Virus record (IMG/VR): IMGVR_UViG_2660238600_000001 | Coordinates: 1 to 9,649 of that record | Length of the DNA stretch: 9,649 bases | Reading direction: 5' to 3' (one strand) | From: a virus | Lineage: Duplodnaviria; Heunggongvirae; Uroviricota; Caudoviricetes | In this document: in pieces, positions 1 through 9,649 of the stretch | How positions within the stretch are numbered: position 1 is the first letter of the stretch | Layout: each line of letters opens with the position of its first letter | Made by a program: the position numbers and the translations under genes | The notes under the pieces: model-generated | The model's input: only the letters and a program-made list of their open reading frames with translations | What the model was told of the DNA's origin: nothing | Databases searched by the model: none

Positions 1-231
1 ATCATTTGCGGGTGCATGGCCCGTCTGAAAAAGAACAACAGCGATTTGCATGATTTATTAGTAGATTATTATATAGTCGGTATGACATTCATGTCACTGG
101 CAGGTAAGCATTGCTGCTCTGATGGTTATATCGGGAAAAGGTTACAAAAGGCTGAGGGCATAATTGAAGGGATGTTAATGGCATTAGATATCCGGTTAGA
201 GATAGATATCGTTGTTAATAACTCTAATTAA
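1..231 (+). CDS. 3' portion of a Q-like late-gene antiterminator (5' end lies outside the window)
   Basis: Frame 1 is open from base 1 ([20 protein letters not shown]...HCCSDGY...) to TAA at 229-231. Cys/His-rich as expected for zinc-binding Q proteins; lies directly upstream of the porin and lysis cassette as in DLP12-type prophages. Identity rests on recollection and synteny only. Confidence 0.45.
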
Positions 232-264
232 TACGCCAATTATTTACTAAAAGTTATTAAAAAT

Positions 265-288
265 GGGGCGTTGAAGCGCCCCCAAAAA
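265..288 (-). terminator. Intrinsic terminator read on the minus strand, downstream of the porin gene
   Basis: Stem GGGGCG (265-270) / CGCCCC (277-282) with 6-nt loop; on the minus strand the hairpin is followed by ATTTTT. No T-run on the plus strand. Confidence 0.4.
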
Positions 289-322
289 TAAAGGGTAATA
301 TATAACAGAAGGTTTGTATAGT

Positions 323-409
323 TAGAAGCAAGGTTGTGCTTCTAAAGGAAGTGGCTTGAGGGAGCCACTTATATGTTGGGGAGGCAAAGCCTCCCACAAC
401 ATATCTTTT
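323..409. other. Three consecutive perfect stem-loops between the Q-like ORF and the porin 3' end; the last may act as a plus-strand terminator
   Basis: Hairpins at 323-344 (8-bp stem), 349-370 (8-bp stem) and 371-404 (about 14-bp stem with one bulge), the last followed by CTTTTA at 405-410. Confidence 0.35.
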
Positions 410-419
410 AGTAATCAAA

Positions 420-1502
420 TTAGAACTGGTAAACCATACCTACAGCAACGATATCATCGGTAGCAACGCCAGATGCTTTCGTGAAATCGCTCTTATCAAT
501 CAGGTTGATTTTGTAGTCAACAAAAGTGGACATATTTTTGTTGAAGTAATAGGTTGCACCTACATCAACATATTCAACCAGGTCCTGATCACCCCAAACA
601 CCCAAGTCTTTTCCTTTAGAATGCAGGTAAGCAACGGATGGACGCAGGCCGAAGTCGAACTGATATTGTGCAACAGCTTCGAAGTTTTGTGCTTTGTTGG
701 CAATATGGTTATTACCAAAAACAGTCATGTTCTGGGTTTCAGAATAGGTGGTGGCCAGATAGATGTTGTTCGCATCATATTTCAGACCAGCTGCCCATAC
801 TTCAGCATTTTGACCAGAAGCATTCAGACCGTTGTTACCGAGGATAACCTGATTATTAGTGCGATCAGATTTAGCATAGGTTGCACCCACGCCGAATCCT
901 TCATACTCATAAGTAGTTGAGAAACCGAAACCATCGCCATTAGCTTCAGTTACTTCATTTCGGTCATTTTTGCCCTGATACTGAGCTGCAAAGTTCAGGC
1001 CATCAACCAGACCAAAGAAGTCGTTGTTACGATAAGTTGCAACACCTGTGGTGCGACCAGTCATGAATACATCTGTTTGGGTCCAGGTATCGCCACCGAA
1101 TTCTGGCAGAACGTCGGTCCATGCACCAATATCGTATGCTACACCGTAGTTACGGCCATAATCGATGGAGCCGTAGTCACCGAATTTCAGGCCAGCGAAG
1201 GCAAGACGGGTTTTATCTTTGGAGGAACCTTGAGATTCAGCGCGGTTGCCTTTGAATTCATATTCCCACTGACCGAAACCAGTCAGTTGATCGTTGATTT
1301 GGGTTTCACCTTTGAAGCCAAGACGGGCATAAGTAGTATCACCATCATCTGCATCATTAGAGGAGAAGTAGTGCTTAGCATTAACTTTCCCGTACAGATC
1401 CAGCTTGTTACTGTCTTTATTATAAATTTCAGCTGCCTGAGCAGACATCGCCATCAGTACTGATGCAGCTACAGCAGAAATTGCCACTGTTAATTTTTTC
1501 AT
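420..1502 (-). CDS. nmpC: Outer-membrane general porin, NmpC/OmpD/Lc subfamily of the OmpC/OmpF/PhoE family (prophage-borne)
   Basis: 360-aa minus-strand ORF from ATG at 1502-1500 to TAA at 422-420. Signal peptide [23 protein letters not shown], then [16 protein letters not shown], internal PEFGGD loop motif, and C-terminal ...VAVGMVYQF ending in Phe. The track's longer ORF adds 17 upstream codons with no signal-peptide logic. Confidence 0.9.
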
Positions 1503-1900
1503 CGTGAGACCTTTTTTTGAACATTTATTAAAAAATGATGCCCTGCGCGACAAATATTCATCTAATCAATGTGATTAATTCAAGATGTAAGTTTTAGATT
1601 CTTATTTAAATTGTGATCTAGATCTCTATTTTTATCTGAACTTTTTCTAATGCATGCTGTGCATGACTATTCTCTGAAAGAAAATAAATTTGGTAGCTAA
1701 ATTATATTAAAGGTTGTTATTTATAAGTGTTCTATAATTCATCTCTTTAATTTAAATTCACTGAAAATAACGTCGGAAATTATTTAATGATTATTTGTTT
1801 ATTTTTCCTTATGTGATTGTGGTGGTGTTTTGAACACTCGATATCATTCTCACAAATATTGTTTAGAGGTTTACGTACGTAAAAAATTGGTTATGCTGTT
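1503..1900 (-). promoter_or_regulatory. AT-rich upstream regulatory region of the porin gene (promoter not pinned down)
   Basis: About 400 bp of markedly AT-rich DNA with A/T tracts immediately 5' of the porin start. No unambiguous -35/-10 pair could be assigned by eye. Confidence 0.3.
1870..1897 (+). promoter_or_regulatory. Candidate sigma70 promoter; possible late-promoter (pR'-like) equivalent
   Basis: TTTACG (1870-1875), 16-bp spacer, TATGCT (1892-1897), about 30 bp upstream of a strong intrinsic terminator. Functional assignment is inference. Confidence 0.25.
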
Positions 1901-1927
1901 AAGAGTGGTTACTTCGCCACACAGCTT

Positions 1928-1953
1928 AAACCCGCCGTCGAGCGGGTTTTTTT
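1928..1953 (+). terminator. Rho-independent terminator (tR'-like position)
   Basis: AAACCCGC (1928-1935) / GCGGGTTT (1943-1950) stem with 7-nt loop, followed by a run of seven T (1947-1953). Confidence 0.6.
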
Positions 1954-2076
1954 GTACCTGTAAACCTGGTGCAGTACGGTAAACACGCTGGTGGTCGTGA
2001 ATACTGACTTTTTATCTTGCTGGCTTTTTAGACAAGAGTTATTGGTATGTCATGTTAACCATGAAGGTAAAAAGAC

Positions 2077-2271
2077 ATGCTAAAACAGCTAGATATGACA
2101 GAAACGGCGAAAGTTGTTTTTAATGAATTAAACGGCAAACCGGCAACAGTCGGGGAGATTGCACAAAACACATACCTTTCACGCGAACGCTGTCAGTTAA
2201 TACTGACCCAGCTGGTTATGGCGGGGCTGGCAGATTACCAGTTCGGCTGTTACAGACGCCTTCAGCAATGA
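2077..2271 (+). CDS. Small hypothetical protein (64 aa) with helix-turn-helix-like core
   Basis: ATG at 2077 with AAGG 9 nt upstream; segment ATVGEIAQNTYLSRERCQLILTQLVMAGL looks like a (winged) HTH. No family recognised. Confidence 0.5.
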   Translation: MLKQLDMTETAKVVFNELNGKPATVGEIAQNTYLSRERCQLILTQLVMAGLADYQFGCYRRLQQ

Positions 2272-2420
2272 AGGGCTTTTAATTTGTGAAAATGGGCGGC
2301 TGGTGGGTGTTGGTAGCACCTGCCAGCCATTCGCTCATGCTTACTGGTCACAAGCGAACCACGGCCCACTGCTTTAGCGCAAAAGCAGAGTGAGCCTACC
2401 AGAGTTACGCTTACTGATCC

Positions 2421-3473
2421 ATGAAAAATACTGTGAAAATAAACAGTACTGATTTAATCAACGCTGATTGCCTGCATTTTATTCAGTCCCTGCCTGATGA
2501 TTCCATTGACCTGATTGTTACCGATCCGCCGTACTTCAAGGTGAAACCCAACGGTTGGGACAATCAGTGGAAAGGGGACGAAGATTACCTGAAGTGGCTG
2601 GACCACTGTCTGGCTCAGTTCTGGCGGGTGCTGAAACCTGCCGGAAGCCTTTACCTGTTCTGTGGACATCGCCTCGCATCTGATATCGAGATCATGATGC
2701 GTGAACGTTTCAACGTTCTTAACCATATTATCTGGGCGAAGCCGTCCGGACGATGGAACGGGTGTAATAAAGAAAGTCTGCGCGCATATTTTCCCGCAAC
2801 AGAACGCGTTCTGTTTGCTGAACATTACCAGGGACCATATCGCGGCAAAAGTGACGGCTATGCGGCAAAAGAAAGTCAACTCAAACAGCACATAATGGCA
2901 CCGCTGATTTCGTATTTCAGGGATGCTCGTGCCGAACTGGGTATAACGGCAAAACAGATTGCCGAAGCCACTGGTAAGAAAAATATGGTTTCCCACTGGT
3001 TTGGTGCCAGTCAGTGGCAGTTGCCGAATGAGGCTGACTACCGGAAGTTGCAGGCACTGTTTTCCCGTATAGCGGCAGAGAAATTTCAGGAACAACAACT
3101 GGAACAACCACACCACCAGCTGGTGGCATCTTATGATTCACTGAATCGCAAATATTCTGAATTGCTGGATGAGTTTAAAACTCTCCGGCGCTATTTCTCC
3201 GTATCAGTTTCCGTGCCTTATACCGATGTCTGGACGCATAAACCCGTTCAGTTCTACCCGGGTAAACATCCGTGTGAGAAGCCTGCGGATATGCTCCGGC
3301 AAATAATCAGTGCCAGTAGTCGACAAGGCGATCTGGTTGCTGATTTCTTTATGGGATCCGGTTCCACAATAAAAGCGGCAATGGCGCTGGGGCGTCGGGC
3401 GTTAGGTGTTGAACTTGAGTCAGAGCGGTTTAATCAGACGGTGAAAGAGGTAAGTGAACTGGTGGGGAAATAA
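2421..3473 (+). CDS. Orphan DNA methyltransferase, beta-class amino-methyltransferase (N6-adenine or N4-cytosine)
   Basis: 350-aa ORF. Catalytic motif IV DPPY near the N-terminus (LIVTDPPYF) and AdoMet motif I near the C-terminus (DLVADFFMGSGST), i.e. beta-class order. No restriction endonuclease gene is adjacent. Confidence 0.9.
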   Translation: MKNTVKINSTDLINADCLHFIQSLPDDSIDLIVTDPPYFKVKPNGWDNQWKGDEDYLKWLDHCLAQFWRVLKPAGSLYLFCGHRLASDIEIMMRERFNVLNHIIWAKPSGRWNGCNKESLRAYFPATERVLFAEHYQGPYRGKSDGYAAKESQLKQHIMAPLISYFRDARAELGITAKQIAEATGKKNMVSHWFGASQWQLPNEADYRKLQALFSRIAAEKFQEQQLEQPHHQLVASYDSLNRKYSELLDEFKTLRRYFSVSVSVPYTDVWTHKPVQFYPGKHPCEKPADMLRQIISASSRQGDLVADFFMGSGSTIKAAMALGRRALGVELESERFNQTVKEVSELVGK

Positions 3474-3480
3474 TTCTGGT

Positions 3481-3506
3481 GGCCACGTTGCGTGGCCTTT
3501 TTATTT
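3481..3506 (+). terminator. Rho-independent terminator after the methyltransferase gene
   Basis: GGCCACG (3481-3487) / CGTGGCC (3491-3497) stem with 3-nt loop, followed by TTTTTATTT. Confidence 0.55.
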
Positions 3507-3549
3507 CCAACACAGCACCCGCAAATATCGCGAGGTGAGAGATGACGAA

Positions 3550-3885
3550 ATGCCTCATAACCCAAATACCTGGCCGGACTGGCTGGAGTTGTTTCAGAGC
3601 TGGTGGCGTGGAGATACGCCGCTGGGCGCAGTGATTATGTCGATTGTTATGGCTGGTTTGCGCATCGCCTATTTTGGCGGTGGTGGTGGCTGGAAGCGAA
3701 AAACGCTCGAGATTTTGCTATGTGGCGCTCTGACGTTGACCTTTGCATCCGCGCTTGAGTATGTCGGATGGCCTAAATCGCTTTCTGTTGCCATTGGTGG
3801 TGGGGTGGGGCTGATCGGTGTCGATGCTATTCGTGGGGCTGCAATGAGAGTAATCGGTAACAAGTTTGGTAGCTCGAAGGAGTAA
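3550..3885 (+). CDS. Holin, lambda S-like class I (three predicted transmembrane segments)
   Basis: ATG at 3550 preceded by GAGGTGA; three hydrophobic stretches (LGAVIMSIVMAGLRIAYF, TLEILLCGALTLTFASALEYV, LSVAIGGGVGLIGVDAI) and a charged C-terminus; directly upstream of R. The track's 3454 start would put the terminator hairpin inside the coding region. Confidence 0.7.
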   Translation: MPHNPNTWPDWLELFQSWWRGDTPLGAVIMSIVMAGLRIAYFGGGGGWKRKTLEILLCGALTLTFASALEYVGWPKSLSVAIGGGVGLIGVDAIRGAAMRVIGNKFGSSKE

Positions 3886-3888
3886 TTT

Positions 3889-4365
3889 ATGCAGGTACTA
3901 AATTCCCAGCGTAAAGCTTTCCTGGATATGGTTGCATGGTCAGAAGGAACGGATAACGGGCGACAACCGACACGTAACCACGGTTATGATGTTATTGTCG
4001 GTGGTGAACTGTTTACTGATTACTCCGATCACCCTCGCAAACTTGTCACGCTAAACCCAAAACTCAAATCAACAGCAGCCGGACGTTACCAGCTTCTTTC
4101 CCGTTGGTGGGATGCCTATCGTAAGCAGCTTGGCCTGAAAGACTTCTCTCCGAAAAGCCAGGACGCTGTGGCATTGCAACAGATTAAAGAGCGTGGCGCT
4201 TTACCGATGATTGACCGCGGTGATATTCGTCAGGCAATCGACCGTTGCAGCAATATCTGGGCTTCATTGCCGGGCGCTGGTTATGGTCAGTTCGAGCATA
4301 AGGCTGACAGTCTGATTTCAAAATTCAAAGAAGCAGGCGGAACGGTCAGAGAGATTGAGGCATGA
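3889..4365 (+). CDS. R: Endolysin, lambda R-type lytic transglycosylase
   Basis: 158 aa, nearly collinear with lambda R as recalled ([22 protein letters not shown]...[24 protein letters not shown]...). The catalytic Glu of the WSEGT motif is present. Confidence 0.92.
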
Positions 4366-4820
4366 GCAGAGTCACCGCGATTATCTCCGCTCTGGTTATC
4401 TGCATCATCGTCTGCCTGTTATGGGCTGTTAATCATTACCGTGATAACGCAATCGCCTACAAAGAGCAGCGCGATAACAAGGCCAGTGAACTGGAGAAGG
4501 CGAACGCCACCATCGCTGACATGCGGAAGCGTCAACGTGATGTAGCAGAACTCGACGCAAGATACACAAAGGAGCTTGCTGATGCTAACGCGACTATCGA
4601 AAGTCTCCGTGCTGATGTTTCTGCTGGGCGTAAGCGCCTGCAAGTCGCCGCCACCTGTGCAAAGTCAACGACCGGAGCCAGCGGCATGGGCGATGGAGAA
4701 AGCCCAGGACTTACAGCAGATGCTGAACTCAATTATTACCGTCTCCGAAGTGGAATCGACAAGATAACCGCGCAGGTTAACTACCTGCAGGAATACATCA
4801 GGACGCAATGCCTGAAATAA
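4362..4820 (+). CDS. Rz: Rz inner-membrane spanin (i-spanin)
   Basis: ATGA start/stop overlap with R; N-terminal transmembrane segment [23 protein letters not shown] followed by a charged coiled-coil region; closely lambda Rz-like. Confidence 0.9.
4582..4767 (+). CDS. Rz1: Rz1 outer-membrane lipoprotein spanin (o-spanin), embedded in the +1 frame of Rz
   Basis: ATG at 4582 with AGGAG 8 nt upstream; lipoprotein signal with lipobox (LLGVSAC), then a proline-rich segment ([15 protein letters not shown]). The track's TTG start at 4576 is less likely. Confidence 0.8.
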
Positions 4821-4851
4821 TTTTTTTGCAAATCACAAAGTCCATTTAATG

Positions 4852-4877
4852 AGCCTCGCGATGCGGGGCTTTTTTTA
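4852..4877 (+). terminator. Rho-independent terminator after the lysis cassette
   Basis: AGCCTCGC (4852-4859) / GCGGGGCT (4863-4870) stem with one G-U pair, followed by TTTTTTT (4870-4876). Confidence 0.6.
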
Positions 4878-5025
4878 CATCTGAATTTCACAGCGCATCT
4901 CACGCGCATATTACATCACCCGAGCCTTTCAGAAAGTTGAGCCTGAGAACTGCCGTATATGGTGGCGACCATCTCGGGGCGGCTTTTCTGTGAGACAGGC
5001 TCACTTTCTAAAAGGTAAAGACGCT

Positions 5026-5514
5026 ATGAACCAATTAGAAGAAAAGCTTCAAAGAATGATTTCCTTATACAAGGAAGATAACTGCCAAAAAGTTCCTGAA
5101 AACATCGCAGAGTTAATGGAATTGGCAAGTGAATTTTCTGGCATGCTTAAGTCGTCAGGTGTTCGGTCAGCGTTCTTTGTTGAAATGCTGATGCACGGCG
5201 GACTTATGGCAACAATGAGACGTGTAATGGAAGACCAGAGAAAAGAACCTCCTCAGGTATACGTTTTGTCATCGAAGAAAACTGGGCTAACCAAAATTGG
5301 GTATTCATCCAACATTCCACAACGCATCAAATCGCTTGGCAACTCTGGACCAGACTGCTTGAAGCTTGAGTGCCTGATCCCTGGTGGAAGAGAAACTGAA
5401 AACATGCTTCATCGCAAATTTGCCGCAAAGAGAAAGCACGGTGAATGGTTCGCCCTGTCCAAGGATGACATTGAGGGATTGAAATCTGTAGCGATTACTT
5501 CTGATGGCTATTAA
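5026..5514 (+). CDS. T5orf172 (GIY-YIG superfamily-like) domain protein with an unassigned helical N-terminal region; moron at the lambda bor position
   Basis: ATG at 5026 with AAAGG upstream, 162 aa. C-terminal half carries the T5orf172-type pattern: VYVLSS...GLTKIGYS...RIKSL...LKLECLIPGGRETENMLHRKFAAKRKHGEWFAL. The N-terminal 90 aa matches nothing I recognise. Confidence 0.7.
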   Translation: MNQLEEKLQRMISLYKEDNCQKVPENIAELMELASEFSGMLKSSGVRSAFFVEMLMHGGLMATMRRVMEDQRKEPPQVYVLSSKKTGLTKIGYSSNIPQRIKSLGNSGPDCLKLECLIPGGRETENMLHRKFAAKRKHGEWFALSKDDIEGLKSVAITSDGY

Positions 5515-5554
5515 TGCTTGTTTAGAGCAATTTTCATAACAACTCTTCATTACA

Positions 5555-5583
5555 AAGCCCATCTACTGGTGGGCTTGATAATG
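5555..5583. repeat. Hairpin-GATAATG element, copy 1
   Basis: AAGCCCA (5555-5561) / TGGGCTT (5570-5576) stem with 8-nt loop, immediately followed by GATAATG (5577-5583). Confidence 0.4.
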
Positions 5584-5828
5584 AAACCGTGATTTACATC
5601 CCCACAATCCGGGTATGTAAAAGATAGTTCAGGCGAGAACGGATTTAACTAAATCTGTGCGCCACCAGTTAACGGCAGTACCACGAAACAACCCAAGCCA
5701 GTAAGTGGGGAAATAACACCGGCAGCCACTGAAAGATGAACCTCCTGCCTTATGGCAAAAAAGATTCTTTGTGGTGGCGGACTGATGGAAAGACATCCTA
5801 ATTTCAGCCAAACATTGAAGGAGTTGTT

Positions 5829-5900
5829 ATGTCAGCAGAAGGTTTCAATAACCCATCAAAATTCCGGGATGAGTGGGATAGCAGCGTAAAGAGTAAGTGA
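5829..5900 (+). CDS. Very short ORF (23 aa) with strong ribosome-binding site; coding status uncertain
   Basis: GAAGGAG (5817-5823), 5-nt spacer, ATG 5829: MSAEGFNNPSKFRDEWDSSVKSK. Its TGA overlaps the ATG of a 12-codon ORF (5900-5938, MPSQKPFPTEWL) as TGATG. Confidence 0.2.
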   Translation: MSAEGFNNPSKFRDEWDSSVKSK

Positions 5901-5910
5901 TGCCATCACA

Positions 5911-5943
5911 AAAGCCATTCCCTACAGAGTGGCTTTGATAATG
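5911..5943. repeat. Hairpin-GATAATG element, copy 2
   Basis: AAAGCCA (5911-5917) / TGGCTTT (5930-5936) stem with 12-nt loop, followed by GATAATG (5937-5943). Stem differs from copy 1 by compensatory changes while the 3' heptamer is conserved. Confidence 0.4.
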
Positions 5944-6192
5944 GCTTATACCCTACACGGGATAACTTAACTGATATCCCTTTTAAAGGATAAAGGTATT
6001 CAAGCCTGACACATCATGCGCTGTATCGTCGCCGTATTCCCGTATTAACAGAGACCGTAGCCCGACGGGGAACTCCTTCTGCGCGAGTGTGTGGGAATAA
6101 TCAAAAACGATGCACACCGGGGTTACCGGGTACACATATTTCATCATGCCAGCGAGTCCGGTTCTGGCACGGAAGAAACCGGACGTTATGAT

Positions 6193-6603
6193 TTAGTGCG
6201 GAAATATTTGTGTAGTGTTCTGAATGTTCTCAGTAAAGAGTAATGAATTATCAAAGGTATAGTAATACCTTTTGTTTTCGTGGATATTTGTAATCCATCT
6301 GAAAACCCCTGCAGTAGCAAGATTTTTCCTGTATTCGTAAAATGATAACTCTCCTGATTTGAATCCTTTTAAGGTGGCTTCTATAAGGCATTTATTTTTT
6401 GAAAATCTTACATTTACAACCTTACCCTGTCCTTTTATTAAAACCGTATTATCGTTTTCAAGAACAAGATGAATATTCTCTGTGGCTAAATAGTAAATGT
6501 AATGTGAGACATTGTGACGTTTTAGTTCAGAATAAAACCAGTGATAGTTTAAATTATTTCGCACTTTATCGAATATTTGTTTAAAAATGGCAACCTGAGC
6601 CAT
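6193..6603 (-). CDS. AT-rich hypothetical protein, 136 aa (YbcV / DUF1398-like by recollection)
   Basis: Start at ATG 6603 (MAQVAIFKQ...) preferred over 6618 because GGAAGG lies 8 nt upstream on the minus strand. Markedly lower GC than flanking genes; Tyr/Asn/Lys-rich. Family assignment is from memory of the equivalent DLP12/lambda right-arm ORF. Confidence 0.6.
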
Positions 6604-6659
6604 TGTAGTACCTTCCATGTGATATGAGGGGTGTAGTCTGCACGATTATCTAAATTGCT

Positions 6660-6893
6660 TCAATCTGGTCTGATCTGTTTTCTGAGCAATTCAGTAATGT
6701 CACTCTTTTCTTTGTTTGCTTCAGGAGAAACTCTTTTTTCTGAGCACAGTCTCCGGCGGCAGGCTTCAATGACCCAGGCTGAGAAATTCCCGGACCCTTT
6801 TTGATCAAGAGCGATGTTAATTTGTTCAATCATTTGGTTAGGAAAGCGGATGTTGCGGGTTGTTGTTCTGCGGGTTCTGTTCTTCGTTGACAT
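6660..6893 (-). CDS. Ribbon-helix-helix (Arc/MetJ/CopG-like) putative DNA-binding protein, 77 aa
   Basis: Basic N-terminus then RNIRFPNQMIEQINIALDQKGSGNFSAWVIEACRRRL, i.e. a beta-strand / helix / helix layout like Arc. ATG at 6893; weak RBS. Confidence 0.6.
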   Translation of the reverse strand: MSTKNRTRRTTTRNIRFPNQMIEQINIALDQKGSGNFSAWVIEACRRRLCSEKRVSPEANKEKSDITELLRKQIRPD

Positions 6894-7062
6894 GAGGTTG
6901 TCCCGTATTCAGTGTCGCTGATTTGTATTGTCTGAAGTTGTTTTTACGTTAAGTTGATGCAGATCAATTAATATGATACCTGCGTCATAATTGATTATTT
7001 GACGTGGTTTGATGGCGTAGATGCACGTTGTGACATGCAGATGATAATTATTATCATTTTGC

Positions 7063-7262
7063 GGGTCCTTTCCGGCGATCCGACAGGTTACGGGGCGGCG
7101 ACCTCGCGGGTTTTCGCTATTTATGAAAATTTTCCGGTTTAAGGCATTTCCGTTCTTCTTCGTCGTAACTTAATGTTTTTATTTAAAATATCCCCTGAAA
7201 AGAAAGGAAACGACAGGTGCTGAAAACGAGCTTTTGGGCCTCTGTCGTTTCCTTTCTCTGTT
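7063..7262 (+). other. Lambda-type cos site: cosQ (about 7063-7069), cosN with 12-nt cohesive-end sequence GGGCGGCGACCT (7093-7104), cosB with R3/I1/R2/R1 (about 7145-7258)
   Basis: ...GGGTCCTTTCCGGCGATCCGACAGGTTACG | GGGCGGCGACCTCGCGGGTTTTCGCTATTTATGAAAATTTTCCGG... matches the recalled junction of lambda right and left ends. Repeated R-site cores at 7145-7162, 7202-7217 (inverted) and 7242-7258, with an A/T-rich bend site between. Confidence 0.85.
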
Positions 7263-7281
7263 TTTGGCCGTGGAATGAACA

Positions 7282-7827
7282 ATGGAAGTCAACAAAAAGC
7301 AGCTGGCTGACATTTTCGGTGCGAGTATCCGTACCATTCAGAACTGGCAGGAACAGGGAATGCCAGTTCTGCGAGGCGGTGGCAAGGGTAATGAGGTGCT
7401 TTATGACTCTGCCGCCGTTATAAGATGGTATGCCGAAAGGGATGCTGAAATTGAGAACGAAAAGCTGCGCCGGGAAGTTGAAGAACTGCGGCAGGCCAGC
7501 GAGACAGATCTCCAGCCAGGGACTATTGAGTACGAACGCCATCGACTTACGCGTGCGCAGGCCGACGCACAGGAGCTGAAAAATGCCAGAGACTCCGCTG
7601 AAGTGGTGGAAACCGCATTCTGTACTTTCGTGCTGTCGCGGATCGCAGGTGAAATTGCCAGTATTCTCGACGGGATCCCCCTGTCGGTGCAGCGGCGTTT
7701 TCCGGAACTGGAAAACCGACATGTTGATTTCCTGAAACGGGATATCATCAAAGCCATGAACAAAGCAGCCGCGCTGGATGAACTGATACCGGGGTTGCTG
7801 AGTGAATATATCGAACAGTCAGGTTAA
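7282..7827 (+). CDS. nu1: Terminase small subunit Nu1
   Basis: 181 aa, near-identical to lambda Nu1 as recalled (MEVNKKQLADIFGASIRTIQNWQEQGMPVLRGGGKGNEVLYDSAAV...); N-terminal winged HTH; overlaps A by 26 nt as in lambda. Confidence 0.95.
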   Translation: MEVNKKQLADIFGASIRTIQNWQEQGMPVLRGGGKGNEVLYDSAAVIRWYAERDAEIENEKLRREVEELRQASETDLQPGTIEYERHRLTRAQADAQELKNARDSAEVVETAFCTFVLSRIAGEIASILDGIPLSVQRRFPELENRHVDFLKRDIIKAMNKAAALDELIPGLLSEYIEQSG

Positions 7828-8056
7828 CAGGCTGCGGCATTTTGTCCGCGCCGGGCTTCGCTCACTGTTCAGGCCGGAGCCACAGACCGCCGTTGAATGG
7901 GCGGATGCTAATTACTATCTCCCGAAAGAATCCGCATACCAGGAAGGGCGCTGGGAAACACTGCCCTTTCAGCGGGCCATCATGAATGCGATGGGCAGCG
8001 ACTACATCCGTGAGGTGAATGTGGTGAAGTCTGCCCGTGTCGGTTATCTCCGGTGA
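7802..8056 (+). pseudogene. A: Terminase large subunit A, N-terminal remnant (about 82 codons, then a 2-codon out-of-context tail)
   Basis: MNISNSQVNRLRHFVRAGLRSLFRPEPQTAVEWADANYYLPKESAYQEGRWETLPFQRAIMNAMGSDYIREVNVVKSARVGY matches the lambda A N-terminus; after VGY the frame reads LR-stop. The ATPase and nuclease domains are absent. Confidence 0.85.
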
Positions 8057-8075
8057 GCCGGAGGAGTATTTCCGG

Positions 8076-8675
8076 ATGTCGCCGGAGGACTGGCTGCGGG
8101 CAGAAATGCAGGGTGAGATTGTGGCGCTGGTCCACAGCCACCCCGGTGGTCTGCCCTGGCTGAGTGAGGCCGACCGGCGGCTGCAGGTGCAGAGTGATTT
8201 GCCGTGGTGGCTGGTCTGCCGGGGGACGATTCATAAGTTCCGCTGTGTGCCGCATCTCACCGGGCGGCGCTTTGAGCACGGTGTGACGGACTGTTACACA
8301 CTGTTCCGGGATGCTTATCATCTGGCGGGGATTGAGATGCCGGACTTTCATCGTGAGGATGACTGGTGGCGTAACGGCCAGAATCTCTATCTGGATAATC
8401 TGGAGGCGACGGGGCTGTATCAGGTGCCGTTGTCAGCGGCACAGCCGGGCGATGTGCTGCTGTGCTGTTTTGGTTCATCAGTGCCGAATCACGCCGCAAT
8501 TTACTGCGGCGACGGCGAGCTGCTGCACCATATTCCTGAACAACTGAGCAAACGAGAGAGGTACACCGACAAATGGCAGCGACGCACACACTCCCTCTGG
8601 CGTCACCGGGCATGGCGCGCATCTGCCTTTACGGGGATTTACAACGATTTGGTCGCCGCATCGACCTTCGTGTGA
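8076..8675 (+). CDS. K: Tail tip assembly protein K (JAMM/MPN plus NlpC/P60 domains), apparently full length
   Basis: ATG at 8076 with GGAGGAG 9 nt upstream; 199 aa; JAMM motif HSHPGGLPWLSEAD and NlpC/P60 Cys region GVTDCYTLFRDAYHLAG. Length and the 103-nt overlap with I match my recollection of lambda K. Confidence 0.8.
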   Translation: MSPEDWLRAEMQGEIVALVHSHPGGLPWLSEADRRLQVQSDLPWWLVCRGTIHKFRCVPHLTGRRFEHGVTDCYTLFRDAYHLAGIEMPDFHREDDWWRNGQNLYLDNLEATGLYQVPLSAAQPGDVLLCCFGSSVPNHAAIYCGDGELLHHIPEQLSKRERYTDKWQRRTHSLWRHRAWRASAFTGIYNDLVAASTFV

Positions 8676-9118
8676 AAACGGGGGCTGAAGCCATCCGGGC
8701 ACTGGCCACACAGCTCCCGGCGTTTCGTCAGAAACTGAGCGACGGCTGGTATCAGGTACGGATTGCCGGGCGGGACGTCAGCACGTCCGGGTTAACGGCG
8801 CAGTTACATGAGACTCTGCCTGATGGCGCTGTGATTCATATTGTTCCCAGAGTCGCCGGGGCCAAGTCAGGTGGCGTATTCCAGATTGTCCTGGGGGCTG
8901 CCGCCATTGCCGGATCATTCTTTACCGCCGGAGCCACCCTTGCAGCATGGGGGGCAGCCATTGGGGCCGGTGGTATGACCGGCATCCTGTTTTCTCTCGG
9001 TGCCAGTATGGTGCTCGGTGGTGTGGCGCAGATGCTGGCACCGAAAGCCAGAACTCCCCGTACACAGACAACGGATAGCCGCGCTGACAGACAATACGCA
9101 GGGGGCAGCAGGTCTTGA
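8573..9118 (+). pseudogene. I: Tail assembly protein I, truncated (about 170 N-terminal residues, then an unrelated 12-residue tail)
   Basis: MAATHTLPLASPGMARICLYGDLQRFGRRIDLRVKTGAEAIRAL...[19 protein letters not shown] follows lambda I, then diverges ([13 protein letters not shown]-stop); lambda I is about 223 aa by recollection. Confidence 0.75.
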
Positions 9119-9122
9119 GTTA

Positions 9123-9649
9123 TACGAGGTGTATAACAACGGATATCCAACAGCGTATGGAAATATCATTCACCTGAAAGGGATGACAGCCGTTGGCGAA
9201 GGTGAGTTACTCATCGGCTGGAGTGGTACAAGCGGTGCTCATGCTCCGGCATTTATTCGTTCACGACGGGATATGACCGGCGCAAACTGGTCGCCGTGGG
9301 CGCAGCTTTACACCTCGGCTCATCCTCCTGCAGAGTTTTATCCAGTCGGTGCACCAATCCCGTGGCCATCAGATACCGTTCCGTCTGGTTATGCCCTGAT
9401 GCAGGGGCAGACTTTTGACAAATCTGCTTACCCGAAACTTGCAGCCGCTTATCCGTCAGGCGTGATCCCTGATATGCGTGGCTGGACGATTAAGGGCAAG
9501 CCCGCCAGTGATCGAGCCGTATTGTCTCAGGAACAGGACGGCATTAAATCACACACCCACAGCGCCAGCGTATCCAGTACGGATTTGGGGACGAAAACCA
9601 CATCGTCGTTTGATTACGGCACTAAATCCACGAATAACACTGGTGCGCA
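9123..9649 (+). pseudogene. Side tail-fibre C-terminal fragment (Stf-like), no own start, continues beyond the window; left boundary approximate
   Basis: Frame 0 reads ...[62 protein letters not shown]...[76 protein letters not shown]...[13 protein letters not shown]. The last two thirds match the lambda Stf C-terminal module as recalled. Confidence 0.65.

Follow-up and report, generated by a model that had tools for sequence, protein, structure and literature searches.

An adenine methyltransferase gene lying without a nuclease partner between the porin and holin genes of a prophage raises the question of what the enzyme modifies and of how the phage keeps such a gene under control. The window (the whole stretch of 9,649 nucleotides analysed here) belongs to a DLP12-like defective prophage in which the methyltransferase cassette is flanked by the porin gene on one side and the holin gene on the other (Table 1). 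The arrangement of 64-aa ORF, 350-aa methyltransferase gene, terminator and flanking genes described in the earlier note is confirmed at the same coordinates. Similarity to phages with Q and porin genes only stops at 1951 and similarity to SfV-type methyltransferase modules starts at 1929, and an isogenic backbone devoid of the cassette is present in ev243 and GPEC1189. None of the complete E. coli genomes searched carries the entire window, the best match reaching 83% coverage, and a tRNA scan of the window returned none. Terminase A is fused to tail genes at ~8050 and the Q gene is truncated by the window edge; because the prophage is defective, the methyltransferase gene may never be expressed here. 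The counterpart of the Q gene in the same backbone is annotated quuD. In the RefSeq annotation of the same sequence the holin starts at the ATG at 3550 and not at the GTG at 3454.

Table 1. Features of the methyltransferase cassette and its surroundings in the window.
Feature	Position	Strand	Evidence or remark
Q antiterminator gene, 3' end (QuuD/DLP12 type)	16..231	+	Pfam PF06530 Phage_antitermQ, E=6e-18
Porin gene	420-1553	-	
tR'-type intrinsic terminator, 5' border of methyltransferase module	1928..1956	+	8-bp stem and T7 run; SfV-annotated terminator
Conserved non-coding block (TTGCTG ... AGAGTTA ...) upstream of 64-aa ORF	2017..2052	+	Columns invariant
64-aa ORF	2077-2271	+	phrog_331
Second terminator-like hairpin with U-rich tail	2259..2285	+	Overlaps 64-aa ORF stop codon, abuts leader
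Structured 5' leader RNA (~135 nt)	2285..2420	+	Fold and covariation
350-aa beta-class N6-adenine DNA methyltransferase, M.EcoGI/M.EcoGII family	2421..3473	+	PF01555
Intrinsic terminator, methyltransferase/holin interval	3481..3506	+	Annotated in SfV; equivalents annotated in N15 and phiKO2
Lambda-family holin S	3550..3885	+	TIGR01594, E=1e-36
Endolysin	3889-4365	+	RefSeq annotation of same sequence
Rz	4362-4820	+	PF03245; RefSeq annotation of same sequence
GIY-YIG/T5orf172 gene	4990-5514		

Judged by its sequence, the methyltransferase belongs to the M.EcoGI/M.EcoGII family. Residues 29-341 match Pfam PF01555 (N6_N4_Mtase) with 143.8 bits (cut-off 26.7; E=1e-41), and the protein displays the motifs DPPY at residues 35-38 (nt 2523-2534) and FMGSG at residues 310-314 (nt 3348-3362), a succession that corresponds to the beta-class motif order. 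Both motifs, the catalytic DPPY and the SAM-binding FMGSG, were already pointed out in the earlier note and are intact, and residues D35, P36, P37 and Y38 together with F310, M311, G312, S313 and G314 are invariant in an alignment of 11 family members. The protein is colinear with M.EcoGII over the full length, including the central target-recognition region, at ~81% identity (282/349 residues, 2 gaps) and is ~88% identical to Anc291, an ancestral variant of tested activity, both values being approximate because the two reference sequences were taken from the machine-read supplement of PMC11551740, which contains a few reading errors. Identity to the phage 1720a-02 enzyme is ~81%, again colinear over the full length. 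The allele belongs to the SfV/mEp460/cdtI clade, with 97-98% identity to those members, and differs from M.EcoGII at ~19% of residues. M.EcoGII and M.EcoGI share with it the 349-350 aa length class and the beta-class motif order and are likewise prophage-borne (E. coli O104:H4 C227-11). M.EcoGII is widely used as a chromatin-footprinting and RNA-engineering reagent. A sequence search of solved structures found nothing closer than the distant beta-class enzymes RsrI, CcrM and MboIIA, left the central region without a match and was useless for specificity; PADLOC gave the methyltransferase generic 'MTase_II' matches only and the small ORF none. The cassette is found in 2465 of 5426 complete E. 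coli genomes as well as in SfV, mEp460, phiP27 and Stx2 phages, and the gene is thus ordinary, very common in E. coli prophages, and adds nothing new itself. The orphan status proposed previously holds, as no restriction nuclease is found in the window or next to the methyltransferase in the annotated relatives inspected, and ~170 related loci contain none. The GIY-YIG gene was considered as the cognate nuclease and rejected, since it is also present in DLP12-type prophages lacking the methyltransferase.

The closest characterised relatives are informative about the substrate. M.EcoGII is a characterised, phage-encoded, non-specific N6-adenine methyltransferase that acts on every adenine in DNA, and Murray et al. 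described the 1720a-02 enzyme as 'very similar' to it (PMC5778455). Anc291 and the more divergent Anc284/SUPREM methylate both DNA and RNA, for the most part irrespective of site (PMC11551740). As the tested relatives M.EcoGII, Anc291 and Anc284 bracket the protein in sequence, the window allele is expected to be a sequence-non-specific adenine methyltransferase; the 19% divergence from M.EcoGII could in principle accommodate a specificity change. Target specificity, regarded as unknown in the earlier note, is therefore a question that the literature already answers, homology placing the enzyme among the non-specific adenine methyltransferases. [quoted passage not shown] Protection of phage DNA from restriction, the role previously suggested for the gene, matches the published interpretation for its close homologue M.EcoGII (PMC5778455). 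In vitro, ssRNA and RNA:DNA hybrids are also substrates of M.EcoGII and its relatives (PMC5778455; PMC11551740), which would allow the in vivo substrate to be RNA and not phage DNA, with late m6A marking of host or phage RNA and possibly of the gene's own leader. This is highly improbable, since the activity of M.EcoGII on RNA is weaker than on DNA, protection of DNA from restriction has already been demonstrated, and no feature of the locus points specifically to RNA.

Three terminator-like sites flank or divide the cassette (1928-1956, a weaker one at 2259-2285, and 3481-3506). The last is formed by a 7-bp stem with 6 G-C pairs, GGCCACGTTGCGTGGCC at 3481-3497, followed by TTTTTATTT. The site equivalent to 2259-2285 is strong in 1720a-02 (GCCTTCAGTCCTGAAGGC followed by T6), N15 and phiKO2 both have a terminator U-tract immediately before the leader, and one can be seen in many of the other listed leader sequences. 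A search for sigma-70-like promoters inside the cassette gave none; the 2017-2052 block, whose invariant columns are common to E. coli, Citrobacter, Hafnia and Morganella phages, was not called as one. SfV, mEp460, phiNP and the Hafnia and Morganella phages share the order Q, tR', cassette, terminator and lysis genes, N15 and phiKO2 the order terminator, methyltransferase, terminator and lysis genes, and in phiP27 and 1720a-02 the stx genes are located downstream of the methyltransferase. In every annotated phage examined, including the Vibrio and Aeromonas phages and VHML, the methyltransferase gene either immediately precedes the lysis or stx genes or lies among them. The same cassette occupies the same place after Q/tR' in SfV (orf47/orf48) and mEp460, with 92-96% nucleotide identity, and in phiP27 (L23/L24) and Stx2 phages, with ~80% nucleotide identity; cdtI has equivalent cassette genes. 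In contrast to the SfV-type phages, the window displays a DLP12-like backbone with the porin gene between Q and tR', while Stx phages have tRNA genes and stx, and not the holin, downstream of the cassette. Since the downstream lysis genes have no promoter of their own, the 3481-3506 terminator has to be read through by Q-modified polymerase, and the cassette thus belongs to the late operon. The cassette described as self-terminated does literally possess its own terminator, but it is not a separate unit from the promoterless lysis genes that follow. The timing of methyltransferase expression would consequently be Q-dependent.

Silence in the lysogen fits the position of the gene behind two terminators, with no promoter found. 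The late-operon position also agrees with the silence of M.EcoGII reported for lysogens and with a role against restriction, and not with the epigenetic action in the lysogen that the earlier note had entertained. Orphan beta-class enzymes such as CcrM do act epigenetically, partial NCBIfam matches to CcrM and PRK11524 were obtained, and the TTGCTG...AGAGTTA block could be an unrecognised promoter; a sequence-specific Dam- or CcrM-like orphan, expressed in the lysogen and acting on host or prophage genes, would be compatible with these points. Such an enzyme is nevertheless very improbable here and is already disfavoured, as the NCBIfam scores are far under their cut-offs (67 vs 830 bits for CcrM and 110 vs 292 bits for PRK11524), the nearest relatives to have been characterised lack sequence specificity and leave the native lysogen unmarked (PMC5778455; PMC11551740), two terminators and no recognised sigma-70 promoter lie upstream, and the gene is always located with lysis genes.

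The 64-aa protein belongs to phrog_331, a family of unknown function (E=1e-33; 5e-26 for the mEp460 allele, which is 50% identical, and 6e-28 for N15 gp51), for which 274 protein clusters were found. Its sole Pfam match is to the winged-helix family TrmB, below cut-off (E=0.004), with no match to HTH_3 or HTH_31 of the Xre type. The AF2 model consists of three helices with a mediocre pLDDT of 68, and a Foldseek search of the PDB with this model returned nothing at E<1, so that the assignment as a minimal winged helix, which is probable, relies on weak profile matches and the sequence pattern. PGAP names the protein 'TrmB family transcriptional regulator'. The ORF accompanies the methyltransferase in 63 of 94 genomic loci and in 75 of the 81 viral matches, and is absent from 28 of the 75 loci that keep the leader and the methyltransferase; it is a frequent but dispensable companion of the enzyme. 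The N15 homologue, gp51, is encoded 5' of the annotated putative late promoter and of the terminator, rather than between terminator and leader, and thus appears to be in a different transcription unit.

These observations bear on the comparison with the controller proteins of restriction-modification systems drawn in the earlier note. Like controllers of the C.PvuII/C.AhdI type, the window encodes a small, helix-rich and probably DNA-binding protein just upstream of the modification gene and on the same strand, and the frequent linkage of the two genes could reflect a remnant or variant of such a system in which the 64-aa protein times methyltransferase expression. In contrast to those controllers, there is no nuclease, no Xre-type fold signal and no C-box (no inverted repeat of >=8 nt in 1957-2076), the TrmB match is sub-threshold, a terminator separates the small ORF from the methyltransferase, no restriction gene is annotated beside the methyltransferase in the relatives inspected, and many loci dispense with the small protein, whose N15 homologue appears to belong to a separate unit. 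A controller function is thus improbable, and the analogy is not maintained.

The 150-nt interval between the two ORFs, in which the earlier note had overlooked an RNA leader, is the most conserved part of the region, above the flanking genes. It contains a structured leader in which P0 (2293-2297/2364-2368) closes a three-way junction with P1 (2298-2311/2315-2328) and P2 (2330-2335/2353-2358), followed by the P3 hairpin (2369-2375/2382-2388) and by P4 (2389-2395/2409-2415). The segment UGAUCC (2415-2420) abuts the AUG of the methyltransferase, which has no Shine-Dalgarno sequence. The minimum free energy (MFE) of the leader is -55.4 kcal/mol (z=-3.4), and the leaders of divergent relatives, each folded alone, adopt the same architecture. 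Covariation is strong: double changes occur in 29 of 34 pairs, against 15.9 in shuffles and 7-15 in slid controls, and in 176 cells, against 21-48 in slid controls. The many G-U pairs fit the sense strand only. A covariance model was needed for this analysis: indels in P1 and P2 shift the helices out of register in a plain MAFFT alignment, from which RNAalifold retrieved P0, P1 and fragments only. No Rfam 15 family (4227 families) matches the window at E<=1, a leader-containing stretch of 201 nt gave only a chance mir-365 match (E=4.4), and nine divergent leader loci gave no Rfam match. A literature search with leader sequence strings retrieved no paper. The leader, found neither in Rfam nor in the literature searched, is a new finding.

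The leader is exclusively linked to this methyltransferase family. The covariance model matches 78 loci, and all 81 pattern matches in viral contigs precede the methyltransferase, the start of which is positioned 23 nt after GAGCYTA in nearly all of them. The distances to the start codon are fixed, with TGGGCG at ~-129 and GAGCYTA at -29. The leader also precedes MLNTVK-type alleles, which match M.EcoGII at the N-terminus. Three other identities of the 2285-2420 stretch were weighed, namely a DNA-level site (operator or recombination), a small-peptide gene and an independent small RNA. A 35-codon ORF with a product beginning MKMGGWWVL... is readable in several loci, the stretch sits at a module junction, and many versions contain two GATC sites. 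Single-base indels among close relatives, however, disrupt every reading frame, four helices display compensatory changes, and the frequent G-U pairs would be A-C on the opposite strand. With the fixed distance to the start codon and the restriction to one gene family, these features leave little probability for anything other than a cis-regulatory RNA. A free-standing small RNA is still conceivable, as P3 and P4 have no U-tract downstream. The leader is most likely a cis-acting element dedicated to the methyltransferase that sets or gates translation initiation; we infer this translational role, and the leader probably helps to keep a toxic enzyme off until lysis.

A possible manner of gating is an alternative pairing of 2346-2356, which includes GGUCA (2346-2350) of the P2 loop, with 2408-2419. 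This pairing is possible in 84% of cells, compared with 21-44% when slid, and displays modest covariation, but it is not the MFE state. The MFE fold leaves the AUG region open, so the AUG is not sequestered by default. Providencia, VHML, Serratia and Vibrio ST2 have clade-specific complementary P2 and pre-AUG sequences, whereas the complementarity is absent from the Hafnia phage, Yersinia, N15, phiKO2 and one further enterobacterial locus. As in riboswitch-like three-way-junction leaders, a closing helix and two hairpins carry conserved junction and loop nucleotides, and a 3' segment with two mutually exclusive pairings is located beside the start codon; in contrast to those leaders, there is no Rfam match and no terminator-type expression platform. 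It is conceivable, though unlikely, that the leader represents a new class of cis-regulatory RNA for non-specific adenine methyltransferases, a three-way-junction sensor in which a late factor would switch the pre-AUG segment between P4 and the P2 strand. Candidate triggers for such a sensor would be SAM/SAH, the methyltransferase itself, which also methylates RNA and might thereby establish an m6A-based autoregulation, or the 64-aa winged-helix protein as a Com-like RNA-binding activator. The presence or absence of the 64-aa ORF makes no difference to the leader, and identical leaders adjoin two ORF alleles that share only 50% identity. The 64-aa protein is therefore unlikely to be an obligate partner, and a main model in which the leader requires it was rejected.

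Taken together, it is likely that the locus encodes a non-specific adenine methyltransferase of a Q-dependent late operon, with an anti-restriction function and a dedicated cis-acting leader. The methyltransferase would be the first large gene of this operon, located after tR' and before the lysis genes. Transcription from the late promoter would, in the lysogen, end at tR' and at the second terminator, leaving the methyltransferase silent, and this silence would be aided by a start codon without Shine-Dalgarno sequence placed 3' of the ~135-nt folded leader. Upon induction, Q-modified RNA polymerase would pass all three terminators, while translation could be gated by the nucleotides immediately before the AUG, which can pair with P4 or, alternatively, with the loop and 3' strand of P2. 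The enzyme would then be produced shortly before lysis and methylate most adenines of the replicated phage DNA, which may make the packaged genomes resistant to many adenine-sensitive restriction systems (Types I, II and III) of the next host. From the earlier interpretation, this proposal keeps the orphan status and the anti-restriction role and abandons the unknown specificity, the lysogen epigenetics and the controller analogy.

It is the regulation, and not the gene, that is worth following. The literature search retrieved no account of how phages silence and then switch on M.EcoGII, and nothing on a link with antitermination. A leader that extends from E. coli to Vibrio, Aeromonas and the N15-like phage-plasmids provides a testable handle on methyltransferase control and would join Mu com-mom as a second case in which genome-wide DNA modification is gated post-transcriptionally. 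The two systems have in common a late function that is toxic, modifies adenines broadly and protects phage DNA; layered control that keeps it off, including translation control by mRNA structure, would be a further likeness. In contrast, Mom is not a methyltransferase and Mu has no known counterpart of the leader. Mu-like prophages, in which Com precedes the non-specific methyltransferases Hin1523, Hia5 and Nma1821, offer a further parallel, although those enzymes are alpha-class and that of the window is beta-class (PMC3299994). The 64-aa protein differs from Mu Com in having two cysteines and no PF10122 match, and the window contains no Com-like Zn-ribbon gene. Vibrio ST2-1pr and Aeromonas PhAER-1, on the other hand, do carry a Mu Com-like Zn-ribbon ORF between leader and methyltransferase, with PF10122 scores of 26.2 and 34.5 bits, respectively (cut-off 22.9). 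The N15 (gp51/gp52), phiKO2 and PY54 loci resemble the window in a methyltransferase of 55-60% identity, a phrog_331 small protein, the same leader, flanking terminators and lysis genes downstream. The annotated start of N15 gp52 is apparently too late.

The window derives from a DLP12-like lambdoid prophage of E. coli or Shigella and represents its late region, where a 64-aa ORF, a structured leader RNA and a 350-aa methyltransferase gene lie between the porin and the lysis genes. The prophage is defective because the large terminase gene breaks off after ~84 codons, joined near 8050 to tail genes resembling lambda K and I, and because all the head genes and most of the tail genes have been deleted. 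An earlier note had described a small HTH-like ORF, a methyltransferase and a closing terminator ahead of the holin within 2000-3506, and all of these features were found there. The GIY-YIG/T5orf172 gene that follows Rz was rejected as a partner of the methyltransferase, being present also in DLP12-type prophages that lack the enzyme; it displays a weak PADLOC match to the candidate defence family PDC-S57. Two strong minus-strand hairpins lie within 232-420, past the end of the porin gene: one at 265-282, accompanied by a T-run, the other at ~330-400. The IpeX small RNA of DLP12 is said to be encoded in this region, for which an Rfam search gave no match.

Features of the window, with the helices of the leader RNA
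Feature	Position	Strand
Antiterminator gene Q, 3′ end	16-231	+
Porin gene, OmpC/NmpC-like	420-1553	-
Intrinsic terminator, tR'	1928-1956	+
64-aa ORF	2077-2271	+
Leader RNA	2285-2420	+
P0, closing helix around P1 and P2	2293-2297 with 2364-2368	
P1 hairpin	2298-2311 with 2315-2328	
P2 hairpin	2330-2335 with 2353-2358	
P3 hairpin	2369-2375 with 2382-2388	
P4 hairpin	2389-2395 with 2409-2415	
Leader 3′ end: UGAUCC, then AUG		
350-aa methyltransferase gene	2421-3473	+
Second clear terminator	3481-3506	+
Holin, lambda-type	3550-3885	+
Endolysin	3889-4365	+
Rz	4362-4820	+
GIY-YIG/T5orf172 gene, after Rz	4990-5514	
Two small genes, between the GIY-YIG gene and Nu1/NohD		-
Small terminase subunit Nu1/NohD	7282-7827	
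Large terminase gene, truncated, joined at ~8050 to tail genes of K and I type	7802-8675	

The 350-aa protein matches PF01555 (E=1e-41) and displays DPPY at residues 35-38 and FMGSG at residues 310-314, in the order of the beta-class. Alignment revealed both motifs to be unchanged among relatives down to 48% identity. The 1.7 kb cassette is very widespread: among 5426 complete E. coli genomes, 2465 carry at least 80% of it. SfV orf47/orf48 carry it at 96% nucleotide identity and it also occurs in mEp460, cdtI, phiP27, 1720a-02 and many Stx2 phages. The methyltransferase is a new member of the already known and well-characterised family of M.EcoGII. In vitro, M.EcoGII methylates as many as 99% of adenines; its constitutive expression is harmful, it leaves no mark in its native lysogen, and phage 1720a-02 carries a ‘very similar’ relative of it (Murray et al., PMC5778455). 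The window protein shares 81% identity with the 1720a-02 enzyme, about 81% with M.EcoGII, whose reference sequence was machine-read from the supplement of PMC11551740 with a few residues misread, and about 88% with Anc291, a reconstructed ancestor. Both Anc291 and the more distant Anc284/SUPREM methylate DNA and RNA with no discernible motif (PMC11551740). Since tested proteins of the M.EcoGII family bracket the window protein in sequence, the enzyme, whose target specificity the earlier note had considered unknown, would be expected to methylate adenines non-specifically. No nuclease was found beside the methyltransferase in the related loci inspected, in agreement with its designation as an orphan, and the anti-restriction role proposed for it probably holds. 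In one viral contig (L116, ~2146-2260) an internal gene deletion joins the leader directly to methyltransferase residue 286. In gene 52 of the phage-plasmid N15 (L011 2501-3589) the deposited gp52 start, at 2735, is misplaced, as homology and the leader put it at 2501, and the annotated protein therefore lacks ~78 N-terminal residues, DPPY included.

Homology to Q-porin phages without the cassette (ev243 and others) extends up to 1951 and homology to SfV-type cassettes begins at 1929, thus defining the tR' terminator itself as the 5′ border of the module. A DLP12-type prophage sharing this backbone has its own holin directly after the terminator region. The annotated relatives examined included lambdoid phages of Escherichia, Shigella, Citrobacter, Hafnia, Morganella and Serratia, N15 and phiKO2 as linear phage-plasmids, VHML and other Vibrio phages, and phages of Aeromonas, a P2-like one among them. 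In all of these relatives the methyltransferase directly precedes the lysis genes, or stx followed by the lysis genes, except in phiO18P, where it is placed between holin and muramidase. A consensus scan identified no sigma-70-like promoter within the cassette of the window or of 1720a-02, and located three terminator-like sites in the window, at 1928-1949, 2259-2274 and 3481-3497 (1928-1956, 2259-2285 and 3481-3506 with their tails), the second being a hairpin that overlaps the 64-aa ORF at its stop codon. Q-modified polymerase transcribes through terminators in lambdoid late operons. Past 3506, holin, endolysin and Rz lack a promoter of their own and must therefore be transcribed through 3481-3506, so that the description of the cassette as self-terminated is true as anatomy, the terminator being real, but misleading as function. 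By its position the methyltransferase gene is a late gene, in agreement with the silence reported for M.EcoGII in lysogens, which argues against the epigenetic action in the lysogen that the earlier note had suggested.

There is good support for the leader as a folded structure. The two ORFs are separated by 150 nt that are conserved above either gene and recognisable even in N15, with blocks held at a fixed distance from the start codon (TGGGCG at about -129, GCCCA at -57 and GAGCYTA at -29). The window leader folds at -55.4 kcal/mol (z=-3.4), and the same three-way junction of P0, P1 and P2 is formed when the Yersinia, Hafnia phage, N15 and phiKO2 sequences are folded individually. A covariance model built from 18 sequences found the leader in 78 loci of the collected set, including Vibrio ST2-1pr (E=2e-8) and Aeromonas PhAER-1 (E=1e-5). 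Changes on both sides affect 29 of 34 pairs, compared with a shuffled mean of 15.9 (0 of 500 shuffles reached 29) and 7-15 in slid controls, and 176 cells, compared with a shuffled mean of 47.3 and 21-48 in slid controls. Fitting of the alignment to the model inflates the paired percentage, but the slid controls share that alignment. The numerous G-U pairs fit the sense strand only, and one Mixta locus provided a compensatory example before the model was built, with TGAGC...GCTCA in place of TGGGC...GCCCA. No Rfam 15 match was obtained for the leader of the window or of nine divergent loci, and no paper was found for leader sequence strings in the searched literature.

When a pattern of the three leader blocks alone was run against viral contigs, all 81 matches examined were followed by an M.EcoGII-family methyltransferase, which in nearly every case starts 23 nt past GAGCYTA. 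Through this exclusive linkage to one methyltransferase family the leader is therefore identified as its dedicated 5′ leader. Among 94 loci with the methyltransferase, leader and small ORF occur together in 47, the leader only in 28, the small ORF with a shortened, diverged leader in 16 (Photorhabdus and Xenorhabdus) and neither in 3. The Photorhabdus/Xenorhabdus loci (L070-L097) keep a P1-like hairpin between about -100 and -1, with covariance scores of 22 bits or less. A terminator U-tract directly abuts the leader 5′ end in the window, 1720a-02, N15 and phiKO2, and apparently in many other loci. Upstream of the leader of Serratia phage OS31 (L016 2215-2276), a weak Rfam IsrK match (27 bits, below the gathering score) may represent a short pR'-tR' transcript.

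The most likely role inferred for the leader, with roughly even chances of being correct, is to gate or tune translation initiation through alternative pre-AUG pairing. No Shine-Dalgarno sequence precedes the methyltransferase start codon, and two codons upstream of it there is an in-frame stop. The P2 loop and 3′ strand (GGUCACAAGCG, 2346-2356) are complementary to CGCUUACUGAUC (2408-2419), a segment that stops a single base short of the AUG, and the same 3′ segment also makes P4. Both pairings are conserved: that of the P2 loop/3′ strand with 2408-2419 is present in 84% of cells against 21-44% in slid controls, and P4 in 81% against 35-53%. Providencia keeps the P2/pre-AUG complementarity through other sequences (UAGAUCACGGA with UCCCUGAUCUA), the corresponding pairing extends across the AUG in VHML and Serratia, and eight perfect pairs span the AUG of the next ORF in Vibrio ST2-1pr. 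The complementarity is absent from the Hafnia phage, Yersinia, N15, phiKO2 and another enterobacterial locus, its covariation is modest, and in the minimum-free-energy state the start region stays open. GGUCAC/GAUCAC resembles the 16S rRNA 3′ end, with which UGAUC could pair. The leader RNA is the part of the cassette worth an experiment.

With homologues in 274 protein clusters at 90% identity, the 64-aa ORF is evidently a real, conserved gene. Its product belongs to phrog_331, a family of unassigned function that also includes N15 gp51. Two alleles, ~50% identical (SfV/Stx2a type and mEp460/cdtI type), are shuffled independently of the methyltransferase clades; the mEp460 methyltransferase is 97% identical to that of the window, yet is accompanied by the other allele (L004 4147-4350 versus window 2077-2271). 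The NCBI pipeline names the protein a TrmB family regulator. Support for a DNA-binding fold is thin: the Pfam TrmB match is sub-threshold (E=0.004), the AlphaFold model presents three helices in HTH order with a pLDDT of only 68, and a PDB fold search with this model returned no match. The conserved stretch S-x3-C-Q-L-I-L-T-Q-L-V-M-A-G-L appears to resemble the recognition helix and ‘GL’ turn of winged-helix regulators. The proposed analogy to controller proteins of restriction-modification systems is not borne out, as the profile search gave no Xre-type signal, no palindromic operator was found upstream of the ORF, a terminator stands between the ORF and the methyltransferase, no nuclease occurs in the related loci inspected, and the ORF is missing from 28 of the 75 loci having both leader and methyltransferase. 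Upstream of the ORF, the non-coding block 2017-2052 contains TTGCTG (2017-2022) and AGAGTTA (2035-2041), both invariant from E. coli to Morganella phages, and displays no recognisable sigma-70 promoter and no dyad symmetry.

In Vibrio ST2-1pr (L013 2359-2468) and Aeromonas PhAER-1 (L014 ~2362-2550), unannotated short ORFs match the Mu Com zinc ribbon with 26.2 and 34.5 bits, respectively, versus a Pfam cut-off of 22.9, and the order leader, Com-like ORF, methyltransferase constitutes a com-plus-methyltransferase operon of the beta-class family. This shows the small partner to be interchangeable: Enterobacterales have a winged-helix-like gene, Vibrio and Aeromonas a Com-like one, and many loci none. 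In Mu, Com activates translation of the toxic mom gene. In Mu-like prophages, Com-like genes precede unrelated alpha-class non-specific adenine methyltransferases (PMC3299994). Non-specific adenine methyltransferases have repeatedly been placed under post-transcriptional control, and a regulatory role for the leader is therefore plausible.

Follow-up and report, generated by a model that had tools for sequence, protein, structure and literature searches.

A T5orf172-family gene as one of several interchangeable occupants behind a predicted Shine–Dalgarno-sequestering leader in lambdoid phages

In lambda, bor encodes a lipoprotein from the opposite strand, has its own promoter and is expressed in lysogens. 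T4 EndoII is a small stand-alone GIY-YIG enzyme. The T5orf172 domain was reportedly first described, by Iyer et al. in 2002, as a partner domain of Bro-N and KilA-N proteins, making up a Bro/KilA/T5orf172 domain network. Nuclease activity of the domain has been demonstrated in ICP1 Odn (Gp88), where it is Glu-dependent, and T5orf172 proteins are common as phage homing endonucleases, mostly near terminase genes (PMC8263062; PMC10448857). CapR-like Zn fingers are present in 87% of the ICP1-type T5orf172 homing endonucleases (Barth et al. 2021, 2023). The roles of the T5orf172 family in phage homing and as weapons against satellites are only starting to be characterized, and no functional study of the HK106 gp64 family, PDC-S57 or phage MUG113 was found in the literature.

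The window, meaning the whole stretch of 9,649 nucleotides that was analyzed, is a defective lambdoid prophage. It is DLP12-like, and its segment from R and Rz to 5994 is of the HK106/HK97 type. It is recognized as defective because it has lost its head genes and most of its tail genes, leaving a gpA fragment (7802–8056) that abuts tail genes K and I. Rz occupies 4362–4820 (Pfam Phage_lysis, 2e-39), with a terminator stem just 3' of it. A preliminary description of this DNA had lambda-like sequence resuming at about 5990. A boundary does lie there, and it is the point (5994) at which similarity of the HK106/HK97/P22 type stops; DLP12-type sequence, on the ybcV side, picks up at 6017. The same description had located the gene relative to bor, and this was correct, as in K-12 DLP12 the 3' part of rzpD and borD lie in the corresponding interval. 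The slot between the lysis and packaging genes is a conserved "socket" within the Q-dependent late operon. As we picture it, the socket would consist, in order, of an intrinsic terminator, a small GC hairpin, an RNA hairpin of ~95 nt that would pair with the Shine–Dalgarno sequence (SD), an interchangeable ORF and a set of backbone hairpin modules. In the window, these features are as follows:

4851..4877, + strand: intrinsic terminator after Rz, first element of the head (9-bp stem at 4851–4871 with 6 GC pairs, then a T-run)
4893..4907, + strand: small GC hairpin GCGC-ATCTCAC-GCGC, second element of the head (MFE fold)
4924..5016, + strand: imperfect hairpin of ~95 nt (folding z -4.2)
5026..5514, + strand: gene for a 162-aa T5orf172/MUG113 protein (GIY-YIG superfamily), HK106 gp64 family, PHROG 4284 (sequence, Pfam, dN/dS)
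5026..5250, + strand: N-domain, residues 1–75, an acidic three-helix bundle found only in the HK106 gp64 family
5254..5490, + strand: catalytic-type T5orf172 domain, residues 77–155, with a beta-beta-alpha-beta-alpha core
5546..5585, + strand: hairpin 1 (module A, 5548–5589), a stem resembling a terminator but lacking a T-run (inverted repeat I2, 16 nt, 88% complementary)
5663..5797, + strand: module C, the most widespread backbone segment, with the start of the short ORF MAKKILCGGGLMERH (sequence comparison)
5798..5926, + strand: module D, a facultative insert (HK544, Emek) with a strong SD and a 20-codon mini-ORF at 5829
5902..5994, + strand: hairpin 2 (5902–5945, a paralog of hairpin 1), a weak terminator-like hairpin (5959–5980 followed by TTTT) and the SD-like AAAGGATAAAGG

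The gene is already in the databases, as a RefSeq "GIY-YIG nuclease family protein", as gp64 of phage HK106 and in PHROG 4284. The mechanically called ORF begins with a GTG at 4990, ends at 5514 and would encode 174 aa. From the ATG at 5026, the product has 162 aa, as the preliminary description had it, and equals RefSeq WP_016245257.1. We take this ATG to be the real start because the sequence before it, including the SD AAAAGG at 5010–5015, is common to unrelated downstream genes. The family members HK106 gp64 (YP_007151734), Salmonella phage epsilon34 gp68 and g341c gp64 are all annotated by homology only. HK106 gp64 is the same gene (CDS pN 0.003, pS 0) in the same place, with the Rz terminator before it and packaging genes after it, and epsilon34 gp68, a member with 33% identity, occupies the same site with the same leader in front. 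Orthologs with 49–83% identity always lie between spanin and terminase genes, though the types of lysis and terminase genes differ. A scan of genome contigs for relatives found one locus only. Against orthologs of 76–83% amino acid identity, dN/dS is 0.08–0.15; this holds in both domains, and both are under purifying selection. As a gene it is fairly ordinary, and the conserved RNA hairpin ahead of it is the more interesting part.

Given that the prophage is defective and that truncated or frameshifted copies occur in other genomes (P0010–P0012, P0015), the gene in the window might be a functionless relic in a decaying prophage, a reading that would fit any ancestral function. We consider this highly improbable. 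The ORF in the window is intact, 100% identical copies are found in many genomes and viral contigs, and Q, the late terminator, holin, endolysin and Rz upstream of it are intact as well. In this defective prophage, the gene would rather be a still-intact passenger.

Residues 78–151 match Pfam MUG113 (PF13455) at 6e-15, T5orf172 (PF10544) at 2.8e-10 and GIY-YIG at 0.19. The scores exceed the curated cutoffs for MUG113 (56 bits versus 22.3) and T5orf172 (41 bits versus 20). All the motifs that had been named as a C-terminal T5orf172 signature are present, namely V78-Y79-V80, K90-I91-G92-Y93-S94, R100, E125 and G139-E140-W141-F142. In an alignment of 156 homologs, Y79, K90-I91-G92, R100, E125, H129, R136 and G139-E140-W141-F142 are 91–99% conserved. 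Every one of them occurs here, and the catalytic-type residues on which the preliminary description had hung its domain call, R100 and E125 included, are kept. The protein belongs to T5orf172/MUG113 and has the GIY-YIG fold, with every near-invariant residue of the family intact, and metal-dependent nuclease activity is predicted for it. The N-terminal part is acidic and consists of three helices spanning residues 3–71. It had been described as 90 helical, unassigned residues; it is indeed helical and matches nothing in Pfam or NCBIfam, but its length is ~75 residues. It is neither an HTH nor a Zn finger (no CapR-type finger), and its structural matches are generic three-helix bundles only. 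Kinship with ORF11CD3, the C-domain of the Rha and KilA-N alleles taken up below, was tried and rejected (hhalign probability 0.04%).

The family profile searched against the sequences of solved structures gave nothing below E 0.9, and Foldseek with the full model found nothing significant in the PDB. The best structural matches were to SLX1 structure-specific nucleases, and T4 EndoII and PD-T4-3 were also matched. Two of these suggest models for a nuclease in the phage's own late DNA metabolism: T4 EndoII for degrading host DNA, and SLX1-type enzymes for trimming or resolving branched concatemers before packaging. No sequence-specific DNA-binding domain was found, as would suit such a role, and a role on the phage's own DNA would explain the adjacency to terminase and the strictly conserved place between lysis and terminase genes. 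A Klebsiella prophage, moreover, has the gene in translational coupling with a non-specific Endonuclease_NS gene. However, the slot is dispensable, its usual occupants are the non-nuclease Rha or KilA-N, lambdoid phages already have Rap/RusA-type resolvases in the nin region, and the tight translational gating described below is a better fit to a toxic accessory gene than to a housekeeping role. These points make an own-DNA function quite unlikely.

The unit that is swapped at the slot is essentially the ORF alone, 5026–5547. Both the 148-bp leader (through the ATG) and the modules downstream belong to a backbone found also in phages with Rha or KilA-N genes, so the locus is not the self-contained cassette it had been taken for. 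An identical leader stands ahead of T5orf172, Rha and KilA-N genes, and the start codon context is also the same. Among 90 IMG/VR contigs bearing the leader, ~69 have Rha and ~8 KilA-N, each of these with an ORF11CD3 domain; the T5orf172 gene is a minority allele (12/90). The exchange is ORF-precise. The preliminary description had called for a comparison of what occupies the post-Rz interval in relatives, and besides Rha and KilA-N this turned up two further kinds of gene. HNH_3+AP2 genes lie behind the same kind of head at two loci, L137 and L089, and the HNH gene of L089 ends within the next leader. In phage Louie, a Tad2-like (anti-defense) gene occupies the slot. The presence of HNH-AP2 homing-type nucleases and a Tad2-like anti-defense gene suggests that the slot takes phage-side conflict genes.

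Some of what is expected of a homing endonuclease is found here: the site is fixed between conserved flanks, and there are alternative alleles without the nuclease. A sequence-specific DNA-binding module on the nuclease domain, also expected, was not found. A homing signature was also sought in identity contrasts. The CDS of the T5orf172 allele is 99.2% identical versus 86% for its leader, but a Rha allele behaves alike, with 99.4% versus 89%, and therefore the contrast is no particular sign of self-mobilization by the nuclease.

As a positional allele of the Rha/KilA-N+ORF11CD3 proteins behind the same leader, the protein could also be a T5orf172 protein that has been domesticated or is non-catalytic and regulates by binding DNA, equivalent in function to the Bro-network proteins it replaces. 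CapR, the HEG-derived repressor of the PLE satellite, offers such a case of domestication, being related to T5orf172 HEGs (PMC8096241). In Salmonella, a widespread variant (P0002, 114 members) carries E140G, which hints that catalysis may not always be needed. On the other hand, the near-invariant residues are all kept under purifying selection, R100 and E125 among them, and the N-domain is unlike both ORF11CD3 and any DNA-binding fold. We regard a regulatory role as very unlikely.

The leader is the part of the locus that all of these alleles share. Its first element, which had been placed at 4852–4877, is confirmed as the 9-bp stem and T-run listed above. The same terminator is annotated in HK106 and epsilon34, and every other copy of the leader also has a terminator in front. 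Equivalents of the small GC hairpin, their stems altered yet complementary, were recognized by eye 5' of the leader in L135, L181, L183, HK97 and P22. In the basal helix of the ~95-nt hairpin, G4924–U4929 pairs with A5011–U5016 and covers the SD AAAGG at 5011–5015. Four diverged leader sequences, each folded alone, gave the same hairpin architecture. Compensatory changes were present in 6 of 27 pairs in a MAFFT-only alignment and in 27 of 31 pairs in a model-guided alignment of 21 distinct sequences; in the latter, 98.4% of the cells were paired versus 42–47% with slid partners. The hairpin has its G-U pairs on the + strand. By these measures, the leader is a conserved, covarying hairpin that would sequester the SD. 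A search of Rfam over 4830–6000 (leader and tail) gave at best 22 bits against a gathering threshold of 59, and 20 against 42.

The sequence on the other side of the gene is also structured. The stretch 5515–5995 is predicted to fold much more stably than shuffled versions (z -5.6 on the + strand and -4.4 on the - strand), and no conserved ORF, tRNA, tmRNA or Rfam family was found in it. The preliminary description had noted ~475 bp of structured DNA with no convincing ORF and counted it as part of the cassette. The first part stands; the stretch is a mosaic of shared backbone modules and not part of the T5orf172 gene. Hairpin 1 is the right edge of the swapped ORF unit, and homology to phages carrying Rha or KilA-N restarts at 5548. 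Module C is present in P22, ST64T, HK97, epsilon34, HK620, HK106 and Louie. The features at 5902–5994 close module E (5927–5994) and the HK-type homology, and bear a "terminator" annotation in phage Ayreon. Several candidates within the stretch were rejected. Among possible coding sequences, the minus-strand 60-aa ORF across module C is interrupted in HK620, P22 and Louie by a stop or frameshift; beyond the first ~15–24 codons, the plus-strand ORF at 5752 is not maintained across phages, and it has no SD; and the 20-codon ORF at 5829 sits in a facultative module. There is also an 11-nt perfect long-range complement (5535–5545/5821–5831), but by our own estimate chance would already give ~0.2 of these in the region.

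The gene runs in the direction of the Q-dependent late operon and lies behind an intrinsic terminator, and a scan of the + strand from 4700 to 6160, for the sigma-70 consensus only, found no promoter. Taken with the sequestered SD, these arrangements argue for Q-dependent late expression and not for expression in the prophage. The gene would be silent in the prophage because the terminator stops read-through and no promoter of its own was found. Transcription would come only from the Q-modified, terminator-resistant polymerase late in lytic growth, and translation would be kept low and gated because the product is presumably toxic. The product may be a Mg2+-dependent DNA endonuclease whose C-domain cuts DNA, and the acidic three-helix N-domain may serve in oligomerization or in the choice of partner or target. 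Its targets could be competing DNA, that of co-infecting or resident related phages or of satellites, with possible homing-like or marker-exclusion consequences for the slot. The reading that we prefer, although we hold it at somewhat less than even confidence, is that of a tightly gated, late-expressed accessory DNA endonuclease for phage-versus-phage or phage-versus-satellite conflict, possibly homing-like, and not a defense gene expressed in the lysogen. Against it stand the lack of a visible DNA-binding domain, the minority status of the allele, the E140G variant and the non-specific identity contrast.

The preliminary description had instead proposed a single-gene defense or superinfection-exclusion moron, expressed from the prophage, whose nuclease would hit incoming phage DNA or trigger abortive infection. 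GIY-YIG and T5orf172 domains are indeed found in defense proteins, the defense nuclease PD-T4-3 is among the structural matches, and PADLOC gives a weak match to PDC-S57 (E 7e-6). The site is the bor position of lambda and DLP12, and the whole segment is found in 76 of 5426 E. coli genomes, where the gene is intact and nearly identical, defective prophages included. As in a moron, it is an extra gene (borD or other genes are found there elsewhere) of deviant base composition, with 43–45% GC in the slot versus 50–53% in the lysis genes. A promoter of its own and a downstream terminator, which a moron should also have, were not found; the terminator is upstream, hairpin 1 lacks a T-run, and the promoter scan covered sigma-70 only. 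The PADLOC match, the only candidate in PADLOC-DB v2, is limited to the shared domain (positions 3–83 of 212) and is not a full-length system match with partners. Among the neighbors, the sole PADLOC hit was an orphan Type II methyltransferase, 1.5 kb upstream. A restriction–modification pair with this Type II-like methyltransferase (2421–3473) was rejected, as the methyltransferase is absent from all other loci that carry the gene. Besides running with the late operon behind a terminator and a sequestered SD, the gene has allelic partners with phage-side functions (Rha, KilA-N, HNH-AP2 and Tad2-like), and it occupies the same late-operon position in the lytically competent phages HK106, Chlobot and epsilon34. 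A prophage defense gene is thus unlikely, and there is no specific evidence for one. Of the earlier interpretation, the domain call, the N-domain, the bor position and the structured tail survive, while the self-contained cassette does not and the defense claim finds no specific support.

We extend the conflict-endonuclease reading to the leader only tentatively. The terminator, GC hairpin and SD-sequestering hairpin may together form an undescribed lambdoid cis-regulatory RNA, a "cassette head". It would silence swappable toxic conflict genes (T5orf172, HNH-AP2 nucleases and Rha/KilA-N) in lysogens, throttle them in lytic growth and also be their recombination or homing joint. The 162-aa protein would then be a minimal homing-type or anti-competitor nuclease, choosing its target via the three-helix N-domain. 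This larger proposal is possible but doubtful. The comparisons show the P22-like/HK97-like lysis–packaging interval to be a regulated socket, with a covarying leader predicted to hide the ribosome-binding site ahead of any gene plugged into it. If confirmed, the socket would explain how temperate phages safely carry toxic conflict genes, and also why gene exchange in the interval is ORF-precise. The function of the gene is easily testable, as it is present in the tractable coliphages HK106 and Chlobot.

In relation to known systems, the gene in the window does not differ materially from HK106 gp64, epsilon34 gp68 and g341c gp64. Like Odn and the ICP1 T5orf172 homing endonucleases, the protein pairs an N-terminal accessory domain with a T5orf172 domain at the C-terminus, in which Arg and Glu are conserved, and like them it is phage-borne, often near terminase and at the edges of genetic exchange. 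The ICP1 enzymes are larger and have CapR-like Zn-finger or RepA_N DNA-binding domains, whereas here there is a 75-residue acidic bundle without a DNA-binding signature. The phage is temperate and lambdoid, unlike ICP1, and homing here is a possibility. I-TevI and Seg have an N-terminal catalytic domain and a long C-terminal DNA-binding region, unlike this protein, in which the catalytic domain is C-terminal. Its subfamily also departs from the T4 GIY-YIG enzymes (I-TevI, Seg/Mob, EndoII) in that Lys (K90) replaces the Tyr of YIG and helix 1 lacks its His/Tyr, as in Odn. The gene thus brings a compact architecture, a three-helix bundle joined to T5orf172, to this family of nucleases. With PDC-S57 and the PD-T4-3 GIY-YIG defense nuclease, it has the T5orf172/GIY-YIG domain in common. 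It resembles the lambda bor and DLP12 borD morons in being an extra gene in the interval 3' of Rz with a GC content lower than that of the flanking late genes, and is unlike bor in being co-oriented with the late operon, with no promoter detected, a terminator upstream and a sequestered SD. Rha (P22, phi80), HK620 hkbK and HK97 KilA-N are its positional alleles, with the same leader, start context and downstream modules, but as proteins Rha and KilA-N are unrelated to it in sequence and fold, combining a DNA-binding N-domain with ORF11CD3 and having no nuclease domain.

The most noteworthy result is a covarying leader hairpin that hides the Shine–Dalgarno (SD) sequence and is common to interchangeable accessory genes. 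The window carrying it is a lambdoid prophage, DLP12-type and defective, with the following features.

16-231, end of the Q gene
420-1553, minus strand, OmpC/NmpC-like porin
near 1930-1955, late-terminator-like hairpin
2421-3473, plus strand, Type II-like DNA methyltransferase, 350 aa (PADLOC PDLC03265, 2.2e-152)
3454-4820, lambda-S-family holin, endolysin and Rz/Rz1
4851-4877, Rz terminator
4893-4907, small GC hairpin within the leader (4878-5025)
4924-5016, imperfect hairpin of ~95 nt; in its basal helix CCUUU pairs with the SD AAAGG
6193-6618, minus strand, DUF1398, ybcV-like
6660-6893, minus strand, DUF3950, ylcI-like
7282-7827, Nu1, intact (PF07471, 2.4e-101)
7802-9118, plus strand, containing an 84-aa gpA fragment that starts at 7802, with tail genes K and I directly 3'

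The gpA remnant abuts a K-like protein (JAB domain end plus NlpC/P60) and then tail protein I, so the prophage has lost its head genes and most tail genes, seemingly through one deletion. HK106 matches window 3907-5797 at 90% identity; the flanks of that segment are DLP12-type, and from 6017 onward the sequence is that of K-12 DLP12 downstream of borD. What Rfam matches weakly to Trp_leader at 1882-1955 on the plus strand (23 bits, E 0.44) is in fact a strong intrinsic terminator (AAACCCGCCGTCGAGCGGGTTTTTTT) 5' of the late genes, probably of the tR' type and overridden by Q. The methyltransferase is an orphan in the late operon, between late terminator and holin; none of the other loci with the GIY-YIG gene has it, not even that of L001, in other respects the closest genome.

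The finding of the preliminary description is real: a 162-aa gene follows the Rz terminator, its ORF running from ATG 5026 to the stop at 5514, and the T5orf172 assignment is correct (residues 78-151: Pfam MUG113, 6e-15; T5orf172, 2.8e-10; GIY-YIG, 0.19). The gene is an already annotated family member. Its product is identical to RefSeq WP_016245257.1, the same gene is HK106 gp64, and the whole protein falls in phrog_4284 of PHROGs (9e-88); an NCBIfam search of the protein gave no match. Some gene callers start at GTG 4990 (174 aa, variant P0003), a start we rejected because that reading runs through the leader shared with unrelated genes. An AlphaFold2 model built on a 10-sequence family alignment (pLDDT 87) predicts an N-domain of three long helices (3-20, 23-43, 49-71) and a C-domain ordered as beta 77-83, beta 89-94, alpha 97-105, beta 112-119, alpha 122-131, a short beta and alpha 146-155. 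Twelve positions are 91–99% conserved in 156 diverse homologues (Y79, K90, I91, G92, R100, E125, H129, R136, G139, E140, W141 and F142), and the window protein keeps them all, the catalytic-type residues included. An exhaustive phmmer search found the domain in 11,204 representative clusters, and the alignment extends through the N-domain in only about a dozen, so the N-domain is confined to one small family, of ~160-aa proteins, which counts epsilon34 gp68 as a member at 33% identity. Both domains are under purifying selection (dN/dS 0.08-0.15), and their net charges, by our count, are -2 for the N-domain and +5 for the C-domain. A 98%-identical Salmonella variant (P0002, a 114-member cluster) carries D110Y and E140G, the latter turning GEWF into GGWF at a position 97% conserved across the domain family; from its sequence, it may be an inactivated or domesticated form.

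Of 5426 complete E. coli genomes, 76 contain the entire 4800-6100 segment, and E. coli phage Chlobot carries the same gene adjoining DLP12-like ybcV/ylcI/Nu1. Orthologues at 76–83% identity (Salmonella, Klebsiella and others) and at 49% always lie between spanin and terminase genes, a position that is constant despite differing lysis cassette and terminase types. The comparison of occupants of this slot that had been proposed was carried out. In HK620, epsilon34, P22, HK97 and ST64T, the stretch between Rz terminator and start codon is conserved, and the sequences part at the ATG. A 16-mer from the leader retrieved 120 IMG/VR contigs, 98 with the leader; in the 90 with a full-length ORF (at least 140 aa) behind it, the ORF is Rha (~69), KilA-N (~8), the present T5orf172 protein (9) or an epsilon34-type T5orf172 protein (3). 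Pfam confirmed Phage_pRha+ORF11CD3, KilA-N+ORF11CD3 and T5orf172 among the slot ORFs, and the window's exact leader variant precedes four different ORFs. The match to Rha/KilA-N phages restarts at 5548, 33 bp past the stop codon. The cassette is therefore not self-contained, as had been supposed: the swapped unit is essentially the ORF alone (5026-5547), and the leader belongs equally to other alleles. In Klebsiella variicola (GCA_029476385.4; L135, 4001-5187), the gene after a 76%-identical orthologue encodes a DNA/RNA non-specific endonuclease of 232 aa (PF01223, 2.9e-38). Its start overlaps the orthologue's stop codon, and the pair may form a two-nuclease module.

The leaders of four phages, though diverged, fold singly into the same shape (z -2.3 to -4.3), and a MAFFT-only alignment of six sequences has compensatory changes in 6 of 27 pairs. 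Across 21 distinct sequences, pairing holds in 98.4% of cells, against 80% in shuffles and 42–47% with slid partners, and compensatory changes occur in 27 of 31 pairs (101 cells in total); this alignment was fitted to R1, the covariance model of the hairpin, but by a wide margin it exceeds the controls, and the independent folds give the same picture. The G-U pairs are those of the plus strand. R1 matches are always on the sense strand, before T5orf172, Rha and KilA-N genes, two HNH_3+AP2 genes and a 141-aa gene, and each leader copy has an intrinsic terminator and small GC hairpin 5' of it. An Rfam search returned nothing comparable. One HNH_3+AP2 gene with this leader type (L137, 1416-2029; R1, 41 bits, E 2.5e-7) and a terminator 5' of it lies between Q and holin, so the cassette head of terminator and two hairpins is not limited to the post-Rz slot. 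The other, of 183 aa (L089, IMGVR_UViG_3300045988_020911, minus strand, about 250-925; HNH_3 7.9e-19), comes with a terminator, GC hairpin and leader of its own and ends within the 3' arm of the next leader, that of a Rha gene, with its stop TAA in CTTTCTAAAAGG. A homing endonuclease seems to have inserted into the leader hairpin here, leaving the Rha SD unsequestered and possibly subject to translational coupling. In P22 (L006, 868-974; NC_002371 around 39538-39644), the model matches 868-971, and ATG 974 opens a Rha of 178 aa in alignment with the other Rha alleles; the start given in the annotation, GTG 905 (201 aa), falls within the hairpin and has probably been placed too far upstream.

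The 475-bp stretch 3' of the gene was correctly described as structured and without a convincing ORF (fold z -5.6; no conserved ORF). It is a mosaic of backbone modules and is not carried by the gene's diverged orthologues.

5548-5589, module A, hairpin 1
5590-5662, module B
5663-5797, module C, present in P22, ST64T, HK97, epsilon34, HK620, HK106 and Louie
5798-5926, module D, among phages only in HK544 and Emek
5927-5994, module E, 3' arm of hairpin 2, with a weak hairpin resembling a terminator and an SD-like motif

The sequence ATCACAAAG(N)CCAT recurs at 4832-4846, 5549-5563 and 5905-5919, and its last two copies make up the 5' arms of hairpins 1 and 2. Each of these hairpins has GGCTT(T)GATAATG at its end, and compensatory changes distinguish one from the other. 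Both look like the terminator stems in other cassette heads (e.g., L137 and L010) but without the T-run, and they may be terminators that have decayed, or else joints for recombination. A short plus-strand ORF at 5752-5889, beginning MAKKILCGGGLMERH, has its 5' end conserved in all phages with module C and is annotated as orf-118 in ST64T; it lacks an SD, diverges after ~15-24 codons at a module junction, and may be a remnant or a real micro-ORF.

A sigma-70 promoter scan of the plus strand from 4700 to 6160 found none. Q-modified RNA polymerase reads through terminators. The upstream terminator would keep the gene silent in the prophage, transcription would come solely as part of the late transcript, and the leader hairpin would limit translation, an arrangement to be expected for a toxic product. 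The earlier suggestion of a defence or moron function gained no specific support, and this expression logic argues against it. In Escherichia phage Louie (L005, 1600-2067) the occupant of the post-Rz slot is a Tad2-like protein (Thoeris anti-defence 2-like domain, PF11195, 9.3e-27), labelled 'anti-CRISPR' in the record and with no hairpin leader before its gene. Together with the HNH-AP2 homing-type nucleases, it points to phage-side conflict functions.

In phage ICP1, T5orf172 proteins are nucleases and homing endonucleases, often beside terminase genes, and they mark genetic-exchange boundaries (PMC8263062; PMC10448857). By this analogy, the gene most likely encodes an active DNA endonuclease. 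Several points speak against classical homing: the window protein has no recognisable DNA-binding domain, its N-domain is acidic, and the coding sequence is 99% identical where the leader is 86–89% identical, a contrast also seen in a Rha allele. Like the window protein, ICP1 Odn keeps the Arg and Glu and lacks the His/Tyr of helix 1.

Follow-up and report, generated by a model that had tools for sequence, protein, structure and literature searches.

What are the two related hairpins that occupy an otherwise featureless stretch between the lysis and packaging genes of a lambdoid prophage, as which molecule are they selected, and what might they do there? The DNA analysed here, referred to as the window, is the whole 9,649-nt IMG/VR record IMGVR_UViG_2660238600_000001. 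A sequence-only reading had noticed in it two stem-loops, each followed by the heptamer GATAATG, and had suggested a small RNA, a regulated leader or paired operator sites. We show below that both hairpins are copies of one element that is real, ordinary-looking, well supported and previously uncatalogued; no prior description of it was found in the literature searched, a search that had the original HK620 and Sf6 genome papers outside its scope.

Genomic context of the hairpins

The window is a DLP12-like, partly deleted (defective) lambdoid prophage of E. coli. It carries, from left to right, the C-terminus of a Q antiterminator (16-231), a porin gene on the minus strand (420-1553), a DNA methylase gene (2421-3473), a holin gene that ends at 3885, Rz (4362-4820) and, on the plus strand, a T5orf172/GIY-YIG-type gene (5026-5514; Pfam T5orf172, 3.3e-10; MUG113, 7.4e-15), the product of which is named GIY-YIG nuclease family protein in RefSeq. 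Next comes a stretch of about 680 bases without annotation, RefSeq having zero annotated features within 5515-6192, in keeping with the earlier remark that no convincing ORF of 60 or more amino acids follows the T5orf172 gene. Beyond it lie DUF1398 (6193-6603) and DUF3950/YlcI (6660-6893), both on the minus strand, the Nu1 small terminase gene (7282-7827) and, directly after Nu1, a lambda K-like tail ORF. It follows from this gene order that both hairpins belong to the Q-dependent late operon, which leads from the lysis cassette to the packaging genes, and that they lie on the strand of the late transcript.

Two copies of a two-tier hairpin

Copy 1, of type A, spans 5545-5587 on the plus strand. 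Its lower stem (5546-5552 paired with 5579-5585) is separated by an internal loop, CA at 5553-5554 facing GA at 5577-5578, from an upper stem (5555-5563 with 5568-5576) that is capped by the loop UACU (5564-5567). Copy 2, of type B, spans 5901-5947 on the same strand, and consists of a lower stem (5902-5906 with 5941-5945), an enlarged internal loop (5907-5910 and 5937-5940), and an upper stem (5911-5920 with 5927-5936) closed by the loop CCUACA (5921-5926). The core segments were located correctly by the sequence-only reading in every coordinate: AAGCCCA at 5555-5561, TGGGCTT at 5570-5576 and GATAATG at 5577-5583 in copy 1; AAAGCCA at 5911-5917, TGGCTTT at 5930-5936 and GATAATG at 5937-5943 in copy 2. 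The 7-bp stem-loops that it had described are present at these positions, whereas the hairpins themselves are longer, as a repeat search returned an inverted repeat of 16 nt (88%) at 5546-5561/5570-5585 and another of 19 nt (79%) at 5902-5920/5927-5945. The same search found a 15-nt direct repeat common to both copies, GTGGsyTTGATAATG, and the copies are 360 nt apart.

The general form of the element is a two-tier hairpin of about 45 nt, with a lower stem of 5-7 bp, an internal loop, an upper stem of 9-10 bp and a loop of 4-6 nt. The lower stem is CAUUA/UAAUG and the internal loop is 2x2, with CA opposite GA, and the consensus reads cATTACA, a 7-bp variable stem, TTC-AWT-GAG, the complementary stem and GATAATG. 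Given this two-tier fold, GATAATG is not the separate motif following a stem that it had been taken for; it is mostly the 3' strand of the lower stem and pairs with the upstream CATTA. Both copies are predicted to fold far more stably than shuffled sequences, with minimum free energies of -22.2 kcal/mol (z -5.9) for copy 1 and -21.1 kcal/mol (z -4.7) for copy 2, none of 200 shuffles being as good in either case. A covariance model derived from homologues, when applied to the 9.6-kb window, picks out precisely these two sites, with E-values of about 1e-12 (53.8 bits, E 2e-12 for copy 1; 55 bits, E 9e-13 for copy 2), and its next-best match there scores 12.9 bits. Two sites in the window are thus far above chance expectation.

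Covariation and strand specificity

The pairing was examined in an alignment of 73 distinct homologous elements. Standard pairs made up 96.7% of the cells, as against 80.7% after shuffling, and sliding the partner by 1-3 columns reduced the paired cells to 34-50%. Changes on both sides were seen in 11 of the 16 pairs, which bears out the earlier suggestion that stems which differ and stay paired reflect selection on structure. The covariation score (0.553 versus 0.244) was reached by none of 500 shuffles, and RNAalifold on its own arrived at this two-tier hairpin as well, 10 of its 14 predicted pairs being compensatory. The search patterns fixed columns 5-10 and 37-43, the conservation of which is in part built in; no such constraint applied to the variable stem, the apex or pair 3-44. 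Pair 3-44, which lies outside the sequence used for searching, occurs as six pair types, and within the lower stem pair 8-39 passes from A-U through G-U to G-C where GATAATG becomes GACAATG. When sites were retrieved by flank-only matching, at least six of the seven stem pairs were kept in 296 of 316, with 42 distinct stem pair-types among these; the 13 failing flank-match sites were random matches.

Two further results concern the strand. The alignment contains 150 G.U cells and 4 A.C cells, and among distinct stems with a single mismatch A.C occurs in only one case; the covariance model gives about 60 bits on the late-transcript strand and about 18 bits on the reverse strand. Because of this asymmetry in wobble pairs and in model score, selection on the structure acts through the late-transcript strand alone, whether this strand is RNA or single-stranded DNA, and a duplex protein site is therefore not the selected target. 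In single-stranded DNA, too, G.T is the mismatch that destabilises least, and strand asymmetry alone thus cannot tell the two molecules apart.

Distribution among phages and prophages

The region is a mosaic, parts of which are found in 2557 of 5426 complete E. coli genomes and the whole of which is found in only 70. It is matched by 210 phage records, including HK544, HK106, Sf6, HK620, HK97, HK022, P22, L, ES18 and Stx2 phages. The element itself is present in P22, L, Sf6, HK620, HK97, HK544, ES18 and thousands of E. coli prophages, and its carriers include podoviruses as well as siphoviruses, the structural modules of which are unrelated. In GTDB species genomes, one scan with a strict pattern detected it in 20 species across the Enterobacterales, ranging from Kluyvera, Citrobacter and Enterobacter to Pectobacterium, Yersinia, Rahnella and Pragia. 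In IMG/VR, two pattern scans gave at least 120 matches each, and the IMG/VR and GTDB scans together contain more than 40 stem pair-types that are different yet complementary. The search for hairpin-GATAATG elsewhere that the sequence-only reading had proposed was thus productive in many phages and at least 20 Enterobacterales species, with some of the copies located after T5orf172 genes.

Twelve annotated loci fall into three fully complementary stem types, AAGCCCA/TGGGCTT, AAAGCCA/TGGCTTT and GAGGCCA/TGGCCTC (with the variant GAGACCA/TGGTCTC). The copy-1 element is found with its stem unchanged after Rha, KilA-N/hkbL or T5orf172 genes in L, HK97, HK620, Sf6, ES18, HK544 and an O157 prophage, while the copy-2 element recurs in identical form after a Gp49-family gene in Sf6 and E. 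coli prophages, and directly after the Rz terminator in IMG/VR phages. What recurs among these loci is the two hairpins; the DNA between them is swapped (Gp49-family, Rha, KilA-N) or absent.

Position within the late operon

The complete Sf6 genome contains exactly two covariance-model matches (37832-37874 and 38496-38542), both between Rz and the small terminase gene. Of 226 loci, which were gathered by search patterns that include portions of the element, 171 have a lysis gene upstream on the same strand and 105 have a terminase gene downstream, at median distances of 867 nt and 828 nt, respectively, and none shows the order or orientation reversed. In about 115 of the 261 distinct contexts, no more than 15 nt separate the start of the element from a preceding stop codon on the same strand, the usual gap being 1-15 nt, and where arrays are compact the next SD comes 15-30 nt after its end, with the next start codon 17-31 nt on. 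The upstream genes closed in this way encode Rha, KilA-N/hkbL, T5orf172, Gp49-family, DUF2560, Acb2/Tad1-type anti-CBASS and Big_1 proteins. Some phages have three or four copies within 1-2.5 kb, and in one phage a DUF2560-plus-hairpin unit is duplicated around a 1.7-kb insert. The element is therefore confined to the accessory region between lysis and terminase genes, in one orientation and at cassette ends. The regulated leader that had been put forward for this locus gives way to cassette-end hairpins of a Q-dependent late transcript.

Across Enterobacterales genera, the sequence itself is conserved in the lower stem, in the CA/GA internal loop and in the apical UUC-AWU-GAG, while the 7-bp middle helix varies freely, and this cross-genus pattern points to a specific partner. 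Conserved lower stem, loop and apex around a free middle helix are the usual signature of a structure recognised by protein, and the closeness of the next SD in compact arrays would suit an operator for a sequence-specific RNA-binding protein, of phage or host, that would control translation or decay of the neighbouring cistron. We consider such an operator unlikely, as no candidate protein co-occurs with the element among carriers whose structural modules are unrelated, and the downstream SD and start codon are outside the structure.

Terminator, promoter and Rfam searches

Neither copy has the features of an intrinsic terminator beyond the hairpin itself. The hairpin is stable and G+C-rich (-21 to -22 kcal/mol, upper stem of 9-10 bp); a U-tract is absent, the upper stem being followed by GAUAAUG and the lower stem by variable flanks that are not U-rich, and a terminator scan returned nothing at either copy. 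Both results speak against the stems being ordinary terminators of flanking genes. The scan's sole terminator-like match lies on the minus strand (5762-5741), within the conserved non-coding module S3 described below, and consists of a weak G.U-rich stem. This match coincides with a 'terminator' annotated in phage L.

These results bear on the possibility that the hairpin is an attenuator or insulator at which the polymerase would pause or terminate in the absence of Q and which the Q-modified enzyme would read through, so that accessory cassettes and the morphogenetic genes downstream of them would stay silent in the lysogen. Stable hairpins directly after genes in a Q-dependent operon would fit, as would the small hairpin and UUUU found about 15 nt past type B and C copies, and the stem-loops of PeSL cassettes cut downstream lacZ expression like a strong terminator (PMC2839356); an attenuator/insulator-like role has been proposed for the stem-loop half of the T4-type PeSL. 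We nevertheless rate an attenuator as rather unlikely: besides the missing U-tracts and the blank scan at both copies, a canonical terminator already follows Rz (in the HK544 and ES18 annotations and the L004 sequence), and a simple terminator needs no conserved internal loop or apical sequence.

A promoter scan gave no site at 5545-5587 or 5901-5947, and Rfam 15 gave no match with E<=1 on elements from the window and five other loci. The 22-26 nt from ATTACA to GATAAT are too long a spacing for sigma-70 (16-18 bp). Two of the functions first proposed for the locus, paired double-stranded DNA operators and a stand-alone small RNA gene, had in their favour two similar dyad-symmetric sites 360 bp apart and the resemblance of GATAAT to a -10 box. 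They now seem hardly probable at all. The number of copies varies elsewhere from one to three or four, at unrelated spacings, the excess of G.U over A.C is incompatible with a duplex site, the symmetry is that of one strand, and no promoter accompanies the pair; as for a small RNA, the ATTACA-N22-26-GATAAT spacing is wrong and a promoter-like site, a U-tract terminator and an Rfam family are all lacking.

Other classes were considered by eye and set aside: a CRISPR repeat mimic of type I-E or I-F (variable stems leave no constant sequence for Cas6 to recognise), an IHF site (TATCAA is present and TTR is absent after it), a tRNA T-loop (the equivalent of A58 is U in half of the copies), boxB/nut and put RNAs (wrong operon and shape) and GATAATG as a start codon (no SD). 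The anti-sRNA loci of EHEC prophages are situated elsewhere, at the Q-S moron site (PMC4104026). At the P22 pid locus a separate U-tract terminator has been described downstream of pid, in an account in which the hairpin is unmentioned (PMC8835761).

Flanking modules and small ORFs

The modules around the hairpins, all on the plus strand, define two cassettes. The one closed by copy 1 has the T5orf172 gene as its coding part, and the one closed by copy 2 is composed of the modules S2 and S3 and a 23-codon micro-gene. S2 (5590-5662) is non-coding filler that, by BLAST mosaic map and coverage profile, is common only to Sf6, HK620 and some E. coli prophages. S3 (5663-5797) is a conserved non-coding module of 135 nt that follows rha-type genes in P22, L, HK97, HK620, Sf6 and UTI89, with 92-98% identity in all loci compared. 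About 97 distinct copies of S3 contain 22 variable sites, the codon phases of which are unbiased (8/8/6), which argues against coding; nor does the module look like a structured RNA (fold z -0.8 and -1.2).

The micro-gene, MSAEGFNNPSKFRDEWDSSVKSK, occupies 5829-5900 and is preceded by the SD GAAGGAG at 5817-5823 (unit 5817-5900). The peptide core GF[NDE]NPSKFR[DE]EWD is kept in five nucleotide variants with several synonymous changes (GGT/GGC, CCA/CCT, TCA/TCC, AAA/AAG, CGG/CGC/CGT, GAG/GAA). By tblastn it was found in 12 phage records of five genera, including Salmonella, Enterobacter, Proteus and Cronobacter phages, and in other phages the ORF precedes the start of the small-terminase gene by a few bases. 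Its only Pfam match is a weak, sub-threshold one to DUF2740. Because the peptide core survives synonymous change, this ORF, singled out earlier for its near-perfect SD, is very probably a conserved gene.

Two other small ORFs of the sequence-only reading fared less well. The 12-codon ORF at 5900-5938 is coupled by TGATG to the micro-gene and reads through the hairpin; the coupling holds as an overlap of stop and start in the sequence, whereas its translation does not find support, and other type B copies, which have different upstream contexts, are without its ATG. The 45-codon ORF (5752-5889) is judged spurious, as it lacks an SD and its ATG lies inside S3, the variable sites of which show no codon-phase bias. 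The same ATG starts 'orf118' of phage L, an over-extended annotation whose C-terminal ~80 amino acids resemble, by eye, a DUF2560 protein starting after the hairpin.

Copy 2 is followed by module S5 (5948-5994), in which a small hairpin (GGGAUA, 5959-5964, with UAUCCC, 5975-5980) is predicted to fold ahead of UUUU (5981-5984). S5 is conserved 3' of type A, B and C elements in about 60 distinct contexts; in P22-like phages it is the leader of a DUF2560 gene, and in the window it is truncated.

Mosaic joints at the element

Comparison of loci places the joints between phage mosaics at or within the element, which thus is a site of cassette swapping. In an O157:H7 prophage a single element has the copy-1 stem joined exactly at GATAATG to the downstream flank of copy 2, and in phage L a left arm and a right flank are combined so that 3-44 is unpaired. 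In counts that are made over non-independent locus pairs, pairs with a common upstream flank diverge from the 3' end of the element (positions 35-36) or 6-7 nt later (41-43), and pairs with a common downstream flank begin to diverge inside the element or at its 5' end. The breakpoint clusters from locus pairs agree with the single cases of the O157:H7 hybrid and phage L.

Joints of this kind could also be made by a dedicated recombinase or nuclease that would act on an attC-like single-stranded DNA site to insert and excise gene-plus-hairpin cassettes. Like attC, the element closes one promoterless gene cassette, all cassettes having the same orientation, is more conserved in structure than in sequence, and combines in its single-stranded fold a conserved basal stem with an unpaired spacer and a variable helix. 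One-strand selection, junctions exactly after GATAATG and the duplicated cassette-plus-hairpin unit would be expected of such a site as well. It differs from attC in that no IntI is seen, extrahelical bases are absent, and the R''/R' core RYYYAAC/GTTRRRY is replaced by flanks that read CATTACA/GATAATG. Among the loci inspected, no IntI-like or dedicated recombinase was noted and the flanking genes are lysis, accessory and terminase genes. The breakpoints, moreover, spread beyond one phosphodiester bond, many of them lying inside the element or 6-7 nt past it as homology-driven exchange predicts, and pair 3-44 covaries, so that the structure extends past the would-be crossover point. An attC-like site is for these reasons very unlikely.

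Also distinctly unlikely is a cis site of an undescribed system of cassette mobility or control, in which a specific factor would read the one-strand lower stem, the CA/GA loop and UUC-AWU-GAG, in RNA or in folded single-stranded DNA, and would insert, excise or individually regulate accessory and anti-defence cassettes (Acb2/Tad1, Rha, KilA-N) between the lysis and terminase genes. If true, this would be a phage counterpart of the integron attC and gene-cassette logic.

A proposed processing or stability hairpin and recombination linker

The explanation that we favour, tentatively and at somewhat less than an even chance, relies on analogy with described systems: the element may be an intercistronic hairpin for RNA processing or stability that doubles as a PeSL-like recombination linker. 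The hairpin of about 45 nt would be transcribed within the Q-antiterminated late mRNA of a lambdoid or P22-like phage, where it lies in the short gap between two cistrons of the variable lysis-packaging accessory region. A hairpin right after a stop codon is the classical protection of an upstream message from 3' exonucleases. In one version of this proposal the upper stem, internal loop and lower stem would form an RNase III site of the T7 type; in another the element would be a barrier to 3' exonucleases, serving as a protective hairpin on the upstream cistron, as a 5' hairpin on the downstream one, or as both. With either version, what happens to an accessory cassette would no longer depend on the remainder of the long late transcript. 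As DNA, the conserved 35-45 bp would provide a homology patch by which Rad52-type phage recombinases could insert, delete or exchange gene-plus-hairpin cassettes, and which would explain the mosaic joints and duplications. Short diverged homologies are known to suffice for such recombinases (PMC2327257).

The closest described analogue of the element is the PeSL (promoter-early stem-loop) of T4-type phages, a mobile regulatory cassette (Arbiol et al. 2010, PMC2839356; Comeau et al. 2014, PMC4122927). Both are short conserved intergenic stem-loops that tolerate G-T pairs and lie between an upstream stop codon and a downstream SD, and both occur in hyperplastic accessory regions beside ORFans, where they mark the insertion, deletion and swapping of modules and coincide with module junctions. 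In contrast to PeSL, our element lacks a sigma-70 promoter and a terminator-type stem with a G/C-tract, has two tiers in which the internal loop and the apex are conserved, and resides in the Q-dependent late operon of temperate phages rather than in the early regions of virulent myoviruses.

The processing half of the favoured proposal has its likeness in phage T7, whose polycistronic mRNAs carry RNase III processing sites of the R1.1 type (reportedly described by Dunn and Studier in 1983 and in reviews by Nicholson). The shared architecture is an irregular two-stem hairpin, with upper stem, internal loop and lower stem, placed between cistrons of a long phage mRNA, here those of the late operon, and in both cases the copies within one genome are related in sequence. 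If the internal loop were cleaved as in T7, the upstream message would retain a protective 3' hairpin. The element differs from the T7 sites in its shorter helix (10 + 5-8 bp) and in its symmetric 2x2 internal loop. Two observations weigh against the favoured proposal, as among RNase III substrates the helix would rank as short (10 bp, 2x2 loop, 5-8 bp) and a generic exonuclease barrier would not need a conserved sequence in loop, apex and lower stem.

As to the recombination half, Clark and colleagues are said to have described, in 2001, 'boundary sequences' (bsq) of HK620 and Sf6. These resemble the element as short conserved sequences at mosaic-module junctions of lambdoid phages that have been proposed to guide homologous exchange. 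However, the bsq2-bsq7 annotated in Sf6 (NC_005344.1) overlap neither element of that phage, and the bsq are not described as strand-specific hairpins.

Conclusions

The element belongs with the conserved intergenic stem-loops that bound mobile gene cassettes in phage genomes. It offers a precise sequence-and-structure marker of cassette boundaries in a major hot spot for accessory genes, the lysis-to-terminase region of lambdoid and P22-like phages, where rha, kilA, pid-type ORFans and Acb2/Tad1 anti-defence genes are found, and the covariance model can be used to delimit and mine the cassettes of prophages. The 23-codon micro-gene has been overlooked by most annotations. The hairpin is a candidate RNA motif new to Rfam, for which the covariation and strand evidence is unusually clean for 45 nt. 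Should a specific factor recognise the bases of its loop or stem, the element would represent a new layer of control or mobility for the late-operon accessory genes of model phages such as P22, HK97 and Sf6.

Sequences between and around the two hairpin copies

The 135-nt non-coding segment S3 (5663-5797, in particular 5690-5797), which lies between the two copies of the hairpin element, is 92-98% identical to its counterparts in phages P22, L, HK97, HK620 and Sf6 and in many prophages. Only 22 sites vary across approximately 97 distinct copies, and these sites show no codon-phase bias. No folding signal was found in S3, the closing helix of which pairs positions 5661-5668 with 5772-5779. S3 may simply be young DNA common to these genomes.

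A perfect 11-nt complementarity was detected between CATAACAACTC (5535-5545), located immediately 3' of the T5orf172 stop codon, and GAGTTGTTATG (5821-5831), which corresponds to the Shine-Dalgarno-to-start region of the 23-codon ORF. As this complementarity is missing in HK544, and approximately 0.08 perfect 11-nt complementary pairs are expected by chance per 800 nt, it is probably fortuitous.

Another small hairpin, GGGATA-N10-TATCCC, lies downstream of copy 2 with TTTT directly after it (5959-5984) and may constitute a weak terminator. The same hairpin is kept about 15 nt 3' of elements of types A, B and C, and P22-like phages have it in the DUF2560 gene leader. On the minus strand at 6242-6298, within the 3' portion of the DUF1398 coding region, lies a sequence that matches the element weakly (12.9 bits, E 0.12); it reads ATTACAAA...AAGGTAT-TACT-ATACCTT-TGATAAT and contains a perfect 8-bp hairpin. 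In copy 1, the loop and 3' arm are spanned by ACTGGTGG (5565-5572), which matches the Chi octamer GCTGGTGG at 7 of 8 positions and is replaced by CGGGTGG in other type A copies.

State of the prophage and its moron site

The prophage is defective. Directly after the small-terminase gene Nu1 (7282-7827) comes an NlpC/P60+JAB ORF resembling the lambda tail gene K (8037-8675), the genes from the large terminase through most of the head and tail are missing, and GC content rises abruptly from about 0.43 to 0.60 in the Nu1-to-tail-ORF region (7282-8675). Separately, a moron site (420-3473) lies between Q and the holin gene and is occupied by a porin gene on the minus strand (420-1553) and a gene for an N6/N4 DNA methylase (2421-3473); inserts at this site vary among carriers of the same downstream region and include, for example, lipocalin, YbgA and an HTH protein.

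Other loci carrying the hairpin element

In phage L (L002, MW013503.1), the annotated "orf118" (2647-3003) spans a type C hairpin. Its start is probably over-extended, since its final ~80 residues resemble, by eye, a DUF2560 protein that begins 3' of the hairpin. Two IMG/VR prophage contigs, L138 (7865-8218) and L168 (5430-5617), have Rfam sRNA matches, to STnc100 with scores of 104 and 72 bits and to isrJ with 63 bits, a few kb away from the hairpin elements. L168 (1-3600, minus strand) contains four hairpin elements within 2.4 kb, with the DUF2560-plus-hairpin unit duplicated on both sides of a 1.7-kb insert that carries zinc-ribbon ORFs on the opposite strand.

Near position 4476 of the compared locus L146, the protein whose gene is closed by a hairpin element matches the Pfam family Acb2/Tad1, and a similar ORF immediately follows the spanin genes in L168. 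These two occurrences suggest that the lysis-to-terminase hot spot carries anti-defence cassettes.

Follow-up and report, generated by a model that had tools for sequence, protein, structure and literature searches.

Two leftward genes beside cos in a lambdoid Escherichia coli prophage: the ynfO–ydfO pair and its mosaic surroundings

The stretch of DNA analysed here (9,649 nucleotides, called the window throughout) contains the right end of a lambdoid E. coli prophage. Between its rightward lysis and packaging genes lie two small genes that both point leftward, and they raise a simple question: are they a functional unit, or neighbours by descent of the surrounding DNA? An initial annotation had read them as an Arc-like RHH protein followed by a very AT-rich 136-aa ORF, forming a compact unit of the kind seen in toxin–antitoxin or exclusion modules. 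Our answer is that they are probably two independent accessory genes, ynfO and ydfO, placed together by mosaic recombination in a defective Qin/DLP12-like lambdoid prophage. The features of the window that bear on this question are as follows.

420–1553, minus strand: porin gene
2421–3473: DNA methyltransferase
3454–4820: lysis cassette
4990–5514: GIY-YIG/T5orf172 ORF
6193–6603, minus strand: DUF1398 gene of the ydfO/ybcV type, 136 aa (Pfam PF07166, PDB 2HH8)
6604–6659, minus strand: spacer of 56 nt between the DUF3950 and DUF1398 genes
6660–6893, minus strand: DUF3950 gene, ynfO orthologue, 77 aa (Pfam PF13132, NCBIfam)
6663–6679, minus strand: PdhR-box-like 17-mer AACAGATCAGACCAGAT, overlapping the DUF3950 gene in its final codons
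6676–6731: mosaic junction, a 55-bp segment (from BLAST segments and alignment)
6894–7092: region from the DUF3950 start to cosN, containing cosQ
7093–7104, plus strand: cosN cohesive-end sequence GGGCGGCGACCT, single exact match
7282–7827, plus strand: Nu1, terminase small subunit of the nohA/nohD type (Pfam Phage_Nu1, 2.4e-101)
right of Nu1: terminase A remnant joined to tail genes

The cos region and the two genes

The lambda cohesive-end sequence has one exact match in the window where chance would give none, and a cos site is annotated at the matching position of phage DE3. The two leftward ORFs, their 56-nt gap and their place beside cos are confirmed as initially described, with cosN 199 nt from the DUF3950 start codon. 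The DUF3950 gene and Nu1 are divergent, and their start-to-start spacing of 388 nt is also found in Qin, DLP12, REL606, 03_3469 and EC17CM12. The stretch between the DUF3950 start and cosN holds inverted repeats (6963–6970/6988–6995 and 7041–7057); it is nearly identical among lambda-type prophages and is replaced by unrelated sequence in phages with an HNH-type terminase. A leftward promoter for the DUF3950 gene must lie within 6894–7092, and a simple scan of the minus strand of this interval returned no sigma-70 consensus. A search of the whole window against Rfam returned no RNA family.

The gene nearer to cos encodes a 77-aa protein that matches the 30-residue Pfam profile DUF3950 (PF13132; 4.9e-21, 74.8 bits against a cut-off of 25) and the NCBIfam model YlcI_YnfO_N (NF041551; 35.7 bits against a cut-off of 30). 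Since it passes both profile cut-offs, it is assigned by sequence to the YlcI/YnfO family. K-12 YnfO is 96% identical to it along all 77 residues, and YlcI is 95% identical across residues 1–55. An AF2 model built on 16 divergent relatives (pLDDT 70) has an extended stretch at residues 14–18 (NIRFP), a helix at 19–32, a short turn and a second helix at 37–54, with a further helix at 59–73 in the YnfO-type tail. The family-invariant residues I15, R16, F37, W40, V41 and C45 all fall within the modelled core. The best fold matches of this model are mostly RHH proteins, all of them weak, and they include RHH antitoxins with a C-terminal helix (KacA, TacA, ParD, FitA and MazE). The label of an Arc-like RHH protein appears to hold qualitatively, with fold matches that are weak throughout. 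On this model, residues 13–54 or so are predicted to be an RHH DNA-binding domain and residues 55–77 a variable C-terminal tail; the conserved N-terminal ~50 residues of YnfO most likely form a dimeric RHH DNA-binding domain, which would make the protein a transcription regulator.

The two parts of the gene also look differently constrained. Across the first 52 codons, comparison with an Stx-phage copy gives a dN of 0.08 and a dS of 0.74. The window and Qin tails show only two nucleotide differences, both non-synonymous, and the variable tail looks less constrained at the sequence level.

The second gene is listed as an ORF at 6193–6618; translation from an ATG at 6603, which follows GGAAGG, yields the protein of 136 aa. 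At 31.4% GC it is as AT-rich as first noted, against 44.0% for the DUF3950 gene and 47.4% for the window. Its product matches Pfam DUF1398 (PF07166; 3e-43, 147.1 bits against a cut-off of 22) along profile positions 1–119 of 119. The ORF is thus intact, and the earlier possibility of a decayed fragment falls away. The NMR structure of YdfO (PDB 2HH8) is matched along residues 1–135 (2.9e-67), identity is 76% to YdfO and 78% to YbcV, and the window allele is identical to those of phages Kati, ev099 and PhiR49_1. Compared with ydfO, ybcV and the lambda copy, the gene has dN/dS values of 0.21–0.37 (dS 0.69 against ydfO); judged by these codon comparisons, both the DUF1398 and the DUF3950 gene are under purifying selection. 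An AF2 model of the DUF1398 protein, built on 17 close homologues, reached a pLDDT of 47 and was left out of the fold search, as hits to so poor a model would carry no meaning.

Database labels would make the DUF1398 protein a virion component: PHROG 413 is called 'head protein' and lambdap78 'putative envelope protein'. Such a role is barely credible. The gene runs against the late operon, CRISPRi mapping of lambda scored lambdap78 as non-essential (PMC10695390), and DUF1398 is absent from most phages that carry a DUF3950 gene. There is also a chromosomal paralogue, ycgX, beside bluR. The protein itself has no hydrophobic N-terminus, and 2HH8 was solved as a soluble protein. We would instead expect a soluble, cytoplasmic protein.

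As for when it is made, exposure to an ionic liquid is reported to induce ydfO strongly, and overexpressed YdfO to raise resistance to oxidative stress (PMC4077768). From the K-12 literature, then, the DUF1398 gene is probably silenced in normal growth and induced by stress. A study of motB and H-NS in which ybcV and ybcW rose more than 1000-fold (PMC7827196) was dropped as evidence for silencing by H-NS, because its strain carries lambda DE3 and induced late transcripts cover near-identical genes.

The joint with the lambda and DLP12 forms

The compact layout of the window has a direct counterpart in K-12. In the Qin prophage, nohA–ynfO–ydfO (b1548, b4533, b1549) has the same order, orientation and gene lengths (234 and 411 bp for ynfO and ydfO), and the spacer between the pair is 57 nt, against 56 nt in the window. 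The DUF1398 allele has diverged between the two, and genes further left differ: the GIY-YIG/T5orf172 ORF lies there in the window, as opposed to gnsB and cold-shock genes in Qin.

DLP12 and lambda carry a longer form. DLP12 reads ybcV–ybcW–ylcI–nohD, with a DUF1398 protein 78% identical and a DUF3950 N-terminal domain 95% identical to those of the window; lambda reads lambdap78–lambdap79–(unannotated ORF, complement 48109..48303)–cos–Nu1. Both have in common with the window the cos–Nu1 module (96% nucleotide identity) and the block upstream of DUF1398. Both differ from it in a 64-aa DUF3950 protein with another tail, and in ~614 bp that include the rightward ybcW/lambdap79 where the window has 55 bp. 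The initial annotation had likened the pair to these right-arm ORFs (YbcV-like DUF1398, DUF3950) and had noted the missing rightward gene; Pfam matches and alignment bear out the likeness, and ybcW/lambdap79 is indeed absent.

As a side observation, the lambda reference sequence NC_001416 has an unannotated DUF3950 ORF 199 nt from its right end.

Where the two forms part can be placed closely. In BLAST against lambda DE3, the window matches at 82% along 6017–6676 and at 96% along 6731–7400, which sets a mosaic breakpoint within the 3'-terminal part of the DUF3950 gene, with the higher identity to its right. In a four-way alignment of the window, Qin, lambda and DLP12, the first ~54 DUF3950 codons are common to all. 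Beyond them, lambda and DLP12 continue into the 64-aa YlcI type and then the convergent ybcW, whereas the window and Qin run into 55 unrelated bp that yield the 77-aa YnfO type. This 55-bp segment, which has no counterpart in lambda or DLP12, encodes residues ~55–72 of the YnfO-type tail and is bounded by a 15-nt direct repeat (6674–6688 and 6732–6746). The compact-allele junction thus cuts into the 3'-terminal part of the RHH gene and gives the protein another C-terminal tail, for a length of 77 rather than 64 aa. In K-12 RNA-seq data, ylcI is transcribed and overlaps ybcW convergently (PMC12288877).

All four sequences reconverge at TCAGACCAGATTGAA, and from there their homology extends past the ribosome-binding site into the DUF1398 gene. 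The block from this point to the DUF1398 start, with the GGAAGG ribosome-binding site inside the 6604–6659 spacer, is therefore common to the compact and the ybcW-containing forms. The point of reconvergence is the 17-mer reported as a PdhR site: gSELEX gave AAcaGGTcagACCAgaT for ynfO>ydfO and AtcTGGTctgACCtcTT for ybcV/ybcW, and ybcV mRNA was reported to be ten-fold lower in a pdhR mutant (PMC7660256). The box in the window differs from that in Qin by one G-to-A change in the left half-site, and it forms the left edge of the sequence held in common with the ybcV upstream region of lambda and DLP12. That this upstream block is conserved and includes a published PdhR site suggests, at the level of sequence, that the DUF1398 gene has its own regulation.

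Linkage of the two genes and the functional-pair question

How often the two genes occur together was asked of 5426 complete E. coli genomes with a 141-nt query that covers the compact junction only, at an identity of at least 95%. The junction is present in 2177 of them (~40%), at 2302 places. The compact form also occurs in phages Kati, Chlobot, PhiR49_1 and ev099, of which Kati, ev099 and PhiR49_1 are viable phages. RefSeq labels the two products 'YlcI/YnfO family protein' and 'DUF1398 domain-containing protein'. The compact unit described in the initial annotation is real, then, but it is neither rare nor a product of decay; what had been missed is that it is the annotated ynfO–ydfO arrangement of Qin.

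A common arrangement is not an obligate one, and the DUF3950 gene stands by terminase genes with no DUF1398 gene in REL606, 03_3469, EC17CM12 and 2015C-3101. Its downstream neighbours vary: iss/bor in REL606, a Rha gene in 03_3469, a ybcW-like gene in EC17CM12 and PerC in an O157 strain. In the Stx2a phage WGPS8, DUF3950 lies antisense between lysis genes and an unrelated HNH-TerS-TerL packaging module, again with no DUF1398 gene, and the sequence becomes homologous to the window precisely at the DUF3950 start codon. Because homology starts only there, no shared operator upstream of the gene is visible across phage types.

Counts point the same way. In a phage collection, the DUF3950 N-terminal domain occurs in 155 records and DUF1398 in 43, so that at least 112 of the 155 (at least 72%) have DUF3950 and lack DUF1398. 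In complete E. coli genomes, the 5' region of the DUF3950 gene was found at 8375 places, the compact junction at 2302 and the ybcV–ybcW junction at 1523, so that at most about 46% of DUF3950 copies have DUF1398 in either known configuration; these copy counts are approximate and depend on the sensitivity of megablast. In the other direction, DUF1398 homologues occur in 5376 of the 5426 genomes, and in many the sole match is ycgX, a solitary DUF1398 gene beside bluR with no DUF3950 gene nearby (see also PMC3509220). Scans of viral contigs with each window protein retrieved only near-identical E. coli prophage loci and are uninformative on distant linkage; word-indexed searches with both proteins gave, among the best 120 matches, only E. 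coli and lambda-control sequences. Taken at the level of gene neighbourhoods, the DUF3950 gene goes with the packaging module and not with DUF1398.

This pattern bears directly on the suspicion of a type II toxin–antitoxin, abortive-infection or exclusion module, in which DUF1398 would be the toxin and the RHH tail would neutralize it. The resemblance is genuine as far as it goes. As in ParD/ParE, TacA/TacT and CopG-family modules, a small RHH-like protein with a C-terminal helix is followed by a second small gene; the RHH gene comes first, both genes are small, the second is foreign in composition, and many of the weak fold matches of the RHH model are antitoxins with a C-terminal helix. Moreover, the 77-aa tail variant always occurs with a directly adjoining DUF1398 gene. 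This last correlation, however, is a trivial one, since it is the junction DNA that encodes the tail, and the two differences between the window and Qin tails, non-synonymous as both are, also speak against the reading.

Further evidence goes the same way. Unlike in such modules, the genes are separated by a 56-nt gap rather than overlapping, co-occurrence is non-obligate in both directions, and solitary DUF1398 paralogues exist, with ycgX standing alone in many E. coli genomes. Neither a known toxin family nor a defence HMM is matched: against PADLOC-DB v2, neither protein hit a defence family at E <= 0.01. No toxicity is reported either; YdfO was produced for the NMR structure 2HH8, and cells that overexpress it reportedly become more stress-resistant (PMC4077768). 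Together with the breakpoint between the genes and DUF1398's own 5' region, these results tell against the module proposed initially. Since the two genes are not an obligate pair, the main testable expectation for such a module, we regard a toxin–antitoxin or exclusion function as very unlikely.

The main rival is a milder one, a single operon in which an autoregulating RHH repressor sets the level of the DUF1398 protein, with regulator and cargo but no toxin. RHH proteins of the Arc/MetJ/CopG superfamily commonly autoregulate. The genes are on the same strand, separated by the 56-nt spacer, and a promoter and terminator scan predicted no terminator-like site between them (6604–6659). They also form one block at 95% identity or more in 2177 genomes, and the layout in Qin is identical. 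On the minus strand, the same scan for consensus sites gave no promoter ahead of the DUF3950 gene or within the spacer, and neither promoter nor terminator at the edges of the cassette; the total of sites that it reported was no higher than in shuffles. Against an operon, the DUF1398 gene of lambda and DLP12 is parted from the RHH gene by a convergent gene and still keeps the upstream block with the PdhR site. Most RHH copies, in addition, have other downstream genes or none, and lambda-type and HNH-type phages have no conserved sequence in common ahead of the RHH start, so that no shared operator can be seen. On balance we consider the operon unlikely.

Two accessory genes brought together by mosaic recombination thus remain the reading that we favour. 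On this account, ynfO and ydfO would occupy a variable slot between the lysis genes and cos. YnfO would be a small RHH regulator contributed by the packaging-module side of the mosaic. The DUF1398 cassette would be a horizontally acquired, AT-rich piece that brings along ~75 nt of upstream region with a PdhR-type site, and the compact form and the ybcW-containing form of lambda and DLP12 would be alternative mosaic alleles. Each gene would have a separate promoter. Both run against the late operon, a hint that they are expressed from the prophage, in the lysogen, rather than by late transcription.

In these respects the pair resembles morons such as lambda bor and lom. Like them, it is antisense to, or independent of, the late operon, polymorphic for presence and absence, deviant in composition (for DUF1398) and non-essential for lytic growth. 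Independent orientation, a GC content of 31% against 47% and variable occupancy of the slot are all found here. Bor, unlike the pair, has an established host phenotype, serum resistance.

The wider DUF3950 family and what the pair means

The constant place of the DUF3950 gene next to packaging genes invites a different question, that is, whether the family has a function there. The family is a very small one: an exhaustive search of 1.84 billion representatives found only 112 clusters of DUF3950 proteins. In a scan with one genome per species, ~40 genuine divergent loci were found in other Enterobacterales, at 35–57% identity. In the 39 loci that were mapped, a tyrosine integrase lies downstream in 23 and an AlpA gene in 16, and a DUF927/Toprim primase is found in the divergent operon upstream in 14. 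By gene content this arrangement corresponds to the layout of PICI/P4-like satellites, and a recent survey lists YlcI/YnfO proteins in capsid-forming PICIs (PMC13612085). Other divergent members lie by IpgD/SopB in Salmonella arizonae and by metabolic genes in Tatumella. Within 4 kb of the genuine divergent Enterobacterales loci, neither DUF1398 nor Nu1 was found; the only two tblastn matches (L226 and L235) were rejected as lambda-contaminant contigs.

Two family members are fusions. In P0304 and P0330, the DUF3950 domain is joined to a segment that matches the first ~50 positions of the Terminase_2 profile. The P0330 ORF was confirmed on a metagenome contig (L255), in a satellite inserted next to the HNH-TerS genes of a helper prophage with a DUF3950 gene of its own. 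When viral contigs were searched for the fusions, P0330 had no match and P0304 had N-terminal matches only.

These observations suggest a link between the DUF3950 family and the packaging region. They could be taken further, to a dedicated regulator at the boundary between lysis and packaging genes that might influence how late transcription reads through into the terminase genes, or take part in cross-talk with satellites. In its favour, the gene lies antisense immediately upstream both of lambda Nu1/A and of HNH-TerS-TerL, packaging modules unrelated to each other. The conserved position may, however, simply reflect where mosaic joints are tolerated, and we think a dedicated packaging-boundary regulator rather improbable. 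Kinship with Rpp, the PICI packaging-redirection protein, was considered and dropped: a section heading in the account by Murialdo and Feiss speaks of a 'wing' in Rpp (PMC9026076), which would point to a winged helix and away from an RHH fold.

Altogether, the pair is already known. It is annotated, it is very common in lambdoid prophages of E. coli, and its compact layout is that of K-12 Qin. The suspicion of a toxin–antitoxin system can be set aside, and the 'head protein' and 'envelope protein' labels of DUF1398 are unsupported. Both families are members of the y-ome, and for one of them, DUF3950, its constant place by the packaging genes and its presence in satellites offer a modest lead.

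DUF3950 genes beside packaging modules

In Stx-converting phages with an HNH-TerS-TerL module, the DUF3950 gene lies antisense just upstream of the packaging genes, its position unchanged, with a gap of only 41 nt between the gene and the start codon of HNH. When the HNH-type copy is compared with the lambda-type copy, homology begins exactly at the ATG. A satellite found in a metagenome contig adjoins the HNH-TerS genes of a Stx-type prophage, and both elements carry the domain. The loci are as follows.

L252, 2094-2728: DUF3950 locus of Stx2a phage WGPS8
L170, 2911-3135: same arrangement at a second locus
L255 (metagenome contig OGON01004471.1), 52-4750: region of interest with satellite and prophage
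L255, 973-1335: satellite 120-aa protein, a DUF3950 domain joined to a segment resembling the terminase small subunit N-terminus
L255, 1394-1600: satellite AlpA-like gene
L255, 1613-2848: satellite integrase
L255, 4550-4750: the prophage's own DUF3950 gene, divergent from HNH

The lambda ORF and lambda DNA in other assemblies

The lambda reference records hold an intact 64-aa DUF3950 ORF of the YlcI type, 199 nt from the right end, which is without annotation in NC_001416, J02459 and DE3.

NC_001416, complement(48109..48303), equivalent to 2742-2936 of L001: lambda DUF3950 ORF

Our genome-contig scan also returned lambda right-end DNA, on contigs of ~3.5 kb or 48.5 kb, in ~30 assemblies of unrelated bacteria (L177-L208, L226, L235), Kitasatospora, Cohnella, Pedobacter and Shewanella among them. 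These contigs are most likely sequencing-control contamination, which also swells the match lists of protein searches.

Further genes, truncated terminase gene and compact junction of the window

The window carries these further features.

2421-3473 (+): 350-aa DNA methyltransferase
4990-5514 (+): GIY-YIG-like protein with MUG113/T5orf172 domains
5983-6147 (-): 54-aa ORF
6674-6688 and 6732-6746: 15-nt direct repeat, TCTGTTTTCTGAGCA / TCTTTTTTCTGAGCA
7802-8056: terminase large-subunit gene remnant, first ~84 codons kept
8037-8675: K-like tail gene (NlpC/P60 plus JAB)

Flanked by the porin gene on one side and the lysis cassette on the other, the methyltransferase gene has a type II MTase as its best PADLOC model (2.2e-152); no restriction-endonuclease partner was seen among the window's listed ORFs. 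The slot after Rz, filled in other prophages by bor, KilA-N or Rha genes, is here taken by the GIY-YIG-like gene, and its product weakly matches the PADLOC candidate system PDC-S57 (8e-6).

The K-like gene adjoins the terminase remnant and is followed by an I-like gene. The prophage has lost its head genes and most of its tail genes and is therefore defective. A contiguous match to the window beyond ~8051 was seen in none of the complete E. coli genomes.

On the strand of the DUF1398 gene and starting 45 nt downstream of it, the 54-aa ORF is called hypothetical in phages ev099 and Kati and receives no PGAP annotation. It matched nothing in Pfam, PHROG, NCBIfam or PADLOC, and lambda has no counterpart at the homologous place. 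At the compact junction, the 15-nt direct repeat brackets the 55-bp segment that stands in for ybcW, and may be the mark of how the compact allele arose.

Follow-up and report, generated by a model that had tools for sequence, protein, structure and literature searches.

A lambda-type prophage remnant of Escherichia coli in which two deletions spared a sequence-intact cos site and nu1

Prophages that keep cos and the small terminase gene while having lost their morphogenesis genes have long been known from the Escherichia coli K-12 cryptic prophages DLP12 and Qin. In DLP12, which carries nohD, aaaD' and tfaD', a single 21-kb deletion joins lambda position 1018 to position 22119, which lies inside tfa, and nothing of K or I survives. 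Recombination of lambda with the DLP12 R-Rz-cos-nu1-A' block is about 100-fold more frequent than with the tested Rac or Qin regions; of the 19 right-side junctions sequenced, 10, about half, adjoin cos, and recombinants carrying the DLP12 nu1 are viable (PMC3945230). Initiation of packaging requires cosN and cosB, and termination, the step in which cosQ acts, requires a downstream cosQ and cosN (PMC4669245); cos phages do not perform lateral transduction (PMC12829572).

Two further systems are comparable. The cos-type PICIs (EcCICFT073 and relatives) carry a lambda-like cosQ and cosN beside a gene for a small DNA-binding packaging protein, encode no capsid genes and use the TerL and virion proteins of a lambda-like helper. 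Their cosB is unrelated to that of the helper and devoid of R sequences, and their Rpp protein redirects TerS (PMC9026076). They also possess int, alpA and pri-rep, replicate on induction, reach about one third of the helper size and contain neither a lysis cassette nor tail debris. In docL-type particles, which arise by in situ packaging of an unexcised lambda prophage, and in cosmids, a chromosomal or plasmid cos is cut by terminase acting in trans and packaging proceeds from cosB toward nu1, productively only when a second cos of the same orientation lies at a packageable distance. The docL particles were reportedly described by Sternberg and Weisberg in 1975.

The DNA analysed here (9,649 nucleotides, hereafter the window) is the entire 9.6-kb contig LLYF01000039.1 from the draft assembly of the commensal E. 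coli strain ccpm5063 (AY63), isolated from a healthy student. Alignments to lambda and to the isolated phage PhiR42_1 (PV340562.1) bear out the original prediction of a gutted lambdoid prophage with two deletions and a sequence-intact cos and nu1, and the region is very probably the right-hand part of a lambda-family prophage decaying by deletion. We interpret it as an ordinary decaying lambda-type prophage, in which cos and nu1 were spared by two deletions of the head genes and most tail genes. Judged from the genes seen in the window, the element would be incapable of packaging itself.

The architecture of the locus is very similar to that of DLP12, with the shared order quuD, porin, lysis cassette, ybcV-like gene, ylcI-like gene, cos, nu1 homologue, truncated A and tail-fibre debris, and with morphogenesis genes gone through deletion. 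Left of cos, the Q-dependent late region comprises a porin moron, an orphan methyltransferase, holin, endolysin and spanin genes, a T5orf172 gene and the ybcV-like and ylcI-like genes. This lambda-family gene order, which runs up to cos and a gene for a Nu1 homologue, places the locus among the defective prophages of the DLP12/Qin kind, as does the loss of head and tail genes by internal deletion, with A', K', I' and stf' left as fragments and both junctions mapped on lambda and on PhiR42_1. The cos-nu1-A' block of DLP12 is 97.9% identical to that of the window, whereas the two loci differ in their lysis genes and morons (a lambda-S-type holin, an R-type endolysin, the methyltransferase and T5orf172 in the window; essD, rrrD and borD in K-12 DLP12) and in the number of deletions, the window having two (one joins lambda 956 to 14246, the other joins lambda 15277 to stf codon ~708). 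The intact lambda-family genomes PhiR42_1, the 14EC007 prophage and lambda itself retain a complete A-to-stf block, of which the window lacks about 19.9 kb. The cos-nu1-A' block of PhiR42_1 is 99.7% identical to that of the window. The features discussed below are collected in Table 1.

Table 1. Positions of the cos subsites, terminase genes, deletion junctions and tail-gene fragments in the window.
Feature	Position	Strand	Evidence or remark
cosQ, GGGTCCT	7063..7069	+	Identical to lambda in alignment
cosN, cohesive-end sequence GGGCGGCGACCT	7093..7104	+	Identical to lambda bp 1-12
cosB (R3-I1-R2-R1)	7142..7257	+	Alignment to lambda
R3	7142-7157		Lambda 50-65; one change, G54A at 7146
I1 interval (IHF-site interval)	about 7158-7200		Private change C99T at 7191
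R2	7201-7216		Lambda 109-124, inverted; identical to lambda
R1	7242-7257		Lambda 151-166; identical to lambda
nu1 (nohD-type small terminase subunit), intact, 181 codons	7282..7827	+	Pfam Phage_Nu1, E = 2.4e-101, profile 1-164/164
A' (large terminase subunit remnant), 82 lambda codons (7802-8047) + Leu-Arg-stop	7802..8056	+	Zero nucleotide differences from lambda 711-956
Junction 1, lambda 956 / lambda 14246-14249	8045..8051		Three-way alignment
K', native K codons 39-247	8048..8675	+	Possible starts GTG 8037, ATG 8076
I' remnant, 168 lambda codons (to 9077) + 13 out-of-frame codons + stop (9118)	8573..9118	+	Pfam Lambda_tail_I, E = 7.7e-29, residues 14-97
Junction 2, I codon 168/169 / stf codon ~708-710	9072..9079		Alignment; imperfect microhomology CGGATA(A)C vs CGGGTAAC
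stf' (C-terminal part of side tail fibre gene)	9078..9649	+	Runs off contig end; no own start codon; frame differs from I'

The cos of the window is a sequence-intact lambda-type site and is predicted to be functional. Window positions 6731-8047 align with lambda 48141..956, across cos, at 97.3% identity, and lambda bp 1 corresponds to window position 7093. The cosQ 7-mer, which we take to be lambda 48473-48479 following the coordinates used in the Feiss-lab literature, and cosN match lambda with lambda spacing. The flanks of cosN likewise match lambda without a difference, from lambda 48487 to bp 53, and the exact alignment of cosN called for in the original prediction revealed no mutations; nicks are predicted at 7092/7093 on the top strand and 7104/7105 on the bottom strand. 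At the sequence level, cosB contains R3, the IHF site, the inverted R2 and R1 (the extent of R3 and the 16-bp sequence common to R2 and R1 are as described in PMC9026076). The only change within the R sequences, G54A, lies outside the TerS contact region (bp 55-63) and is also present in PhiR42_1, an isolated viable phage; the C99T change in I1 is private to the window. The three cos subsites, which had been thought to look intact, are so at the level of sequence by these comparisons.

Likewise, the presumed integrity of nu1 is supported by a full-length open reading frame whose product covers the whole Phage_Nu1 profile. The protein differs from lambda Nu1 at three amino acids and is identical to its counterparts in PhiR42_1 and in the 14EC007 prophage. 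Compared with lambda, the gene has six synonymous and three non-synonymous codon differences, too few substitutions for a selection test, which would also be confounded by gene conversion from active phages. The large terminase gene A, expected to stop after about 82 codons, ends after exactly 82 lambda-identical codons and retains positions 3-40 only of the 247-position GpA_ATPase profile. A breakpoint shared with K-12 aaaD was considered and rejected, as the K-12 A' runs on to lambda 1018.

Alignment to lambda, as had been proposed, defined both junctions together with their microhomologies. Deletion 1 corresponds to lambda 957-14248 (13,292 bp, in agreement with the roughly 13 kb estimated beforehand), and the sequence picks up at lambda 14246-14249, at the expected distance of 28 bp before the annotated start of lambda K. 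The microhomology at this joint is a perfect TAT, or TAT(C)TCC when one extra base is allowed. The CCGGAGGA repeats at 8059-8066 and 8080-8087, put forward earlier as candidate junction microhomology, were rejected: both copies are native K-region sequence inside K, downstream of the joint. Deletion 1 took A codons 83-641, every head gene, the tail genes from Z to L and the first 38 codons of K.

The original prediction also described K as apparently full-length and its retention alone as notable. The first statement is true only against the 199-residue annotation of lambda K, which stems from a one-base gap in the lambda reference and misleads any judgement of whether K is full length. The native protein of relatives has 247 residues, with a Prok-JAB domain at 3-104 and an NlpC/P60 domain at 111-224, and relative to it the first 38 codons are missing from the window. 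The 247-residue K covers JAB profile positions 3-112 with 52.3 bits, and the window open reading frame covers profile positions 46-112 only, with 25.6 bits. With codons 1-38 deleted, K' does not have the complete N-terminal Prok-JAB domain that characterizes the tail tip assembly protein; about a third of that domain is missing at its N-terminal side, whereas the NlpC/P60 domain is intact. Because deletion 1 truncated K, the supposed retention of K alone calls for no explanation.

The K'-I' segment is 99.3% identical to lambda 14246-15277, and the homology of I to lambda ends at 15277, that is at codon 168/169. The expected joining of a truncated I to a C-terminal fibre module was found, as a fusion to the side tail fibre gene; the cut is at codon 168/169 and not at residue 172, and the two genes are not joined in frame. 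Relative to PhiR42_1, deletion 2 measures about 6.6 kb; it took the end of I together with J, lom and the first ~707 of the 1025 codons of stf. The remaining stf' is 97.9% identical to PhiR42_1 45349-45926, within the PhiR42_1 stf gene (43228-46305), contains a Pfam Collar domain (E = 7.8e-13) and shares 86% identity with lambda orf-314 over window 9348-9626. We infer that K', I', A' and stf' are all non-functional debris.

Our comparisons show that two illegitimate deletions at short microhomologies occurred within the prophage, and that cos and nu1 probably stayed intact as they lay just left of a deletion endpoint, in a parent that would have been a working phage until recently. The fragments of this locus share 97-100% identity with viable phages and show no frameshifts, and an intact cos-nu1 needs no packaging role of its own. 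As for DLP12, the terminase of a superinfecting or co-resident lambda-like phage can probably recognise the cos of the window, and the cos-nu1 block would then be a hot substrate for homologous recombination and marker rescue with that phage; remnants of this kind store a phage-grade cos and nu1 open to recombination with infecting lambda-type phages. The locus would not be packageable as a unit, as it would have to excise and replicate and a second cos would have to lie at a packageable distance, and the window shows no partner cos of the kind on which docL and cosmid packaging depends. Kotani and colleagues are said to have reported in 1992 on the cutting by terminase of cos sites that cryptic prophages keep in the chromosome; a search of the available literature for such direct cleavage found nothing usable.

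The closest relatives occupy two different chromosomal sites: 14EC007 lies at ybhC, and 99COLEC lies at the DLP12 locus, whose att site is argU. The 14EC007 prophage, at ybhC, the lambda attB site, is an intact close relative whose late region is 99% identical and is followed by a complete A through I. In other relatives the breakpoints close to the right of cos vary: (i) in 99COLEC, lambda 524, inside nu1, is joined to 13500, (ii) in P0015, A is broken at codon 81, (iii) in H118 and H119, nu1 is joined directly to J or tail-tip genes, and (iv) 94-3024 has at least six separate deletions. Orphan copies of lambda-type cos-nu1 are commonplace. Among 5,426 complete E. coli genomes, 4,604 carry cos-nu1, at 8,966 places in all, compared with 4,860 places for distal A. 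As lambda-type prophages decay in E. coli, their remnants commonly retain cos-nu1. The excess over distal A is compatible with passive retention plus shared DLP12/Qin ancestry, and positive retention would predict it too. As one further deletion state of a very common class of remnants, the locus carries little weight singly; its modest value lies in being a clean and recently formed case with both junctions mapped to the base, which beside the independent breakpoints of its relatives illustrates stepwise decay by short-microhomology deletion.

Among the alternatives to passive decay, we consider it unlikely that the locus is a domesticated remnant in which cos-nu1, perhaps with K' or I', is selected for a benefit to the host. 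Orphan cos-nu1 is much commoner than distal A in E. coli, nu1 is intact in both the window and K-12, and the DLP12 nu1 is functional in lambda (PMC3945230); however, the frequency is largely accounted for by vertical inheritance of DLP12/Qin and by recombination with active phages, and nu1 is truncated in some relatives. The lack of part of the JAB domain in K' and the truncation of I' and stf' also argue against this reading, and there is no experimental hint of defence. A PADLOC scan of the window for defence and satellite functions returned only an orphan type II methyltransferase, a weak PDC-S57 match on the T5orf172 protein and a resemblance of the Nu1 N-terminus to the 'mad1' model (E = 9e-12), but the last is confined to the generic helix-turn-helix region (residues 1-55). 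Candidate benefits would be a decoy or cleavage site that harms lambda-type infections, or a regulator that evolved from the winged helix-turn-helix of Nu1.

It is also very unlikely that orphan cos-nu1 in general is kept by selection, as a cleavable site and TerS that would sabotage lambda-type phages or exchange genes with them, or that would seed helper-driven packaging of the adjacent chromosome. The modes named for such a module are a decoy, an abortive-infection trigger and a recombination hub. Its intactness, its being far commoner than the distal terminase genes and the many deletions that end just right of it are facts that would fit.

The likeness to cos-type satellites noted in the original prediction does not find support, and a helper-dependent satellite that keeps cos and Nu1 for packaging by a lambda-like phage, in the manner of cos-type PICIs or P4, is highly improbable. 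A sequence-intact cos and an intact nu1 would suit such an element; moreover, a cloned lambda-type cos suffices for plasmid transfer by lambda or phi80, and the PICI EcCICFT073 is mobilised via cos (PMC6092414). However, the window bears no satellite hallmark. Its cosB is of the helper's own R3-I1-R2-R1 type, the gene beside cos encodes not Rpp but a full-length Nu1 identical to the TerS of a viable phage, and the lysis genes (holin, endolysin and spanin) persist together with tail-gene fragments; within the 9.6-kb window, int, alpA and pri-rep were not found. The breakpoints vary among close relatives and some fall inside nu1, which would be unexpected were the module the selected unit. Lambda packages productively roughly 78-105% of its genome length, as reported by Feiss and colleagues. 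A parent of PhiR42_1 size (48.7 kb) minus about 19.9 kb would leave about 29 kb, below this range, and packaging would in addition require concatemers or a second cos.

An assembly artefact was the remaining rival explanation. The window is a complete short draft contig ending in sequences repeated among lambdoid prophages, neither joint occurs in the 5,426 complete E. coli genomes (no place covers at least 80% of window 7700-9649), and a 27-mer spanning junction 1 has zero matches in each of the GTDB species representatives, IMG/VR and the JGI metagenomes, which shows only that junction 1 is rare. Chimeric short-read joins between repeats of several lambdoid prophages have nonetheless a negligible chance of explaining the joints, and we conclude that these did not arise in assembly. 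Junction 1 is seen again in SRR18174398, an independent Logan assembly that differs from the window at 2 of 1,386 positions (99.86% identity), and junction 2 in a contig of an ENA metagenome that is 99.0% identical. The two joints overlap by just 3-8 bp, far below assembler k-mer length, and the identical contig is found in four samples. Searching with exact proteins yielded the source contig itself and two others, each about 1.4 kb long.

The element in the window is one more deletion variant in the series of DLP12/Qin-type cryptic lambdoid prophages (DLP12 and Qin being cryptic prophages of Escherichia coli K-12), a thoroughly known kind to which it adds a deletion state only. The window is the whole 9,649-bp contig LLYF01000039.1 (draft assembly GCA_001484305.1), so that both of its ends are assembly breaks; its proteins are entered in the database under E. 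coli and the strain of the accession is ccpm5063 (AY63), a commensal from a healthy student (PMC7133007). The late region upstream of cos is that of a normal lambdoid phage. No restriction partner for the orphan methyltransferase is visible within the window. The T5orf172/GIY-YIG-type gene may represent an anti-phage moron, and its product has a weak match to a candidate defence family in PADLOC (PDC-S57, E = 7e-6); a KilA-N gene takes its place in the prophage of E. coli strain 14EC007.

Features of the window with their coordinates
Feature	Position	Strand	Remarks
quuD-like Q gene	left part		end only
OmpC-like porin	420-1502	minus	moron
Small PHROG-331 gene	2077-2271	+	between porin moron and holin
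Orphan type II N6/N4 DNA methyltransferase	2421-3473	+	between porin moron and holin; PADLOC MTase_II, E = 2e-152
Lambda-type holin	3550-3885
Endolysin	3889-4365
Rz spanin	4362-4820
T5orf172/GIY-YIG-type gene	5026-5514	+	PHROG 4284; between spanin and ybcV-like genes
ybcV-like DUF1398 gene			after T5orf172 gene
ylcI-like DUF3950 gene		minus	after T5orf172 gene
cosQ	7063-7069
Cohesive end	7093-7104		12 nt
R3	7142-7157
R2	7201-7216
R1	7242-7257
nu1	7282-7827		winged helix-turn-helix, residues 1-55, at 7282-7446
A'	7802-8047		82 codons

BLAST against lambda (NC_001416) aligns window 6731-8047 with lambda 48141 via cos to bp 956 at 97.3% identity, window 7093 being lambda bp 1. We aligned the cos regions of the window, lambda, K-12 DLP12, three other E. 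coli prophages, PhiR42_1 (an isolated lambda-family phage, propagated on ECOR13) and an independent Logan contig. cosQ, R2 and R1 do not differ from lambda, nor does the stretch between lambda 48487 and bp 53, which contains the cohesive end. R3, which extends over lambda bp 50-65 (PMC9026076), carries a single change, G54A, that lies outside the TerS-contacting region (bp 55-63) and is present in PhiR42_1 too. The sole window-private change is C99T (lambda numbering; window 7191), which falls within the interval of IHF site I1 that separates R3 from R2; apart from it, the cos region exactly matches both PhiR42_1 and the Logan contig sharing the first junction. The nu1 gene, which encodes TerS, is an open frame with an end-to-end Pfam Phage_Nu1 match, and its product is identical to PhiR42_1 Nu1, with three substitutions relative to lambda. 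As originally predicted, cos and nu1 are thus intact at the sequence level. The winged helix-turn-helix of Nu1 matches the PADLOC 'mad1' model of the MADS system (E = 9e-12), a similarity that probably reflects shared HTH ancestry only.

The 82 codons left of the TerL gene A are base-for-base identical to lambda and are followed by Leu-Arg-stop, after which the sequence resumes at lambda 14246-14249 (junction 1); window 8045-9077 corresponds to lambda 14246-15277 (BLAST against NC_001416, 99.3%). The overlap at this joint is a perfect TAT or, with one extra base, TAT(C)TCC, and deletion 1 spans lambda 957-14248 (13,292 bp). Homology to lambda I stops at window 9077 (lambda 15277, the first base of codon 169), and from 9072 the window matches PhiR42_1 from 45349 onward at 97.9%, that is, from codon 708 of its 1,025-codon side tail fibre gene stf; by BLAST, window 9348-9626 matches lambda 21245-21523 (orf-314, part of stf) at 86%. 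This second overlap is imperfect, CGGATA(A)C vs CGGGTAAC, and relative to PhiR42_1 deletion 2 took about 6.6 kb, from the last part of I through J and lom to two thirds of the way along stf. Since the I and stf remnants (I' and stf') lie in different frames, I' adds 13 junk codons before its stop at 9118, and stf' lacks a start.

The original prediction, a gutted prophage that lost nearly all head and tail genes in two deletions, the first of roughly 13 kb and ending A after about 82 codons, is essentially right. TerL, portal, capsid and tail genes are gone, and the alignment to lambda that it called for, complemented by PhiR42_1, maps both junctions, with short microhomology at each. Corrections concern the I cut, the fibre frame, the truncation of K and the microhomologies. 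I is indeed joined to a fibre C-terminal module, but out of frame and at codon 168 rather than about residue 172, and the CCGGAGGA repeats proposed as candidate microhomology differ from the actual overlaps, being ordinary K-region sequence involved in neither joint.

The tail gene K had been described as apparently full-length. PhiR42_1, the 14EC007 and 94-3024 (E. coli) prophages, HK630 and the independently sequenced lambda KT232076 have an extra G near lambda 14266 compared with NC_001416, with which K opens at lambda 14133 and encodes 247 residues containing Prok-JAB (residues 3-104) and NlpC/P60 (residues 111-224) domains (Pfam). The reference annotation gives K 199 residues, an entry carried over into HK630; this version appears to lack the N-terminus as the result of either an error in sequencing or a frameshift specific to the strain. 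The K frame of the window keeps only JAB profile positions 46-112, indicating that deletion 1 also took K codons 1-38; from the general JAMM motif, we infer that the PAESCG segment within them carries the catalytic glutamate. The retention of K alone, considered notable at first, consequently needs no explanation: K' is debris, as are A', I' and stf'.

Different decay states occur among related elements. The 14EC007 prophage, which adjoins ybhC (lambda attB region), is the closest relative of the left part that is still intact: its porin, methyltransferase and lysis region matches that of the window at 99% identity and leads into a complete A through I. In K-12 DLP12, lambda 1018 is joined to 22119 (nohD-aaaD'-tfaD'); in E. 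coli 99COLEC, lambda 524, inside nu1, is followed by 144 bp of L and then stf; 94-3024 has at least six separate deletions that leave parts of A, W, B, H, M-I and J. Other genomes join nu1 directly to J-related or tail-tip genes, and another lineage has A broken at codon 81. Among the relatives examined, at least six different right-hand breakpoints lie no more than about 2 kb from cos. Many draft contigs of E. coli, some of them >600 kb, end inside A at codons 74-92, which suggests a widespread repeat boundary where cos-nu1-A' copies shared between prophages diverge.

Given that the remnants share 97-100% identity with viable phages and contain no frameshifts, both deletions probably arose by recent illegitimate recombination in a prophage functional shortly before, and cos and nu1 would have survived through their position just left of the left breakpoint. 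Alternatively, selection might maintain orphan cos-nu1 modules because they act as decoys, in recombination or in mobilisation. In a set of 5,426 complete E. coli genomes, megablast placed the cos-nu1 segment (7040-7830) at 8,966 sites in 4,604 genomes, with a median of 2 per genome, against 4,860 sites in 3,429 genomes for distal A (lambda 1100-2636). On a very rough estimate, four thousand copies of lambda-type cos-nu1 stand without the remainder of the terminase gene. Old remnants inherited vertically, such as DLP12 and Qin, must account for much of this surplus in place of separate events, and it therefore shows the ordinariness of orphan cos-nu1, not selection. Nothing specific in the window supports selective retention, which we regard as a residual, unlikely possibility beside survival through breakpoint position.

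The original prediction was wrong to see a satellite-like design. Gram-negative cos-type PICIs combine lambda-like cosQ and cosN with an unrelated cosB, carry next to cos an rpp gene whose product captures the helper's TerS, encode int, alpA and pri-rep, replicate on induction and are about a third as long as the genome of the helper (PMC9026076, PMC6092414). In contrast, the window has the phage's own type of cosB, TerS itself after cos, a lysis cassette and debris of tail genes, all of which speak against satellite identity; int, alpA and pri are absent from its 9.6 kb. The three defining PICI features tested on the 9.6-kb contig were not found, and the element is not a satellite by any criterion testable on it.

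Subtracting about 19.9 kb from a parent the size of PhiR42_1 would leave an element of about 29 kb; this size is outside the range that lambda packages productively, and packaging of the element as a unit is not expected. Initiation of packaging requires cosN and cosB, termination a downstream cosQ-cosN (PMC4669245), and lateral transduction is reportedly not performed by cos phages (PMC12829572). The best guide to likely consequences is work on DLP12: lambda infecting K-12 recombined with its R-Rz-cos-nu1-A' region about 100 times as often as with the tested Rac or Qin regions, 10 of 19 sequenced right-side junctions adjoined cos, and recombinants bearing DLP12 nu1 were viable (PMC3945230). 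By analogy, a helper's terminase may cut, or recombination may occur, at the element.

That the joints are assembler chimeras, with the head and tail genes in reality contiguous here, is very unlikely. Neither joint occurs in the 5,426 complete genomes, and scans of GTDB representatives, IMG/VR and JGI metagenomes for the junction-1 27-mer gave no hit. Even so, the overlaps measure only 3-8 bp and each joint recurs in another assembly, junction 1 in the Logan assembly of SRR18174398 (2 mismatches in 1,386 bp, one of them at the C99T position) and junction 2 in an ENA metagenome contig (99.0% identity). The late region is itself a mosaic, window 1-4875 being 99.1% identical to the 14EC007 prophage at the lambda attB site and window 4362-7612 sharing 99.5% identity with the DLP12-locus element of 99COLEC.
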